From a virus (taxonomy: Duplodnaviria; Caudoviricetes): DNA of 64,000 nucleotides. How positions within the stretch are numbered: position 1 is the first letter of the stretch; each line of letters starts with the position of its first letter. Both the position numbers and the translations under genes were made by a program. The stretch is from IMG/VR virus record IMGVR_UViG_3300022660_000043, one strand, 5' to 3'. The notes beneath the pieces were generated by a model. That model saw nothing but the letters and a program-made list of their open reading frames with translations. It was not told where the DNA came from and did no database searches. Below, one piece after another: positions 1 to 64,000 of the stretch.

Positions 1-1159
1 CTCCTTTAGGGCCTTGCTCACCAGGCTCACCCTGTGGGCCTGTAGCAGCAACACCAGTATCTAAATCACCGATAAACCAATTGCCATTTTCAATGTGAGG
101 GGTTATACCATCAGTACCATCTCTACCGTTTGTAACGCTAAAGCTAGACTCTGTGCTATCAGTATAAACAATACGATATTGTGTAACTAAGCCGGCACTT
201 GCACCAGGATCAGGGGCAATACCAGCAATGCCACGACCTGGATCACCTTTAGGACCCTGTTCACCCTGAATACCTTGTGAACCCTGAGGACCTTGTGGGC
301 CTTGAGCTCCATCTTTACCAGGATCACCTTTATCACCCTTGTCGCCTTTTTCACCTTGGTCGCCCTTATCGCCTTTTTCACCCTGAATACCTTGAATACC
401 CTGTAGGCCTTGTTCGCCAGGGTCACCTTTATCACCTGGGTCGCCTTTAGGACCCTGTGAACCAGTATCACCCTTTGGGCCTGGCTCTCCTGTTGCACCC
501 TTCAAAGAGGCAAGCCAAGCTTCTTCATCACCTTCAAAACCAAGCTCTACTGCTAGAGCATAAGCAGACTGACCATCAGATCCATTCGTGCCATCAGCAC
601 CGTCTATACCATTCTGACCATCCTTACCGTCAACACCGTCTTTACCGTCAGCACCAGCTTCGCCTTTTAGGGACTCAAGCCAAGCAGCTTCATCTCCCTC
701 AAAGCCAAGTTCTACTGCTAGTTGATAGGCAGACTGTCCATCAGCACCATTTTGACCATCTTTACCATCTATGCCGTTTGTACCGTCTTTACCATCTTTA
801 CCATCAGTGCCATTTGCACCGTCAGCTCCTTTTAAAGACGCCAGCCAAGCAGCTTCATCTCCCTCAAATCCAAGGCTAACTGCCAACTGATAGGCAGATT
901 GTCCGTCTTGACCTGCTGGACCCTCCGGACCTTGGGTACCTTGAGGACCTTGAGGTCCTTCTGGACCAGTCTCACCTTGAGGACCTTGAATACCTTGAGG
1001 ACCTTGTGGACCCTGTTTGCCTCGTAATTCTTCGGTTTCAGCTAAAAGTTCTTCTTTTAACTTAGCCGCCATTATTTGTAATTTTACATCTTCACTTGCG
1101 CCTACAGGTACCTGAGGATATCCGCAGCCGCCAGAAGGAATCTTTGGAATTCTTGGCAT
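1..1159 (-). CDS. Collagen-like (Gly-X-Y) tail fibre/spike protein, runs off left edge
   Basis: Not in ORF track. ATG at 1159 after AAGGAG: MPRIPKIPSGGCGYPQ...GKQGPQGPQGIQGPQGE, with repeated SAYQLAVxLGFEGDEAAWLxSLKG blocks typical of phage collagen fibres. Confidence 0.85.
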   Translation of the reverse strand, partial: MPRIPKIPSGGCGYPQVPVGASEDVKLQIMAAKLKEELLAETEELRGKQGPQGPQGIQGPQGETGPEGPQGPQGTQGPEGPAGQDGQSAYQLAVSLGFEGDEAAWLASLKGADGANGTDGKDGKDGTNGIDGKDGQNGADGQSAYQLAVELGFEGDEAAWLESLKGEAGADGKDGVDGKDGQNGIDGADGTNGSDGQSAYALAVELGFEGDEEAWLASLKGATGEPGPKGDTGSQGPKGDPGDKGDPGEQGLQGIQGIQGEKGDKGDQGEKGDKGDKGDPGKDGAQGPQGPQGSQGIQGEQGPKGDPGRGIAGIAPDPGASAGLVTQYRIVYTDSTESSFSVTNGRDGTDGITPHIENGNWFIGDLDTGVAATGPQGEPGEQGPKG

Positions 1160-1233
1160 CTATCTATCTCCTTTTTAGATTTTTGCTTATCGATTAATTT
1201 AGCAAATTAAAGTAATAGGAAAGCCCTAAGGCC

Positions 1234-1452
1234 TCAATTTGAGGCCTTAGGATCATCCAATTCTTCGTATTCAGCAAATTTGCGTTCTTTGTTTACGCAA
1301 ATACCAGTTTTATATATCTGACCAGATTCCTTATGCCTAATAATTTTGCCCGCATCAGGCTCCAGGAGATAGGTTTCATTTAATCTTGATGACAATAGAT
1401 TTCTCTCCATGTCAAAGATTTTTGTAATATTCTGTACTATAGTTATTTTCAT
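1234..1452 (-). CDS. Hypothetical protein
   Basis: 72-aa ORF, GGAGG SD, directly after the giant gene. Confidence 0.7.
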   Translation of the reverse strand: MKITIVQNITKIFDMERNLLSSRLNETYLLEPDAGKIIRHKESGQIYKTGICVNKERKFAEYEELDDPKASN

Positions 1453-1463
1453 AAAAACCTCCG

Positions 1464-4400
1464 TTAAACGTCTGCACCTGAAAAGTCTAATTCAAAAGCA
1501 GTATTTGTATCCGCGTTATAAGCATAAATACGCCAACAAGGACCATAGGCGTCTATTATTGAATAATGTAGTGGATCACTAATAAATACTTTTGGTACCT
1601 GAGGCATTAAATTAGCATCACAACCGTAGAACCAGCCATCAGTAAAGTTAGTTATACTAGGTCTACTAGAAGTAAGTCTTAATATCACATTCGTTAATGT
1701 AGAAGTAAATCCAAATACTCTAGGACCTAGATAGCTTACTGTACTCGGAACATCTACTGAAGATAACGCTGTGTAATAGAAAGCTTCTTCCTCAATAGAA
1801 GTTACTGTTGCTGGAATTGTAATTTGTGTAATAGCAGAACCCTTAAAAGCGCCCTTACCTATAGTTACAAGGGTGTCAGGCAAATCTACACTTTCAAGAT
1901 AAGATTGTCTAAAGTTTACGCCAGCAGCAAAAGCATACTCAGGAATTTTAGTAGTCCAAGCATATTCTATATCATACTTAGTTTGTTTACCTGCACCAAT
2001 ACCCCAGTCAATAGGCCCAGCAGAATTCAATCTTAAAGTACTATTAAATATACGCTCTCCAACCTGTAATTCCGGGTTAAGCAATACTACCTTTTCAAGT
2101 TTACCACAGTTACCAAATGCCTCTGACTTAATAAGATTAATATACTCTGGTACAATAAGCTCTTTAATACCGCTATTATTAGCGAATTGGCTACCTATTT
2201 CTCTTAAGGCCCCATTTTCTTCAAAGATAATTCTTGTTAAATTGGAGCAATTAGCAAATACATTGTTTCCTACCTCTAGCACAGTCTTTGGAATAATAAT
2301 ATCACCTGTAAGGCCAGAGCAGTTCTCAAATGCTTGAGTACCAATTCTTGTAATACTAGAAGGAATGTCTATTGTTTTTATTTTTCTGCATACCGCAAAA
2401 GCGGCAGTAGCAATAGAAGTCATGTAAGGTGTTAGTTTTAACTCTGTAATATTAGCACCTTTAAATGCATAATCACCTGTAGTAACTAGATCCCATGCAA
2501 ATTCTATGTCAGTTATACAGCAAGCTGGATCTACAGCTTGGTTTTTAAAGCTACCACCTAATTTATAGCCATGTGGAGTACCATAAATTTCTACAATATA
2601 AGTACCTGGCTCAGAATAAGTATGAGAAACAGACGTGGTATAAATAGTTTGTGAGCTTGAAAATTCTCCAGAGTCATCTCCAAAATATATTTTTATATCG
2701 TTTGCCCTATTTTGAGAGTAATTAATTGTTATGGTATAAGGATCTATTACTTCATCGTCTGCAGGCTTATCTTCTAAAGCATTAATATCAAATGGAATTT
2801 GAATAGTTACTTTAGTTGGGGTACGATATTCCTGCCACTCTGCATAAAGTTGCATATCTCCCTCAACAACATCAGTATCAAAATCCCATCTATTTATTAA
2901 TCCAGGTTCAGTGTACCAGTTGCTTATAATATAGCCTGCATGGTAGAGAGGCAAAGGCAAGTTAACTTTATGTAGGTAAGTAATAGTTTGGTCTTCAACT
3001 ACTTTATCATTTATCTCCTGCCCTGTAGTGAACTTAACCACATAGTTTTTAGGTGAACAGGTAGTCTCTACTGTAAAATCTGTATTAATTACCTGAGAAC
3101 TACCATTTTCAACTATCTCCCCATTAACTAATATACTTAATTTTTCATAGTGTGGGTCTAAGGTTGAAGTAACAGATACAGTTGTGCCACTCAAAGCAAA
3201 TGTAGTAAGAATATTTTCAGCTTCTTTAACCACGATACTATCTGTGCCAACTGCAGGTAAATAAATAATAGGCTTAGAAATAAGTTTTGTGTTAGCTACA
3301 TTACCATTTTTATCTGTAATCCAAAAGTAGTACTCACCAGAATTATCAATTTGTTGTTCACCAATCCATGAAGTAACAGGCGTTAGTGTATTCCATTCTT
3401 GAGGAGCATCAGCAGAGTTATGAATAAGCGCCCAACCTGAAATACCTAAGTTATCTTTAGCTTCAAAAGAAAATGTATTAAAATTCTTTCTAGTAGCAAC
3501 TACAGTAGGTTTATTTGCGTCTTCCCATTTTGCAGTTAAAATCACATTATCTGTAACTAGAGTCGGATTTTCAGTATTAAAAGACCAGTATTGATTGTCA
3601 GGTGTATACCAGCCAAGCAGTGTAACACCCTCAGGAATTCCAGTACAAATAGGTTCTTCCACTGCAGTGCCGTAATATTTAACAATTTCTGTAGGATTAA
3701 CTACGATTATATCAGAATCAGCATTAAAGCTTACCTTATACTGCTGTATATATTCGTCATATACGGCTGTAATTACGATATTTCTAGTAATCTTATCCTC
3801 AGCTGTCCATGTTTTATTATCATCAGTCTTCCAACTATTGAATACCCAATAGTTTTTTTGAGTCTCTGGCTTAGTAGGGTCTCCAGGATAATATGCATTG
3901 AAGCCCTGGTTAACTAGCTGCTCGTTAAAGATCTCACCGTTGTTAATAAATGTAACAGAACATACAACTGCATCAGTATTGATAATTACTTCAGGGTATC
4001 TAGCTGAGAACTCAGTATACTCAGCATAGGGAATATGAGGTACAAAGACTTTACCTGTAACCTGTGCCTTAGCAGTTGTAAGACCCTCAGAATCAAGACC
4101 TTGCATTGTATCTAAGAGCTCATAGAAATCTCTTAGATCTTCCCACTTCTCATAAGTCTCATCAATACCAATAAGTCTTACAGCTGAATTATATTTCATC
4201 TGTGCTACTAAAGCTTTAGCATCAATAGAGGTAGATGGAATATTTTCTAGCCACAAAGACTCAATATTACTAGTACCAGCAAGTTGCAAGTCATTTAGCA
4301 GTGGCTGATTCTTAATTGTAAGCTTAGTTAGAGTTTCAGGAAGGTGAAGTACCTTGATATTACCACCATCAGGAAGAGTAATACCTGTGATCTTGGTACC

Positions 4401-7400
4401 ATCAAAGTAAATTTCCTCAATATTTGTGCACTTACTAATATCAATAGCTTGCGCCAGATTAATACAGTTTCTAACATCAAGTGTTCTTAACAATGTATTA
4501 CTTCCAAGAGTGAGCTCTTTCAAGTGTGGATTAGAATAATCAGGGCTTGCATCACCAATCTTAAGATCCTGAAGCTTTACAGCATTACCAACCTTAACAG
4601 TATCTGGGTGGAAAGGCGAAATATCACCAATAGACTTAAGCTGAGAAGCTGAATAAATATAGGTTTCCTGGTCGTTCTGTTTTTCATCACGGCCAAAAGG
4701 ATTTTCTATAATAATAGGTTCGTTTCTCTTAGCACGCTTTGACTTTGTACCTACAGCAGAGTTTGCAAAGCTTACAGTTGCATAGATATCTGCATAAGGT
4801 GTGATAGTAATATTAGGCTTCTCAACGCCAGCTTCTACATAAGCACGGAACTGAATGAAGTCAGCTTTAGCATCACCAGCATTAAATTTACTATCCATAT
4901 ACTTAAATCTGTTATAAAGCCACCATTTACGCTGCTGCGCTTTACTTCCTTGAAGCATTTCAAGATAGTTATCGCCGTTAGCAAGAGGTTTTACGTATTT
5001 GATTGAAGCATCTTCGTTAAATATACTTTCAGTCCACTTGCCTTGATGCTCTTCAAACATTCTTTCTACGTTCTCATAACTAATAAGCTTCTGAGTACGA
5101 AGAGTTGCATACATTTCTGCAATTTCACCAGGGAAAGCATCTCTCAAATTTGTCCAGATTACAGAATCCTGACCGTTATAAACGTCAGCACCATTAAGCT
5201 GGTCGAAGTCTTCGAGATTATAATCGAAGGAAAGCTTACCTTTGTTATCGATACCGATTGCAGTGTCCATGTCATAAGGCAACCAGAACCAACGATCGCC
5301 ACCGTCACCTGCAGTTCTAGACTTAAAATAAGTCGGGAACGCGTTTTTAGCTCTTGAGTCAATCATCAAGAACAATAAAGTAAATATATAATAGAAAATA
5401 GTAGAGTCTACATTAAACCAATCAGCTAATTCAGCTTTAAATTTAGTTAAACGATACTCTGCAGTATCTGCTTCGAATGATTTTGATACCTTTACTTTAG
5501 AAAATGTACCATCTTCAGCTTTAGTAGTCTCATCGTATTCAAAAGTAATAGGCTCAGGTAGAGGCTCATTAGTCGCTTCGGCTCTATAGGTAGAAGCTAA
5601 CCAAGCAGACATAGGTCCAAGCTTGGACATGTCATTATAGCCATCTTCATCTGGGAAACGAATTTCAAGTCCGTTCTCAAAATTATCTACTGTAATTGGA
5701 ACTTGGAACTTACCTTCAGCTGCAGAGTTATTAGCAATTTCCCAAGACTCGTCACCGTCAGCAAAACCATAAACATCTTCGTTAGCTTTATCATTGTTAA
5801 AGTTTGCTTTAGTGCAGAAACTTACATTTCCATCAGAATCTTGATGGAAAGCAACTACAGGGAAGCCATCAATACCCACACGAGTCTTAACTGCTTTAAT
5901 ATCTCCACCATTTTTAAGTAATTCCGCCTTCTGAGGAGGTGTAAATATACCTGCAGCTAAGGCAGCTTCATTATAGAGTCTAACAAGTTCTACGTTGTTA
6001 GCACCTTCAGAAGATGCATAGTCCACTTTGAAAGTATAATAATTAGCTCCAATACCATCTGGGTAGGTAATTGGGAATTCTTTTATCTCATCTCCATTAT
6101 CATCATACCAAACTGCGCCCTTACTTGAACGAATTCTGAGTCTTATGTTCTTTACTGGATAAACAGATGATGAAGTACCCTGTACATTATACTCAGCATT
6201 TTCAGCAGTAAAGTTACGTTCTGGCTGATTAGTGTCTACATAACGTGCATTACCATTACGTTTATCACCTTTATACTCTGGCAACGGATCAATATCCCAT
6301 ATGATATAGGGAAGATCTGCAGGAAGCTGCGAAATAACAATTTCATTTTTATCATTATAGTTATTATTTCTAGCAAAACGCTTAACACGTAAAGAAGCAT
6401 CCTGAGTATCAGCAATCCAGTTGTTAACAACCTGCTTACTATTTAAACTATTGTCATAAATACGAATATTATAGATGTCAAGAATAGCATCATTAGAACC
6501 AATCTCAATATAATCAGGATCAAGTTGTCTAAAGCTATCATCTGCAGGATATTGACAAGCACCAGATGCAATACCATTAATATACATCCAAATAATTCGG
6601 TTTGCAGTATTTCTTTCGATAACGAAAGTAAGTCTTACGTGTTCTTCTTCTTTATATTGAGAAGAAAGCGAAGACTGTTGCGATCTAAATGCAGCAACTT
6701 GTGGGGTTACATAGAAACCTCGAGCCTGTAAAGAGTAATTAATAATAATGTTATCTCCAAGATAAACAAACTCTTCTCCCTCGCCCTCAATATTGAGCAC
6801 ACTTTCTGTTAAAGTAATACCCCAGTCTTCTAGATCTACTATTGTTTTATCATAGACCCAGCCTTCAGCAGTATAGTTTAATACGTGGCTACCAAGAGTA
6901 AGCTCCTTAGCCTTTAATTTTTCTGTATTTAACTCAACGTCAAATACTTTTTTACGAGTATCTTGCTCGACAAAAGAAGTATCTGCTGCGTAGAAATCAG
7001 TTCTGGACTTATCTAAGCATGAAATAATTGTTGAGCTGTAGTTTCTAACTGCACTTGTAGCTATTTCAAGTTCAATAGTTTTACCTCTTGTCTTAAAATC
7101 ATCCTTAAATGGCATGTAGGGTATTTTTACTCTAGCATCGCCACTAACTCTAAGAACGGTATTACCCTCAGCATCATTAACCCAACCATTAGAGCTCCAG
7201 TTAAAGTTAGTTAGCTCACAGCTAATATTATTAGCTTTGTCTTCCCATAGGTTTCTTTCTGTTGCAGCCTCAGCATTAGATCTACCCTGAGTGGTCAAAC
7301 CAAGTACAAGGTCAGAAGTAACAGGAGTAAGCTCTACAGAAGATTTGTTAATATGGATTTTAAACGACTTTTTAGTTTTGCCACATACTATTTCTAAGGT

Positions 7401-8597
7401 ATAATTACCTGGTACGTCATTTTTATAGTTCCAGTATTGTACCGCTGAGTTAACGGTTAACTGTTGAACAGAAGTTCCATTTACAAAAAGCTCAACATCA
7501 AAGCTATTTCTGTCATAAATAAATACACGGTATGGGATATTAAAGCTTATAAACTGTTCCTGCTCTAGCTCATTAAAAGTAGAAGCAATAATAGGAGTTT
7601 TATTTCCGGCTTTATAGTAAATTAAATCATAATACAGAATATTTGATTTAACTGCTACACCGCCCACAACTGAAATAAAGTAAACTTCTAGGCTATGGGA
7701 GCCATGACTAAGGTCTTTAATCTGGAAAGTTTGAGATTCACCAGTAGATTTTACTCTCTGGGTACCCAAATTTTTTCCGTCTACTACAAAATATACGGTT
7801 TTATCAAGGTCACCGTAGGGAGTATAAGTATAGTTAATAACGCCAGTATAACTCAAATCAGCATTAAAGTCTGATTTTAACTCAAGTGTTACTGCATTTA
7901 CTGTACTGACTGTAATACCAGTTGTTCCATACATATCAAGTACTTTAACTTGAATATTATTAGAGCCAGCTATAATGTGTTTAGTTACATCAAAAGTTAC
8001 AATACCCTGTTCAACGTTGGATCTAACCTCGACTTGTTTCGAGTTTACAGTTAGATACATAGTGCCATTACCAGTAGGAGAATTATCTTCTCCAATAGTT
8101 GATGACCAATTTATAGAAAGCTCAGTTTTTGCGCCAACAACAATAGTAGCAGGCCATTCATGAGGCTTAATATTAACTGTGGTAACTCCGCCACCTCCAG
8201 ATCCACCACCAGATCCTCCTGCTCCGAGGTTATAAGGCCCAGAAATTACTGAGTCCTTAGTTCCCATTTTGGTTACTGGGTCTACTTCTGACGTTAGGTA
8301 CCAGTAAGATTTACGAGCAAGCTGTTTCATTGCATCAAAATAGAGACCCTTAGCTTTGCCGCTAATGGCTTCATCTATCAAGGGCATTGCAGTCTTAGAG
8401 TTTAACTTAGAGTCTAGCTCATGTCTTAAGCCAGTAACAGCTTCAATTGGGTGCTGATTCTCTAAATCTCTATTTATTAATCTATTATGGTCTGCGGATC
8501 CGCCTCCGGAAGCGCTTGCCTTGGCAGTAAAGCTTGCGTTGCGGCTAGTTACGGAACCAGAAAGCTTTTTATTATTATTAATTGTTCCACTCGCCAT
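1464..8597 (-). CDS. Giant tail-associated/adhesin-like protein: beta-rich N-terminus, CotH-like kinase-fold region, LRR, InlB B-repeats, PKD-like, BspA-type LRRs
   Basis: 2377 aa. DSRAKN...WLPYDMDT (CotH-like); FxGWY...WDF...VxxDxxLYAxW (B-repeat); IPxxVxxIGxxAF repeats (BspA/LRR_5). Confidence 0.75.
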   Translation of the reverse strand: MASGTINNNKKLSGSVTSRNASFTAKASASGGGSADHNRLINRDLENQHPIEAVTGLRHELDSKLNSKTAMPLIDEAISGKAKGLYFDAMKQLARKSYWYLTSEVDPVTKMGTKDSVISGPYNLGAGGSGGGSGGGGVTTVNIKPHEWPATIVVGAKTELSINWSSTIGEDNSPTGNGTMYLTVNSKQVEVRSNVEQGIVTFDVTKHIIAGSNNIQVKVLDMYGTTGITVSTVNAVTLELKSDFNADLSYTGVINYTYTPYGDLDKTVYFVVDGKNLGTQRVKSTGESQTFQIKDLSHGSHSLEVYFISVVGGVAVKSNILYYDLIYYKAGNKTPIIASTFNELEQEQFISFNIPYRVFIYDRNSFDVELFVNGTSVQQLTVNSAVQYWNYKNDVPGNYTLEIVCGKTKKSFKIHINKSSVELTPVTSDLVLGLTTQGRSNAEAATERNLWEDKANNISCELTNFNWSSNGWVNDAEGNTVLRVSGDARVKIPYMPFKDDFKTRGKTIELEIATSAVRNYSSTIISCLDKSRTDFYAADTSFVEQDTRKKVFDVELNTEKLKAKELTLGSHVLNYTAEGWVYDKTIVDLEDWGITLTESVLNIEGEGEEFVYLGDNIIINYSLQARGFYVTPQVAAFRSQQSSLSSQYKEEEHVRLTFVIERNTANRIIWMYINGIASGACQYPADDSFRQLDPDYIEIGSNDAILDIYNIRIYDNSLNSKQVVNNWIADTQDASLRVKRFARNNNYNDKNEIVISQLPADLPYIIWDIDPLPEYKGDKRNGNARYVDTNQPERNFTAENAEYNVQGTSSSVYPVKNIRLRIRSSKGAVWYDDNGDEIKEFPITYPDGIGANYYTFKVDYASSEGANNVELVRLYNEAALAAGIFTPPQKAELLKNGGDIKAVKTRVGIDGFPVVAFHQDSDGNVSFCTKANFNNDKANEDVYGFADGDESWEIANNSAAEGKFQVPITVDNFENGLEIRFPDEDGYNDMSKLGPMSAWLASTYRAEATNEPLPEPITFEYDETTKAEDGTFSKVKVSKSFEADTAEYRLTKFKAELADWFNVDSTIFYYIFTLLFLMIDSRAKNAFPTYFKSRTAGDGGDRWFWLPYDMDTAIGIDNKGKLSFDYNLEDFDQLNGADVYNGQDSVIWTNLRDAFPGEIAEMYATLRTQKLISYENVERMFEEHQGKWTESIFNEDASIKYVKPLANGDNYLEMLQGSKAQQRKWWLYNRFKYMDSKFNAGDAKADFIQFRAYVEAGVEKPNITITPYADIYATVSFANSAVGTKSKRAKRNEPIIIENPFGRDEKQNDQETYIYSASQLKSIGDISPFHPDTVKVGNAVKLQDLKIGDASPDYSNPHLKELTLGSNTLLRTLDVRNCINLAQAIDISKCTNIEEIYFDGTKITGITLPDGGNIKVLHLPETLTKLTIKNQPLLNDLQLAGTSNIESLWLENIPSTSIDAKALVAQMKYNSAVRLIGIDETYEKWEDLRDFYELLDTMQGLDSEGLTTAKAQVTGKVFVPHIPYAEYTEFSARYPEVIINTDAVVCSVTFINNGEIFNEQLVNQGFNAYYPGDPTKPETQKNYWVFNSWKTDDNKTWTAEDKITRNIVITAVYDEYIQQYKVSFNADSDIIVVNPTEIVKYYGTAVEEPICTGIPEGVTLLGWYTPDNQYWSFNTENPTLVTDNVILTAKWEDANKPTVVATRKNFNTFSFEAKDNLGISGWALIHNSADAPQEWNTLTPVTSWIGEQQIDNSGEYYFWITDKNGNVANTKLISKPIIYLPAVGTDSIVVKEAENILTTFALSGTTVSVTSTLDPHYEKLSILVNGEIVENGSSQVINTDFTVETTCSPKNYVVKFTTGQEINDKVVEDQTITYLHKVNLPLPLYHAGYIISNWYTEPGLINRWDFDTDVVEGDMQLYAEWQEYRTPTKVTIQIPFDINALEDKPADDEVIDPYTITINYSQNRANDIKIYFGDDSGEFSSSQTIYTTSVSHTYSEPGTYIVEIYGTPHGYKLGGSFKNQAVDPACCITDIEFAWDLVTTGDYAFKGANITELKLTPYMTSIATAAFAVCRKIKTIDIPSSITRIGTQAFENCSGLTGDIIIPKTVLEVGNNVFANCSNLTRIIFEENGALREIGSQFANNSGIKELIVPEYINLIKSEAFGNCGKLEKVVLLNPELQVGERIFNSTLRLNSAGPIDWGIGAGKQTKYDIEYAWTTKIPEYAFAAGVNFRQSYLESVDLPDTLVTIGKGAFKGSAITQITIPATVTSIEEEAFYYTALSSVDVPSTVSYLGPRVFGFTSTLTNVILRLTSSRPSITNFTDGWFYGCDANLMPQVPKVFISDPLHYSIIDAYGPCWRIYAYNADTNTAFELDFSGADV

Positions 8598-8610
8598 AGT
8601 TTATTTCCTC

Positions 8611-9000
8611 TTAGTCACAAATAATGAATTTAGTTTTATTAATGACAGTTACTACTCTGTCAACTCGGTCTCCAGTGGGTAAACCAGTATTAGGATCAAT
8701 ATCATCATGATTCAAATGCAGCTTAACCGCATAAAAATATTTGCCTGGATAAAGATCTAAAGTATCTTCAGGTTTTAAACTAATTACTAAGTTTCCCATA
8801 TCATCAGTGTCTTCTACTGTAAATTTTTTTCTCACCAATGCAACCTCAAAAGGCTGCCCAGGATCCATTAAACCAAAATATACAGTATCATCACCAGTAA
8901 GTCTATATCGTCCACTTGCGGAAGCTTCATCAGAAATTGTTAAATCAAAATCATAAGAATCTCCACGGTTCATTACAATAATATTATTTAAAGCTCCCAT
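8611..9000 (-). CDS. BppU-like baseplate/structural protein
   Basis: MNRGDSYDF...LKPEDTLDLYPGKYFYAVKL pattern; late-gene context. Confidence 0.55.
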   Translation of the reverse strand: MGALNNIIVMNRGDSYDFDLTISDEASASGRYRLTGDDTVYFGLMDPGQPFEVALVRKKFTVEDTDDMGNLVISLKPEDTLDLYPGKYFYAVKLHLNHDDIDPNTGLPTGDRVDRVVTVINKTKFIICD

Positions 9001-9002
9001 AA

Positions 9003-9638
9003 TTAGCCTCCAATTCTTGCAAATAGGCTATCTATAACACCGATAGGGTGCTGAGGCTCAATAATAATAGAGTCATTATTTCCAAGGCTAGCAAAACTGT
9101 CGGTATTTAATCTAATAACAATCTCAAACTCAACCATAGTTTCTGGAGTAGTAGCATAAAAATATGCAGTTTCTTTAGATGAAAGAATTAAGGAAATATA
9201 ATCATAACCAATACCAGAGCTCTGACAGAAGTGTGGGTCTAAAATATATTTAGTATTTCTCCAGCTGTAATTACCATCTACTACTTCATAATAGCCAAGC
9301 TCTTTTGGGTTATCACCGGGTTCTAATACTTCAGTACCTGTACATTGGTATGATTCATCATCTTCACCAATAGACTGTATATTGGAATAATATGTTTTAC
9401 CAGCTACTGGGATTTCATCCTCAGTCTCAACGATATATGTGAACATTTTATACCAATGAGTAGTTTTACCCTGCTTCAAAATAAAAGTTATCTGATCTGT
9501 ATCCTCAAAACTGTAAACCTTGTTTCCAAAATTAAAGTTTAAAGTTGCGGTAGTACCTCTAGTAATGTAAATAACTTCATGAGCTCTTGCCATTGAGGGG
9601 CTCAAAGATAATGTTGTTCTAATATCAAAATTTCTCAT
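9003..9638 (-). CDS. Hypothetical structural protein
   Basis: 211-aa ORF with SD in late operon. Confidence 0.7.
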   Translation of the reverse strand: MRNFDIRTTLSLSPSMARAHEVIYITRGTTATLNFNFGNKVYSFEDTDQITFILKQGKTTHWYKMFTYIVETEDEIPVAGKTYYSNIQSIGEDDESYQCTGTEVLEPGDNPKELGYYEVVDGNYSWRNTKYILDPHFCQSSGIGYDYISLILSSKETAYFYATTPETMVEFEIVIRLNTDSFASLGNNDSIIIEPQHPIGVIDSLFARIGG

Positions 9639-9648
9639 GTTTATCTCC

Positions 9649-10107
9649 TCATCTAATAACTAATAATCCATCTCGCTCCGAGAATAAAGGATAACTTCCA
9701 TCAGAAAACTCAAGAGTTAGCTTAATGCTATATGATTCTTTTCTCAATTTAGACATATCAGCGGAAGTTAAATTAATGACAATATCATTTGTATTGCTAT
9801 TAAAGACCTCTTGAATGCTAAATGTTTTTTCTAGTGCTACTTTATGATTAGTAGTAATCAGCTCAAATTTAACTAAACTATCAGTTAAGATATCTAATAA
9901 ACTCTGGCCAGAAGTCTCTACTAAATTAAAGTACAAAGTAGTAGGCATCTCATAATTGACTTCTAGACCAATTGGGTCACCTTTAATATTACAGATTAAT
10001 GCTGACCTAGAACTAGATGTTAAATCTGGAAATAGTGGTCGTATAGGACAAGCATGTTCTAAATCAACGTCTATATTATTGTCATAATTATAAAACATAT
10101 TGCTCAT
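9649..10107 (-). CDS. Hypothetical structural protein
   Basis: 152-aa ORF, AAGGAG SD, preceded by TGCTAAATTA motif. Confidence 0.7.
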   Translation of the reverse strand: MSNMFYNYDNNIDVDLEHACPIRPLFPDLTSSSRSALICNIKGDPIGLEVNYEMPTTLYFNLVETSGQSLLDILTDSLVKFELITTNHKVALEKTFSIQEVFNSNTNDIVINLTSADMSKLRKESYSIKLTLEFSDGSYPLFSERDGLLVIR

Positions 10108-10169
10108 AATGGTTTCTCCTTATAAAAACTCGCTAATCAAATAATTTAGCAAATGTTTATAATATAAAA

Positions 10170-10198
10170 GGATCGCCCCTCAAAAGAAGGACGATCCT
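10170..10198 (-). terminator. Hairpin terminator after holin-like gene
   Basis: ggatcgcccct...aggacgatcc inverted repeat followed by a short U tract on the minus strand. Confidence 0.55.
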
Positions 10199-10207
10199 AA
10201 AGCTTTA

Positions 10208-10546
10208 TTATTTCATACTATTTACAAAGTCTATAGTCTGATCAATATACAAACTAAGCTGGTCTAAAAACATACTTAAATCTAGATTTGCAGCTAGCGC
10301 ACTTGCTTTTATTGATTCTATAACCATATCTTTTTTATCTGCACCTGACGCTCCTGATTTCTCAGCTATCTTCATAGCAGCGTCGGCCATTTCCATAATA
10401 AGCGCCCACTGCTCTGCTCTGGTCTTTTCTTTAATAGCTTTCAACCAGTTTTTAATGGCAAAAAATGTACCAATACCTGTTCCAATCAGGCCTAAAAAAC
10501 TTGTAAGCAGGACAATGAGCTCATTTGCTGTGCTCATAAATTCCAT
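10208..10546 (-). CDS. Holin-like protein (LL-H type)
   Basis: Single N-terminal TM followed by AMKIAEKSGASGADKK...V...ID motif. Confidence 0.6.
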   Translation of the reverse strand: MEFMSTANELIVLLTSFLGLIGTGIGTFFAIKNWLKAIKEKTRAEQWALIMEMADAAMKIAEKSGASGADKKDMVIESIKASALAANLDLSMFLDQLSLYIDQTIDFVNSMK

Positions 10547-10571
10547 TTAGCTTTTCCTTTCTAATATTCTC

Positions 10572-11189
10572 TTATAATACTCTGCTGGACATTAGTGCAG
10601 CAAGTCTTTCCGTGTCGCACATTGAAATTTCTTCTAGATCATTCATTGCCGGAAGTACAGTCTTATGAATATAATCATTTCCATCAAGTTTTTCATAGTC
10701 TTTTACCTGAGACATAAAAGCCTTACGTTCCATTTCAGACCAAGCTTTCATGGGATTTTTATTTGGATTGGTAAATAATCTATATTCATTAATTAACTTC
10801 TGTCTTAAATCATTCTTCGCACGTTCATTAGTCTGCGCCTGTGTTGCCTTAAGTCGCTCATCCATAGCTATTATAGTTTCTTTGAGAGCTTTACATAGCT
10901 GAACAACTTCACTATTTTCTGCCTCTAGCTTAGCTTGGATCTGAAAACTTTGCTGACGATATCCAGGAAGAGCATCAACAGCTTGTTCTACGCGTTTTAA
11001 TCTAGCATCAATTTCGGCTTTATATTCTCTTTCAGCTTTTTCTTTTGCAGCCACCGCTTTTAGCTCCTCCTCCTTCTGTTTTTTTATTGCCGCTGGAAGG
11101 GCAATTAGCTTATTAAACATAAGCGTCACTACTAGTGTTACTATAACAGATAGCACTGTAGCTAAAATTGTGGTTCCTACATTCTGCAT
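10572..11189 (-). CDS. Membrane-anchored coiled-coil protein (lysis cassette)
   Basis: N-terminal TM, coiled coil, C-terminal YEKLDGNDYI motif; adjacent to holin-like gene. Confidence 0.6.
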   Translation of the reverse strand: MQNVGTTILATVLSVIVTLVVTLMFNKLIALPAAIKKQKEEELKAVAAKEKAEREYKAEIDARLKRVEQAVDALPGYRQQSFQIQAKLEAENSEVVQLCKALKETIIAMDERLKATQAQTNERAKNDLRQKLINEYRLFTNPNKNPMKAWSEMERKAFMSQVKDYEKLDGNDYIHKTVLPAMNDLEEISMCDTERLAALMSSRVL

Positions 11190-11317
11190 TGGTATATGCT
11201 CCTCCTAAATATATTCCAGAGCCTAGACTATACCATGCAGAGCTCTGTCATTTAATTTAGCGGATAAATTATTACACAAAAAATAAAAGCTAGGTTTATG
11301 CAACCTAGCTAAAAAAT

Positions 11318-11392
11318 TGGAGCTGGCGATAGGAGTCGAACCTACAACCTGCTGATTACAAGTCAGCTGCTCTGCCATTGAGCCACACCAGC
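11318..11392 (-). tRNA. trnT: tRNA-Thr(UGU)
   Basis: Cloverleaf, anticodon arm CTGAC-TTGTAA-TCAG, CCA encoded. Confidence 0.95.
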
Positions 11393-11480
11393 ATGTTGTA
11401 CTACTCAACCCGTTATTTGTTAGTACTCTACTCAGATTCATTTGCAACGGGGAGCGAACTGAACCTTCTGAGTATTTAAT

Positions 11481-11555
11481 TGGGTGCGGGGAGTGGATTC
11501 GAACCACTGACCTCCAGCTTATGAGGCTGGTAAGCTACCACTGCTATACCCCGCA
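11481..11555 (-). tRNA. trnM: tRNA-Met(CAU), initiator-like acceptor stem
   Basis: TGCGGGG acceptor, CCAGC-CTCATAA-GCTGG. Confidence 0.9.
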
Positions 11556-11561
11556 ATATAT

Positions 11562-11851
11562 GGTCCAACTGTTTTTAGTAAATATCTGATAATTTGAAAA
11601 GAAATAAGTATGGACTCTATGTAAAAACGGCTTAGCTGTTAACTGTATTGGTTAGCGGGACGTTTAACCCGCTCATAATTAATTCTAGAAATAAGCATAA
11701 GCTCTACAAAGTTTTTTAAATTTAGGCCTGACTACTATGTATACCTACTATTCATCTAGAAAAGAAATAAGTACAGGCTCTGTTATAATAAATTGGCCAA
11801 ACTGCTACTTTTAAAATCCCAAATTTTATGTAAGAAATAAGTATTGGCTCT
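11562..11851 (-). ncRNA. Tandem array of 4 short bulged-stem RNAs (family A, Y-RNA-like)
   Basis: Units 11562-11618, 11629-11705, 11725-11781, 11795-11851. Each reads AGAG-N4-U-RCU-UAUUUCU...AGY-N4'-CC with compensatory changes; promoter at 11857-11866. Confidence 0.8.
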
Positions 11852-11856
11852 ATATT

Positions 11857-11866
11857 ATTATACAAT
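11857..11866 (-). promoter_or_regulatory. Recurrent sigmaA-like extended -10 promoter (ATTGTATAAT)
   Basis: Same 10-mer also at about 13352, 18366, 19818, 21576, 27079, 53671, 56191, 61320, mostly intergenic and upstream of minus-strand units. Confidence 0.75.
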
Positions 11867-11903
11867 ATATATTTTATTTTTTTGCTATTATTTTAGCAAA
11901 TTT

Positions 11904-12116
11904 TTACCAAGGCATTTCCTCTTCTGCATCTACAATTTCTCTCATTTGACCGGAGAAAATAGATACATCGCGCTCATCTACAATCAAAGCTCTTGACTTG
12001 TATGTATGACCAAGGTCATTGGTAAGTCTATAAGTTTTTCCTATCTCAAGATTAAGGTCTGAAAGAAACTCATAAGTATTCCTTCCGTAATGAAATTCTA
12101 CTTCATAAACTTTCAT
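11904..12116 (-). CDS. Hypothetical protein
   Basis: 70-aa ORF with GAGGAG SD. Confidence 0.7.
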   Translation of the reverse strand: MKVYEVEFHYGRNTYEFLSDLNLEIGKTYRLTNDLGHTYKSRALIVDERDVSIFSGQMREIVDAEEEMPW

Positions 12117-12138
12117 AAGACAAACTCCTCAAAATTTT

Positions 12139-12215
12139 TGGCACGCCTTATTGGATTCGAACCAATGACTTACTGCTTAGAAGGCAGTTACTCTGTCCAG
12201 CTGAGTTAAAGGCGC
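12139..12215 (-). tRNA. trnR: tRNA-Arg(UCU)
   Basis: Cloverleaf, loop CTTCTAA, CCA. Confidence 0.95.
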
Positions 12216-12218
12216 TTA

Positions 12219-12293
12219 TGGCACGCAGTACAGGAATCGAACCCATACCTTGTGGTCCGTAGCCACACGTTCTGTCCTTTAAACTAACCGCGC
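12219..12293 (-). tRNA. trnR: tRNA-Arg(ACG)
   Basis: Loop CTACGGA, CCA. Confidence 0.9.
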
Positions 12294-12307
12294 AAAATAT
12301 AATTTAA

Positions 12308-12383
12308 TGGTACTCGATACGGGATTCGAACCCATGTTTTTAGCGTGAGAGGCTAACTTCCTGGCCAACTAGAAGAATCGAGC
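12308..12383 (-). tRNA. trnE: tRNA-Glu(CUC)
   Basis: TTAGC-CTCTCAC-GCTAA, CCA. Confidence 0.9.
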
Positions 12384-12454
12384 ATAAAATACTAATTGAC
12401 AGGGGCTACATCCCTGTCTTAACAGCATCCTTTCAGACAATTAGTATATATGGT

Positions 12455-13343
12455 AAGAAGGTTAAAAGACTGAGAATACATCTTCATAATTGCTACGGCT
12501 TAATGACCTTATTGATTAGTCACTTTTCCACTTCCTTTTGGGAAGTACCGCTCATGCCTGCAATTCGTCACCCCAGCACAAGGGCTCCAGGCTTGCTTTC
12601 GCCTTTACAGAAACAATTACTCGATTATCACTCCACTATCAACCTTGCGGGCTGTTCGAGGTTGCTACGCCTCTATAGATTCGTTTCAATCAAATACCAA
12701 ATGCTTGTGACACTTGATATCCCAGATTGCTTACCACTCTGGGCTTAAGACACTTTTCTTTGTTTCCAACAATAGGTTTTTACTCATGACATTGTTTTCC
12801 TATGACAACCGCTCTGCCTACTGAGCTACCGGCGTATAAAAGAGATAAGTGCTAATTATCTCTATAGATAAAATTGGCACGCCGGGTGGGACTCGAACCC
12901 ACGCTAAGTTGAGATTTGACAGAAGACAGACTATTGTTGTAGTTCTCACACCTTTTGAGTGCAAGAATGCTACCCGCCTTCAACACTTTCCTTGGCTTCG
13001 TACTCGTATTTCTTATACCCACCGTAGCAGATATAAATGGAAGTCGCCCTTGCTTGCTAAAACTTGAACTATTTTACTTCCTGTAGCTTACCTTACCTCA
13101 TCAAATCCTTTTGCGTTGAAACCAGCTCCTTGCGAGAGCGAAAATAGTTCAGTCAGTTGACCCTACAACTATTTTCTTTTCATTTCATCATTGACAAGTT
13201 AGAACATGGGGTTAGCATATTCGTAAGAATCTTTTCAATTCTTACAGGTCCCGTCACACATTGCCTGAGGTACTGTTCATCACAGCGGAGTCTTGTCAGT
13301 ATACTCCTTTCATTCCCTTACGGGAAGTTATCGGTCAGGCCCG
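12455..13343 (-). ncRNA. Large structured ncRNA, GOLLD-like, containing a circularly permuted tRNA domain
   Basis: About 890 nt with no credible ORF, starting just after the promoter at 13352. Many GNRA/CAAAAGG hairpins and a 3' ...GUAUUCUCAG end resembling GOLLD as recalled; lies in a tRNA array. Confidence 0.55.
12807..12912 (-). ncRNA. Circularly permuted tRNA-like domain
   Basis: T-arm + CCGGCGU-GCCA (12875-12903) precedes ACGCCGG + D-arm (12811-12835); hairpin spacer between them. Confidence 0.8.
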
Positions 13344-13400
13344 TATATTATATTATACAATATAATTTTTAAAATTTTAATTTAATTTTTAAAAAATTTT

Positions 13401-13524
13401 AGGCTGTTTATTTCATTCCATTTACTACAGCTTCTGGTATTCACGACTATGTACAGTTGGACCCTCTACCACTTAAGGATAGCTCCCTCTATCGGTATAT
13501 ACACATGTCTGCTTCGTAGCACCT
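13401..13524 (-). ncRNA. Family B scaffold RNA copy 1
   Basis: AGGUGCUACGAAGC...AGCUGUAGUAAAUGGA...AAACAGCCU. Confidence 0.75.
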
Positions 13525-13528
13525 ATTA

Positions 13529-13615
13529 GTATCTTCAATAATATTCTCGCAACCTAAACTATCACGCCATAGCGGCGATGTGGGATTTCAACCCATGCCT
13601 TTATTCCGTCGATAC
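13529..13615 (-). ncRNA. Permuted tRNA-like (YrlA-like) RNA
   Basis: GUAUC/GAUAC closing stem, T-arm AUGGG-UUGAAAU-CCCAC, loop-closed acceptor stem, D-like arm. Confidence 0.55.
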
Positions 13616-13628
13616 ATTATAAAATAAT

Positions 13629-13786
13629 GAGCTGTTTTCACTTCCATTAACCACTAAACCATTTATACCTGTTCGGGGAGCTTTACTCCATAATTAGAGT
13701 CCTCTGCCGACGGCACATGCTAACACCGACAAGTTCTTAACACTCCGCTTGAGCATGCTGGGACTGTATAAATTCTTAGTGCACTC
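13629..13786 (-). ncRNA. Family B scaffold RNA copy 2 (divergent)
   Basis: GAGUGCACUAA...UUAGUGGUUAAUGGA...AAACAGCUC. Confidence 0.6.
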
Positions 13787-13789
13787 TTT

Positions 13790-13864
13790 TGGTAGCGGGT
13801 ACGGGAATCGAACCCGTCTCTCCGGCTTGAAGGGCCGGCGTCTTAGCCGCTTGACTAACCCGCC
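13790..13864 (-). tRNA. trnE: tRNA-Glu(UUC)
   Basis: Glu-type D arm GTCAAGCGGCTAAGAC; loop CCTTCAA (C33). Confidence 0.85.
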
Positions 13865-14290
13865 ATATTACTTTTACAATCATACCAGTTCAAAAGTAAT
13901 AAACGAAAGGGAGTTTACTCACGGTTATCTCGCCGTCGCTGCTCTGGTATTTCTTAGTCTGCGCAATTATATCACTATATAAGTGAAACCAGTGGGTGTG
14001 AAGGCAGGACTTAAACCTACTTATAACTCATTACTAAGTACATGGTACCGAAGTACATCACCTACTTTTCACTTCAACAAATCGGTCGTTATGCTTACAG
14101 CTGATATCATAACTTACCTATTGTAGCGTTGTCACCGGCATATGCTCCCGGCCGCCTCGATGCTTCGACTTCTTCACGATATTAAATGGCGATCTTAAGG
14201 TCGACCAACCGCACATCCTTTTACGTTGTACACTCTTAGCTAGCCAGTATACAACTCTGACCCAAAAGATATTTGCTATAAACGGCAACG

Positions 14291-14366
14291 TGGCTCGGGA
14301 TACAGGGCTCGAACCTGTGACAACGCGGTTAACAGCCGCGGGCTCTACCAACTGAGCTAATCCCGA
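14291..14366 (-). tRNA. trnN: tRNA-Asn(GUU)
   Basis: CGCGG-CTGTTAA-CCGCG, CCA. Confidence 0.95.
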
Positions 14367-14448
14367 ATATTAATGTGCCAAAAACTCCTCGAGAGTCACT
14401 TTTGCGCCCTCTAACGTGCAAAACAATGGACTTTATGTTTTTCTATCT

Positions 14449-14525
14449 TGGCGACTCCAGCGGGACTCGAACCCGCGGCCTTCAGCGTGACAGGCTGACG
14501 TGATAACCAGCTTCACCATGGAGCC
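14449..14525 (-). tRNA. trnD: tRNA-Asp(GUC)
   Basis: TCAGC-CTGTCAC-GCTGA, CCA. Confidence 0.95.
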
Positions 14526-14547
14526 ATAAAGGGCATTTAGCCCAAAA

Positions 14548-15579
14548 TTATAATTTACCTAAAAATTTATACTGAATAGTTGAATTTCTAATAAGCTCAG
14601 AGTCTAACAACTCCATAAGTTCTTCATAACTTTGTATATTAGATAACATATTCAAAACTATGCTGCTAGAACTTAAATGTCGTAAATACATTTTACAAAC
14701 CTTAATAGCATCTTTTAAATGTACAGCAGAATTAAAATTATTTTTATAAACTAGATGTTTTTTTAAAACAGTTATTAATCTTTCTGAAGTTAAATCGTCT
14801 ATAAATTCGCCTTTTAATAAAGCTAAAGAATCTTGAAAGATAAATGGATTTCCCATAGCGCCTCTAGCAATCATTACACTATCTACTTCACAATACTCAA
14901 ACATTCTTAAAACATCCCGAGCATTAAAAAGATCACCATTACCTACTACAGGTATCTTAACTGCTTTTTTCGCTTTCTTAATATTATCTAGACTATTTGT
15001 ATTACATTTATAAGCATCAGTATAAGTTCTACCATGAACCGTAATAAAATCAACACCACAGCTTTCAGCCATACGTGCAAAATCAACAACATTTACAGAT
15101 TTAGCATCCCAACCAGTACGAATCTTTATACTTAAGGGTAAATTAGTAGATGATCTGGCTGCGCGTATAACTTTTTCAGCTCTTTTTAAGTCTTTCAGAA
15201 AACAAGCCCCTTCATTCAAATTAATGATATTAATATTTGGACATCCCATATTTAAATCAATAACTTTAGGCAATGTAGTAACTTTACGACCTAAATATTT
15301 ACCAGAAGATAAAGCCCCTATACAAAAAGCTGTATCTTTTTCAGCAAAACACCGTAGTTGCACGCCAATTGGCTCGGTACTTTCGTAGTCAATAATAGCA
15401 GCATTATTAAAAGTTGTAGCTAACTTATTCGTCTGCTCCTTAAAAAAACCACGAGTTGATACAAACTCTGTAAAACAAAATTCTGCTCCAAAATCTAAAC
15501 AAATTTTACGAAAAGCTTTATCTGTAATATTTGTCAATGGTGCTAGCATAAGCTTCGGCGGAATAAATTTATTACTCAT
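14548..15579 (-). CDS. dus: tRNA-dihydrouridine synthase (DusB-like)
   Basis: LAPL, IDLNMGCP, KIRTGWD, VHGRT, GNGD, MIARGAMGNP motifs. Confidence 0.92.
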   Translation of the reverse strand: MSNKFIPPKLMLAPLTNITDKAFRKICLDFGAEFCFTEFVSTRGFFKEQTNKLATTFNNAAIIDYESTEPIGVQLRCFAEKDTAFCIGALSSGKYLGRKVTTLPKVIDLNMGCPNINIINLNEGACFLKDLKRAEKVIRAARSSTNLPLSIKIRTGWDAKSVNVVDFARMAESCGVDFITVHGRTYTDAYKCNTNSLDNIKKAKKAVKIPVVGNGDLFNARDVLRMFEYCEVDSVMIARGAMGNPFIFQDSLALLKGEFIDDLTSERLITVLKKHLVYKNNFNSAVHLKDAIKVCKMYLRHLSSSSIVLNMLSNIQSYEELMELLDSELIRNSTIQYKFLGKL

Positions 15580-15599
15580 ATAAACCCCCTAGCTTACTT

Positions 15600-15682
15600 T
15601 GGTGCGGGCGAAGAGACTTGAACTCTTACGTACTGGACACTAGATCCTAAGTCTAGCGCGTCTGCCATTCCGCCACGCCCGC
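15600..15682 (-). tRNA. trnL: tRNA-Leu(UAG)
   Basis: CTAGA-CTTAGGA-TCTAG, variable arm, CCA. Confidence 0.95.
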
Positions 15683-15686
15683 ATAT

Positions 15687-15815
15687 AGTATCCCTAACAA
15701 GCCTCGCACTTGTATCTTTGGATTATCGTCCAATGCTCTAGCCTACCGGACCTCTGAAAACTAAGCTTATACCATTCGTAGCTTTCATAACCTTTTGAGC
15801 TATTATTGAGATACT
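15687..15815 (-). ncRNA. tRNA-like RNA with about 50-nt D-loop insertion
   Basis: AGTATCTC/GGGATACT stem, GCTC-AAAAGG[insert]CTA-GAGC, TTGGA-CGATAA-TCCAA, ACAAG-TGCGAGG-CTTGT. Confidence 0.55.
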
Positions 15816-15920
15816 GAAAATTATACGCCGAACATCCTATTGGCACGCTTTCACCTTGCGGGACTTCTATTGTTTATTTGCTAGCAGAATTTGAACCATT
15901 AACTATGGCGTATTTTTTTC

Positions 15921-15996
15921 TGGTGGACCCAAAGGGGATCGAACCCTTGACCCCAAGCTTGCAAAGCTTGTGCTCTCCCAGCTGAGCTATGGGCCC
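15921..15996 (-). tRNA. trnA: tRNA-Ala(UGC)
   Basis: Loop TTTGCAA, G3:U70, CCA. Confidence 0.95.
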
Positions 15997-16010
15997 ATAT
16001 TTATTTTTAT

Positions 16011-16096
16011 TGGTGGGAGGGGTGGGAGTCGAACCCACTCACCACGAGGGAACGGATTTACAGTCCGCCGCGACTCTCCGACTTCGCCGCCCTCCC
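16011..16096 (-). tRNA. trnY: tRNA-Tyr(GUA)
   Basis: Loop CTGTAAA, variable arm, CCA. Confidence 0.95.
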
Positions 16097-16247
16097 ATAA
16101 AAACTCGTCTTTCCGAGTTGTCAAATAAGGTGACCATAAACCAATCTTAGCCGAAGTTTTAACCTTATTTATCTCTCACTGCCATCATCAATGAAAGCCT
16201 TAGCAAGTTCTTTTTGTGTGCCTCAGATGGAAGACTACACACGGTAT

Positions 16248-16340
16248 TGGCGGAGGCGGCTGGATTTGAACCAGCGGAGGAGTATTAAGCCCCTCGGCTC
16301 CTTAGCAGGGAGCTGGTTTAAGCCTCTCACCCACGCCTCC
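16248..16340 (-). tRNA. trnS: tRNA-Ser(GCU)
   Basis: Loop CTGCTAA, long variable arm, CCA. Confidence 0.95.
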
Positions 16341-16564
16341 ATACCATACAATATAATATACGACATGAGTTTTTATTTTTTAGCTACTTACCATTAATTT
16401 AGCAGATAAAATAAAATAATTTTAATAAAAATATCAGGTCTCTGTTATTTACCTCATACCCTAATGGAATCGAACCATATCCCCTCCCGTTTTTAACCTG
16501 ATTAACGCGGCGAGAATGACCCTCTGAGCGCAGAATCGAACTGCAATAACAGTGTTTTATGTAA

Positions 16565-16816
16565 TTAGATATGAAACAAATTATAAATGCACTTATAAAT
16601 GAACATACATGGTGATACAATACCAAGGGCAATCCAAGTAAGTACACAACCAACCCAGTTCATTTTAGTGCCACGCTTTAGAGAGGCAGGTGATAATAAT
16701 TTATATTCTTTCTTATTATCACAACAACTTTTCCATTCTGCACCTTCAATAGCACATGGAAAAATCAAAATAAATGCAAAGAATATAATAACAGCTGCCC
16801 ATTGCTGAGGTGCCAT
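16565..16816 (-). CDS. Small membrane protein
   Basis: 83 aa, two hydrophobic segments. Confidence 0.65.
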   Translation of the reverse strand: MAPQQWAAVIIFFAFILIFPCAIEGAEWKSCCDNKKEYKLLSPASLKRGTKMNWVGCVLTWIALGIVSPCMFIYKCIYNLFHI

Positions 16817-16947
16817 TAAAGCTGTGCCTCAAGAGCTCTGCGCTTGCGAAGCTGCTTCTTAATGATAGGTGCATTCAGAGTCTCGCCACGAGACTTAAGA
16901 ATACCAATTCTGATATCAATAGCCTTGATCTTATCTTCTACAGTCAT
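16816..16947 (-). CDS. Small basic protein (43 aa)
   Basis: Not in track: MTVEDKIKAIDIRIGILKSRGETLNAPIIKKQLRKRRALEAQL; stop overlaps next ATG. Confidence 0.65.
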   Translation of the reverse strand: MTVEDKIKAIDIRIGILKSRGETLNAPIIKKQLRKRRALEAQL

Positions 16948-16952
16948 AATTC

Positions 16953-17480
16953 TTAATTCCCTTCATTTTGATTTGTTAGTGGTACATTAATACCTTGAAT
17001 AAACCCGCGAGCAGGTGGTACCCTTACAGCATTACTTCCAGAAGTAGGTGGAGCTGGAGGTTTTTGAGGACTACCTTGAGGTTGATATGGACGTCCAGAA
17101 CCATTATTACCTTGTGGCCCTGCTGCTTGATTGGGCTGCATATTTGGTGATCTCTGAGGAGGATTATTTGGCATTCTACCAGCCATAGGAGATAGAACCC
17201 TACCAGATCTCATATCAGGCGGCTGATGCTGATTATCATTTTCTGCTTTAAGCTTATCCATAATCAGCATATTTATTGTTGCTCTTATATTCAGAAGATC
17301 TTGAACAGATAAAGCATCTTTTTCAAGCTTTGTAATATCTTTAGGTAAAGCAATAATTCTATCACCATATAGCTTTCTAAGTTGCTGCATTGAATTATTT
17401 AGCCCTTGAGGACTAGTACCTAATTTATAATACAATACATGAATCTTCTTTTCTTCTGTTTCTTTAAGAATTTTTTCCAT
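16953..17480 (-). CDS. Hypothetical protein with Pro/Gln/Asn-rich disordered C-terminus
   Basis: 175 aa, translationally coupled to the peptidase gene. Confidence 0.75.
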   Translation of the reverse strand: MEKILKETEEKKIHVLYYKLGTSPQGLNNSMQQLRKLYGDRIIALPKDITKLEKDALSVQDLLNIRATINMLIMDKLKAENDNQHQPPDMRSGRVLSPMAGRMPNNPPQRSPNMQPNQAAGPQGNNGSGRPYQPQGSPQKPPAPPTSGSNAVRVPPARGFIQGINVPLTNQNEGN

Positions 17481-18310
17481 TACTTTTTCTTAAACAAGCG
17501 GCCAAAGAAATTAATAATCTTATTAAAAACTCTTACATACCACTTATCGGTAGGTCTTACGATATTCTCATCATCTACAATAGAATCAGTAATTAACCAA
17601 GCTTCGTACCACTTGAAATCAAAAGGAAGAATAAACTTTCCTTTACGACCCCATCCATGACCCCAGCTGTTCTGAACAAGCCAACCTTGCTCATTCCAGC
17701 CATAGATAAGTACTGCATGACAGCCACGAGTTTCAGGATTCTCAAAAGTATAGACTCCATCCTTAAGCTTATAATCTACATGCCAAGGCATTGAAATAAG
17801 CACAGGTCCATACTTCATAAGAGCCTGCTTAACACCAGTAGTAGAATTTACTTGCATATAAGTTGAGACTCTGTGAGGATAAGCTACTTCCTTAAGCTCT
17901 TCTAATTGAGCATTTACTGCTTCCATAGCTTCCGGACAATCATGGTTGCCTCTAAGCTTCGTGAGCGGTACATCTCCGACTTTTTGAAGAGTCTTAAGTG
18001 CCTCTCTTGGATACATGCCCTCACCTACATAATAGCCATCTGGGCGATAGCCATAAATAAATTCTGTACTGAAAATAGTATTTTCACCAGTCTGACGCTT
18101 ACTGTGGAACTCTACAACTGAAGAACAAGCATGAGCTACACAGCTTCCGGTACTTCCCTGATCTTTCACTGCGATATTTACATTAACATTTTCATTTGCT
18201 GTGCAATCAAACGTATCTGGAAGTGGTGTTTCTGCTACACATGCAAACTTATAATCTCGCACATCATATGGAGAAATTAGATTTGTAAACCTACGATCTT
18301 CAACTCGCAT
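17480..18310 (-). CDS. Papain-like cysteine peptidase (C1)
   Basis: QGSTGSC (catalytic Cys), GCHAVLIYGW (His), QNSWG (Asn). Confidence 0.92.
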   Translation of the reverse strand: MRVEDRRFTNLISPYDVRDYKFACVAETPLPDTFDCTANENVNVNIAVKDQGSTGSCVAHACSSVVEFHSKRQTGENTIFSTEFIYGYRPDGYYVGEGMYPREALKTLQKVGDVPLTKLRGNHDCPEAMEAVNAQLEELKEVAYPHRVSTYMQVNSTTGVKQALMKYGPVLISMPWHVDYKLKDGVYTFENPETRGCHAVLIYGWNEQGWLVQNSWGHGWGRKGKFILPFDFKWYEAWLITDSIVDDENIVRPTDKWYVRVFNKIINFFGRLFKKK

Positions 18311-18617
18311 TAAAGAACTCCTTAAAATATAAAAAAATAATATTGAAGCTAAAAGACTTCAATATATTATACAATATATTTAATATTATTTTAAGCATTT
18401 TGCCAGAGGTATTTCAGATAGCTTTTAGCGTACTACATTAAAAATGTCTACTTGCGTTCAACCCCAGTCTTGCTATCAAGGCGTTTGGACTCACTTTACT
18501 AGCTTCCTACCTGTAATATGATACAAGTCTATGTAAAGGTTCGGTGATGCCACTTGTATACCGCTGCTTTCCCTCTTCCCTTGCGGTGACCGTTTATTCT
18601 TAGCTACGGACAAACTT

Positions 18618-18693
18618 TGGAGCTGACACCCAGACTTGAACTGGGGACCTCATCCTTACCAAGGATGTGCTCTACCAACTGAGCCATGCCAGC
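18618..18693 (-). tRNA. trnT: tRNA-Thr(GGU)
   Basis: CATCC-TTGGTAA-GGATG. Confidence 0.95.
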
Positions 18694-18696
18694 AAA

Positions 18697-18772
18697 TGGT
18701 ACAGCCCTAAAGAGTCGAACTTTATGTGCCGGCTTATAAGGCCGGTCCTCAATACCGTCGAGGACGAGCTGC
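18697..18772 (-). tRNA. trnI: tRNA-Ile(UAU)
   Basis: CCGGC-CTTATAA-GCCGG, atypical D arm, CCA. Confidence 0.8.
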
Positions 18773-18788
18773 ATAATATAATATAAAA

Positions 18789-18865
18789 TGGTGGAAGGGA
18801 TGGGTATCGAACCCATGTCCTCTGGTTTTTCAGACCAGCGCTCAGACCTCCTAAGCTACCCTTCC
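18789..18865 (-). tRNA. trnF: tRNA-Phe(GAA)
   Basis: CTGGT-CTGAAAA-ACCAG. Confidence 0.95.
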
Positions 18866-18868
18866 AAG

Positions 18869-18943
18869 TGGTCGGGATGACAGGAGTCGAACCTGCCTGA
18901 TCTAGTTCCCAAAACTAGCGCGTAGCCGATACGCTACATCCCG
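18869..18943 (-). tRNA. trnP: tRNA-Pro(UGG)
   Basis: CTAGT-TTTGGGA-ACTAG. Confidence 0.93.
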
Positions 18944-19194
18944 AAATATTGCCAGTCAAAGCCTTTTTGTGCTGTTCTCACATTATCTTACTGGCTGGGT
19001 GGGTGAATTTTAATTAGCCACTATCACCGTCGTGGCGCGCCTAATGAACAGCTAGCGTGGCAACCGGCGGACTACGTACCTTTCTAACTCATTGAGTTTG
19101 CAACCTCTCCGAGGAACATCCTTTCGCACACGAGGGCCCGTAACTTTGAGCCGGCTTTGTTATTCGACGAAAACTAGTATAAACCGAACCGGTC

Positions 19195-19270
19195 TGGTGC
19201 ACCTTCAGGGATTCGAACCCGGGACCTAAGCATTAAGAGTGCCTTGCTCTACCAACTGAGCTAAAGGTGC
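19195..19270 (-). tRNA. trnK: tRNA-Lys(CUU)
   Basis: Loop CTCTTAA, CCA. Confidence 0.93.
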
Positions 19271-19273
19271 ATA

Positions 19274-19349
19274 TGGTGCGGAGTACTGGGTTCGAACCAG
19301 TGACCCCCTGTTTGTAAGACAGGTGCTCTCCCAGCTGAGCTAACCCCGC
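19274..19349 (-). tRNA. trnV: tRNA-Val(UAC)
   Basis: CCTGT-CTTACAA-ACAGG. Confidence 0.95.
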
Positions 19350-19356
19350 AAGAGCA

Positions 19357-19692
19357 TTAAATACTTAATGCTGCAAGTACTAATATAATAGTCACAATAG
19401 TACTAAAAAATCTTAAACCTAAAGAAAAAATTCTTGGCTTATGGTGACACAGAACATGTTCATCATCCTCTCCTTCACCCTCATGCTTAGGCTTTTCAGG
19501 TAAAGTAATATGACAAACACCACACGGACAACAAGCTAAACCTGTATGTTCCTTATTAAGATACACATTATCAATACTATGATCATGGGTATTTAGCTGA
19601 GTAATATAACCATAAATTCTAAAACCAACAGCTAAACAACAGCCAATAATCAATAAACAAATTAATAGTATATCCAATATTTTATGTGCCAT
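19357..19692 (-). CDS. Two-TM membrane protein with Cys/His-rich loop
   Basis: 111 aa, AAGGAG SD, CCPCGVCH motif. Confidence 0.7.
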   Translation of the reverse strand: MAHKILDILLICLLIIGCCLAVGFRIYGYITQLNTHDHSIDNVYLNKEHTGLACCPCGVCHITLPEKPKHEGEGEDDEHVLCHHKPRIFSLGLRFFSTIVTIILVLAALSI

Positions 19693-19712
19693 AAGTATCT
19701 CCTTAGATATGC

Positions 19713-19786
19713 TGGAGCAATATACGAGAGTCGAACTCGTGACTCAACCTTGGCAAGGTCACGTTTTACCGCTAAACTAATACTGC
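19713..19786 (-). tRNA. trnG: tRNA-Gly(GCC)
   Basis: Loop TTGCCAA, U73, CCA. Confidence 0.93.
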
Positions 19787-20105
19787 ATTAAAAATGTTAT
19801 TTTTATTTTTACTACATATTATACAATAACTTATTTTGTTTTCTACGGTTCTTCCTAGAAGTTTTTATAAGCTTCTTGTAAAATGAACACTTTTTATTTT
19901 TTCTGCACTTAGTACCGTAATAATCACACCAAGCGCATTCTTTTGTTGTTAATTTTTTGTAAGAATTAGTTTTCATAAATATAAAAGGTGCCTAAAGCGA
20001 TCCTGGTAGGTGTTTTATCCTTTCAGTGTTAAAGACGTATCCATCCTTGCTTTAACTTCTTCCAGTTTCTTTGTAAGACTTGATGGCTGTTACTTACAAC
20101 GCATT

Positions 20106-20182
20106 TGGAGGTAACAATTGGATTCGAACCAATGAATAACGCTTTTGCAGAGCGCCCTCTTAAGCCACTCGAGCATGTTACC
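20106..20182 (-). tRNA. trnC: tRNA-Cys(GCA)
   Basis: Loop CTGCAAA, U73, CCA. Confidence 0.93.
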
Positions 20183-20274
20183 ATATACCTTCTGCTTTGT
20201 GTATCTGTACAGCAGACAAAAGGATTTTTAGAAGTGGAGCCTACCCTGTTAAGAGTATAAAAGATACGCACCAC

Positions 20275-20350
20275 TGGACCAAGATACCAGACTCGAACTG
20301 GCCCTTACTGCTTGGAAGGCAGTCGTGCTAGCCACTGACACTAATCCTGG
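20275..20350 (-). tRNA. trnG: tRNA-Gly(UCC)
   Basis: ACTGC-CTTCCAA-GCAGT. Confidence 0.93.
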
Positions 20351-20605
20351 ATAAAGCAAACCATAAGCGACGAATCACTCCGCTTATACAGCACTACTAA
20401 TAGCCGCCGGCATCCGATTTTCCGGTCGTCTGGTTTATTTTTGTATATAGATTTATCCGATTTTTACTATATACCGTTTAAGCTACCCATTTCATCTTGG
20501 CTGGAGACTACTCTTTCTTAGCGTACCACAGATAATACTCTGTGCTGCTATATGCTCTTAACATTAACAGTTATATCTGCTGCTGCAGGGGCCAATCGGT
20601 GCTTA

Positions 20606-20692
20606 TGGTGCAGGTTAAAGGACTTGAACCTTCACGAGATTGCTCTCATCAGCCCCTCAAGCTGACGCGTCTGCCAATTCCACCAAACCTGC
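20606..20692 (-). tRNA. trnL: tRNA-Leu(GAG)
   Basis: TCAGC-TTGAGGG-GCTGA, variable arm. Confidence 0.93.
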
Positions 20693-20947
20693 ATTAATAT
20701 CATCAGTTAATGTAGAATATCTCAGGCCAATACCATGACGCTTTTCCTGCATAGTAGGTATATGTCTACCGTTATAGTCCTTTGATCTACACATTCTACA
20801 AGAACAATGAATCTTATTTTTTGAAAACATTCCATCGTGATGGTAAAATTCATGCTCACCATACCAGCGCCAATTAGAAACAATTCTTTTCTTACGCTTG
20901 ATTGCCTTGGCTCTCATTTTACGTGTATAAGCTCTAGTTCTACTCAT
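20657..20947 (-). CDS. Basic hypothetical protein with HCSCxxC motif; 3' end overlaps tRNA-Leu
   Basis: 96 aa, GAGG SD. Confidence 0.7.
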   Translation of the reverse strand: MSRTRAYTRKMRAKAIKRKKRIVSNWRWYGEHEFYHHDGMFSKNKIHCSCRMCRSKDYNGRHIPTMQEKRHGIGLRYSTLTDDINAGLVELADASA

Positions 20948-21103
20948 AAACTTACCTCACAATATAAAATTTTTAACTAAATACTCCCCTAGTCGTTAAT
21001 GTGGTTTAACTAAGTTCCTCATGTTTGACAACCGAATCGAACGGTACTTTAACCACACCACACTGGCCACAAGAATTACATGAGATTAAGTAGTATTTAA
21101 GTC

Positions 21104-21180
21104 TGGTCGCTCTGCTTGGACTTGAACCAAGGACCTATCGGGTATGAACCGAGTGCTCTAGCCAACTGAGCTACAGAGCG
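21104..21180 (-). tRNA. trnM: tRNA-Met/Ile2(CAU), elongator type
   Basis: Loop TTCATAC, CCA. Confidence 0.9.
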
Positions 21181-21391
21181 AAATAAAACAAGCCGAACTA
21201 TATCAGTTTCAGATATAGGAGATGTGTTTACCTGTCGTTGCGCACCGTCAAGTAAAAGTTGTCTATTAGTTACACTCCATCTTTACTCCCAGACAAAAGG
21301 CCTACTTTGTAGTAATTAAGTTAATAAGTAAGCAAGTCTTGTTTGTGGGCACATCTTTTTCATTCGCGATAATTTTAAAGGATTTTCTTCT

Positions 21392-21530
21392 TGGTCACGC
21401 TCATCGGATTCGAACCGAACCACCGCCTCATCAAACCAGGCAGTATGCTACCCTTACACCATCTTTACGCTAATCCTTGCCTTCCTACTTCGGAGCTTGT
21501 ACAGGGCTCTGGTGAAGTAGCTTGTACGTG
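21392..21530 (-). ncRNA. Aberrant tRNA-like RNA (insertion before D arm, 9-nt anticodon loop)
   Basis: CACGT/GCGTG-ACCA, D arm GGTGTAAGGGTAGCAT, CTGCCT-GGTTTGATG-AGGCGG, canonical T-loop. Confidence 0.6.
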
Positions 21531-21588
21531 AAGGCATACCAGGAATGGATTTTTACTCACTATTCAGCTTATTATATTATACAATGTT

Positions 21589-21981
21589 TTAATCGTAATT
21601 CCAGCGATCTTCGTATTTTTTATAGAAACTTTTTTCTCTCCAAGCGGCATCATCCTCAGTGATTTTAATTCGACGATTCCGTCTTGCAGTTTGCCACTTC
21701 ATTACCTTTTTCCAGCCATGTCTACCCCAATGATGCTCAATAATACTATAGGGTACCTCAGGACGGTCAAAATATATGTAATAATCATGACCTCTGCGCT
21801 TATCCCACTCTGGAGTTATCCTTGGATCACTAAGATACCAATGGTTATCTTCTCTCAATGCCCTTGTGTCTGGTTCATTTGTAATAAAATAAACATTAGA
21901 AAAATAACCACCATTATTATGGTTGGTCTCAAGTTTTTGCTTGTAACGAAGATTTCTAAAATACTTGTGTCTGTTATTCAT
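21589..21981 (-). CDS. Basic hypothetical protein
   Basis: 130 aa, AAGGAG SD. Confidence 0.75.
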   Translation of the reverse strand: MNNRHKYFRNLRYKQKLETNHNNGGYFSNVYFITNEPDTRALREDNHWYLSDPRITPEWDKRRGHDYYIYFDRPEVPYSIIEHHWGRHGWKKVMKWQTARRNRRIKITEDDAAWREKSFYKKYEDRWNYD

Positions 21982-22125
21982 TTGCTTTAGCTCCTTAATT
22001 AAAATTTACTATAGCATAATGAATACCTCTCTTTCATAATTTATAACTGAGTTTTTCAGATTTTTTTAGTTAGCATCGTTTAGTTTAAATAGTCTCACCA
22101 CGTAAAGGAAATGCTATCAAGACCG

Positions 22126-22199
22126 GGTAACCGACGCGGATCGAACGCGCGACACTCAGAGCCACAATCTGACGCTCTACAAACTGAGCTACGGCTACC
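22126..22199 (-). tRNA. trnH: tRNA-His(GUG), G-1 encoded, CCA not encoded
   Basis: TCAGA-TTGTGGC-TCTGA; G-1:C73. Confidence 0.93.
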
Positions 22200-22204
22200 A
22201 TATC

Positions 22205-22295
22205 TGGCGGAGGCTCTGGGATTCGAACCCAGGGACGGCTCAGCACCGTCGGCAGTTTTCAAGACTGCTGTCATAAACCGCTCGGCCAAACCTCC
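22205..22295 (-). tRNA. trnS: tRNA-Ser(UGA)
   Basis: GCAGT-CTTGAAA-ACTGC, long variable arm. Confidence 0.95.
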
Positions 22296-22378
22296 ATATT
22301 AGCGTAAAAGCACCCCTCCATGCTTGCACATGTACACCCCATTAAACACATTTCCTTTCTAGGTGTACTCCCAAATAA

Positions 22379-22747
22379 TTATTTTTCAAGTTTTCTAATA
22401 AAACCTTCAAACACATTTGTCTGCCTTGTAATAGCAGCAGCAAGGTCTTGTATTGCAGTAGCTAGATCATCAGCCTCTTTTGATACTGGCTTATCCACAG
22501 ATAAACCAAATCTTTGATTTGCATAATCAGCTATATGATGGCTATCTTTTAATAAACCAGTATATTCTACAAGTCTGCCAGTCGATGCCATACACATTGC
22601 TGTAATGCATCGCAATACAGATGCTTGACTTATTTTCAGCTTCATTGCAATAGCGGCACAATCCATGCCCTGCTCATAAAGCTTCCAAACATGTTCTATA
22701 GTAGCATCAGTTATTCTTGTTCTCTTGCTCATAAACATTATCTCCAT
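22379..22747 (-). CDS. Helix-turn-helix protein
   Basis: LYEQGMDCAAIAMKLKISQASVLR HTH pattern. Confidence 0.7.
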   Translation of the reverse strand: MEIMFMSKRTRITDATIEHVWKLYEQGMDCAAIAMKLKISQASVLRCITAMCMASTGRLVEYTGLLKDSHHIADYANQRFGLSVDKPVSKEADDLATAIQDLAAAITRQTNVFEGFIRKLEK

Positions 22748-22863
22748 CTTTTAATGACACATATACTTCTTAAAGCATATGTAAAGATAATGTTTTTCTT
22801 AGCTCCCCACCTAGCTAAACACATACATACCCACAAGTTTTCACTCGTTTATGTATTCCCTTT

Positions 22864-22948
22864 TGGTGCTTAAGGTGGGACTTGAACCCACACGTGTTGC
22901 CACTGCGGTGTTTGAGACCGCCTCGTCTGCCAATTCCGACACTCAAGC
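22864..22948 (-). tRNA. trnL: tRNA-Leu(CAA)
   Basis: GCGGT-CTCAAAC-ACCGC. Confidence 0.93.
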
Positions 22949-22959
22949 AGGTAAAGATC

Positions 22960-23151
22960 TTATCTAGATTTTTCAATTGGCCAATCAAGAATCTTTCGAC
23001 CATCTTGGCGATACATATAGCTAGTTAACTTACAATGGCTACACTCTAATAGCTTCTTTGTTCCGAGGTGTGGTGTCCAAAACCATTTCCAAAAGCTTGT
23101 GATTTCATTTGTATGTGCACAATACTTACAAATATATCTTACTTTCATCAT
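22960..23151 (-). CDS. Small zinc-ribbon protein
   Basis: CxxC...CxxC. Confidence 0.65.
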   Translation of the reverse strand: MMKVRYICKYCAHTNEITSFWKWFWTPHLGTKKLLECSHCKLTSYMYRQDGRKILDWPIEKSR

Positions 23152-23157
23152 TAACTC

Positions 23158-23799
23158 CTAAATAATTTGATAACACCAAATATAACCATAAGCGGTTTTA
23201 CGTTTACCGTTACAAACATCAGCAATATGTCCAGCTGAACCACGATCTGTTTGTTTATTTTGCACTTTACCTAAAGCTTTCACAGCAGCTAAAGTAGACG
23301 GAAAGGTTGCAATATATTCACCCGTAAGTGAGTATTGTTCAACAGCTTTTCCAGTTTTTTCTAATAGCACCTCAGAAGATGTTCTCACATCAACTTGCTT
23401 AATTCGTAAAATTTTACGAACTGTTTCCCGGTGGATATTAAGTCTGTCTGCTACGGCTGAAATGGTACCGAGTTGTTTATATGCAGTAACCACTAAGTCA
23501 TAGTCTAAGTATTTTTTACCATCGCCACCCAAAGTAGCATTATAGCCCTGCTTATAGGTCTGCTTAGTCGAAATCCAAAATATTTCACGTTCTTCGGGTG
23601 ACTCTGTTTCTTCCAATAATTCAATATGAAAATGTTCAATACCGTACTTTCGCATTGCAGCATATAAAGGACGTTTTTCACAACGATTGCGAAAAGCTTC
23701 TTTACAATGCTCTTTAAACCTACGCTCGATTGCAAATTCAGTCTTCCCTATATAACTTTTATTATTTATGTCATTAATAATTTCATAAATATAAGCCAT
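23158..23799 (-). CDS. GIY-YIG homing endonuclease with NUMOD1-like C-terminus
   Basis: YIY...YIG, RFxEH, GYN, KTAYGYIW; free-standing within the tRNA array. Confidence 0.9.
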   Translation of the reverse strand: MAYIYEIINDINNKSYIGKTEFAIERRFKEHCKEAFRNRCEKRPLYAAMRKYGIEHFHIELLEETESPEEREIFWISTKQTYKQGYNATLGGDGKKYLDYDLVVTAYKQLGTISAVADRLNIHRETVRKILRIKQVDVRTSSEVLLEKTGKAVEQYSLTGEYIATFPSTLAAVKALGKVQNKQTDRGSAGHIADVCNGKRKTAYGYIWCYQII

Positions 23800-23820
23800 A
23801 GTGAATACCTCATTTAAATC

Positions 23821-23895
23821 TGGTGCACCCGGTGGAACTCGAATCCACGACTCTCTGATTAAAAGTCAGATACTCTACCACTGAGTTACGGGTGC
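23821..23895 (-). tRNA. trnK: tRNA-Lys(UUU)
   Basis: TCTGA-CTTTTAA-TCAGA. Confidence 0.95.
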
Positions 23896-24296
23896 ATATG
23901 TTAAACAGAAGTTGCTTAAGGTGAACCACTGTATCTTGGGCGCCTCGGTGCAGGGCGCTTAAAAAGATCTTAATGATATAGCCGCATATATCAAGCCGAT
24001 ATTATAACCAGTACATTTTATTATACGATGTTTTGACCGTATTTTTACATACTTTTTAAAAATAAATAGCGCCAAAAAGTTCTTAAAACCTCTTGACGCT
24101 AATACACTCTTATATTATAAAGCCTGTATTAACGTTTTCGGGGTGGTTTCAATGACTTGGATCCAAAAAAGGGCATAGCTCCGCCACATACAGTTTTTAT
24201 TGTACTAAGTGATACAAAATGTGACATAACTTTACTCTCCTTTAGATTTTTTCATTCTAATTAATTTAGCGTATAATTTTTATTAAAAAATAAATT

Positions 24297-24418
24297 TGGA
24301 CACGGCAGTCGGTTATTACCCGACTCCTCTTCAACTCAGCTATCTGCTGCAGCTTAATAGCGTCAACGTTTCTCTCTTCCCTGTGATTTGGGTGCTCTCA
24401 CTTATGAACTATACCGTG
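24297..24418 (-). ncRNA. Aberrant CCA-ending tRNA-like RNA with expanded central region
   Basis: CACGGTA/TGCCGTG-TCCA, D arm GTTC..GAGC, T-stem GTCGG/CCGAC with non-canonical loop. Confidence 0.6.
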
Positions 24419-24425
24419 ATATGTA

Positions 24426-24731
24426 TTAAATAATTTTAATACTCTCAAACACTTTACCATCAGCTTCTATATTAATTTGCTGATTAAGATCTGGAGTAAT
24501 TATATAAGTAATTCCAAAAGATTTGCCGAATTCATATTCTCCATAAGTCTTTGTTATTGGAGACTTCACAAAGCCATTGAAGAATACAAGGATAGGAGCA
24601 ACATCACCTGAGCATTTACAAACTAAATTAGTTCCTTTAAGAGCAGTAGTTTCTAAAATCAAATCTTGAAGTGTATTATTCCATTCAAATTTAGTCTTAC
24701 CAATAGCAGGTGCTTTTGACCAAATAATCAT
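24426..24731 (-). CDS. Hypothetical protein
   Basis: 101-aa ORF with SD. Confidence 0.65.
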   Translation of the reverse strand: MIIWSKAPAIGKTKFEWNNTLQDLILETTALKGTNLVCKCSGDVAPILVFFNGFVKSPITKTYGEYEFGKSFGITYIITPDLNQQINIEADGKVFESIKII

Positions 24732-24844
24732 AAATCAGCTTTCCTCTCTCTTAAAGATTCCTTCTTTGTTTTACTCGTAGCTTATAGGTACCTATAATCT
24801 TAACGTTTTCAGTTTTCTGTTGAAGGATAGTCATACTCTGGAGC

Positions 24845-24918
24845 TGGCTGCCCATCAAGGTATCGAACCTCGGCATTCCGGGTCAGAGCCGGACGCTCTA
24901 CCATTAAGCTAATGGGCA
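24845..24918 (-). tRNA. trnQ: tRNA-Gln(CUG)
   Basis: Loop CTCTGAC, CCA. Confidence 0.93.
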
Positions 24919-25013
24919 GTATAAAAGTAATCAAGTAATACTTCTAATCGGTTTATTTGGACATAGCCCCAAAGGGGAACCGTAAGTTCTCTAACCAAAC
25001 TTGATTACTTATC

Positions 25014-25205
25014 TGGCTGGGGTGGCAGGATTTGAACCTGCGAATCCGGGAGTCATGGTGCCTGAGGTGAGATTTGAACTCACGACGAGGTGCTTTCCCC
25101 ATAGTCTAAGTAGTTTCCATCTTAGCATTTCGGGTTGGTCCCCAGCTCTTCCAGACTGAGGTACTCAGACAAGTCCCGTGCCTTAACCAACTTGGCCACA
25201 CCCCA
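25014..25205 (-). tRNA. trnQ: tRNA-Gln(UUG) interrupted in the anticodon by a 115-nt tRNA-like insert
   Basis: 5' part 25205-25171 (TGGGGTG...CGGGACTT) + 3' part 25055-25014 (TGACTCCCG...CACCCCAGCCA) joins into a canonical 77-nt tRNA-Gln. Confidence 0.9.
25056..25170 (-). ncRNA. Nested tRNA-like element inside tRNA-Gln anticodon
   Basis: GTCTGAG/CTCAGGC-ACCA acceptor, D arm, T arm GTGAG-TTCAAAT-CTCAC; anticodon arm replaced by about 60 nt. Confidence 0.85.
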
Positions 25206-25294
25206 ATATAAAATTATCGGTTCACCATGAGAAGCAGACACGACTATCTTACGATATTAACTTCCCCTGCACTCTAGTTCTCAAGTGTTAACCG

Positions 25295-25369
25295 TGGTGG
25301 ATAAGGTAGGAGTCGAACCATACTTCCCGCGGGACGTTTAACGTCTGCATTCCACAATGCTACTTACCC
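25295..25369 (-). ncRNA. tRNA-like RNA with collapsed anticodon loop
   Basis: GGGTAAG/CTTATCC-ACCA; GACG-TTAAA-CGTC; TTCGA T-loop. Confidence 0.65.
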
Positions 25370-25552
25370 ATAAAATTTGGAAACTTTCTGCACTTTGTGA
25401 ACAGAGGTTTACCAACCCTGATGCATCATCGCCGCTTTATGCTTTCGTCACTAAGCGTCCGTCAAATATACCGTTGTTGAACTCAAGAGTTTAATTTATC
25501 AGGAGCTACCCTGAAAGGAAGTTTGCACAACAACAGACTGATCTTCCCGCGC

Positions 25553-25629
25553 TGGTGGGCATAGATGGACTCGAACCATCGACCTTTCGCTTATCAGGTG
25601 AATATTCTAACCAGCTGAACTATATGCCC
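25553..25629 (-). tRNA. trnI: tRNA-Ile(GAU)
   Basis: Loop CTGATAA, CCA. Confidence 0.95.
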
Positions 25630-25636
25630 ATATTTT

Positions 25637-25713
25637 TGGCAGGGGCTGGAGGACTTGAACCCCCGACACCCAGTTTTGGAGACTGGTGTTCTTACCAACT
25701 GAACTAAACCCCT
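25637..25713 (-). tRNA. trnW: tRNA-Trp(CCA)
   Basis: CCAGT-CTCCAAA-ACTGG. Confidence 0.95.
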
Positions 25714-25914
25714 ATAGGACACCGAAGGCTAGTAGCAATCTTTCTGCACGTTAGTGAGACGTTAGTCAGACAGTTTTCACCTTCTATCAACAAAGCACTA
25801 CCAATATTGATACAGGGGTTCGGAGCCTCCCTGGTACTGATTAGTTTTTCACAGCCGACGATGGTCACACAGCACTTCCCGCACCGTTACCTTACTTAAA
25901 TTTTCTATACTATA

Positions 25915-26002
25915 TAGTACCGCGATAGAGGATTCGAACCTCACCTTCAGCGCAGATTTAACTGCCAGGACCAATGCTCTACCAATTAAGCTAGCACGCG
26001 GA
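25915..26002 (-). ncRNA. Degenerate tRNA-like RNA
   Basis: Canonical D arm GCTTAATTGGTAGAGC and T-loop, irregular anticodon region, no CCA. Confidence 0.55.
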
Positions 26003-26156
26003 TATTGAACAAATAGTTAGTAGCGCAAGAACCTTATCTACTTTTTAACGCCTCAACCTAATGGTATTTTGGTGGCGCGATTTCTTATCCACCTTTGATG
26101 CAAACTATTTGTCTATTTATACATTATATAATGTAATCGAAGGTTAAACATCTCTG

Positions 26157-26518
26157 CCAATAAACTAAATAAGGAACACTTACTCTACGCCGAGACACTG
26201 GAGCAGATAATTAAATGGATGGACTCGAACCATCGACATGCCCCTTATCACGGAGCTGCTCATATCCAACTGAGCTACATTTAATTAGTGTTTAGTTGGT
26301 CTGCGTAGCCACACCTCATCCTAAGCCCTACCTTCATGCCGTTCAGTCTGACGTCTTGTATACAGACTTACTAGCGCCTACTCCATATCAAGCTGGAGGA
26401 ACCTCTCGTGGTACGATTCTTGTTTACAGTCTTTACTTCTTCCACCACATTATCGGGGCCCTTTGACATTAGCCATTCTTGTGAATGGTTCGCCTCAGTG
26501 TGTTATTTAGTTTATTGG
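26157..26518 (-). ncRNA. About 360-nt RNA closed by a 16-bp stem with an embedded tRNA-Ile(GAU)-like domain (26211-26284)
   Basis: ccaataaactaaataa (26157-26172) / ttatttagtttattgg (26503-26518) perfect inverted repeat; internal cloverleaf lacking CCA. Confidence 0.6.
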
Positions 26519-26743
26519 TTTTGACGCCGAATTACCTAGTAGCTCATTAATGCCATGCTTTAATCCAAAGAGGTAGTTATCGTCCCTCTTGAACTACCAG
26601 ATAACCGATAAAAATAAGTATTAGCATAGAAATCTAATCATGCCCCTCACGATAAGTACTGAGGATTAACGCACCTCAGGTGGGCTAACGCCAGACTTAA
26701 CTACAAGATATATCATTTCACTTATAATCAGTTTCTGGATTTC

Positions 26744-26830
26744 TGGTGCCCCTGACCGGAATCGAACCGGTACGGCCTTGCGGCCAACGGATTTTAAGTC
26801 CGTTGCGTCTGCCAGTTCCGCCACAGGGGC
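26744..26830 (-). tRNA. trnL: tRNA-Leu(UAA)
   Basis: ACGGA-CTTAAAA-TCCGT, variable arm. Confidence 0.95.
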
Positions 26831-26840
26831 ATATTAAATT

Positions 26841-26948
26841 ATACCTGCTCGGGAGTCGAACACCGAATCTCCTCCTTTGAAGGGAGGGGCTCTGTCCCTT
26901 AAATTGACGTGTAAAACCATCCAGGATTTGCCGTTAAGCTAACAGGAC
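26841..26948 (-). ncRNA. tRNA-like RNA with UCA anticodon and about 36-nt D-loop insertion
   Basis: CCTCC-CTTCAAA-GGAGG; GCTTAACGG[insert]CAGAGC; imperfect acceptor stem, no CCA. Confidence 0.65.
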
Positions 26949-26956
26949 TTTTATTA

Positions 26957-27073
26957 AGACCAAGCTAAATGAAAGCTGGAGCTCTCCCATCTGAGCTACA
27001 TCCCAAAGCGGAATGACGGGGCTCGAACCCGTGACCACCAGCTGGAATAATCAAAGAAATAAGCATTGGTTCT
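26957..27073 (-). ncRNA. Family A RNA with permuted tRNA domain (YrlA-like)
   Basis: AGAACCAAUGCUUAUUUCUU...T-arm, loop-closed acceptor, D-arm...AGCUUGGUCU. Confidence 0.85.
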
Positions 27074-27091
27074 AGTATATTATACAATAGA

Positions 27092-27700
27092 TTAACAAGA
27101 AATTTGACTTAAATTTGTAATTGTTCGATCAAGTTTTTCTTGAGTCCACCAACCATAGGTGTCTAAAATATCAAGATTAGCCTTAAGCTCATACAGCTTA
27201 TCGAGAATGGCCTGTTTCTGCTCTTCTGTGATATGTCCAACACGATGAACTAACCTAGTACGCTCAACTGACACGATTGAAGCAGTATTAAAAGAGCTAG
27301 GAAATCTTAAATTACAAGCAGTATGATTAGGAACCTCTACAAGATAATCTAGAAGCGAAGCAGGATGGCTAGTAGTTAACTGAAAACCATAAACTCTAAA
27401 AGCATTCGCATAAATAACAAGAAGTGGACGACGAATATGATCTAAGTTAATGTTTCTACCATACTGAAAAAGATCTGCAACAAGAATATCACCACGCTGA
27501 AACTCTACTAAGTCTGTTCCATAATCTTCTGTTATATCAGCAAAAGGTAAGTCTTGATACTCAACTTCTTCTTGCCACCCAAGATTAGGGTCGAGATCAA
27601 GTGCATCAGCAAAAGGAGAAGGTTTTAAATCCTCATACAAAGAACTTAAAACATCAAACACATTATCTTCTTCACAGATATAAAAACCGTCCTCTCTCAT
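27092..27700 (-). CDS. PemK/MazF-like endoribonuclease with acidic N-terminal extension
   Basis: FQRGDILVADL...RRPLLVI...QLTT...IVSVERTRL..RVGHI; start reassigned to the ATG after AGGAG. Confidence 0.75.
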   Translation of the reverse strand: MREDGFYICEEDNVFDVLSSLYEDLKPSPFADALDLDPNLGWQEEVEYQDLPFADITEDYGTDLVEFQRGDILVADLFQYGRNINLDHIRRPLLVIYANAFRVYGFQLTTSHPASLLDYLVEVPNHTACNLRFPSSFNTASIVSVERTRLVHRVGHITEEQKQAILDKLYELKANLDILDTYGWWTQEKLDRTITNLSQISC

Positions 27701-27721
27701 CATAACTCCTCTAAATAAAAC

Positions 27722-27865
27722 GGCCAAGCTAATATATACGTTGCTCTACCACTGAGCTACAATCCACGAGTATTGGCCTTATTCAGGCAGTGCCTCCATC
27801 GGAAAGGTAGGACTCGAACCTACGACCTACGGCTTAGCAGGCATTAAGAAATAAGCATTGGCTCT
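27722..27865 (-). ncRNA. Family A RNA with permuted tRNA domain (YrlA-like), enlarged acceptor loop
   Basis: AGAGCCAAUGCUUAUUUCUU...GUAGGUUCGAGUCCUAC...GCUCAGUGGUAGAGC...AGCUUGGCC. Confidence 0.85.
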
Positions 27866-27896
27866 GTATTATATTATACGATATAAATAACTTAGA

Positions 27897-28199
27897 TTAA
27901 GCGTATTTTACAATAATTCTGAAAATATTTTTCTGTTCACTAAGTGCGGCGACAAGGTCTCTAAGGCGTTTATACTTAGTGCCACACCAATAAAGCTCTC
28001 CTTGTTTATTACGATATTCCCTATCTACAAAAGCCATCAATTCAATACAGTCAGGATATTCATCAAAAGTAAACTCTTCGAACTCTACACTAAATTTAAG
28101 TACCTCTTTGTGTGTTTGCAAAAATCTATCTACCAAGGAATCCCTTGCCCAACTGTTATCAAAGTTCTTATGAACAATCATCTTGTCAGAATAAATCAT
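27897..28199 (-). CDS. Hypothetical protein
   Basis: 100 aa, preceded by TGCTAAATTA motif. Confidence 0.7.
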   Translation of the reverse strand: MIYSDKMIVHKNFDNSWARDSLVDRFLQTHKEVLKFSVEFEEFTFDEYPDCIELMAFVDREYRNKQGELYWCGTKYKRLRDLVAALSEQKNIFRIIVKYA

Positions 28200-28270
28200 A
28201 AAACTACCTTTAATATATAATTTAGCAGAAATTTAAGGGCGTAGCATAAAACTACACCCTTATTTTGTTT

Positions 28271-30244
28271 TTAGGCGTTAACCAGAGTAGAAAGCTTCTC
28301 TACATCGAAGGAACGAATTACGATCTGCTCTCTGGTAGAACCGTCTTCTGCCTCAGGAAGATTCTTAACCTTAGAAACATAGTCATTTGCAAAGACAATA
28401 TCTGCCTCCTCAGGAGTCTCAACTAGTTCACCACGCCAAGAAGCGATCAAGCCCATGTTAAGCTCAAGCTTAGAAGCATCGAGATACTGAGCCATTACCT
28501 GAAGCTCACGACCGGTAACAACTCGAGAGTCATCATCAGTCATAAGATTAAGGACAATAATCTCATTAGTCTCAAAGTCGATTGCAAAGCCAACGTAAGC
28601 GCGCTTTTCACCCTTGACGTGCATCTTAAGCTCGATATTCTTAGGATCCCAAGCACGAGTCATAAGATCAGTCTTCTGCTGATAGCCACAGTAAATCTCA
28701 CCCTCATTGAGAGTAGAACGGAAACCATGGAAAGTAAAGATCAGCTTGCTTGCACCAAGATGGCGCATTGCACCAAGACGAATATCATAGTACTCAGTAC
28801 CGTCACGCGAGGTGTTATCACCAGAGAACAGCAGAGCATTGCCAAAACGCTTGTTGCTATAGTTACACCAGTTAACAGTAGTCATGATATTGTTATCCTT
28901 ATCGAGAACGATAACAGAAGAGTCAATATCAAACGCATTCTCCCAATGTACGAAAGTACGGATATTATCGGCAGTAATAGGCAGACGAGTACCAGTAGGA
29001 ACAATGTCAATGCCACGACCGCTTGCAGAAGTGTTTACAGGCATAGCAACCTTATAGAAGTCAGGATGTACGTAAACCTTACCCAGAGACTCAAGGGCAC
29101 GGTAGTGACCTTCGATCTTTGCAAGGCAAGTATCATGTACAAGCTTCTTGGTAGCATCGTTGAGGCGAGACTTACGCCAACGAGCCTCATACTCAGTCTC
29201 AACGTGTGCCTTTACACGATTCTTTGCATAGAAGGAGAAAGTACGAGCCTCCTCCGAGTCTGCCATAACGGTAGACATAAGCTGATAAAGAACAATAGGA
29301 TTCTTATCAGAAAGCATATCAAGAATCTTTACTGCCTCTACAGGGTTTGCACGAGAAAGCAGGAACTTAAGGTTACGCTCAAGCAGAGAACCACTCTTAG
29401 CAAATACTTCAGCGGCTCCAAGAATGTCACCATTCTTGAGCTTCTCAGTAGCAATACGATTAGGGGACTGAGCGTTAGTAGTAGGCTTTATATTACGCAC
29501 CTTAGTAAGCTGAACAAGCTTGTTGTAGAACTTTGCCTGCTTCTTAGACATAGGACAATCCTTAACAAGAAGAATAGCCTTACGAATAAGCTCCTTGGTG
29601 TCAGGATCAAGAGTAAGCTCCTTCTTCTCACCGCAGCGAGCAATAGAAAGCTTTACAAGATCCTTCTTATACAGGAAGCGAGCAAAATTGATATCGCGCT
29701 CCATCATAAACACAGCGTTATCACCACAAGCTACATCGTAGTTGTTGTAGTAACCAAGGTTATAGAGCTCTACGAACTCTACCTGCTCATCAAGGCCCCA
29801 AGGACGCTTATAGCCACAGTAGTCCTTAGCGATATCACAGAGAACTACATTTGCCTCATCTACATCGAGGATCTTAAACTCACGAAGCTTGATATCGGAA
29901 CCAACCTCATACTCAGGGAGCTGCTTATCGAATACCTTTACGTGAGAATCATCTGCGCCGTAAGCGAAGAAATAAGACAGAACCTGCTCAATAAAGAGCT
30001 CATCACGAGTGTAATAGCTCATATCCTGAGGATTCTTAAAATAAGACGCAGGAACCTCAAGACGATATTCGTCAGAAATAGCCTTAACGTGGCCCTTGGT
30101 GAGCAGCTCAGGCTTATCCACAACAATACCAAAGTTTGCAAACAAGAAAGCATTAAGGTAGGCCTGCTCCACCTTAGTACCAGCCTCAACAGGCTCTGCC
30201 TGCAGATAACGACGAGAAATGAGAATCTTAGAAATATTCTTAAT
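28271..30244 (-). CDS. Large helical protein with C-terminal TerD-like domain (candidate TROVE/Ro-like RNP subunit); probable AUU start
   Basis: IRTFVHW..DIDSS...FSGD...TEYYDI TerD-like motifs; strongly biased codons; GGAGG 5 nt before in-frame ATT. Confidence 0.75.
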   Translation of the reverse strand: MKNISKILISRRYLQAEPVEAGTKVEQAYLNAFLFANFGIVVDKPELLTKGHVKAISDEYRLEVPASYFKNPQDMSYYTRDELFIEQVLSYFFAYGADDSHVKVFDKQLPEYEVGSDIKLREFKILDVDEANVVLCDIAKDYCGYKRPWGLDEQVEFVELYNLGYYNNYDVACGDNAVFMMERDINFARFLYKKDLVKLSIARCGEKKELTLDPDTKELIRKAILLVKDCPMSKKQAKFYNKLVQLTKVRNIKPTTNAQSPNRIATEKLKNGDILGAAEVFAKSGSLLERNLKFLLSRANPVEAVKILDMLSDKNPIVLYQLMSTVMADSEEARTFSFYAKNRVKAHVETEYEARWRKSRLNDATKKLVHDTCLAKIEGHYRALESLGKVYVHPDFYKVAMPVNTSASGRGIDIVPTGTRLPITADNIRTFVHWENAFDIDSSVIVLDKDNNIMTTVNWCNYSNKRFGNALLFSGDNTSRDGTEYYDIRLGAMRHLGASKLIFTFHGFRSTLNEGEIYCGYQQKTDLMTRAWDPKNIELKMHVKGEKRAYVGFAIDFETNEIIVLNLMTDDDSRVVTGRELQVMAQYLDASKLELNMGLIASWRGELVETPEEADIVFANDYVSKVKNLPEAEDGSTREQIVIRSFDVEKLSTLVNA

Positions 30245-30326
30245 ACCTACCTCCAAAAAAAATTAAAGTGATTTATTTTTAGATACCTACCCCTACCAAA
30301 ATAAACCACTTGATTGTTTTTATTTT

Positions 30327-30383
30327 GGCCTAACTATAAATAAAATTTTTGCAGAATTTTGTTAAGAAATAAGTATAGGCTCT
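30327..30383 (-). ncRNA. Family A short RNA in the leader of the TerD-domain gene
   Basis: AGAGCCUAUACUUAUUUCUU...AGUUAGGCC. Confidence 0.8.
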
Positions 30384-30457
30384 AAGTTATTACATTATAT
30401 AATACAACATTAATTTTATTTTTTTAACGTTATAATGTTAATTTATAAAAATATTTT

Positions 30458-30637
30458 TTAATCTACAAGCTCACAGACAATATCCATATCTTCCGGATCA
30501 ATAGCATCCTTAGACATACTTGCTTTCATAACCGCTTTCATAATAACAAGTAATTCCTGGTCTGTCTCACAGCCGAACTGCTCCTTAAGGCAGTCACAAA
30601 TCTCTTCGCCATAAGTAAGAGTCATTTTAAGTTTCAT
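30458..30637 (-). CDS. Small hypothetical protein
   Basis: MKLKMTL... after AAGGAG. Confidence 0.6.
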   Translation of the reverse strand: MKLKMTLTYGEEICDCLKEQFGCETDQELLVIMKAVMKASMSKDAIDPEDMDIVCELVD

Positions 30638-30647
30638 ATTTTTCTCC

Positions 30648-31589
30648 TTAATGTGCATTTACATCTGCTTCATGAATAGTATCAATATACCACTTCCAAT
30701 GAGAATCAAGCTTCTGATAATAACCTGAATTAAAGAAAGGCTCCATGTGCGTTGAGATAATCCAGCTTATAAGACAAATATCAGACATCTCTACATCACG
30801 TATCAAATGGTCAGGATCTAAGAACAAACCATATGCTAAGTAGCCACCGACACAGTGATGATCATAATAATGCGCAACATCTTCACCAGGCTTAAAGAAT
30901 TTAGTATAAGGCTTTCCAATATCATGCCAATAAGCTGCCTTAGCAAGCTTGTTATAAGCTGAATACTCTATTATATCAGTAGTAGCTGCGCCCTTATCAA
31001 TAATATTAACATGAGCCTGCATACAATGTTCCCAAATGCCTAACGTATGATGTGGATTGTCATGGGAGATATGTAGGTCTGAAGCTTTAGAAGCAACATA
31101 CTTAACCTGATCAAAGTCGTACTGATTTAGATGAACTTCAATCTTATCAAAGCCTTCATCAAGCCAAGGGCTTTGCCAGCGACGAAGCATCTTATCAATT
31201 ACGGCAGGACCTACCTTACGATCTCTAAAGCTGTCACGACGAATACACTCTTCAGGCTCTGCCCACACTATATGGCACTCTACAGTATCATGAGTGGGAT
31301 GAGCACATGCTATAGCTGACTTACGTGCCTTTCTGGTAACGTTAGTAGCATCATAAATGACAGTCTTATCTGCTCTAAGGTCTTCAATAGTGCGCTGTCT
31401 CATGAGCTCAAAAACTCTGCCATTATCTTCCTGAGAACCTGCATCCCCAAAAAGCTCTTCTCTGATAGCATCAGACGAATGAATTACAGTAACGCCAGTG
31501 CAGATAGCATCATCAACAGCCTTAAACTGCTCCGCATAATAACTCTTACCACTTCCAGGTAAGCCGACTAAAACAATCAATCTTCCCAC
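30648..31589 (-). CDS. Polynucleotide kinase (AAA_33) - HD phosphohydrolase fusion
   Basis: GLPGSGKS P-loop, SSDAIR, YDATN; HH..WEH, HDIGK, H..HM..D HD motifs. Confidence 0.88.
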   Translation of the reverse strand: MGRLIVLVGLPGSGKSYYAEQFKAVDDAICTGVTVIHSSDAIREELFGDAGSQEDNGRVFELMRQRTIEDLRADKTVIYDATNVTRKARKSAIACAHPTHDTVECHIVWAEPEECIRRDSFRDRKVGPAVIDKMLRRWQSPWLDEGFDKIEVHLNQYDFDQVKYVASKASDLHISHDNPHHTLGIWEHCMQAHVNIIDKGAATTDIIEYSAYNKLAKAAYWHDIGKPYTKFFKPGEDVAHYYDHHCVGGYLAYGLFLDPDHLIRDVEMSDICLISWIISTHMEPFFNSGYYQKLDSHWKWYIDTIHEADVNAH

Positions 31590-31600
31590 TTTAATCCTCC

Positions 31601-32173
31601 TTAGATTCCATATACCTTTGGCGTCCTTGCATCAAGCTCTGCTGGATCACTATCTTCATATACGTATTCGTTATACCAGCCTGCAAAAATATTAGGACAC
31701 CATCTAAGCTCGACCACACAATTTTCATTCTGCGCGATATCACGAGCCTCTACATACTCTGCATAATTAGGTGCCCCAACAACATAAAACGTTTTAATTG
31801 GCTTCAGCATTTTTTTCTCCTCCTGTGCTGCTTTATACATCAAGTTAAGATAAATCTCAGGCTTTACCACTGGAGTATCCCAGTTAAGCATTTCCCATTG
31901 TCTTCTTATATTAGGTGATTGAATAGCCATAAATCTTGTCTCAGGAATTCTAACCTCAAGTACTCGACACTCCTGATCCCACCACTCCGATTTACGTGGG
32001 TCTCCGTCAATACGTTTTGAGATAGGTGTATAATCTTCAAGAATTTTTACAAGAATAGTCTTTTCTATAAATTCTTTATACTGCTTTATAAGATCATGCT
32101 GATATTTACATAGTTCCCAAAGACCCTCGTTAACATCATAAGGAACTTTAAAATTCTTGAGCTTATCCTTCAT
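31601..32173 (-). CDS. Hypothetical protein
   Basis: 190-aa coupled ORF. Confidence 0.75.
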   Translation of the reverse strand: MKDKLKNFKVPYDVNEGLWELCKYQHDLIKQYKEFIEKTILVKILEDYTPISKRIDGDPRKSEWWDQECRVLEVRIPETRFMAIQSPNIRRQWEMLNWDTPVVKPEIYLNLMYKAAQEEKKMLKPIKTFYVVGAPNYAEYVEARDIAQNENCVVELRWCPNIFAGWYNEYVYEDSDPAELDARTPKVYGI

Positions 32174-32691
32174 CAGTCATACCACTCCCAAATATGTTTT
32201 CCAATTACGTTGTACATACCTTCAGTATATTTCTTTTCAAAATAACTCCAAGCGATACCATACATAAGCTTAGGCTTTGCCTCAATACCCGTTTTCTTTT
32301 CCCATTTTTCTACGTACTTCTTAAAGCCAGGATCCTTGTCTGCAATAGCAAGCAATTCCTCTTCTTCGAGATCTTCATATGTATCAAGATCATGAGCAAA
32401 GTCTAAAGCTTTTTTAGTCTGCGCAGCAACACGCTTTACACGCTGCTCCTCACTCCAGCAACAATCACCCGCTTCATAAGTCTTATTATAGAACTCTAGC
32501 ATAGTGGTCATCATCTTATGCATATACCAGCCAGACCAAGGGCAAAATTCCTTAGCCTGTTTGATCATCTCCTTACGGAAGGCTTCTTGACGTATCATAT
32601 AACGCTTCCACTGCTTATAATACTGCCTATCAGTAAAGAAAAGCTTAAAACCGTTGAAAAATATTTTAATTTGTCTGAACATGCTTTTCAT
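32173..32691 (-). CDS. Hypothetical protein
   Basis: Start reassigned to MKSMFRQ after AAGGAG. Confidence 0.7.
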   Translation of the reverse strand: MKSMFRQIKIFFNGFKLFFTDRQYYKQWKRYMIRQEAFRKEMIKQAKEFCPWSGWYMHKMMTTMLEFYNKTYEAGDCCWSEEQRVKRVAAQTKKALDFAHDLDTYEDLEEEELLAIADKDPGFKKYVEKWEKKTGIEAKPKLMYGIAWSYFEKKYTEGMYNVIGKHIWEWYD

Positions 32692-35097
32692 ACTCCTTAA
32701 TAATTTTTTGCTTCTCGCTCTCAAGTACCTCTTTGAGAGTATAACGCTCATTATTGTATAATACAGTAAAATTACGCATAATATAGTCTTCAATTGGCTC
32801 TAAATCAGGAATATTTCCGTGTACAGCAGACACTATAAAATATTGAGGTTGTTCCGTTTCAAAAACCTGATTTTTAATTATATTTCCAACATTCACCAAT
32901 GCTCACCTTGCTTTCTATAAGCGTCTTGAATCACAAACTCGGCCTGCTGAGCAGCAATAATATAACTATCGTATACCTCATCCCAATATATTTGGTTACC
33001 TATAGTTACAATAACTCTCCAGTCTTTATCTTGCGGTCTAATTTCTACAGAATAGTCAAACATGTTAGTCTCGAGGTCCTGGAGTATTTTTAATCTGCTC
33101 AGCCATAGTCAAAGAATGCTTATAACCGGCGATACATTCTTTCTGAAGCTCAATAAACTCCTCTATGGTACCAAGCTCAGGAGTACAGCCTTCAGAATAC
33201 TGTTCCTCCCAAGGAAGCCATACCCAGCCCTCAGTGAAAGTATTCCACTTCTGATAGGAGCCATCCTTAAACCAGGGTCGATAACCAAGGAAATGCCAGC
33301 TCCACTCACAAATTTCTGAAATCTCTTCTTTCTTAATATAAAAGAAATTGTGCCCATGGCCTTCACCATCTTCACAAACTCTATGTCTAGCAGAATTGCT
33401 ATATTTGTCTAACAAATATTCATATCTTAGACATTCAGCCTCACTGAGAAATTTCTTTTTATTCTTAGCAATAAAATAAACTTCCGCAGGAATTTCTACT
33501 CTTTCCATTATTGATCTCCCCAAACATCAGTATAATTACAATTATTTGTACTTACAGTTGTGTTCCAACTAGTATCATAAATATTTTTTGCGTGGTTAAA
33601 ACCATCTGCGTAGGTCTTTTCCAACAGTTCTCTTAACTGCTTAGGTGTAAAAGTATAACAAGTTTCGCCTTGAGGCAAACAAGGAATCCAAGGTCCTACT
33701 TGTGTAATATATCCACTAGTATCCACGTGTAATTCTCTCCAAATTTATTAGTTCTCCTGCCATAGCGGCAAGGAATAGCTTAGATCTCTGATCTACAGGT
33801 AGCTTTTGCCATGCAGCATACTTAGCACATTTAGCTCTGGATACAATATCTAGAGCACCACCACAGGAAGTACTTGAGCACTTAGCACAACAAGCTGAAA
33901 TAAACATCTGCAACGCAGGGTCAATACTCATTTAACATATCCTTCTTTTCTCAGCAGTGTACAAAAAGTATGATGCTCACAAGTCGTACAGCCACAATAC
34001 TTTTCACCACGCTTATTAATGGAGCACATGAGTGCTTTTTCATATTGCCAATAAGGCTCAGAGCAATAGCCATCTCTTTCTAGACAGCGCGCAAGGTCCT
34101 GTTCATCTACGTGCTCTCTGGCTTCAGACATGCCACCAAGACTCCAGTTTAAATAATTATCAAGATAAGTACTAAGTTTTTCTTCAGTCATTGTCAAATT
34201 TACTCCTATCGTATTCATCAATTTTACGCCCACATTCAGGACAATACTTTGGAAAATATCCAGCAACTGCTAACCACTGCGGAGGATGTAAATCACTTCG
34301 CCAATGGCTAAACTCCAGTACTAACGGGCGATGCGGATCCTTAACAAACATCACTCGAAACCCAGGATCTGATATACCTGTAGTCATTGCATAAGAACAT
34401 TGCTCTTCGTCAAGCTCCCATTCAGGATTTGTTCTGTTATTAGCACAAAATTTACAGCTCATAAATCCTCCTTAAAACGTCCACCATTTACGATGATAGC
34501 CACAGCAAATATAAACTACCTCACCATTTTCCCACTTGGGAGTAAGGCTCTTCTGAAACTTTACCTTAAAGTCTCTAATAAGATACTCTCGAATCCGCTT
34601 AGCATCTGTTTCATCCCACCAAGGATGATCTGCCATTACATGGTTTACAAAATTTTCCCAATTCTGCTTAACCATCTCACAAAGCTCTGCTGCAAGCTCT
34701 GGAGTGTACTTTTCGGTCATATAAAACAGATCTCTAAATCTGTCTGCTCGCAGAAATAGTTCAATCTTCTTATCTTGAGTAAGCGTATCATTCTCAGGCT
34801 TACAGACTTTCAACAAATAAGCAGAGCCTTCAGGGTCATTAGCAAACTGTTCAAGCTCTTGAGTAAAATCATTATCTCCAACAGTAATTCTTAAAATCAT
34901 CTTCCACTATAACTCCTATTATAATGAGTTTCTCCGTTAATAACTACCTTTGTAGCATCTACTTCAATATCGATAATACCACAATCTAAGGGTAAATCAA
35001 GAAACTTAAGTAAGTCTTCAAAATCTTCTTCACATTTAAACTTGGACTTATAAAGCCTAATAAAAGACGTGCCAGGTCTGTAATCATAAATGTTCAT
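32666..35097 (-). other. Run of about 9 small coupled hypothetical phage genes (32666-32899, 32893-33063, 33065-33508, 33508-33726, 33716-33931, 33928-34191, 34184-34462, 34472-34900, 34897-35097)
   Basis: Tiled minus-strand ORFs with overlapping stop/start codons; several Cys-rich. Confidence 0.7.
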
Positions 35098-35117
35098 ACC
35101 AAATACCTCTCTTTTTA

Positions 35118-35837
35118 TTATACAGCCTTCTCTGCTTCCTTTTTAGCCAAATAATCACAAAACTCTTGACAACGTTCCTTGCTATGAAATACACTATACC
35201 ATTCATTAAGGTCTTTGAAAGGTAGGTTATCTACTGTCCGATGAGTTCCAACATCAGAAAAATCAGAAATCTGAAACTCGCACTCATTAGTAATGCTATC
35301 ACAACGAGTAGTATACCAATAATAAACTGGCTTATCAAAAGTAGAATCTCTAAATTGATTTACAATAGGAAATTTAGGATGTACCTTAAATCTAGTCAGT
35401 AATGCAGGTACAGGCTCGAAGACCGTTGTATACTTATCGCACTCACAAGGTTCAGTAAGTTCTTTGCCACGAGGTGACTTAAAATGAACTTTGCGCTCAT
35501 CATCACATTTATCACACTTAGGAACATAAACCTTACGACGTCCTACTTTCCAAGCTTCAACAACACATTCACCAAATAGCTCTTCAAGAGTAAGTCTTTT
35601 AGCATTATCTTCAGCTGCTTCAATACGACGTTCACAGTCTCGCCGTACGGTATCAAGCTCTGCCCGCATACGATCACGCTCATATTTATAAGGTCGAAGC
35701 TCTTCATTTTCCTTTCTAAGCTTCTCAAGCTCATCAAGAAATTCTTGCTTTACAGTACCAAGTAAAACTTTCTTGATCTCTTCATATACTAGATCACCTG
35801 TACTTGGCTCATCATAATCAAAAAAATTGTCGTACAT
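35118..35837 (-). CDS. Coiled-coil + zinc-finger hypothetical protein
   Basis: 239 aa, CDKC...CEC. Confidence 0.75.
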   Translation of the reverse strand: MYDNFFDYDEPSTGDLVYEEIKKVLLGTVKQEFLDELEKLRKENEELRPYKYERDRMRAELDTVRRDCERRIEAAEDNAKRLTLEELFGECVVEAWKVGRRKVYVPKCDKCDDERKVHFKSPRGKELTEPCECDKYTTVFEPVPALLTRFKVHPKFPIVNQFRDSTFDKPVYYWYTTRCDSITNECEFQISDFSDVGTHRTVDNLPFKDLNEWYSVFHSKERCQEFCDYLAKKEAEKAV

Positions 35838-35849
35838 GAAATCCTCCTA

Positions 35850-36786
35850 TTATTTATAACATGAATTAAATTCTTCCATAAACTTATCATAGTCTGCCGG
35901 GGTTCTAGGTCTAAGATCTACTTCTTCATTTGCAATGTCTTCTTTGGCTAATTTATCAAGAACCCAGAATAAATGAGATACGAGAGTGTGGGCTGGTTCT
36001 CTACGATCTGTGTACCTTGAAGCACTATAGTAAGTCTTAACTTTTGTCACAAAGCGATCAATTACTTCCTGATCCGTCATTATCTTCCTCCCACCATACA
36101 TGAATAATTTCATCTTCTGAATTACAGTTTCTCCAGCGGTGTCTGTAGCCAGCTTTCTGAAGTTCCTGCGTAATAATCTCGCGATCTTTGACCGTAAGGT
36201 AGAAGTCACCAGTGCATACAATAACATCCCCTCGACCATGTTCTGCGGCATAATCAATTTCTTTCTGAATCTTAATCGCAACCTTTTCTGTATTTGGCTT
36301 AGGTCGACGTGCCTCTCTCATAGCACTCTTGATAATAGCATAATTAGTAAACAAATTAGTCATTTACTTTTTCCTCCCCAAAAGAATTATACATCTTACC
36401 GTCCCACCAAAAACCTTGATAAGACAAGCTATAAAATTCAGTCCATTTATGTCCTTGCTCACACATCATATTGGCATGTACCCCAATACCAATACCAGCC
36501 TTTGCAAACTGACATTCTTTATAAACACCACCACATTTCGGGCATGTTCTACCAAAAAGCTTTTCTTCCATATTTAATCCTCAAAGGTAACACATTTAAG
36601 CTCATATCTACGCTGTCTATGCTCATCAACGTATACAAACTCATTTTCCCAATGCCCTGTCCCACGAAGTCTCATAACCAAGGCATCCTGAGCCTTTTGC
36701 AGAGAAGAATAGCCGTCAGAACTTACTACCGACGGCTGAGCAAAAGTATAAGTATGAACTAAACAAATCCAAATATCTTTCTTCAT
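35850..36786 (-). other. Four small hypothetical genes (35850-36080, 36058-36363, 36356-36571, 36574-36786)
   Basis: Tiled ORFs with SDs. Confidence 0.65.
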
Positions 36787-36804
36787 ATAAATACCTCTAA
36801 AAAT

Positions 36805-36881
36805 TGGTGCCGACCGCAGGATTCGAACCTGGCTACCTCGCGATTATAAGTCGCGTGCACAGCCATATGTGCTTGACCGGC
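36805..36881 (-). tRNA. trnI: tRNA-Ile(UAU), second copy
   Basis: CGCGA-CTTATAA-TCGCG, CCA. Confidence 0.85.
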
Positions 36882-36907
36882 ATAAGGCCCGGTGGGGCCT
36901 AAGTAAA

Positions 36908-37279
36908 TCAGTTAATGCCTGTGAACATTGCCTCAAGCTCTGCTTCCATGTCCTTGGCTTCACAAACACGATCAAGAGCTGCGATCTCTGCACGCTCCAT
37001 TGCCTTCTGCGCACGACGTCTCTCGATCTCAATCCACTCAAGATGCTGCTTACACATCTTAGCATAAGCTACCATACTTGCATGGCGCTTCATAGCAATC
37101 TTAATATCAAGACGCTTAAGAGCCACGTCGGTACCAAACTTAAGATCAAAGTTATCATTAGGGTCACACTTAGCAAAAGCGCTTACAGGCTTACCTGCAT
37201 ACATAGTAGTTGCCTTAACGATATGTGCGCCGGTCTTCTTGTCTACGTAATCGAAAACCTTAGTCTCATAATTTCTCAT
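36908..37279 (-). CDS. Hypothetical phage protein
   Basis: 123 aa, strong SD, high-expression-like codon bias. Confidence 0.8.
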   Translation of the reverse strand: MRNYETKVFDYVDKKTGAHIVKATTMYAGKPVSAFAKCDPNDNFDLKFGTDVALKRLDIKIAMKRHASMVAYAKMCKQHLEWIEIERRRAQKAMERAEIAALDRVCEAKDMEAELEAMFTGIN

Positions 37280-37340
37280 TTTATAATCTCCTTTTTAACG
37301 AGTCAAATTTATTTACATTATATAATACAATATACACTAC

Positions 37341-38318
37341 TTAATTTTTAGAGCTATTTTTAAAAACTTTAGTAATGTTGTCAGCTGTAAAATCTTCTTT
37401 GTTCAGAATACGAACAGGTCGACCATATTGATAGGTGCCAGGCAAAGGAATTCCAGGAATTTGAGAGCCATTTACGATACACTCAAATTTCTCTACACCT
37501 TTCTCATCAATATAAGGCATACAACCATCCATAGTAATAGCCTTCCAATAAATACCCTGCATATCCTCACAGAAATGATGCGGATTACCATGAATAGCTC
37601 TTGTTTTGACTAGAATATGATAGCCACCTGAGGTATCAATAATTAAGTAATTACCCAAACCAAATCTTTGGTTAAGGCTGTCAAGCATCTGACTATAATA
37701 GCCTTGGTACCCACAGGCATGATCCTTAAACCACGGCGGAACATCGAGATCAAAGTCAAGCCAATAAACTGAACCCTTACAATGAGCTCTTGCATGCTTT
37801 ACATTGCTTTCAATATTGCTGAAATTTTGATATGACTGCAAATTAGCGTCAAGTGTCTTACCGTTCAACATTGCTTTAACGATAGCTGTCTTAGTATCAT
37901 TAAGCTTCTGCATTACTTCATCAGCTACTTTAAGTTCATCACAAGGATTTACATAAAAGATAGTAGCAATACATTTCTCAGGAAGTGGATAGCCACCAGA
38001 AGTAAGATAAGCTCCCTTATCTACATTAAATCTCTTAAGCTTCTTTACGAAATTAGTCATGTTCCAGCCATCATCTTCGGCAAGATCGGCTGCATCATGA
38101 AACTTTCTAACTCGAAAAGTCTGAGTAGCTAAAAACTCTGCATCCTTTTTTGCAATACCTACCTCAGCTCTTTCCTCTGCAGTAAGCTTCTTAAATCTCG
38201 CTACAAAAACTGCAGCATAAGACTCATTTACTTGTGGCTTCTGAATAACGTGCTCAAAAAACCACTTGAGTTCATCTTCATCTGCAATAACTTCAAAACG
38301 ATCTAAATCTCTGATCAT
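37341..38318 (-). CDS. Possible AEP/PrimPol-like nucleotidyltransferase
   Basis: WLDFDLD (DxD) and DTSGGYH motifs. Confidence 0.5.
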   Translation of the reverse strand: MIRDLDRFEVIADEDELKWFFEHVIQKPQVNESYAAVFVARFKKLTAEERAEVGIAKKDAEFLATQTFRVRKFHDAADLAEDDGWNMTNFVKKLKRFNVDKGAYLTSGGYPLPEKCIATIFYVNPCDELKVADEVMQKLNDTKTAIVKAMLNGKTLDANLQSYQNFSNIESNVKHARAHCKGSVYWLDFDLDVPPWFKDHACGYQGYYSQMLDSLNQRFGLGNYLIIDTSGGYHILVKTRAIHGNPHHFCEDMQGIYWKAITMDGCMPYIDEKGVEKFECIVNGSQIPGIPLPGTYQYGRPVRILNKEDFTADNITKVFKNSSKN

Positions 38319-39019
38319 CGTATATCCTCCAAAAGCTCCCAGTCCATAAATAAGAAGTGCATCTTATCATGGTGTTTGTTTGTATGCCAATGTCCACAGA
38401 ACCAAGCCTTATAATCAAGTTTATCTTCAATCTCATCAAGCCAACGCTCTGTGCTATCGTCTACCTTAGACTGGTCAATACCAGAAATGAACTCCTCAAC
38501 AGGCTCATACTTAAACGGACAAGTATGCGAGAATACCGCATCTACCTTATAATTTATACTATCAAGTTTTTCGGCGACATTTGCTTTAATAGCCTCAGAA
38601 GGCTGTTCACTCTCAAACCAAGCATAACCACTTGCCAAACGATAATATTTATCTACACTATAGGCACCACCAAGAACGAGGCACTGTTTGCCGGCAAGAG
38701 TATAAACTTGGCCATCAATCGCAAACAGAAGCTTTGGATACTGTGGCTGTCTATATACTAGACCACCACCCCAAAGCATAATCTCGTACCCAGCTACATT
38801 CTGAGGTCGTTCCTCGTGATTACCATGAATACAAAGAATAGTAGCTTCAATATATTTATCCAAAGCTTCTTTTAGCCGATCATCTTTTTTATTAAGATAA
38901 TAATTTGCACCGACATCTCCGAGAAGCACAATAATATCATCTTTAGTTACACCAAGTTGCTGGGCTCTATAAATCAAGAACTCAGGATTTCCATGAATAT
39001 CTCCAGTAATATATACCAT
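38315..39019 (-). CDS. Calcineurin-like metallophosphoesterase
   Basis: GDIHG, LGD, GNHE, SHTCP, GHWH. Confidence 0.92.
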   Translation of the reverse strand: MVYITGDIHGNPEFLIYRAQQLGVTKDDIIVLLGDVGANYYLNKKDDRLKEALDKYIEATILCIHGNHEERPQNVAGYEIMLWGGGLVYRQPQYPKLLFAIDGQVYTLAGKQCLVLGGAYSVDKYYRLASGYAWFESEQPSEAIKANVAEKLDSINYKVDAVFSHTCPFKYEPVEEFISGIDQSKVDDSTERWLDEIEDKLDYKAWFCGHWHTNKHHDKMHFLFMDWELLEDIR

Positions 39020-39081
39020 AATAAACCTCCGATACAGTTCTAATATATTATACAACAGGCAAAAAAGAAAAGTTGCGTATT

Positions 39082-39285
39082 TCAGCAACTTTCTTTCTGC
39101 TTTTCTTCCAAAGCTTTATCGATCATATCCCTAATTTCTAATAAGCGTTCTGCAGGGCAATCTAATACTAATTCAAAGTTTTTTGGTACGGCTATTAAAT
39201 CAACACCAACCTTATTTTGAATTACTTTAAACAGCTTCATAAGGTTTTCTTTTGGTAGAGAATCATCATAGTACAGAATGTTCAT
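39082..39285 (-). CDS. Hypothetical protein
   Basis: 67-aa coupled ORF. Confidence 0.6.
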   Translation of the reverse strand: MNILYYDDSLPKENLMKLFKVIQNKVGVDLIAVPKNFELVLDCPAERLLEIRDMIDKALEEKQKESC

Positions 39286-39685
39286 AAGTTATCTCCTTAT
39301 AAAACGGATCTTCAGAGTACTCATAATAATCATCTGCCTCAGAACAGTTATACCAACAAAATTCAACAACACGAATTGCTGAAAATTCAGCTGCCGGCAT
39401 AATCTGAGCAAAAAGCCGAGCAAAAACATTAAACTCAGTTTGATAAAGCTCACGCACTTTGCCCCACTCGCCGTCATTGGCGTCATATTCACGCTCAATT
39501 ACAAAATCAATAAAAGTGCTCTCAGTAGGAGCAAACTGAAATTTGCCTACTTTACCATACTCAAATAAACTCTTAAAATTTTGTTCACAGTACTCTCTAG
39601 CAGCATCAACATCCTCAAACCTATGCTGCCAACCTGTTTTTTCATAAGGAATTCTCAATACCTTTTCTCTTACATAAGTACTCAT
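39266..39685 (-). CDS. Hypothetical protein
   Basis: 139-aa coupled ORF. Confidence 0.7.
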   Translation of the reverse strand: MSTYVREKVLRIPYEKTGWQHRFEDVDAAREYCEQNFKSLFEYGKVGKFQFAPTESTFIDFVIEREYDANDGEWGKVRELYQTEFNVFARLFAQIMPAAEFSAIRVVEFCWYNCSEADDYYEYSEDPFYKEITYEHSVL

Positions 39686-40242
39686 GTTCTAGCCTCCTTA
39701 ACAAAAGTTGCACTTTCATCTGCTACATGAAGAAGCCAAGCCAGAGGGCAATGCTCCCAAGCAGCTGCAATTACATTATTCTCTCCGTCCCAGGTGCCCA
39801 TATGACAATTAATTGATACAGCTTCCTCTGGAAGAAGTCTAATAAAGTTCTGCAGAATAAATACAGACTTACTACCATGTCCACCGTAATGAAGCTCTTC
39901 ATTATGAACATAAGCATCATATGTCTCCCACTTACCCTGAGCATCCTTACGATACTTAACTTCCTTGCCATACATATTTACTTTACACAAATCATGAAAC
40001 AAGGAAATAATAACAAGACTCTCTTCAGAAGCATTGATCTCAGGATAAATAGCAATCAAACGCTTTAACTCATTATATACATTAAGGCTATGTTCAACAA
40101 GTCCACCTTCATAAGCACCGTGATACCGAGTGCTTGCTGGGGCAGTAAAGAAATCACTGTTCTCAAGCCAAGCAAGCAACTCTGGCATTCCTGGTCTCGT
40201 AATAGATTGACACAACGAAATAAAAGTTTCTTTATTTGTCAT
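39682..40242 (-). CDS. HD-domain phosphohydrolase
   Basis: APASTRYH, GGLVEHS, HDLCK, HMG, AD. Confidence 0.9.
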   Translation of the reverse strand: MTNKETFISLCQSITRPGMPELLAWLENSDFFTAPASTRYHGAYEGGLVEHSLNVYNELKRLIAIYPEINASEESLVIISLFHDLCKVNMYGKEVKYRKDAQGKWETYDAYVHNEELHYGGHGSKSVFILQNFIRLLPEEAVSINCHMGTWDGENNVIAAAWEHCPLAWLLHVADESATFVKEART

Positions 40243-41052
40243 TTAGCTCTCCTTGGGAAGAAATCTCTCAATATAGTTTCGGTCCTGTGTAAAAATAGGA
40301 CATTCTTTATCAATATACCACTCAGATCGTGCTGCTCCATTACGCTCTACAGATCTCTTATAGCAACAAACACCACGCTTAAACTCAATAGGCATATCAT
40401 TGAAATTAATACCCTTCTGCCACAACATCTCCTGAATATCTGAAGTAGACTTCTTGTGCAGCTCCTTATGACTAAAGTGTGTTTGTCCAAGCATCTGAAT
40501 GGCATTACGAGTAGCATCTTCTTGCCTCCAGATATACACGTTACAAACTTCTGAGGTAGGAATGCTGAAGCAGCGAGCATCAAACATTGCACCCTTATCC
40601 TTGGCCTTCAGCAGTTCAATAGAATAGTTATCAAGAGTTTTGCCGGCAGTATACTCATTAACATAAGTTCTGAAAGCCTTATTGAAGTGCAAGGTAGCCA
40701 TAGAAGCAGCAATAGAGCACATCTTTTGCACACCGTATCCAAACCAAGCATCAGTATTAATAGTGTCGTAATCAGTCAACAGAAGTGAAATTTCGTCGCT
40801 CTGTGTATATCCAAACTTACAACCCTGGATATTTTTACAAAGATACTGCAAGGTAGAATTCATTGCCTTATGGAAAACCTCGTCATAAGGCTTTTGAAAA
40901 TTCTTACAAAATGAATGAAAACATTTGCCGTCGATTCGAATCACCACAGGAAGCCTTCTGGTAAGATAAGTCTTAGCTCTATTTTCATAATTATTTTTCA
41001 TTCTATCGCCGAGCGAATCTTTTTTATTTGCCATAACATAATTGCCTTTCAT
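40243..41052 (-). CDS. thg1: tRNA-His guanylyltransferase / Thg1-like 3'-5' polymerase
   Basis: RIDGKCFHSF, YTQSDEISL, FDAR, WRQEDATRN, KRG motifs. Confidence 0.95.
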   Translation of the reverse strand: MKGNYVMANKKDSLGDRMKNNYENRAKTYLTRRLPVVIRIDGKCFHSFCKNFQKPYDEVFHKAMNSTLQYLCKNIQGCKFGYTQSDEISLLLTDYDTINTDAWFGYGVQKMCSIAASMATLHFNKAFRTYVNEYTAGKTLDNYSIELLKAKDKGAMFDARCFSIPTSEVCNVYIWRQEDATRNAIQMLGQTHFSHKELHKKSTSDIQEMLWQKGINFNDMPIEFKRGVCCYKRSVERNGAARSEWYIDKECPIFTQDRNYIERFLPKES

Positions 41053-41172
41053 TATTTAATTTTATTTAACTCTTTTATGATTACGTGAAGCCTCTCCAAT
41101 ATGACATTTGTGTTCTGCAGATAATGGGAGCTTTCCTCTTAGCCAACCAAGCGCCAAATATGTAAAAAATTA

Positions 41173-41409
41173 TTAATCTCGTCTTTTGTTAGCTTTACAG
41201 ATAGCTCTAACAATTCCGATAAAGACACCTACAATAAAAATTACGATACAAACCGCAACAAAAAGTGCAATAGGAATCCAAAGAGGTGCTGTTACCCACC
41301 ACCAGGACCAATTAATTATATTACAAAGTTTAAGAACCAGAAAAACAATAAAAACCAAACCACTGAGGGTAATACCACCACCAGCGCTAACTCCACTTTC
41401 TCTATTCAC
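41173..41409 (-). CDS. Small membrane protein
   Basis: LKLCNIINWSWWWVTAPLW motif. Confidence 0.75.
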   Translation of the reverse strand: MNRESGVSAGGGITLSGLVFIVFLVLKLCNIINWSWWWVTAPLWIPIALFVAVCIVIFIVGVFIGIVRAICKANKRRD

Positions 41410-41414
41410 AGCTA

Positions 41415-41819
41415 TTACCTCGTTCTAAATTTACCAAAAGGCAAAGTAGCCCAACGAATAATACACTGTCTGCAAGTCTCTTGGTCTGTATTCTCATCCT
41501 CAGTTGCCTGGCAAACATAATCCTTAACATCTGGCGGGCACTTATCCGCTACTGCAAGCTCAAGAGCTTCCAATAGTCTCTTAGACTTTGCAGTATCGGG
41601 TCCGGCTACCTTAGCTGCCCAGTTTCTAAAGCACTGCGCACAGATCTCTTCCTCAGAACCCTTAGCATTAGGGTCTTCACAAAGGTAATCTACATTTTCA
41701 GGTGGACAGTCTTCTCCAAGAGCAGATCTGAGTACATCATACAAATGCTCCTCTCTTGCAGTATCAAGAGAATAATCATACATTTTATCCTTAATAGGAT
41801 CAAGCTCTGATCTAATCAT
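41415..41819 (-). CDS. Cys-rich protein with internal duplication
   Basis: Two CPP...C...CxxC..W repeats. Confidence 0.7.
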   Translation of the reverse strand: MIRSELDPIKDKMYDYSLDTAREEHLYDVLRSALGEDCPPENVDYLCEDPNAKGSEEEICAQCFRNWAAKVAGPDTAKSKRLLEALELAVADKCPPDVKDYVCQATEDENTDQETCRQCIIRWATLPFGKFRTR

Positions 41820-42238
41820 TCTTTATCAATCTCCTTCTTAGATTTATCACAGGTACAAAAATAGTCAGCTGGGATCTCTGCAATAGTTTCATCTGCCTTA
41901 TTTAATATCCAATAGGTATAACTATTTTTAACAGTCTCAAACTTAAGTACAGCAGTATCAGCATTTGTACTAATAATCTCAAGCTTTTCAATAGCTATCG
42001 GTCTAATATGTCTATGGTACTTACCTTTGCCGTCTACATATTCAAAACGAGTGATAGGCTTGGAATAGGGAGCACTATTAATAACCTGAACATCAGAAGT
42101 AAGTTCAACTCTATAGGTATCAGAGCTCTTAAGCAAAAACCTAAGAGCCTGATCCCTAAGATCACTTAAATTAAGTGCTTCCTGTAGATCTCTATAGTGT
42201 TGTTCACTAAGGTCCCGCCAATATTTCTTAGTTCTCAT
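41816..42238 (-). CDS. Hypothetical protein
   Basis: Coupled ORF (MRTKK start). Confidence 0.7.
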   Translation of the reverse strand: MRTKKYWRDLSEQHYRDLQEALNLSDLRDQALRFLLKSSDTYRVELTSDVQVINSAPYSKPITRFEYVDGKGKYHRHIRPIAIEKLEIISTNADTAVLKFETVKNSYTYWILNKADETIAEIPADYFCTCDKSKKEIDKE

Positions 42239-42239
42239 A

Positions 42240-43658
42240 TTACATCTCCGCAAGGACATCCTCTGCTACGTCAGCAGTAGACTCGGCAAGCTTCTCGCCA
42301 ATAATTCCCTCAAGAACCTTGAAAGAGAAATTTTTATGCTTGAAAGCAGCAAACTTAGGACGGTTTACGATACGTACCACTACACCCTCACGAGTATGGG
42401 TCTTGCCAACAGGATCAGGACCATCGAAGTAGTCCTCAGCGCAACGCATAATCATATCTCCAAGCTCACCATCGCCAATAAGGTAATCATGATCATAGCC
42501 ATTAGGTGCAGTGAAATGAAGTCTATCCTCAGAAAGAGTAGCCTTACCAAATACAAGAACAGTCTTTACACCCATCTGCTCACAACGGTAACGCATGAAG
42601 TCAGGAGTATACTCTACAACCTCTCCGTCCTCGTTAGTCATAGTCATACGATATACGTAGATATCTGACTGAGGCAGTGCATTTTCAACACCAATTTGGT
42701 TATGCTCTTCATCAAGATAATACCCAACACCATTAGGAGCACAGCCATAGGAGAACACAGTCTCCTTACCATACTGCTTTACAAAGTCTTTACCAAGCTT
42801 CTCGTTATTACCATTACCCATGATAGGTGCTCCAGTGTGAGTAAAGCCTACGACCTCGTAATAAACAGTCTCACCCTTCCAAAGCTTTCCTACAAAAGTA
42901 TCATGATGCTGCTTACGGAACTCATTAGAGCCATAGAAGCCGCCATCAAAAGTATCGAGTACTACACGACGAGTACCAGATACATAGCCCCAGTCATATA
43001 CAGGCTTACCAGGTCTATGAAGAATACGATCCATAATAGATCTCTTATAACCAGTAAGTACCTTCAAATGGCCAGTACGCTGGGAAGTACCATGCATCTT
43101 AAGAGAAAGCTCAAGCTCATCGCCAACCTTGAAAGCTCCAAGATTATACGCAAGCTGCTCAGTATCTGCATGCTCTGCAAAGGTAGGTGCAATAGGTGCC
43201 TTAAACTTACGAGTATGATTACCCTCAGATACATGACCTCTACGTGCCTGAGTACGAGGGATGTACTTAGTGCAAATCTCCTCACCATTAAATACATCAA
43301 TACGGTCTCCTACTCTAAGGGTAGAGATATCACCAAAAGACTCAAGACAATGGAGAGGAAGGAAAAGACCATCAGACTTCTCGCCTCTAAGCTTAATAGC
43401 AGTTACATTTCTCTTATCAGGATCCATGTAGCCACCAATATTATTGCCATCAGCATCCTTCTTTCTAAGAAGGTTATTAGCCTCAGCAAACTTCACAGAA
43501 AGCTGGCCACCGGTAGGGAAATATACACCAAGTTGGCCCTCAGTATAATCAAGAGATACGCAAACAGTGTTACCGAACACATCAGCAAGCTGCAAACGAT
43601 CTGCATTAGGATGCTTTCTAACATCCTTCAAAGTAGTTACAATAGCATAATAACTCAT
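42240..43658 (-). CDS. ATP-dependent RNA ligase with N-terminal tRNA-binding OB fold (DRB0094-like)
   Basis: HPNADRL, KLRGEKSDG, KMHGTS (motif I), YYEVVG, EGVVVR, FKHKN. Confidence 0.88.
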   Translation of the reverse strand: MSYYAIVTTLKDVRKHPNADRLQLADVFGNTVCVSLDYTEGQLGVYFPTGGQLSVKFAEANNLLRKKDADGNNIGGYMDPDKRNVTAIKLRGEKSDGLFLPLHCLESFGDISTLRVGDRIDVFNGEEICTKYIPRTQARRGHVSEGNHTRKFKAPIAPTFAEHADTEQLAYNLGAFKVGDELELSLKMHGTSQRTGHLKVLTGYKRSIMDRILHRPGKPVYDWGYVSGTRRVVLDTFDGGFYGSNEFRKQHHDTFVGKLWKGETVYYEVVGFTHTGAPIMGNGNNEKLGKDFVKQYGKETVFSYGCAPNGVGYYLDEEHNQIGVENALPQSDIYVYRMTMTNEDGEVVEYTPDFMRYRCEQMGVKTVLVFGKATLSEDRLHFTAPNGYDHDYLIGDGELGDMIMRCAEDYFDGPDPVGKTHTREGVVVRIVNRPKFAAFKHKNFSFKVLEGIIGEKLAESTADVAEDVLAEM

Positions 43659-43690
43659 AATAATGTCTCCTTTATTTTTACTTCATTTAA

Positions 43691-44590
43691 TTATACATTG
43701 TGCCAGTGTACATTTTCAAAGTCTGCCACAAAAATAAGATGATTTCTTTCTAAATAAATATTTTTAAAGTCTTCAAAATAAGAGGTATTGAATCCAAAAG
43801 TAGAAGGCATGTCAACAAAGAATCTTGCAAGCGGGTCAATGTGCCCTTCATACGTATAAAGCTTTGCAGGACATACCTTACCAAAGCGTTCGAGGTAACT
43901 TCTACAGAAATTACGGTATTGATGCTCAGGCATGATTACATAACAGGGAAATTGCTCGGAATCCTTAATCATCTGCTGAATCCAAGCAGTTTTTCCGCAT
44001 CCTCGACCTGCACGGAATTTATGTACTCTAGCAAAAGGAGGACGACCAAAACGACCTCTTACAAGCTCTTTAACTAGAATATAAAACTCTTTCCAGGAAC
44101 CTACTCGATAATCCTGCACAGTAGAATTCTGATTATAAGGTGCATCAAAAAGAACCTTAATCCCCTGACAACCTACAAGATTGTGCTCTGCATCATCGAG
44201 AATAATGTCGCAACGAATAAGTGACTTATTATAAGTAATAATTACATTCTCTTTATCTAAAAATGGAAAATGAGCAAACAAGCACTTCTTAAGCTTATAA
44301 GGCAAAGTCTTATAATGTGAACTTGTAATGACATAGATCTCGTGACCTTCTTGCATCAAACGTGCTACCACATCTACTGCCTCTGGTTTAATCTTTACCT
44401 CATCCCAAAACTCAGGTGTGTTAAGAGGTTCAAAAAGATCTGCCTTAGACAAAAAAGGATAGCATTTAGCGAGCTCCCAATCTTTAACCTCGTCAACTGC
44501 TACCGACCTACCATGCTTTCTATTTAGCCACTCAATCCAAGTATCAAGCATGCTATTAATAGTGCTGTCAAAATCAATTCCGATAACCAT
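43691..44590 (-). CDS. 5'(3')-deoxyribonucleotidase (HAD) with C-terminal P-loop-like extension
   Basis: IDFDST, IILDD, FDAPYN; AGRGCGKT in the C-terminal part. Confidence 0.85.
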   Translation of the reverse strand: MVIGIDFDSTINSMLDTWIEWLNRKHGRSVAVDEVKDWELAKCYPFLSKADLFEPLNTPEFWDEVKIKPEAVDVVARLMQEGHEIYVITSSHYKTLPYKLKKCLFAHFPFLDKENVIITYNKSLIRCDIILDDAEHNLVGCQGIKVLFDAPYNQNSTVQDYRVGSWKEFYILVKELVRGRFGRPPFARVHKFRAGRGCGKTAWIQQMIKDSEQFPCYVIMPEHQYRNFCRSYLERFGKVCPAKLYTYEGHIDPLARFFVDMPSTFGFNTSYFEDFKNIYLERNHLIFVADFENVHWHNV

Positions 44591-44617
44591 TTTATATTTT
44601 TCTCCTTATTAAAGGTT

Positions 44618-44736
44618 TGGCCCAAGACCCAGGACTTGAACCTGGACGCTACCCTGATCATTGATAGCTGATCTATTCCGACCTGCGTCTACCGTGATAG
44701 GACTTACCAACCTGCCTATACTTCCGCCAGCCTTGG
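44618..44736 (-). ncRNA. tRNA-Leu-like RNA with D-loop hairpin insertion and abnormal anticodon arm
   Basis: CCAAGGC/GTCTTGG-GCCA; GCGGAA[insert]GGTAGACGC; T arm CCAGG-TTCAAGT-CCTGG. Confidence 0.65.
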
Positions 44737-44748
44737 ATATAAAAATTA

Positions 44749-44809
44749 GGGGTCATTATGAGATTTGAACTCATCAAGGCGTCCCTCGCTCACCTAAAAG
44801 CAATGACCC
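44749..44809 (-). ncRNA. Minimal tRNA-like RNA (about 60 nt)
   Basis: GGGTCATT/AATGACCC stem, T arm ATGAG-TTCAAAT-CTCAT, shrunken D and anticodon arms. Confidence 0.6.
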
Positions 44810-44826
44810 ATACAGCAAAAATTTAA

Positions 44827-44918
44827 TAGCTGTTCGTCTAACTCCATTTACTACAGCTCCTGTACCCAAGCATGACGCATTCTCAAAGCGTTTCTTGCAT
44901 CTTGGCTTTGTGGCACTA
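44827..44918 (-). ncRNA. Family B scaffold RNA copy 3
   Basis: UAGUGCCACAAAGCC...AGCUGUAGUAAAUGGA...GAACAGCUA. Confidence 0.75.
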
Positions 44919-44939
44919 TTAAATTTAATACAGATAGGG

Positions 44940-45056
44940 GTGAAGGAGATGGGATTTCGTTACCCACAACACACCCGATATTTACTCAGGCCGCTCTTAT
45001 TACTTATCGCTCTTTACCTCAAGCTTTATAACTTCGCAATTGGCGTACTCCTTCAT
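44940..45056 (-). ncRNA. Degenerate tRNA-like RNA
   Basis: TGAAGGAG/CTCCTTCA stem, D-like CGC-CAATT-GCG, T-like GTGGG..CCCAT. Confidence 0.45.
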
Positions 45057-45416
45057 TTGGGTTGCATGCAAAAAACTTATTTTATTCGTTCAGAAAAAAC
45101 AAGCAAAAACTCCTAGCTGTCAATACTTGACAAATCGTATATAGCTGCTTCCGAGCCGCCAGAAGCACCGCTAGTACGTCTCTAAAACCCAGTCATAACC
45201 GCCTACTGACTGCTAGCGCCCACTTTTCTCTAGACCTTCCCACCTTAGTCCTACACAGTTCCTTCTCATCAATCCCAGTAGATAAGCGGATCTACTGCTG
45301 TGCCCACAAATTTAGGTTGCGCTCTCCCTACAGCTTATAAACTGTTGGGCGGAGTATCCTCACAAAAATCAAAAATCATTAAAATAAGGTCTCCTTCCTA
45401 AATAAAAGATTTCAAA

Positions 45417-45979
45417 GAGCTGTTCATCTCACTCCATTTACTACTGCTGCTTCAGGGACACCGCTTTCCGATACAGGCTTGCCTAACGCTCAATCGGCTT
45501 CGTAGCACTCTTTGATAATAAGTCTCTTGTTTTGGCAGTCCAAGCGAAGACTACGGGGAACTTCCCACGTTCAACACCAAATCAGACCCGGCTGTTTAAC
45601 TCTTTCCATTACCACAGCTTCTTACAACCTCACCAAATACTTCGCTCATGATCTCCATATTCAGCGCTTCGTGGCACCCAAGTCTCAGCAACTGTCAAAG
45701 CTCGTTGCACTCTTCCCTTCTGAGTTTGTTTCTCTACGAGTCTCAGCCGGTTGGCGTATTGTTCGTAGTGTAGGCTGGTTTTCGCATTATCCATTTACCA
45801 CAGTTTTCCTCCGTTCATGCTTGACTTCCGGCTTCGTGGCACCTACTTGTGAGCTGTTCATTGCACTCCATTTACCACTGCTCCAGCTTCCGTCTCTTAA
45901 TCCCATATTGGCATTGGCTTCTTAGGCCATCTCTTAACTGCCGTATCTACATTAAGTCCATAGGCTTCGTGGCACTCAC
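45417..45979 (-). ncRNA. Array of four family B scaffold RNAs (45417-45510, 45589-45679, 45770-45846, 45849-45979)
   Basis: Each NNGUGCYACGAAGC-[variable]-GYWGURGUAA(A)UGGA-N7-9-AA(C)CAGCNN; promoter-like TGTATTATATAAT just upstream. Confidence 0.8.
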
Positions 45980-46009
45980 ATTATATAATACAATAGGGAG
46001 CTTAGAAAT

Positions 46010-46725
46010 TTAAGCTCCCTTTTTATAATTTTTCCAATCTTTTTTCCACTGCTTTGAGTATTTGTCAAGAATATGTTCCACAATAACAGCATTACCTTGT
46101 TCTATACCACAAGATCCAGCAAAATACCAATCATCTCCGAGTAAATAATCACAGAGTATGTGTATTGCAGTCTGAGCATTAAGTGGTGGAGGATAAATAC
46201 CATAAGTAGTATCCTCAATATTATCTCTCATTAAGTCAAAGCTCTTGTTGTAAATATAATTCTCTTTCTTTTTCACGCTCCAATACCATCGCTTTCATTT
46301 TTGCTAAATCAGCTCCATCAATATATACAGTTCCACAATTTGCACAAACCAAAGGCTCTACAGAAAAACCAAAATAGCGATTAGTTGTAAGCTTTAAGTA
46401 ACAGCAAGCATCAGTAGCGTCTGATCTAAGCTTTAAAACTTGATTATACCCACAATTAGGACAACCTCTAATATTTGTCATATTTAACTCCTTATCCTGC
46501 ATCAAACATAAGTTCAGGGATCTTAGTAGTCTTCTGTCCAGGTGTAAGATTAAACTCTGTATCAAATCTGAATCTAGGTCTAAAATCACCATCTCCATCT
46601 GCATAAAAACCAACAAGAGAAGAATGTCCTAAACTACCATTTCTTTGAATATACCTCAAAAAAGAACAAAAGTCATCAACCCAGCGCTCTTCCATAGTAA
46701 CTTCAATATTAAACGTTTTTTCCAT
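46010..46725 (-). other. Three small hypothetical genes (about 46010-46230, 46236-46481 zinc ribbon, 46492-46725)
   Basis: Tiled ORFs. Confidence 0.65.
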
Positions 46726-47291
46726 TATACTATATCTCCTATATTACGTACTTCTACTTGACAAGACTGCATTACTCTAAGTGCTGCTACGTGGGCATCC
46801 GGAGTAGTACCGGCACAACAAGAAGCATCGCAGCTAATAACCGTCTTTTCACCCCAAACAGACGCCTTTAAGATAAGCGCATTAGAAACCACACAAATAT
46901 CAGTACAAAAACCAATAAGCTCAATCTCTTCAATAGGCTCTTTTTCAAGCAGCTTCTCCGGTACACACATTTCAACTCTATGATAAAGCTCAAGATCACC
47001 GAAACGGGTCTTAGTTAGCCGCCAACGACCCTCCAAAAACTCTTTAAGCTCAGGCACAATATACCAACCTTCAGTCTCATCAATACAATGCTTAACAGGC
47101 AGGTACTTTCCTTCCATAGTTTTATCATAATCGTCAAAATGTGTATCCTGCGTAAATACTACTTGCCAGCCTTCATCAATTCGCTGCTGAATCTTTTCTT
47201 TAATAACAGGGATTTTAGCCTGAGCTTCAGGATTTGCCAGAGTACCAGTCACAAAATCATTCTGAACATCAACTACCAGTAATACTTTCAT
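46725..47291 (-). CDS. Isochorismatase/nicotinamidase-family cysteine hydrolase
   Basis: VDVQNDF, QDTH, HC, GFCTDICV. Confidence 0.92.
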   Translation of the reverse strand: MKVLLVVDVQNDFVTGTLANPEAQAKIPVIKEKIQQRIDEGWQVVFTQDTHFDDYDKTMEGKYLPVKHCIDETEGWYIVPELKEFLEGRWRLTKTRFGDLELYHRVEMCVPEKLLEKEPIEEIELIGFCTDICVVSNALILKASVWGEKTVISCDASCCAGTTPDAHVAALRVMQSCQVEVRNIGDIV

Positions 47292-47292
47292 A

Positions 47293-47715
47293 TCACACCT
47301 GCTTTACAAGAGCTGCAATCTTAGACTTGTCAAAACGGTTACCAACTTCTTTTGCGGTAAGACCGATTACTTTGCCCGTGTTAGGCTCAGTCTCCTTGAT
47401 ACGCTTAATGATAGTAATAACTTCCTCCTCACTCATCTGCTTAGGAAGATATTGGTCAAGCTCATCAATAATGAACTGAGCTTCAGCATATTCATCATCT
47501 CCAATTGAATAAACTGAAAGAAGATCGTTTCTTTCTTTATATTCCTTTACAATAAGATTAGTAATCTGTTCATCAGTAAGAGGTAATTCAAACTGACCAG
47601 ATTTCTCTGCAACAAGGATTCGTTGTTTAAGATACTCATAACAAGTTCTTTTTTCTGTATCCCTATTCTTGAATGCTTCTTTCCATTTTTCATTAATAGT
47701 TTCTTTCAATGACAT
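47293..47715 (-). CDS. YqeY/GatB-domain tRNA-binding protein
   Basis: MSLKETI..WKEAFK.RD, YLPKQMSEEE, GKVIG. Confidence 0.85.
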   Translation of the reverse strand: MSLKETINEKWKEAFKNRDTEKRTCYEYLKQRILVAEKSGQFELPLTDEQITNLIVKEYKERNDLLSVYSIGDDEYAEAQFIIDELDQYLPKQMSEEEVITIIKRIKETEPNTGKVIGLTAKEVGNRFDKSKIAALVKQV

Positions 47716-47716
47716 T

Positions 47717-49764
47717 TTAATAATCCTCTCTCAATTCCTTTGATATCTTAGGCAAAGGCTTTGCATTCTCTTTCTTTAAAATTTTATTAGGCGTAAATCT
47801 AATATTAATTGTACCAAAACTACAATCTCCCTTACGCCAACCGTCTTCTATGGTATACTTGTTTCGTAGCTCTGTCGCCCATTTATAACCCTGAGCATGA
47901 ATATAATACTCAGAGTCCTTTGAACGACAATAATAAATTTGTGCATCTCCTTCTTTTACAAGAGCAGCCTTAAAAAACCAGCTATGCCAGAGTTTTTTAA
48001 GCCAAATATAAGTATTACCTACTAGTAAAACAATACCTCCAGCAATACCTGCAGAAGCCACAATAGCATTCTCTTCATTATGCTGCCAGATATAATAAAA
48101 GATCAATGAACAAACTTGCCATATAATAATACCAATAATAATTCCAATCCAAATCATAACTTAATCCTCAAATACAAGTCTAGGGTCAGGTTTTACATAA
48201 TGTGTATCTTTAATATCTACGTAGGACTGACTCAAAAAATCATCCTCTAGTAGCTGTTTTTCCAGAGTCTTCAGTTTCTCTCTTAAGTCAGCATTCTCCT
48301 CAAACAAAGCAGTCTCGTGTAGACCATAACGCTGTTGATCAGTCCATAGCTTTGTAAGCACAATAAGCTGAGGCAAATACTCAAGAGCTCCTTTACAATA
48401 GCCTATGAGCTCTTTATCTTGATGAACAGGTGCCTTAGAACACTCCAGGTCTAATAGATTACGCAAGTTCTCTTGCTGGTCTTTTAATCTTATAAGTGAA
48501 TACTTCCCGATCATAGATCATCTACCTTTATAAAAATATCTTTGTAAGCCTCTGCAATATTACCTTGCTCATCTAAAATTCCACAAGCTTGAAGCTTTTT
48601 AATGGCTGCTTGCTTATTAACAAGGCTTGCAGGCGGATTAATGTAGCACCAATACAAAATATTATTTGCACATAGCAGACTAGCAAATAAAGCAGTGTTA
48701 CCCTTAGAAACCCTCAGTACTTTCATTTCAAGCTTATTATATGGATCTGTATAGCAGACCATCATATAATATTCTTTATCAGTATTAATAACGGGCTGAT
48801 CTACAGACAATGCTATCCACTGGAAAGCAGGATAATATTTATTATTTGCAGACGGGCCAAAAGTAGTTTGCTCTACCTCGACGTTTTCTTCTTGTATACA
48901 AGCAGTCCGCTTATATTCATAAAAATCGCACTTACTCATATCGCCACCACAAGAACAGATCTCCGGCTCTTTAACCCCATCACAATAATCCTTACCACTA
49001 TGCAGGTTAAATACCTTACCAGAGCGAAAACAATTACATTTCGCCATTTATTTCACCTCGTCTTTGTTTAATAATTTCAGTTAAAGCATTACTTGCTGCT
49101 TCTTTAGAGAAAAATACAAGTCTGCCAAGGTCATGGCTCGTTACTACGGTTCCTTCATGCTCTCTAGAACACCAAAGTTTTTCAATCTTATCTTTTACGA
49201 ATACTACTCGATCAACTTCATACTCATAGATGTCGTAAAAGCCAGGCATATCAAAAAGAATCCAGCATTTCTCTGGAATAGCCTCTAATCTATAGCCCGG
49301 CTCCTGAGTCTTCTCAAGATACTCGAGCAAATCACCGCAGTCCGAAGAAAAGCTCATAAGATCTACATTCTGTACTTCAATAGGCTTAGTAGCCCAAAGC
49401 TCTCTGCCAGCTCTCTGGCCCTGGAAAAAATCAAATTTACGCACAATCTCAATAGCTTGCTCTTTACTGATCATCTCATAATTCTCCCTCTAAACTGATG
49501 TAGTTCCTCCGGTTTATCAAAGTACTCTTTAATAAGGTCTCTAAGCTCTCTATACAAGGAATTACCTCTCTGAGCCGTACTAGATATAATACGATATTCA
49601 ATAATATATCTATCATGCTCCGTAGTGCCACACTGAAATTCAATTTCAAATGCATTACAAAATTCACCAACTTTTTCAAGCTGCTTCATATGCTTGGCTT
49701 CCCAGGCTTCCATATCAGTTACATCCCAATCCAAACAAAATGCGCCTCTAATAAATCTATCCAT
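47717..49764 (-). other. Five hypothetical genes (47717-48157 membrane, 48161-48514, 48511-49047, 49034-49474, 49471-49764)
   Basis: Tiled ORFs, several with ATGA-type overlaps. Confidence 0.7.
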
Positions 49765-49767
49765 AGT

Positions 49768-50181
49768 TTACCTCACAAATTCTAAATTTTCAGAATACCA
49801 CATGTCCCAATTATCTGGCGCCTTGCACTCAAATAAATCTACTGGCATAAGATCCCAGCATCTATGTTGGTCTGATTCAAACCAGATGATCTTACAAATT
49901 CGACCATACTTGGTTTTTACGCAATCTCCCTCATAAAGCTCACGACCGTTCTTATCTTTTGCGCCCACAGAACGTTTTGCAGTCTTAATAAGCTTTTCTC
50001 CACAGTAAGGACAGAACCCTATAGTGCAGTCAAGCCTATTTCTATACATAGTATTCCAATAGCTTATCACTAATTTAACTTCTTCACCATCTTTCATAAG
50101 CTCGATTTCTGTACCATTATAGTCTGCAGCCAATCTACTATGAACATGATCTTCTGTTAATCTTCTACATACGTCGCACAT
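49768..50181 (-). CDS. Zinc ribbon + YopX-like protein
   Basis: FCPYCG; KDKNGRELYEGDCV. Confidence 0.7.
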   Translation of the reverse strand: MCDVCRRLTEDHVHSRLAADYNGTEIELMKDGEEVKLVISYWNTMYRNRLDCTIGFCPYCGEKLIKTAKRSVGAKDKNGRELYEGDCVKTKYGRICKIIWFESDQHRCWDLMPVDLFECKAPDNWDMWYSENLEFVR

Positions 50182-50704
50182 TCGTCAAATCTCCTGTAAT
50201 CCTTCTGTTTTCTTTCCGGAAAAGATCCTCCATGGCCGTTGTCTTTATTAAAGATCTCTTCAAACCTTTCAAATTCCTTAAGAGTAAAACCAACTCTATA
50301 GTCAGTCTGGATAAAATGACCTATCTGCTCAGGAAGCATATCACAATCATCATCGATAATAACATAGTAATTAATCTCAGGATGCTCTTCAAGATAAGTC
50401 TTTATCTCAAAACCCCTGCACTGCTCCCTAATTTCTTTAGTACGTCCTAAAATCTCAATTCCAGATCTCAGACCACCATTAATAAGACACTCTTTGTAAT
50501 TCTCATCCCAGCGCCAAGTAGAAGTTACTACAATATCATAATGAAACTTCTTGCACGCTTCAGAAAGCCATTGTACAGCCTGAAAATTATTTACTTTATT
50601 ATCCTTAGGAAAATTATAAGAGCACCTTGTACCCTTCTCATTCCACATCGGAGTATTTACGACCCCATCTAATCATAGTCAAGAAAAACAACTCTTGACT
50701 TCAT
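50157..50704 (-). pseudogene. HAD-family phosphatase (Swiss-army-knife RNA-repair HAD-like) split by a 5-nt insertion in the DxD motif
   Basis: MKSRVVFLDYD* then DGVVNTPMW... in another frame; downstream VTSTWR, RG.EI, YVIIDDD motifs. Confidence 0.75.
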
Positions 50705-50714
50705 TTAAACCACC

Positions 50715-51569
50715 TCAATTCTTTTGTTTATATATAAAATATCGATCTAACTTTGCATACTTGTGAGAATCTCTAGTACAAGCAGTACGGATATAGCCTG
50801 AATCTAAAGACAATAGTTTTGCAGCAGCTGAAGCAGATTCATATTCTGCTATTACCTTACCATTAGAGTCTATTTCTAAAACAGGCTGTTTATATTTTCG
50901 TACTTTATGCTCTATTGGAGATAGCTTATCTAACCTTAAATAGCTCCATTGAGTCTCGGCAGCAAGTTGTCCTGGCACAGTAAGTGCAAAAAATAAGCTC
51001 TTAGTTGAAATATTCAAAGATTCTGCTGCTGTAGCCACTGAGTCATAAGTCATCAAATAAGTGCCATCTGGCGCGTACTGATAAATAGTCTTTAATCTTA
51101 AACTATGCTGATATCTATTCCCGCGGCGCCGGCTTTCTGTCTCATTATAATCTGGTAGTACCTTTAAAACACCTCGGATGCTGTATCTAGTAGCCCCAGT
51201 AATTGTACTAATTTCTGCAATACTTTTACCATCCCGCCAAAGCTGATAAATTAAATCATAATCTAATAATATAGCACCCTCTCCACCACGAGTAGCATTG
51301 TATCCCTTCCCAAGTGGAGCAAAGCTTTCATATCTAGAAATATATAGTTGTTCAGCATCTGCAACCTTATCTGCATCTACTTCTTCGACTAACTCTATTT
51401 TAAAATTTTCGATTCCATATTTACGCATTGCACTGTACAAAGGCCTTTTAAGCTTTAATGTAAAAGCAGCAATTTGATGTTGTCGAAATCTACGATCTAA
51501 AGTAGTAGAAGTCTGCCCTATATAAATCTTATTGTTTTGTAAATTAGTAATTTTATAGATAAATGCCAT
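50715..51569 (-). CDS. GIY-YIG homing endonuclease with NUMOD1-like repeats
   Basis: FIYKITN..IYIGQT, GYN; similar to 23158-23799. Confidence 0.9.
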   Translation of the reverse strand: MAFIYKITNLQNNKIYIGQTSTTLDRRFRQHQIAAFTLKLKRPLYSAMRKYGIENFKIELVEEVDADKVADAEQLYISRYESFAPLGKGYNATRGGEGAILLDYDLIYQLWRDGKSIAEISTITGATRYSIRGVLKVLPDYNETESRRRGNRYQHSLRLKTIYQYAPDGTYLMTYDSVATAAESLNISTKSLFFALTVPGQLAAETQWSYLRLDKLSPIEHKVRKYKQPVLEIDSNGKVIAEYESASAAAKLLSLDSGYIRTACTRDSHKYAKLDRYFIYKQKN

Positions 51570-51616
51570 ATTAAACTCCTTAATAATTTATTTCATTTAA
51601 TTTAGCATTTACTTTT

Positions 51617-53082
51617 CTAGATTTTAACGTTGAGTTCCAGAAAGAGGGAGCTCGTCCTCATCTCTCTTTTTATATTTATAATTATGACATGGAGCGGTAT
51701 CTCCATAGCACAAAAATCCAGCCCAACTAACTTCATCTTCAGGCGGATTAGAACAGCAGAGATTCCAATCTCCCATACCCAAGAAGAATTCACAATTTCC
51801 ACACTTAGCGCGCATCTTTAAGCTCCTCGTCTTCTCTATAAGAATGACAATAATTAAAACTAAAGTTAAGACTTGTATCATTTATATAGGTTTGAATAAT
51901 GTCATAAAGCTCATCCATACAAGTACAAGGAAGCGCTTTCTCAGTATCCTCTCCTTGATCTACTATTACAAGCTTGGACTTACAATGTTCAGACTCGTTC
52001 CCGCAATCCTCCATATAAATAAAATGATACAAAAGCTCTTCTATCGTTTCAAGCTTAGAATCTACTATCGAATGATGGCCTTTCTCTTTTTCAAAAGTAT
52101 AATTCTCAAAAAATCCTTCAGCAATAGCAGTAATAATTTTACATGGGGCATTTACCATCCAATTATCGTCAATATGACAATTCACAGCTGCCTCAAATTT
52201 CTCAATGCCGGCCTCTATCATAGCAATTGTTTCAATAAGCTCTTTAAAAGTATGTCTCTCAATCATAATTATATCTCCATCTAGCTTTATCAGCTAATTT
52301 CTTTTCGAAATCTAACGGAATTGTAATACCTGCAAAAACTGTACTACATCTAGGACAGACTAATGGGCTTACCCGAGGCTTTCGATAACTCAACTTACCG
52401 TCAGAACAATCTAATGCAACTATCTCCACATCATCTAGTTCAAATACATACTTGCATTCAGAACAGACTGGTTTCATTTCAATATATCCAGTAGGACCAG
52501 GCTGTTTAAAATCCATTTTTGTCCTCCTGAACCCATGAAGCATAATAACTTTCCTGAAATTCAAGATCACGCTTAATTTCCGCTTCTACATCAGCAGCGA
52601 ACTCTTCTTCAGTCTTACCATGTAAATCAAGCTGTTTACGAACAAATCTCTGATATCTCTCATTAATATCCTGAGGCCACCTGCCAGCACAAGAAATGTA
52701 GAGAACCATATCTCTATAACTTTCTTTTCCAGCTTCAATACAATCTATACATACTGCGTTACTATGTGCACCAAAAGCAGAAGCTACTACAAAACCAACA
52801 GCTTCTTTCTTTCCACACACATCACAAGTATCAATAGGCCAAGGCTTACGCTTCATCTTCTTCCTCCCTATTTTCTCTACAATACTTTCCAATAGTCTTC
52901 AAAATAGGTTCTTTGCCGTCTGGTACAATAAGGTAATAAGGGTAAAGACTATAGTCGTGTCCAGCACCCCATCCGACAAACTCACATTCTACCAAAGCTT
53001 GCTCCTCTGTCATGTGTTCATCATCAAAAAACATATGATACTTCAAACCGGTATTCATTGTAAAATCAATCTGCTTTAACAT
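51617..53082 (-). other. Small hypothetical genes (about 51617-51814, 51805-52266, 52259-52517, 52506-52856, 52846-53082)
   Basis: Tiled ORFs, several CxxC. Confidence 0.65.
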
Positions 53083-53468
53083 ACAAAGCCTCCAAACACA
53101 AATACAATAAAGGTACTAGCGATCTGAAGCATATGACAAGCCTGATCTACCCAAAGGTTAATTACTTTTACGTTTGCCTTCAGATGATCGACTGCTGCGT
53201 GAAAAATGGTATTAAAGACCAAGAAGTAAAGATATCCGAAGCCAACGTTAAAATCAAGAGCAAAAGCACAGGGCAACATAATCATGCAAGACCAAGACAA
53301 AGCATGCATAATCAAAGCTACTATGTAATCATACTTATAAATCTTATCAGGTGCAGTCTTCTTCCAAAAATCACGCTGCTTTAGATTACATAGGCAAGGT
53401 GCCTGCAAAACATAGTCGTCAAGAACGTGCATAAACAACATAGCGATCAAAACAAAAATATTACTCAT
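53076..53468 (-). CDS. DUF3307-like membrane protein
   Basis: H..DYVLQ, H..H..D..K, DQ..H. Confidence 0.8.
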   Translation of the reverse strand: MSNIFVLIAMLFMHVLDDYVLQAPCLCNLKQRDFWKKTAPDKIYKYDYIVALIMHALSWSCMIMLPCAFALDFNVGFGYLYFLVFNTIFHAAVDHLKANVKVINLWVDQACHMLQIASTFIVFVFGGFVC

Positions 53469-56161
53469 TTATATTTACTCCTAGTTCTTTAAATAATCTA
53501 ATACCGTCTTTACATAGCTCATCCCAAGACTTTCCCTGCAATGGGGGGATAACACAGTTATTTGAAGTTTCTCTTGCCGTAAGCTCTTCTACAATATCCC
53601 AAAGACATTCAAGCTTATAAGTATATTCGTGTTCCATAAGTTCCTCCAAAATATAAAGTGGCTACATATTATTATACAATATGTAACCACTCAGAATTAT
53701 ATCGATATTTAATTTTCTATTATTCAACTACGTAGAATTCCACAAGATATGAGATACCGCCGCCAGAAAGATAAGTTTTATATTTATCTTTCACACGATA
53801 AATAAAAGGTTCCTTAATAAATCCTGTTTCAGAATAAGGTTCCTCTACATCCCTAAGTAAAGCGACATATCCGGTATCTTCCCAAACTCTTCCATATACA
53901 GGCGAATCATTAAGATGAAATCTATTCTCTGCTTTAGGAATCAAAACCATCTTACCTTCTAGCTCAATACCCTGCTCTTTGGCTCTTTTTAGAATCTGTA
54001 AATATTCTGACATCATTTCTCTCCATATTTTACATCTTGAGGCAAAATCGTAATTTCTGCACCCTCTACGAGCTCGTCTCCAGCAATAGCATGACTCTGC
54101 ATAGACATACCATAAATATCGCCTCTAATAAAATTAATAAACGCGCACCTAGTATCATTAGGAAAATGTAAAATAAGCTTCATTATTTCTTACCTCCTTG
54201 TGCCGCTAAAGCAGCAAGATCTTTTTCTAAAGCATTAATGCAATTAAAAGCAGCACTCATAAGCTTATAAGTGCATTCTTCATGAGGCCCCTTTTCAGGC
54301 CCCATATACAAAGGGCAACCAGAACAATTTCTATAAACTGTACAGCAAATTAAACCTTGCTTAAGATCTCCAAATGAAAGTTCTACCATCAGTCTACCTC
54401 CGGAATAATATTGTCTTTAGGAAGATCTACATACATAACAATAGCTCTTCTCATATATTTAATAGCAATTTCTTTTAAATACTCTTCCAACCGAGCCTCA
54501 GCCAAACAATTAGCCGCAAACTGCTCCTCGGTATATTCCCCTCGTTCTACCGCAACAGCACAACAACGCGGCTCATAATTAAATTTCTCACAAAGTTCAT
54601 CAGAGTGCCGATCATAATAAACTTCAGTAAACTCTTCAAAGTCTGTATAATATCGCTCACCGATAAGACCTACTAACTCTACAGAAGCCGATCCACAATG
54701 ACCAAGCCAGTAGCCACAATCGTCTCCACATACCTCACCATGTACTAAGGTAATAATAGGCAAATCTGGATTTTGAGCAACAAGCTCTACAAAATCTTTA
54801 TTATTCATCTCCAGCCCTCCAATTATTTGCGATGCACTTTGCCGCCACATCATTTAGTAGCCTGTCATGGGTAGTCTTAATATTTCTTGACATATAACTT
54901 ACATTATGCCACTTACAATCCATTTCATCATAAGTAAGAAGATCTCCCATCTGATAAGTCTTTTCAATCCTATCACACTCAGATCCCATGTTGCCATAAA
55001 GCTTCGCAAACTCCCAAGCCTCTTTCCACTCTGCAGAACATGGGTGCACATTCACGACAATATAACCACATTCAGTTCTAAGTCTATTGAGCAGCCAGTC
55101 AAGGTATGCAGTATCATTAGCAAAAGTATACTCAACTAAATCAAGATTTATATACTTTGAATAATGATTCCAAAACATTACATCACCCTTATACAAGAAA
55201 GTCTTATACTTGTGGCAAAGATCTTCATAAATCTTACAAGCATCTTTATTCTGCTCAAACGGTGTACCATCATCTGCAAAATAACTTACAATCGTCTCTT
55301 CTCTCATTTCTCGTTCTCCATAATAAGTTCATATTCATGAATAGTGTCTGCCATTTCGTCTATCCAATCCCAAGGATTAGATTCATGATGTCTGCAACAA
55401 TGAGACCAAATAAAAGCAGCTTCTGCACGGCTGAAATAATGTCCATAAATAGCTTCATTCATAATATACTTATAAATAGCTTCATTAAGATTTGCATGAC
55501 TCTGTGCACACATATCTCTAGCCTGTCTCTGAAGCTCGATCTGCTTTTCATTCTGACGAGCTACCTCTTCTCTATTCCACTTCACGCTCTTATTTTCGTC
55601 AAATACATGATCGTCACGATACCGTTTTACAGGCACATAAAAATCATGATCTACTCTACAAATTGCTGCCCGAATGTCCTCTCCGCAGTGAATATCAAAA
55701 TTAGTAATAACTTCCATAATTTACCTCCAAATCAAATTTGCTCTATGAGAATAACAGCCTCTCAATAATTTTAATAAGTCTTCCCAATCATTTTTGCTAT
55801 AAGCTTGATAACGTAAGCTAATTTGAGCGAAATCCTCAATTTTGTTTACAATTAAAGACGTTAACAAATCTGCAAGCTTTTTACAAGTTTTATAATTTAC
55901 CTTGCCTTCACAATCAGACATAAACATAAACTCTGCTATATCTGCATCATTTGAAAATCTCGACTGCTCTAGAATTTCTGTAGTACGTCTATCGAAAGCT
56001 TCGAGCTCATTGAAACGAAAAGCATCCATCAATGTAGCATAATGCTCTCCAAATTCCGCATCCCAAGCTTTTGCTATTCTACTACGTATCTTAAACAACA
56101 TAAAGCTACTACCATCCAACGATGGGGCACCTTTATAATTAGCCGTAAGACTGATTCCCAT
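53461..56161 (-). other. Hypothetical genes (53461-53649, 53720-54016, about 54013-54184, 54183-54389, 54389-54808, 54801-55307, 55304-55717, 55721-56161)
   Basis: Tiled ORFs with SDs. Confidence 0.7.
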
Positions 56162-56243
56162 AGTTCCCCTCCATAAAATAATCTCATAATATTATACAAT
56201 AGTACAAAAGCTAAATTAGCCTAAAAAAAGAAAAAAGGCTGAA

Positions 56244-56573
56244 TTACTCAGCCTCAAAATGACGAATTGCAGTGTAAATATCTTTATCAGATTCACACCA
56301 GAGCTCATCAAACTCTCTTGCTGCTACCAAACCAAGAAAAGACTTAGCATTAATGCAACAGCGACCGCCATCTACTGTAATGCCTTTCTGAGTATCTCTT
56401 CTATTCCATTTCTTTATACAATCTTTGGAATCAAGGCCTCTAGGAAATTCTACCTCAACTTTGCACTTCTTGCAAATAAACCGGCATTTAATAGCTTCAC
56501 TATATTTCCAAAGCTCTACCTCACCTTTACAAAAAGGACAAGGCTTAAGCTTTACATCAGCAACTTGTACCAT
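56244..56573 (-). CDS. Lar-like restriction-alleviation zinc finger, with HPr-like C-terminal segment
   Basis: LKPCPFCKG...C..C...WNRR; INAKSFLGL resembles the HPr Ser46 motif. Confidence 0.65.
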   Translation of the reverse strand: MVQVADVKLKPCPFCKGEVELWKYSEAIKCRFICKKCKVEVEFPRGLDSKDCIKKWNRRDTQKGITVDGGRCCINAKSFLGLVAAREFDELWCESDKDIYTAIRHFEAE

Positions 56574-57570
56574 GTGTGCCTCTTTCTACTTTTGATCCAC
56601 AATAAGGGCAAAAATTTCCAAGCTCCACTAACTTATGACATTCTGAACAATACTCCCTAAAACCAACCTTCTGACCACCATGGCAGGTTTTGCGAGACCC
56701 TACATCCTCGGCAGGTAAACTACGAATATAGGAAGTAAAGGCACTTAAAAGCTCTTCTTGATGCGGATATTTAATTCTATAATCAAGCAAGTCTGCTAAT
56801 ACTCTACTACGTTTAATGTACATTATCAGACTCCTCTCTTGCTATTTGCGCTTCTGCAAGATAAATTAAAGGAGCAATCCAATCTGCTCTCTCTGACCAG
56901 ATTTTTCTAATACCTGCATTACTTCCACATTCACCTAAATAAATTGCAAGATGAAATTCTGCTTTTGCCTTCTCCAATGCAGTCTTTACATGCTCCATAT
57001 ATAAACTATTTTGCGGAATAGGTTTCTTCATTATTGGTAATCCTTTGCATAAATAAAATTATCTAATTTCTTTCCGTCCACATGATCTGGGCACTTTACT
57101 GTTTCGAGTCCATCAGATAGCTTTTCATACTTTTCTGCCTTTTCTGCTTGCTTTGCAGCCCACTGTTCTTGAGACTCAAAAATCGTAACCCCAAGGTCAT
57201 CAAGTGTAAAAAAGCCATTAAAAGTACACGAACCAGAACCAGTGGTTCCAGCAACAAAATGAAAAGGCTTATCAATCTTACAAGGCAGAAGCCCCCACAT
57301 AGGATCCTCTACAAAAACAATAGATCCTACAGGCGGATAAGGTATCTGCTTCCTTAGCTCTTCAAGTGTCTTAACAAGCTGCTCATTTTCCTCAACGATA
57401 CGTCTATTCTCTGCAGACAGACTACTTAACTTATCCTGCAAAACTTTAATAGTACGTTCAGGACTCTTTTGCAAGAGTGCACACTGCCCATCTTCACAGA
57501 TAGATAACATAGACTCCACAGTGCACAACCCTTTATCATTATTAACACAATCAGCTGCTGCACACTGCAT
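56557..57570 (-). other. Three hypothetical genes (56557-56823 zinc ribbon, 56813-57031, 57031-57570)
   Basis: Tiled ORFs. Confidence 0.65.
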
Positions 57571-57572
57571 AA

Positions 57573-57875
57573 TTAAACCACCTCAGATAGCTTCTTGAAA
57601 TTCTTCTGCAAAATCTTAGCAAATGCTCTGATAGCTACTGCATCAGTCTCATCAAGATCTCTCAAAGCGTCGGGGTCAGAAACTTGATTGACAAGAGTTT
57701 CAACAGTCTGAGCAATTTCAGGAAGAGTACTATACTTTTTAAAACAAATTACATCGCCTTCGACATAAAGCTCCATTGGATCGCCTTCTTTAAGTCCAAG
57801 AGTGTGACGAATCTCCTTAGGAACTACAATACGCCCAAGATCATCAATTCTACGAACAATACCAGTTGCTTTCAT
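57573..57875 (-). CDS. AbrB/SpoVT-family DNA-binding protein
   Basis: MKATGIVRRIDDLGRIVVPKEIR. Confidence 0.93.
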   Translation of the reverse strand: MKATGIVRRIDDLGRIVVPKEIRHTLGLKEGDPMELYVEGDVICFKKYSTLPEIAQTVETLVNQVSDPDALRDLDETDAVAIRAFAKILQKNFKKLSEVV

Positions 57876-57878
57876 TTT

Positions 57879-58262
57879 TTATACCTCCACAATACAAGAG
57901 CCTTCATGATGCAGATAAGCAATAGTACCAGGAATAGGCTCATAAAAATCTACATGCTCAACATGCATCTTATCAGAAGTCTTCTTTACAATAAGTCCTT
58001 GATTTATAAGGCTAAGAAAGTCATCTTGATAATAATGCTCATAAGCACAGTTGTTCAAAGCTCTAAGAGTAATCTTATAATTATCATCTACCTTGTATCT
58101 AGATTCGTCCACTCTGCACTCAAACCACTCCCAAGGTGTGTCTGAGCTAGTAAATGAAATCAAACCCATAAAAGTCTCGATAGGCTGCATCAAACAAAAA
58201 TAAGTCGCATCCTTATCAATATTACGATAATTCTTCTCCATCATAGTTAAAATCCTCCTCAA
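57879..58262 (-). CDS. Hypothetical protein
   Basis: Coupled ORF. Confidence 0.65.
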   Translation of the reverse strand: MRRILTMMEKNYRNIDKDATYFCLMQPIETFMGLISFTSSDTPWEWFECRVDESRYKVDDNYKITLRALNNCAYEHYYQDDFLSLINQGLIVKKTSDKMHVEHVDFYEPIPGTIAYLHHEGSCIVEV

Positions 58263-58492
58263 AAAATACCATCAGTCTCTTCAAGACGAACTTCTTTTAC
58301 CAAGCCAAACGGCAAAGCAAGTAGCTTCTGCTTGTAGCGGTCAATACGTTCACCCATGCGACCAATAAGCACACCAGGACGATCAGAGTAAATTGTAAGC
58401 ACACCACTTCTTACTCGATAAAGCATAATGTGAGTAAGACCAGACTCTTTCTTCCATTCATTAAGAACTTCCTGAATCATAAAGTTTTTCAT
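58259..58492 (-). CDS. Stand-alone type II KH domain resembling ribosomal protein S3 N-domain
   Basis: LTIYSDRPGVLIGRMGERI. Confidence 0.75.
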   Translation of the reverse strand: MKNFMIQEVLNEWKKESGLTHIMLYRVRSGVLTIYSDRPGVLIGRMGERIDRYKQKLLALPFGLVKEVRLEETDGIF

Positions 58493-58556
58493 AAAAACAC
58501 CTCCAAAGTTTTATTGTACATAATATAATACAATACCTCTGGAGGTGAATTAATAG

Positions 58557-58790
58557 TTATTCTAAAATTTTATTCCAAGCTTTTTCTGCCAGCATTCTAA
58601 ATTCTACGCTATGTTCTACCTTATGTCGAGTCAACGAGCTGTCTGGACGAATTAGCACTCTTGGTCCATAACAATGACAATTATTACAATACATTGCAAC
58701 ATACCAGGCACGTTTAAAACTAAGAGATGTAGTTTTTACTGAATATTTAATATCAGTGCAACCACAAAAAGGGCAAGAATCTAAAATCAT
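58557..58790 (-). CDS. Lar-like zinc-finger protein
   Basis: CPFCG...CNNC...AWN. Confidence 0.7.
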   Translation of the reverse strand: MILDSCPFCGCTDIKYSVKTTSLSFKRAWYVAMYCNNCHCYGPRVLIRPDSSLTRHKVEHSVEFRMLAEKAWNKILE

Positions 58791-59484
58791 TTCTTCACCT
58801 CTGGAAATGGAAGCATTTCAGTATTACATGATGGACACATTCTTCCTGCCTCCTCTGTAGGCATTACTTGACCACACTCGCTACACTCAACCCACAGAGA
58901 ATTTATATCTCCCTCTGGAAATTCCCAAACACCCCAAATTTTCTTTTCCATATTAAAACTCCTTTAAAGTACAGCCATGCTCATTAAAACAGTCACAATT
59001 TAAACAACGACCATCACAATCAATGCCTAAATATAGATCACATTTAGAACAATATTTCTCAATAGCCTCTTTTGCGGGAATACCTCCCGGCTCATCAAAA
59101 GCAAGCCAAATAGGACATTCACCACAATAATTACTTGGGTACTCTCGTGACATAGGGTACCTCCTTATAGAGCTTTGCCCCACAATAAGGACAATACTCA
59201 AAACCACAGTCATAAATAAAGGACAATGACCCAAGTTGCTTATCGCAATTTCCACATTTACCTAGATCATCAAACTGTCCACAAATCACTAAGCATGCAC
59301 TTATTTTAGGTTCACCAAGCTCATAGGTATCCAATAGCTCTAATTGTACACAAGCATGATTAATAGCCTCTCTATACACGTCTGCTTTCTCTGGTTCATC
59401 CATCAAAAGCTCAAAAGTATCAGCCATGCTATTACCATGATCTCTAATTACCTTAATTGCTTTTTGTTGCTCTACTACAAACAT
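58787..59484 (-). other. Three small Cys-rich genes (about 58787-58951, 58953-59153, 59131-59484)
   Basis: CxxC-rich tiled ORFs. Confidence 0.6.
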
Positions 59485-59612
59485 TGTATATCCTCCCATA
59501 AAATTGCTACATTTTATTATACGGTGTCTATGCAAAATATTTTATTATTTTTATAAAAAGAAGGCATATATTTCAATGCCTCCTTAAAGCCCAAATTTAG
59601 CTTTTATTAGTT

Positions 59613-60257
59613 TTACTTCTTGCACTTGCAATTTTTATTACCATTGCCTATTAAAGCGTCAGGATGAGAATTTTTGCCTTCTGTATTACAGTTTGAGTCA
59701 CACCTATTCAAAGCAGAACAGCCAGACGCATTATGAACCTCCTGAAGCTTCTCATTAACATAATCTCTATCTGCCTGATCTGCAACAGTAATAGCATCCA
59801 AATGAATAGTCGCAGTCGTTCCAGCGCTACACGAAGATGAAGTGGAAGAAATAGTTCTGTCAGCTAAATGAGCTTCAGGATAAGAGCCAGACTGTAAAAT
59901 CGAGCCACCAGAAGTATTACAGCTAAACTTATTCTTGGGACACCAAGTACAAGGAGTATCACCTACATAGGTACCATTCTTAAGAAGGTTCTTCATCCAA
60001 TCACACTCCGCACAAGGATCCTTAGCCTGATCTGTGCAAGGAATTGGCTCACCTGCTTTAGGCCAGTTAAGATAATCAATACCATAGCCTCCACCATTCT
60101 GAGACTTGTGATAATAATCCTTACCACAAGTAGGGCAAGCCACTTTATTGAGTGAACAACTCAAATTAAGATCACTAAGTTCATACGTAAATTCACAACC
60201 GCACATATCACAGGTAGCATAAAATTCTTTCTGTCCAGGTTTAATTACTTTTACCAT
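59613..60257 (-). CDS. Cys-rich zinc-ribbon protein
   Basis: 214 aa, multiple CxxC. Confidence 0.7.
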   Translation of the reverse strand: MVKVIKPGQKEFYATCDMCGCEFTYELSDLNLSCSLNKVACPTCGKDYYHKSQNGGGYGIDYLNWPKAGEPIPCTDQAKDPCAECDWMKNLLKNGTYVGDTPCTWCPKNKFSCNTSGGSILQSGSYPEAHLADRTISSTSSSCSAGTTATIHLDAITVADQADRDYVNEKLQEVHNASGCSALNRCDSNCNTEGKNSHPDALIGNGNKNCKCKK

Positions 60258-60468
60258 CTTTATTCTCCTTATTTATTGGAAATTCTTTTTTAAATTCATA
60301 GGTAGGCACCAAATCTACAGCAAATAGTAAAAACAAAAGCCATAGACAATGTAAGCTACCTGAAAAAACAACCATAAAATATACAAAAGCTAAAATTGCA
60401 GCTAGAGCAAGAAATCTGCAAATAATTGAAGCTATAATACAAACAGTCCAATTCTTATTCATCTTCAC
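60241..60468 (-). CDS. Small membrane protein
   Basis: Two TM segments. Confidence 0.65.
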   Translation of the reverse strand: MKMNKNWTVCIIASIICRFLALAAILAFVYFMVVFSGSLHCLWLLFLLFAVDLVPTYEFKKEFPINKENKDGKSN

Positions 60469-61051
60469 ACTCCCGATTTAGCTTAAAATTCCTCCAGCAG
60501 CGATAGCACATTGCTTTGTACTTTTCGTCTCCACCAATATCAATCTGATTACCTGAGAGAACTAGTTTACCGTTATTAAACTTCGCAGTCAAAACTGCCT
60601 TTTTTCCACACTCACAAAAAGTCTCAAGTTCTATAAGCCTATCCGCGATCTCAAATAGCCTTTGAGAACCGATAAATGCTCTTGTCCTAAAATCTGTTCT
60701 AAGACCATAGCAAAGAACTGGAATATCAAAGTCTTTTGCAATCTCATTTAGCTCATCTACCTGCCATGACTGTAAGAACTGTGCTTCATCACAAATAATA
60801 ATATTTGTATATAGTGGAGGAGCAATATGATCATTTCTATAGATAGGCTGAGCTTCTGCCTCAATACCGACTCTAGATCGAAGCATAGGAATACGACTAC
60901 CATCTTGCATAACCTTATCATCACGAGTATCTACTGCTGGCTTAATAAGCCACACATTCTGTCGCATACTTAAGGCGTTGTGTCTAGCCATAAGGGCATT
61001 AGCAGTCTTTGAACACCCCATAGGACCATAATAGAAAGTAAGATCTGCCAT
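60455..61051 (-). CDS. tdk: Thymidine kinase
   Basis: GPMGCSKT, DEAQF, YGLRTDF, CEC...C..C zinc site. Confidence 0.95.
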   Translation of the reverse strand: MADLTFYYGPMGCSKTANALMARHNALSMRQNVWLIKPAVDTRDDKVMQDGSRIPMLRSRVGIEAEAQPIYRNDHIAPPLYTNIIICDEAQFLQSWQVDELNEIAKDFDIPVLCYGLRTDFRTRAFIGSQRLFEIADRLIELETFCECGKKAVLTAKFNNGKLVLSGNQIDIGGDEKYKAMCYRCWRNFKLNRECEDE

Positions 61052-61290
61052 TACAGCTGCCCTGCCTCTTTACTATTTTTAATTACTTTCTCTGTAAACC
61101 CTGGCCTGACAGTGCCGTCAGCCTCCAGCTCTCTCATAAATTCAATAGCTTTTCCATACATAGCCTTCTTAAACTCTTCATAAGTATCACAAACTGCCAC
61201 TACCTGAATTACTTCAAATAAAGCCTGCTTTTTAATAAACTCTGTCTGCGCCTTCATAGCTGCGAGCATATCCTCATTATATCCAGCCAT
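61051..61290 (-). CDS. Hypothetical protein
   Basis: 79 aa, AAGGAGG SD. Confidence 0.7.
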   Translation of the reverse strand: MAGYNEDMLAAMKAQTEFIKKQALFEVIQVVAVCDTYEEFKKAMYGKAIEFMRELEADGTVRPGFTEKVIKNSKEAGQL

Positions 61291-61332
61291 TATAAGCCTC
61301 CTTTTATCTTATTCTTTATATTATACAATATA

Positions 61333-61725
61333 TTATACAATATCTTCTTGCTGTTTAAGCCATTCAAAATAAAATACTACGTTGCGTGGATGTTCTTCTA
61401 CCAAACCATAGTCTAAACCAACTTTATAAATATAATTATCTTCTCGCAGCTTCATTGGAATTTCTTCTATGTAACGCCTAAAAGTTTCTAAAGAATGAGC
61501 TCGTTTATAATGGTTGCACCTACGGCAAGAAGGCATAAAATTATTAAAATTTTCTACTTCTGATTCCAACGCCTTACCACACTTTTCTCTCTGAACTGGA
61601 ATAAGGTGATCTACTTGGAAATCTTTTCTTGTTAATTCCTTACCACAATAAGCACAATGACCATCATATTTTTTAAAAATTTCTTCTCTTAGCTTTGGTG
61701 GAATTGCTTTACGTTTTGCTGTCAT
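61333..61725 (-). CDS. HNH endonuclease
   Basis: CAYCG, VDHLIP, N..PSCRRCN. Confidence 0.9.
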   Translation of the reverse strand: MTAKRKAIPPKLREEIFKKYDGHCAYCGKELTRKDFQVDHLIPVQREKCGKALESEVENFNNFMPSCRRCNHYKRAHSLETFRRYIEEIPMKLREDNYIYKVGLDYGLVEEHPRNVVFYFEWLKQQEDIV

Positions 61726-61803
61726 AAAATTAATAAACCTCATAATAAATAATGTATTATATAATACAATCTTTATAAATAAAATATTTTTGTGCATGTA
61801 TAG

Positions 61804-61813
61804 TGCTAAATTA
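61804..61813 (+). promoter_or_regulatory. Putative phage late promoter YGCTAAATTA
   Basis: Same motif on the minus strand at about 1195, 10142, 11253, 16395, 24262, 28218, 51598, generally a short distance upstream of a gene. Confidence 0.65.
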
Positions 61814-61852
61814 TTTAGAAACTTATTTTAATAATTCTATAAGGAGCTTAAT

Positions 61853-62929
61853 ATGTATAATAAGTATTTTGATGTAGATTTTCCAGAAATTCAACCAAAG
61901 CTTATCAATGAAAGCTTTTCTAGAAAACTGTTAGAATCCGCTGCGTCTAATGAGTTATTTGCTTTAATTGATCGCATTGAGGCTTTAGATGCTGAATTGC
62001 GACAAATGGAAACAAAGAAAAGTAATGCATGGGATAAACGTTTTAGTACACAATTAGATAATGAAGATCGTAGAAGATTGCGTGAGCTTGAGAATCAATT
62101 AAGAGATCTTCAACGCTCTTATACATTCCGTCATTATAATGGACAGCTTGATGACTGGGACGATGATACTTACGATGAAAAAAGGAAGGCAGAAGTCGCA
62201 GAAGAAGAAGCCGCACTTAGAGCTGAAATTAAGAAGCTAAGTGATGCTTATGATGCCCTATATAGCAAAGTATCAGCTGAACACAGGGCCGAATTTACTA
62301 GCCATGATGAGATAGCTACAACCAAAGATGCTGAGAGAACTGCAGCTAAAAAAGCTAAGCCTGAAGCTATGGCTAAATTACTTGCGGAAGAAAAACCAGC
62401 TCTTGATAAAATCATGGCACAAATAGCAGCTTCATTAGAACCTGGCTTTACTGCAACACTAAATACCAAAGAAGCTACTTTTGATAGTAATACCGGTAAA
62501 TTAACTATTCCGATTTATGGAAAACCGTTCGAAATAGAACTTACTGAAGAAGACTATAAGGGAGATGGCTATGAAGCTGGTGATTATAGCTTTGATGTAG
62601 ACGATTTCCTAGACCAGTATGAGCGTGAATTTGAGGACTATGAAAAGCTTGGCGGTCTTGATCCGTATAATATTGCTGAGGGCCTAAATTTAAATCCAGA
62701 ACAGAATCACTTAGGTTATTTCCCTATAGATGACACTGGCTGGTCTATGCTATATGATATAAGCTTTGAGACAAATGATCAGCCAGAGGTGTCTTATGTT
62801 CATTATGATCCAGGCAAATATGACGGTCCTATGGAAGACAGTTATCCTTCTAGTTTTGAAATGGAATATGACACAGAATTAACTGTAACACCAATTTGTT
62901 ATTTAGTAAAAGAATTCCATCGTGAATAA
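61853..62929 (+). CDS. Acidic coiled-coil protein, possibly virion-internal; only credible plus-strand gene
   Basis: 358 aa, AAGGAG SD, late-type promoter motif, terminator downstream. Confidence 0.8.
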   Translation: MYNKYFDVDFPEIQPKLINESFSRKLLESAASNELFALIDRIEALDAELRQMETKKSNAWDKRFSTQLDNEDRRRLRELENQLRDLQRSYTFRHYNGQLDDWDDDTYDEKRKAEVAEEEAALRAEIKKLSDAYDALYSKVSAEHRAEFTSHDEIATTKDAERTAAKKAKPEAMAKLLAEEKPALDKIMAQIAASLEPGFTATLNTKEATFDSNTGKLTIPIYGKPFEIELTEEDYKGDGYEAGDYSFDVDDFLDQYEREFEDYEKLGGLDPYNIAEGLNLNPEQNHLGYFPIDDTGWSMLYDISFETNDQPEVSYVHYDPGKYDGPMEDSYPSSFEMEYDTELTVTPICYLVKEFHRE

Positions 62930-62967
62930 AAATAAAAGACCTTAACTTTGTTAAGGTCTTTTATTTT
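62928..62967. terminator. Bidirectional rho-independent terminator
   Basis: aaaataaaagaccttaac-ttt-gttaaggtcttttatttt between convergent genes. Confidence 0.85.
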
Positions 62968-63503
62968 TAATTATTATTTGGTATTCCAGCTTTCATAACT
63001 GGTCTACCTTCGAATAAAGATTCTTGAAGATCAAGTACTCTCTGATTTCTTGAGCCTCTCCAACGATTATTATCCGTAATATCTCGAAGTCGTTCTATAT
63101 ATCTACCTGTAATTAATACATCTATGTTATTTAACATAGTCTGAGTATAAATTCCTCTCTTACAGCCATCCGGTAATAAGTCATTTAATTCATACCCAGT
63201 ATAACACCAAATACTTTTACCTGTATACTTTTTAACTTTAGCACAAAGCTTTGCAAGAGCAGGCTGGTTTTCAGGCTCGAATGGTTCACCACCACAAAGG
63301 GTTAAACCAGCAATATGAGGCTTCTGAAGATGCTCCAAAATTTTAGCCTCAACTTCTTGAGTATAGCGCTCACCAGCTGCAAAACACCAGGTCTCTGGAT
63401 TATGACATCCCGGGCAACAATTACGACAGCCTGAGACAAACAAAGTGATTCTTATTCCAGGACCTTCGTTTACTGAGCTTTTGTTTATACGTACATAATT
63501 CAT
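62967..63503 (-). CDS. nrdG: Anaerobic ribonucleotide reductase activating enzyme
   Basis: GPGIR, CxxxCxxC, GGEP, YTGY, RGSRNQR. Confidence 0.95.
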   Translation of the reverse strand: MNYVRINKSSVNEGPGIRITLFVSGCRNCCPGCHNPETWCFAAGERYTQEVEAKILEHLQKPHIAGLTLCGGEPFEPENQPALAKLCAKVKKYTGKSIWCYTGYELNDLLPDGCKRGIYTQTMLNNIDVLITGRYIERLRDITDNNRWRGSRNQRVLDLQESLFEGRPVMKAGIPNNN

Positions 63504-64000
63504 TTAGATCTTACAAACTATCCAAGTATTAATATCAGACTTAATAGCTCTATAGCCAGGTGCAAGATAATTTACTACATCTGCACCATTATCATCAGTA
63601 TAAGCTTCTGCAGGATTGAAGCCTACAAAGGTACCACCTCTAACAATAATAGTGCCAGGCTTAGTATTGTTAGAGTTAAGAGTCCACCGAGGTGTCTCAC
63701 ATTCAAAGTAGCCACCATTAATCTCTACAATACCGCCATTCTTTACATAGATAAGATCGAAGTGAGAGGCATCATTGCCCTGAGCACCCTTATTTGTAAA
63801 AGTGCCATCATCAATAATAACATGTCCACCATCTGCCCAAATAGCCATACTATAATCATTCTTACCTACGCCATTAACGATACCTTTACCGCTGATAATA
63901 AGATAACCATTTTTCTTTACATGGAAAATACCTTCTCCAGCAGTATCCTCAGGTGCAGAAATCATTCTGCCAGCAAGATTAATAGACACAGGCTCAGAGA
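63504..64000 (-). CDS. Beta-helix-like protein, 5' end likely outside the window
   Basis: Repeated IxGGxF strands. Confidence 0.6.
   Translation of the reverse strand, partial: SEPVSINLAGRMISAPEDTAGEGIFHVKKNGYLIISGKGIVNGVGKNDYSMAIWADGGHVIIDDGTFTNKGAQGNDASHFDLIYVKNGGIVEINGGYFECETPRWTLNSNNTKPGTIIVRGGTFVGFNPAEAYTDDNGADVVNYLAPGYRAIKSDINTWIVCKI

Follow-up and report, generated by a model that had tools for sequence, protein, structure and literature searches.

A phage-borne MazF/PemK-like protein with an acidic N-terminal arm, encoded between two tRNA-like RNAs

Introduction

Work on MazF toxins usually treats them as one partner of a bacterial toxin-antitoxin pair. In the 64,000-nt stretch of virus DNA analysed here (IMG/VR record IMGVR_UViG_3300022660_000043, Caudoviricetes; hereafter the window), a gene for a PemK/MazF-like protein lies between two tRNA-like RNAs. 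This raises the questions of what such a nuclease would do in a phage, what would keep it in check, and whether the two RNAs have anything to do with it. A preliminary description, made from the sequence alone, had proposed a nuclease regulated or tethered by the flanking RNAs, with a fused antitoxin in an acidic N-terminal extension as the alternative.

Results

A nuclease gene in an RNA-rich region of a large phage

The window has no close match among 50,697 deposited phages. It is syntenic with the IMG/VR record G002 (146.5 kb, 63% complete), with 67-91% nucleotide identity in the aligned blocks, and has further relatives in G001 (233 kb, 100% complete) and G003 (220 kb, 96% complete); because of this synteny and relatedness we assign it to a large uncultured phage. 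It contains 33 tRNAs (ARAGORN) and a GOLLD RNA at 12467-12982 (Rfam), and the island that holds the PemK-like gene has a near-complete tRNA set. Near this gene are genes for polynucleotide-kinase-like, metallophosphoesterase, Thg1-like and RNA-ligase-like proteins. A GIY-YIG homing endonuclease is also encoded in the region. For comparison we used five related phage records (G001-G005, of which G001 and G003 are at least 96% complete) and read six contexts of the PemK-like gene, namely the window and the metagenomic loci L001-L005. The features of the locus are the following.

26958..27072, minus strand: handle RNA B, 115 nt (Rfam YrlA, covariance model R1, covariation)
27076..27086, minus strand: promoter-like motif TGTATAATATA of RNA B, right after the PemK stop codon (motif count)
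27092..27226, minus strand: C-terminal helical extension, residues 160-203 and stop codon, with a conserved terminal Cys (AF2)
27227..27508, minus strand: PemK/MazF catalytic core, residues 66-159 (Pfam PF02452, Foldseek, profile alignment)
27509..27703, minus strand: acidic N-terminal arm of the PemK-like ORF, residues 1-65, net charge -17 (charge count, alignment)
27722..27864, minus strand: handle RNA A, 143 nt (Rfam YrlA, covariance model R1, covariation)
27870..27880, minus strand: promoter-like motif CGTATAATATA, ending 7 nt before RNA A (motif count)
27897..28199, minus strand: 100-aa ORF, a second insertion relative to G002 (no Pfam, PHROG or PADLOC hit)
28271..30256, minus strand: 661-aa protein with N-terminal alpha repeats and a C-terminal TerD fold (homologues, structure matches)
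30327..30382, minus strand: mini handle RNA, 56 nt, just upstream of the 661-aa gene (R1, 34 bits)

The order promoter, RNA, PemK-like gene, promoter, RNA given in the preliminary description was recovered with every element in its place on the minus strand, which carries all genes of the window.

A predicted MazF-type fold with a conserved catalytic pair

We found that the ORF at 27092-27703 on the minus strand (203 aa) matches the Pfam family PemK_toxin (PF02452) over residues 69-172 at 32.5 bits, against a cut-off of 23.1 (E 1e-7), and that it also matches PHROG 1936, 'MazF-like growth inhibitor'. Most of its homologues carry a precomputed PF02452 match. In an AF2 model of the monomer, for which an alignment of 22 homologues was the input, the core and the C-terminus have block-mean pLDDT values of about 64-96, mostly above 83. 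The best Foldseek matches in the PDB, at least 25 of them, are MazF/PemK toxins without exception, including MazF-mt3, S. aureus MazF, MoxT and B. subtilis MazF, with the highest TM-score for MazF-mt3 (5hk0; E 3e-6, TM 0.74 on the target). By this model, the ORF has a MazF/Kid/CcdB-type beta-barrel fold. The C-terminal extension is modelled as helices at residues 160-175, 177-180 and 188-199 (pLDDT 83-96) and ends in C203, which is invariant in the family alignment A1.

When the family profile is aligned with B. subtilis MazF (1ne8, 4mdx, 4me7), the invariant R92-P93 falls on R25-P26 and T110, conserved in at least 90% of the family, falls on T48. Arg25 and Thr48 are the catalytic pair of B. 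subtilis MazF, and their mutation abolishes activity (PMC7354611). Because this Arg/Thr pair is retained, the PemK-like protein is probably an active endoribonuclease. The PemK/MazF fold that had been proposed for it is thus borne out by a Pfam score above the cut-off, by Foldseek matches that are all MazF/PemK, and by the catalytic residues. It shares Pfam family, fold and catalytic Arg/Thr with the type II MazF/PemK toxins (Kid, EndoA; 4mdx, MazF-mt3 5hk0), but it differs from them in being a phage ORF without a MazE/PemI gene, in having a conserved 65-aa acidic N-terminal arm and a 44-aa C-terminal extension, and in its location, an RNA-gene array of a large phage.

Homologues of the protein form 66 clusters with 43-98% identity and lengths of 199-220 aa, conserved end to end, and hits at E <= 1e-3 number only 39 among 1.84 billion representatives. 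Searches of 185,579 GTDB species genomes of bacteria and archaea and of IMG/VR detected no member of the family, nor did tblastn against 50,697 phage records. The best reading of these searches is a small, phage-restricted MazF/PemK subfamily that combines an acidic disordered arm, a canonical core and a helical C-terminal extension. PemK/MazF proteins are known as phage accessory genes, for example in staphylococcal phage phams (PMC6507118). The gene described here resembles these phams and PHROG 1936 as a phage-borne MazF-domain accessory gene; unlike them, it has the arm and the RNA context, which are not reported there, no close similarity to them was detected, and those phages are temperate.

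An acidic arm as the candidate built-in regulator

Residues 1-65 hold 19 D/E and 2 K/R, and across 22 homologues the net charge of the arm ranges from -14 to -22, so that the very acidic extension of about 65 aa noted earlier is confirmed in length and charge. Distant family members have an acidic N-terminal arm too. The arm contains the conserved motifs FYICEEDNVF..L..LYE and DAPGLD..LEW, with F7, E12, D13, F16, L19, L22, Y23, E24 and L37 invariant; because of these invariant hydrophobic and acidic positions, we take it to be under selection and not a linker. The AF2 model has residues 1-63 disordered (pLDDT <50) and undocked on the core. The arm alone matches no PDB sequence, and hence has no sequence similarity to any solved antitoxin.

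Since the toxin-binding tails of MazE-type antitoxins are likewise acidic and disordered, the arm is the prime candidate if the protein has an internal regulator, and by this analogy a fused, cis-acting antitoxin is likely a better regulatory idea than control by RNA. The acidic tail of MazE inhibits in trans; here the arm would act in cis on the basic RNA-binding groove of the core, to which the AF2 monomer, with its undocked arm, lends no structural support. EzeT and CapRel-SJ46, which belong to other toxin families, are single-chain toxin-antitoxin fusions with a cis-acting inhibitory segment, and the likeness to them lies in this idea, as the cis role of the present arm is one that we infer. 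If true, the arm as cis-antitoxin would make the protein a single-chain MazEF-like switch and a simple system for how a phage uses an RNase without self-harm. Alternatively, no control would be needed, since a lytic phage can afford a toxin. As a separate observation, almost all close members have both the Cys of FYIC-EED and the terminal Cys, and distant ones have neither; this pattern, which amounts to a single evolutionary event, is a small hint that would fit an arm folding back toward the C-terminal helices.

An arm that is antitoxin-tail-like in charge and disorder would also suit a counter-defence decoy against host MazEF abortive infection, in which the protein would not mainly be a nuclease and would act through a heterodimer with host MazF or through a MazE-like arm. 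Phage proteins that bind and inactivate host MazF, phi3T AimX and YosL, are described in PMC10769878. We consider the decoy improbable, as the catalytic Arg and Thr are conserved family-wide, which would be needless for a pure decoy, and the arm resembles no solved antitoxin in sequence.

Two structured RNAs of YrlA-like architecture

We next turn to the RNAs on either side of the gene. RNA A has a bulged closing stem, GAGCCAA-U-GCU / AGC-UUGG-CC, with a conserved UAUUUCUU, that encloses a permuted tRNA-like core; this core consists of a T-arm, an acceptor-like hairpin into which 35 nt are inserted, and a D-arm. RNA B has the closing stem GAACCAA-U-GCU / AGC-UUGG-UC and an anticodon-stem-like helix AGCUGG/CCAGCU, followed by a T-arm, a 5-bp hairpin and a D-arm. 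In the handle family, the 5' segment AGA(G/A)-NNNN-U-RCU-UAUUUCUU and the 3' segment AGY-N'N'N'N'-(C/U)C pair into a closing helix that is interrupted by two conserved bulges and contains a 4-bp box free to covary. Among 16 homologues from other contigs, the 21 pairs of the four helices are 99% paired, and 12 of the 21 show compensatory double changes, a number reached in 0 of 500 shuffles, while slid controls collapse. The covariance model R1, which was derived from these sequences and whose seed excluded RNA A of the window, found RNA A at 95.9 bits (E 2e-18); RNA B, a member of the seed, scored 109.5 bits, and nothing comparable besides these two was found across the window. Single-sequence MFE folding gave z-scores of -0.16 (RNA A with leader) and -0.72 (RNA B) and did not recover the tRNA-like fold. 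By their comparative signal, RNAs A and B are genuine structured RNAs.

The Rfam family YrlA (RF02553) matches 27714-27847 in RNA A at 33.7 bits (E 5e-5 locally) and 26956-27055 in RNA B at 35.5 bits (E 1.5e-5 locally), both full-length on the model and both at about half of its gathering score of 69. The permuted layout of T-arm, acceptor-like hairpin and D-arm has been described for YrlA, and YrlA-type RNAs serve as tethers in Ro60 RNPs (PMC4201824). The claim of YrlA-like tRNA mimics therefore holds as far as a permuted tRNA-like core with covariation in all four helices goes, at scores below Rfam gathering. The Rsr-recognition motif of Y RNAs, 5' GNCGAAN0-1G (PMC4201824), does not occur in the handle RNAs, in which the 5' strand reads GAG-N4-U-RCU-UAUUUCUU with a covarying N4 box. 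No TROVE/Ro60 match was found by Pfam among the neighbours in the window or in the five related records, with control genomes positive. Because there is neither a TROVE protein nor an Rsr motif, the handle RNAs are YrlA-like in architecture and cannot be filed as Y RNAs.

The likeness to the YrlA/Ro60 system thus consists in the closing stem with a permuted tRNA-like module; as with YrlB, the family has small paralogues without this module, and as with Y RNAs, its members adjoin one conserved protein gene on the same strand. Unlike YrlA, they score below the Rfam threshold, have the stem motif GAG-N4-U-RCU, and neighbour an alpha-repeat and TerD protein, not a TROVE protein. The window holds at least seven copies, namely A, B and five mini handle RNAs without a tRNA-like core (30327-30382 and a tandem of four at 11562-11850).

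The handle RNAs accompany a 661-aa protein

The protein gene that adjoins these RNAs encodes 661 aa, has more than 550 homologues, and is followed by a terminator-like hairpin (28234-28262). Its C-terminal domain matches TerD (Z 15.5; Foldseek 2kxt), and its N-terminal helical region gives generic repeat matches only (Z 5-6). We found no sign of a hidden Ro60 in it, neither a TROVE match by Pfam nor a PDB sequence match. For the 661-aa gene in G001-G005, a mini handle RNA lies just upstream in five of five cases, and tRNA-like handle RNAs (types A, C, B) lie just downstream in four of five (L036-L038, L040); the upstream mini-RNA position is likewise occupied in L036-L038. The module thus runs mini handle RNA, 661-aa gene, RNA A, sometimes C, B, and tRNAs, and the phages of the clade that carries it have genomes of roughly 150-230 kb. 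Judged by this gene order, the handle RNAs constantly accompany the 661-aa protein and not the nuclease.

The nuclease gene is an optional cassette

We found no PemK homologue or PF02452 domain in the five relatives, all of which carry handle RNAs and the 661-aa gene, G001 and G003 included. Because the same RNAs and the same gene occur in relatives without it, the PemK-like gene is, by this comparison, an optional cassette of about 650 nt that includes the RNA B promoter. The window and its closest relative, the PemK-less G002, have the same base at 140 of the 143 positions of RNA A and at 113 of the 115 positions of RNA B (98%). The two RNAs of G002 stand 20 nt apart with no promoter between them, and in the window this spacer is replaced by about 650 nt comprising a Shine-Dalgarno site, the ORF and a new RNA B promoter motif.

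The position of the cassette varies. The PemK-like gene follows RNA A in L002, L003 and L005 (in L005 it stands between A and C), precedes RNA A in L001, where it has its own promoter, and lies among tRNAs in L004, where it again has its own promoter and the nearest 350-550 nt or so contain no handle RNA. It thus adjoins a handle RNA, always RNA A, in five of the six contexts. The identities of the PemK-like proteins to that of the window (76, 73, 48, 47 and 43%) fall into two groups, whereas those of the 661-aa protein are uniformly 63-66%; because the two do not track each other, the data suggest that the PemK-like gene has been exchanged between these phages. In six PemK/661-aa homologue pairs, the longest source contigs are of identical size, by which co-location is only suggested.

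A patchy distribution, a variable position and identities at odds with the neighbouring gene are what a selfish or competition module would show, one that excludes co-infecting phages or promotes its own spread and has no role in the normal cycle of its carrier, and a homing endonuclease gene of the GIY-YIG type in the same region points the same way. No mobility gene or target-site repeats were seen at the cassette borders in the comparison of the window with G002, and such a module overlaps with the explanation that we prefer below and does not exclude it; as a separate account, we give it a low probability. A purely neutral insertion would not obviously always touch RNA A, and there may be a functional tie to RNA A or its promoter.

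No protein antitoxin ORF was found between RNA A and the ATG, and what lies downstream of PemK is an RNA gene. The 100-aa ORF at 27897-28199 was considered as an antitoxin and rejected, as it is not conserved with PemK: the five other PemK loci lack it, and in L001-L003, L005 and L036 it is missing from the stretch that separates the 661-aa gene from RNA A/PemK. With an 18-nt gap upstream and this ORF not conserved at other PemK loci, the absence of a protein antitoxin gene stands as first described.

Expression from the promoter of RNA A

We counted 16 copies of the TATAAT-type motif C/TGTATAATATA in the window, where 1.95 would be expected (about 8 times chance); 11 of them are on the gene strand. 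Each handle RNA that has its own promoter begins 7 nt past such a motif, and the same motif stands upstream of RNA A in L001-L003, L005, L036 and L038; several array units have no promoter of their own. RNA A is separated from the PemK ATG by 18 nt with GGAG inside, and across the window, L002, L003 and L005 this gap measures 18-29 nt and includes a Shine-Dalgarno site; in none of the four did we find a TATAAT motif or a terminator between RNA A and the ATG. Because the PemK-like gene has no promoter of its own in the window, it would be expressed by read-through from the RNA A promoter, with RNA A as the 5' leader of its transcript.

Array units without promoters must be cut from longer transcripts, which suggests a further role for the protein, as a processing enzyme for the handle-RNA/tRNA precursors of the phage or for tRNA-like introns, whose ends a kinase, phosphatase and ligase would tidy. 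In all six contexts the gene lies within an array of RNA genes, and genes for RNA end-healing and ligase-like proteins are present in the window. However, relatives have the same arrays, promoter-less units included, without the PemK-like gene, so it cannot be a required processing enzyme, and the sites that MazF enzymes cut are short single-stranded motifs, not structured junctions. We hold a processing role to be unlikely.

The flanking RNAs as regulators

The locus is like a type III toxin-antitoxin system (ToxIN, AbiQ/antiQ, CptIN, TenpIN) in that an RNA gene stands directly upstream of an RNase with a Kid/MazF-like fold, on what would be one transcript and with no protein antitoxin. One or both of RNAs A and B could then be a type III-like antitoxin, or a Y-RNA-like scaffold between the nuclease and another protein, for example the 661-aa protein, much as Y RNA joins Ro60 to PNPase. 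The Kid/MazF-like fold is also that of ToxN-type toxins. The gene adjoins RNA A in five of six contexts and in three arrangements, in four of the contexts as a presumed co-transcript, and the tethering by YrlA-type RNAs in Ro60 RNPs (PMC4201824) offers a precedent for the scaffold.

Unlike type III systems, which have tandem repeats of about 36 nt, the locus has a single 143-nt tRNA-like RNA, no terminator, another toxin family, and an RNA that persists unchanged without the toxin. TRF finds no tandem array in 26800-28300, and there is no terminator between RNA A and the PemK ORF (27722-27703). The protein has no ToxN, AbiQ, CptN or TenpN match; PemK_toxin is its only Pfam match, and no PADLOC model matches it. 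The RNA and the toxin are not inherited as a pair, with the RNAs 98% identical in the PemK-less G002 and five relatives that have the RNAs only, complete genomes among them. RNA A of PemK-positive loci has no feature that distinguishes it from RNA A of PemK-negative loci, and L004 has the gene with no handle RNA nearby. The linkage between homologues and RNAs, on which the original proposal turned, is thus found in one direction: the gene goes with the RNA in five of six contexts, and the RNAs do occur without the gene. Regulation or tethering by the flanking RNAs is therefore not upheld, given RNAs that persist without the gene and track the 661-aa gene, the lack of repeats and terminator, and a MazF-type toxin; we judge it unlikely. 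The flanking RNAs are probably residents of the array and neighbours of the nuclease, not its dedicated regulators, and the sandwich would have arisen mainly because the gene was inserted between two tandem RNAs, where it would use the promoter of RNA A for its expression.

Discussion

On balance, and with moderate confidence, we favour an accessory, phage-restricted MazF-type RNase that forms an optional cassette, has the RNAs as neighbours and has the arm as its likeliest built-in regulator. The PemK cassette would have been inserted in a conserved handle-RNA/661-aa module, would be read through from the RNA A promoter during infection, and would yield an RNase that cuts host or competitor RNA at that stage. 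With at least 33 tRNAs of its own and with RNA end-healing and ligation enzymes, the phage may tolerate, or profit from, damage to host RNA. As for a recognition site that the phage itself avoids, no strand-specific depletion of 4-6-mers was found on the sense strand of the window relative to the syntenic region of the PemK-less G002.

Phage T4 RegB, to which the PemK-like protein may be likened, is a phage-encoded, antitoxin-less, sequence-specific RNase with a toxin-like fold that is used during infection. The fold of RegB is RelE/YoeB-like, not MazF, and RegB is not known to have an acidic arm or an RNA-array context. The interest of the present protein lies in a conserved, seemingly phage-only MazF subfamily that comes without an antitoxin gene and brings its own long acidic arm. 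The type III-like reading with an RNA antitoxin is attractive and probably wrong, and the tRNA-like RNAs belong to a separate and more unusual module.

Within this region, the handle-RNA/661-aa module is a more novel object than the nuclease. A bolder reading joins the two: the handle RNAs would be phage analogues of Y RNAs that build an RNP around the 661-aa protein, and the PemK-like protein a plug-in effector coupled through its acidic arm or through the leader RNA A, which would make it an RNA-tethered, switchable MazF. We regard this as a long shot; if true, it would parallel the Ro60-Y RNA-PNPase assembly with entirely different proteins. Finally, a scan of bacterial genomes for the handle motif returned mostly SusD-like and helicase coding motifs, and the true handle copies were confined to phage-like contigs that had been binned into MAGs of Bacteroidales and Lachnospiraceae.

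Mini handle RNAs and the cargo of the handle

We found five mini handle RNAs in the window, each of 56-76 nt and all on the minus strand, of which four form a tandem group adjoining tRNA-Met, and the fifth lies immediately 5' of the gene for a 661-aa protein:

11562-11617, minus, mini handle RNA, tandem group
11629-11704, minus, mini handle RNA, tandem group
11725-11780, minus, mini handle RNA, tandem group
11795-11850, minus, mini handle RNA, tandem group
30327-30382, minus, mini handle RNA, 5' of the 661-aa gene

They share a bulged closing stem and UAUUUCUU with the YrlA-like handle RNAs A and B that flank the PemK-like gene, carry a 4-bp box that covaries fully and are devoid of a tRNA-like core; dozens more copies were observed at IMG/VR loci L006-L035. 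Upon examining the cargo of handle RNAs at two IMG/VR loci (L013:657-761 and L017:125-230), we find that the permuted core is replaced by a cloverleaf in normal order (acceptor, D-arm, anticodon arm, T-arm), and thus the handle is able to enclose either layout.

A candidate protein partner and neighbouring genes

The 661-aa protein (28271-30256, minus) is strongly conserved, with more than 550 homologues, matches no Pfam family, and contains helical repeats and a C-terminal TerD-fold domain. In each of the five related phage records a mini handle RNA precedes its gene, and in four of them tRNA-like handle RNAs follow it; the protein is the prime candidate for an RNA-binding partner of the handle RNAs. 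Between its terminator and the RNA A promoter lies a 100-aa ORF (27897-28199, minus) without a family match, which, like the PemK cassette, is an insertion relative to the syntenic phage record G002.

In the PemK-like protein, two cysteines are found together in nearly all close homologues, and both are missing from distant relatives:

27674-27676, Cys 10, in the N-terminal FYIC-EED motif
27095-27097, Cys 203, C-terminal

The pair may connect the acidic arm with the C-terminus, either through direct contact or as a metal site.

Handle RNAs in bacterial MAGs

Two different bacterial MAGs, Lachnospiraceae RGIG8516 from water deer cecum (L057, L080) and Bacteroidales bin.38 (L051, L077), also include contigs (18-175 kb) that carry genuine handle RNAs. 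Mis-binning of phage contigs probably accounts for these copies, which suggest the gut or rumen as habitat, the MAG label being no reliable indication of host.

Other tRNA-like elements and RNA repair genes

Further tRNA-like features were found on the minus strand:

26841-26948, minus, tRNA-like element with a long insert, immediately 3' of RNA B
12783-12929, minus, sub-threshold YrlA match (33.1 bits) within the GOLLD RNA (12467-12982)
near 44770, 44641, 25939, 25079, 25037, 21415, 21042, 16541 and 16475, minus, GTTCRANYC T-arm hairpins

The first, which ARAGORN does not call, is kept at three loci outside the window (L001, L036, L038). The second, a T-arm followed by a strand ending in CCA, is probably a tRNA-like domain embedded in GOLLD. 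The nine hairpins, several followed by CCA, lie outside every ARAGORN-called tRNA and represent either additional tRNA-like elements or tRNAs that are interrupted. Around the arrays, four genes constitute an RNA/tRNA repair island:

30648-31589, minus, polynucleotide-kinase-like (AAA_33/KTI12)
38315-39088, minus, metallophosphoesterase
40243-41052, minus, Thg1-like tRNA-His guanylyltransferase
42240-43658, minus, RNA-ligase-like (PHA02142 OB domain)

What the first reader, a model, noticed from the sequence alone, without database searches (positions are those of the whole stretch)
44827..45979. Second repeated RNA scaffold with conserved ends and unrelated cargo (7 copies in 2 clusters)
Seen: copies at 13401, 13629, 44827, 45417, 45589, 45770 and 45849 read NNGUGCYACGAAGC-[unrelated sequence of very different lengths]-GYWGURGUAA(A)UGGA-N7-9-AACAGCNN. 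The terminal stem covaries (GAG/CUC, AGG/CCU, UAG/CUA) around a bulged G, and the inner stem covaries (CCAC/GUGG, CUAC/GUAG, CACUAA/UUAGUG). The main cluster follows a promoter and lies upstream of the nucleotidase, RNA ligase and Thg1 genes. Inference: a protein-binding handle carrying variable guide, decoy or effector modules. The invariant unpaired UGGA could pair with a tRNA 3' UCCA end, as in T-box antiterminators. From memory it resembles RNAs predicted beside band-7/slipin genes in RNA-repair loci, but no such gene is in this window.
Basis: partly seen in the sequence, partly recalled or inferred. Interest (0 to 1): 0.85.

Follow-up and report, generated by a model that had tools for sequence, protein, structure and literature searches.

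The report
Phage RNA frame with swappable arms
Large uncultured gut phages make a family of small folded RNAs, found in no RNA catalogue or paper available here, whose constant frame holds an exchangeable arm that seems to dock back onto it the way the two loops of a tRNA do; what the RNAs are for is still untested.

Summary
The repeats are real: six clear copies and one degenerate copy (13629), all on the minus strand. Pattern scans gave 246 distinct units (139 unrelated arm families) in gut phages of at least three lineages; no Rfam, cultured-phage or literature match. The 3' 'loop' is a third helix capped by a T-loop, so this is a three-way junction; its UGGA is paired (U-A to C-G in 5 of 5 variants), which argues against T-box-like pairing to tRNA. 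The cargo is not unrelated: many arms carry a U-U-R loop 20-45 nt out whose purine follows T-loop residue 2 (U with G, G with A), as in the tRNA D-loop/T-loop elbow. No guide complementarity was found, and Ro60, band-7 and repair genes are not required. Related phages swap units like cassettes. Best reading (0.4): a non-aminoacylated tRNA-elbow-like decoy or scaffold aimed at a host factor; the partner is unknown. This scan has met the family before in another genome (e1-5650792, e1-5650801); the docking rule is my own result.

The parts
45849..45979 (-). Unit A: frame with T-loop UGCAA; arm loop UUAA
   Evidence: 97% identical unit in L264
45770..45845 (-). Unit B: shortest unit; third helix is Watson-Crick (UGG/CCA), no T-loop, short arm without a UUR loop
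   Evidence: 97% identical unit in an otherwise dissimilar locus L012
45589..45680 (-). Unit C: two-A junction variant, loop AGAGU
   Evidence: same arm in relative L165
45414..45513 (-). Unit D: consensus-like, T-loop UGAGA, arm UUAG
44819..44926 (-). Unit E: 11-bp terminal stem, T-loop UUAGA, arm loop UUUGA; C.A mismatch in the inner stem suggests a recent crossover (inference)
13400..13525 (-). Unit F in the tRNA cluster, upstream of the GOLLD promoter; T-loop UGAAA, arm loop UUAA
13629..13786 (-). Unit G: degenerate member directly after tRNA-Glu(UUC); long arm helix, shortened third helix
   Evidence: (11 bits)
45980..45994 (-). Extended -10-like element in front of unit A
   Evidence: seen in sequence; not called by the consensus scan
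45995..46020 (.). Terminator-like hairpin separating the RNA block from the upstream Tad8-family gene
44615..45848 (-). ORF-poor RNA block holding the units, conserved spacers and two tRNA-like elements
   Evidence: RNA-library contigs concentrate here

Best explanation
Each unit is a small RNA gene. Shown by covariation: a three-way junction of a terminal stem P1 (about 5-8 bp), a stem P2 leading into the variable arm, and a 5-pair hairpin P4 (U-A, G-C, G.A, A.A, R.R) capped by a T-loop U-K-N-R-A. Strongly suggested: in about half of the arm families a U-U-R-N loop docks into that T-loop as the tRNA D-loop does (G opposite U at residue 2, A opposite G; sometimes a Watson-Crick pair with residue 3), within one molecule by folding back or between two molecules. 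Inferred: the result is a compact, end-protected RNA with a tRNA-elbow-like surface but no anticodon and no CCA, made from host-type promoters and read by a host factor that recognises tRNA shape (a tRNA-directed nuclease or sensor, or another elbow reader). The arm supplies exchangeable extra surfaces that phages swap by recombination in the conserved ends. It would act as decoy or tether in host takeover or counter-defence.
For: P1, P2 and P4 covariation. T-loop closing pair U.A 186, A.U 4, C.A 3 of 195. Arm loop follows T-loop residue 2: UUG 67 observed vs 32 expected in U-type frames (UUA 32 vs 42); UUA 59 vs 32 in G-type frames (UUG 29 vs 28). Switches inside one arm family: UUAGA/UUGU vs UGAGA/UUAU, and UUCGA/UUGG vs UUUGA/UUGA. 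The tRNA rule (residue 18 pairs with T-loop position 2, residue 19 with position 3) is from PMC4810234. No CCA after P1 in 234 of 246. 97 of 153 units lie within 500 nt of a tRNA, all on the same strand. Three lineages share no candidate RNA-binding protein. Slots are exchanged between close relatives. RNA-library contigs concentrate on the block.
Against: No partner identified and no experiment. Roughly half of the arm families, mostly UGARA frames, show no UUR loop, and pairing with residue 3 is only partial. The loop lies at least 20 nt out, so docking within one molecule needs a sharp turn that is not shown. P4 is largely non-canonical and a G separates it from P1, unlike a tRNA T arm. Families are treated as independent in the shuffles and may share ancestry. 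The RNA evidence is contigs only, from related strains, without strand or ends.
Confidence: 0.4

Rival explanations
1. Y-RNA-like tether: the frame is the docking site of one specific protein (a Ro60/TROVE-like ring such as DUF2828 or the 661-aa helical protein, or an unrelated host protein), and the arm recruits different effectors.
For: Same logic as Y RNA (constant end module, variable domain). The 5' strand YACGAAG (194 of 246) shares CGAAG with GNCGAAN0-1G. About 25 near-invariant bases with modest folding energy. DUF2828 or 661-aa homologues occur in 16 of 49 carriers, never together.
Against: The full Ro motif is met at that site by 0 of 246 units. TROVE in 1 of 37 complete carriers; most carriers have neither candidate.
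Confidence: 0.22
2. RNA-only binder: two T-loop-like loops (frame and arm) interlock or stack to grip tRNA elbows, as T-box stem I, RNase P and the L1 stalk do, or to build RNA oligomers.
For: With a UUUGA frame loop, 32 of 44 arm families carry a second UUUGA (4.7 expected), never closer than 20 nt. Interdigitated T-loops are the known RNA device for elbow binding (PMC4810234). Units sit in tRNA clusters.
Against: The G-type partner loop (UUA) and the purine switch fit D-loop docking better than a symmetric double T-loop. Some carriers have only 2-4 tRNAs, and one unit lies 14 kb from any tRNA.
Confidence: 0.13
3. Small-molecule aptamer (signal sponge) or ribozyme: the invariant junction and T-loop form a ligand pocket or active site.
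For: Invariant core of riboswitch or ribozyme size with a variable peripheral arm. A Tad8-family anti-Thoeris gene lies directly upstream in this clade. From memory, a UGAGA T-loop holds the ligand ring in TPP riboswitches.
Against: No Rfam aptamer or ribozyme match even at high E. The T-loop slot appears to be filled by the arm's own purine. The junction has only 2-3 unpaired bases. The Tad8 neighbour is clade-specific.
Confidence: 0.12
4. Guide-RNA scaffold whose arm base-pairs with targets.
For: Very high arm diversity (139 families) and cassette exchange.
Against: Longest matches to the own genome, phage tRNAs and E. coli rRNA are at shuffle level; one 16-nt rRNA match falls in a stem that covaries internally in its homologue. 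Arms keep hairpins while their sequence drifts. True host mRNAs were not tested.
Confidence: 0.05
5. T-box-antiterminator-like pairing of UGGA with the tRNA 3' end.
For: UGG is near-invariant and units lie among tRNAs.
Against: UGG lies in helix P4 with a compensatory C-G change in 5 families (p about 1e-8). T-boxes need UGGN at the 5' edge of a 7-nt bulge next to helix A1 plus stem III (PMC7583486); none of this is present.
Confidence: 0.02
6. Processing or stability signal, or a selfish cassette, without a trans function.
For: Units often head RNA operons or abut tRNAs; P1 pairing ends after about 8 bp.
Against: Arm structure and the arm-to-frame coupling are conserved, and up to seven different units are kept in one genome.
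Confidence: 0.06

Closest known systems
Bacterial and phage Y RNAs (YrlA RF02553, YrlB, Yrn1) with Ro60/Rsr (PMC4201824)
   Same: About 70-200 nt; paired ends; constant module plus variable domain; T-loop and D-loop-like contact; CGAAG on the 5' strand; found among phage tRNA and repair genes.
   Different: No GNCGAAN0-1G at that site, no Ro60 nearby or in most genomes, no YrlA model match, a three-way junction with a non-canonical T hairpin at the closed end instead of a permuted cloverleaf.
tRNA elbow (D-loop/T-loop) and tRNA mimics (PMC4810234)
   Same: T-loop pentamer closed by U.A; partner loop U-U-R-N covarying with residues 2 and 3; T hairpin next to a 5-8 bp terminal stem.
   Different: No anticodon arm, no CCA, non-canonical T stem, a G between T stem and terminal stem, partner loop on a long variable arm; not called by ARAGORN or RF00005.
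Phage T4 rnaC/rnaD (species 1 and 2 RNAs; PMC12685909)
   Same: Small phage RNAs of similar size and unknown function; from memory, in the tRNA region.
   Different: No similarity of this family to any GenBank phage; multi-copy with swapped arms. The T4 RNAs' fold was not compared here.
b7a-tRNA beside band-7 genes (Burroughs and Aravind 2016, as cited in 10.1101/312249)
   Same: Predicted RNA in RNA-repair neighbourhoods; some units lie next to band-7 genes.
   Different: Described as strongly resembling an authentic tRNA; band-7 is missing from 21 of 29 near-complete carriers. The original paper could not be read.
T-box antiterminator (PMC7583486)
   Same: A UGG triplet near a terminal helix.
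   Different: UGG is paired; no 7-nt bulge, stem III or terminator switch; not a leader of amino-acid genes.

Membership tests
Y RNA (YrlA/YrlB/Yrn1) | GNCGAAN0-1G on the 5' strand | tested here: not met
   0 of 246 at the stem position; YACGAAG in 194; motif
Y RNA (YrlA/YrlB/Yrn1) | Ro60/TROVE gene within about 4 kb | tested here: not met
   PF05731 in 1 of 37 complete carriers; DUF2828 in 9 of 49 and the 661-aa protein in 7 of 49
Y RNA (YrlA/YrlB/Yrn1) | Match to RF02553 (permuted T-AS-D module) | tested here: not met
   No hit on the units; YrlA-like hits in L206 and L226 are neighbouring, separate RNAs
Y RNA (YrlA/YrlB/Yrn1) | Binds Ro60 in vivo | not testable with these tools
   needs a pull-down
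tRNA / tRNA mimic | T-loop motif closed by U.A | tested here: met
   U-K-N-R-A consensus, positions 1 and 5 covary
tRNA / tRNA mimic | D-loop docking into the T-loop (18.55, 19-56) | tested here: inconclusive
   Class-wide and within-family covariation supports it in about half of the families; no structure
tRNA / tRNA mimic | Cloverleaf with anticodon arm and 3' CCA | tested here: not met
   Not called by ARAGORN or Rfam; no CCA in 234 of 246
b7a-tRNA | Strong resemblance to an authentic tRNA | tested here: not met
b7a-tRNA | Adjacent band-7 gene | tested here: not met
   Band_7 anywhere in 8 of 29 near-complete carriers; near the unit in 7 of 209 loci
T-box antiterminator | Unpaired UGGN at the 5' edge of a 7-nt bulge | tested here: not met
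Known riboswitch or ribozyme families in Rfam 15 | Covariance-model match | tested here: not met
Guide RNA systems | Variable region complementary to targets | tested here: inconclusive
   None for own genome, phage tRNAs, E. coli rRNA; real host transcriptomes not available

The most novel reading that the evidence does not exclude
A phage-wide, modular RNA platform with no known relative: an independently evolved tRNA-elbow-like frame on which unrelated gut phages display a swappable library of RNA effectors or decoys against host tRNA-sensing or tRNA-cutting defences, acting without any phage-encoded protein partner.
Probability: 0.25. Interest if true: 0.88.

Novelty: categorically new. 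Interest (0 to 1): 0.68.

Why it matters
Many large phages carry small RNAs among their tRNA genes whose purpose has been open since T4 species 1 and 2. This family is abundant in gut phages, crosses unrelated lineages, and now has a defined fold and a testable tertiary rule (arm purine G or A set by T-loop residue 2). If it is an elbow-like decoy with swappable arms, it would be a new, RNA-only route of phage counter-defence and a natural display scaffold. I rate it categorically new because no catalogued family shares the fold and it fails the Y RNA, tRNA, b7a and T-box tests; the principle it probably uses, tRNA mimicry, is known, and a specialist could file it as a distant variant of that kind.

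Tried and rejected
Rfam at gathering and high E: nothing on the units. Burroughs and Aravind 2016 is not held; b7a is known to me only through a citing paper. Literal motif searches of papers: no hit; the supplement of the IMG/VR candidate-RNA catalogue (PMC10690425) is not held, so an anonymous entry there is not excluded. GenBank phages: no match. Host chromosomes: about 300 sampled Bacillota genomes gave only phage-like contigs and weak chance hits; this is 'not found in those searched'. Two scans for the Watson-Crick P4 variant returned only chance matches. Single-sequence folding is no better than shuffles. Resemblances to SRP helix 8, the L11-binding loop of 23S rRNA, CsrA sites, hairpin or pistol ribozymes and attC sites (recalled from memory) were dropped because only one strand fits or the motif is not conserved. 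A 16-nt antisense match to E. coli 23S rRNA was judged chance. A search for host-class rRNA failed technically. RNA runs with a small share of words are not used for habitat. No whole genome of the window was available. The ORF caller used for gene content misses some overlapped genes; tblastn was used as a check.

Full report
Setting. The window is part of a large phage genome: 33 tRNA genes, a GOLLD RNA and dense minus-strand ORFs, among them NT5C, an RNA ligase, Thg1, a kinase and Dus. No whole genome is held.

Observation. Seven elements lie on the minus strand at the stated places. The strict 5' and 3' motifs occur six times each against 0.01 and 0.0 expected. Two covariance models score copies A-F at 40-75 bits with nothing else above 15; copy G reaches only 11 bits and is a degenerate member: it keeps the junction residues and end pairing, and its slot holds an unrelated element in the nearest relative. 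Rfam has no match.

Family. Pattern scans of viral, metagenome and genome collections gave 246 distinct full units of 69-214 nt in 139 arm families unrelated by blastn. Record titles point to animal and human gut. The hits inspected in bacterial assemblies lie on phage-like contigs, and about 300 sampled Bacillota genomes gave no chromosomal copy. No GenBank phage and no paper carries the motif. Fourteen complete carriers of 83-259 kb fall into three groups sharing few genes; three use TAG as a sense codon. 97 of 153 units lie within 500 nt of a tRNA, always on the same strand; in small carriers the unit heads an RNA operon behind a canonical TTGACA-17-TATAAT promoter. In four gut RNA libraries contig depth peaks over 45217-46019 (up to 142 against 0-6 on flanking genes); these are contigs of related strains, without strand or ends, so this is weak support for expression.

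Fold. Caveat: the 3' frame was fixed by the patterns and the first three terminal pairs by my extraction. Unforced pairs covary: terminal pairs 4 and 5, with pairing above background to pair 8; inner stem position 5 U-A 137, C-G 102, A-U 4, and position 6 A-U 234, U-A 5, C-G 4, G-C 2. The decisive pair is U of UGGA with the A before the bulged G: U-A 239, C-G 5, U-G 1; all five C variants, in five families, have G opposite (p 8e-10 by unit, 1.5e-8 by family). Rare variants make the next pairs Watson-Crick (UGG/CCA in copy B and L445, UGGUG/CACCA in L255), and the purines flanking the loop are G.G 186, A.A 51, A.G 9, never G.A. So the 3' segment is a hairpin P4 and the RNA a three-way junction (compare). 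Its loop is U-K-N-R-A with positions 1 and 5 covarying, the T-loop motif (PMC4810234). The internal loop GAAG/NAGCW above P2 fits a bulged-G or bulged-W arrangement; the data do not decide. It is kept in 64 of 66 G-type frames but lost in 37 of 73 U-type frames.

The arm is coupled to the frame. When the frame loop is UUUGA, 32 of 44 arm families contain UUUGA, against 5 of 95 otherwise, never closer than 20 nt to the junction. Over all classes, at offsets 18-45, U-type frames have UUG 67 times (32 expected) and UUA 32 (42); G-type frames have UUA 59 times (32) and UUG 29 (28). Two arm families switch both sites together: UUAGA with UUGU versus UGAGA with UUAU, and UUCGA with UUGG versus UUUGA with UUGA in four relatives. 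This follows the tRNA elbow rule, where D-loop G18 pairs with T-loop position 2 and residue 19 with position 3. Pairing with position 3 is only partial, about half of the families lack the loop, and the families may not be independent. Copies A, D, E and F of the window obey the purine rule; B lacks both loops. Whether docking is within or between molecules is open.

Cargo exchange. Against the nearest relative (spacers 96-97% identical), slots C and D hold the same arm, while A, B, E and F hold unrelated arms and G another element; the T-loop travels with the arm. Unit B recurs at 97% identity in a locus with no flanking similarity. Recombination in the conserved ends is the simplest cause (inference).

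Partner and targets. No guide signal: longest matches to the own genome, phage tRNAs and E. coli rRNA are at shuffle level. TROVE occurs in 1 of 37 complete carriers, Band_7 in 8 of 29, DUF2828 in 9 of 49 and the window's 661-aa protein in 7 of 49. Profile searches found no family common to all carriers, and the smallest show no ligase, Thg1 or kinase. A host partner, or none, is therefore more likely than a phage one (inference; small fast-evolving proteins could be missed).

Mechanism. Shown: fold, family, exchange. Strongly suggested: elbow-like docking. Inferred: a stable, non-aminoacylated tRNA-shaped decoy or tether for a host factor, with arms diversified by conflict (0.40). Rivals: Y-like protein tether (0.22), RNA-only tRNA binder or oligomer (0.13), aptamer or ribozyme (0.12), processing or selfish element (0.06), guide (0.05), T-box-like pairing (0.02).

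Comparison and verdict. It fails the defining tests for Y RNA, b7a-tRNA, tRNA and T-box antiterminators, while it may work like the tRNA-mimic domain of YrlA; T4 rnaC/rnaD are an analogy only. Earlier notes of this scan describe the same family in another genome as a three-helix core with swappable arm; I reached the three-way junction before reading those two, though after seeing a similar note, and count none as evidence. Interest 0.68: an undescribed, widespread RNA class with a specific structural prediction, but no function yet.

Noticed in passing
window 46010-46276 (-): Tad8-family (type II Thoeris inhibitor) gene, Pfam E 4e-20, directly upstream of the RNA block and separated from it by a terminator-like hairpin; the same neighbour occurs in related phages of this clade only.
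   Followed up: partly
window 12467-13345 (-): GOLLD RNA (Rfam hit 12467-12982) apparently starting behind its own -10 element near 13350, about 880 nt in all.
   Followed up: no
window 44615-44818 (-): Two further tRNA-like elements after unit E: one with D- and T-like arms inside a stem, one on a tRNA-Leu-like body ending in CCA with a long insert; neither called by ARAGORN or Rfam.
   Followed up: no
window 44921-45416, 45511-45588, 45682-45769 (-): Spacers between the units are conserved in relatives (83-97%) and look structured; probably further small RNAs.
   Followed up: partly
window 28271-30256 (-): 661-aa ORF without Pfam or PHROG hit, weakly like NF041916 (SCO0854 family); homologues and DUF2828 proteins never occurred in the same carrier (7 and 9 of 49).
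   Followed up: partly
window 14548-15579 (-): Phage-encoded dihydrouridine synthase inside the tRNA cluster; not found in the 14 complete carriers examined.
   Followed up: partly
window 27092-27727 (-): ORF with a PemK/MazF-like domain inside the tRNA region.
   Followed up: no
window 43691-44590 (-): NT5C nucleotidase with an extra C-terminal domain of about 120 aa that the relative L159/L167 (184 aa) lacks.
   Followed up: no
G020, G025, G031 (L385-L404, L425-L436): Three carrier phages read much better with TAG as a sense codon (table 15).
   Followed up: partly
L206:623-737 (-), L226:1083-1203 (-): YrlA-like RNAs (RF02553, 41 and 34 bits, below gathering) lie near units of this family in tRNA clusters.
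   Followed up: partly
L331 about 2000-2560 (-) (G014) and L336 about 2890-3300 (+) (G019): In small carriers the unit is followed by several hundred ORF-free, structured-looking bases, suggesting islands of further unknown RNAs.
   Followed up: no
L174:8365-8445 (-), L385:9408-9494 (-), L315: A subfamily whose arm has a GUUCAAA loop complementary to its own UUUGA loops, allowing a kissing or alternative pairing.
   Followed up: partly
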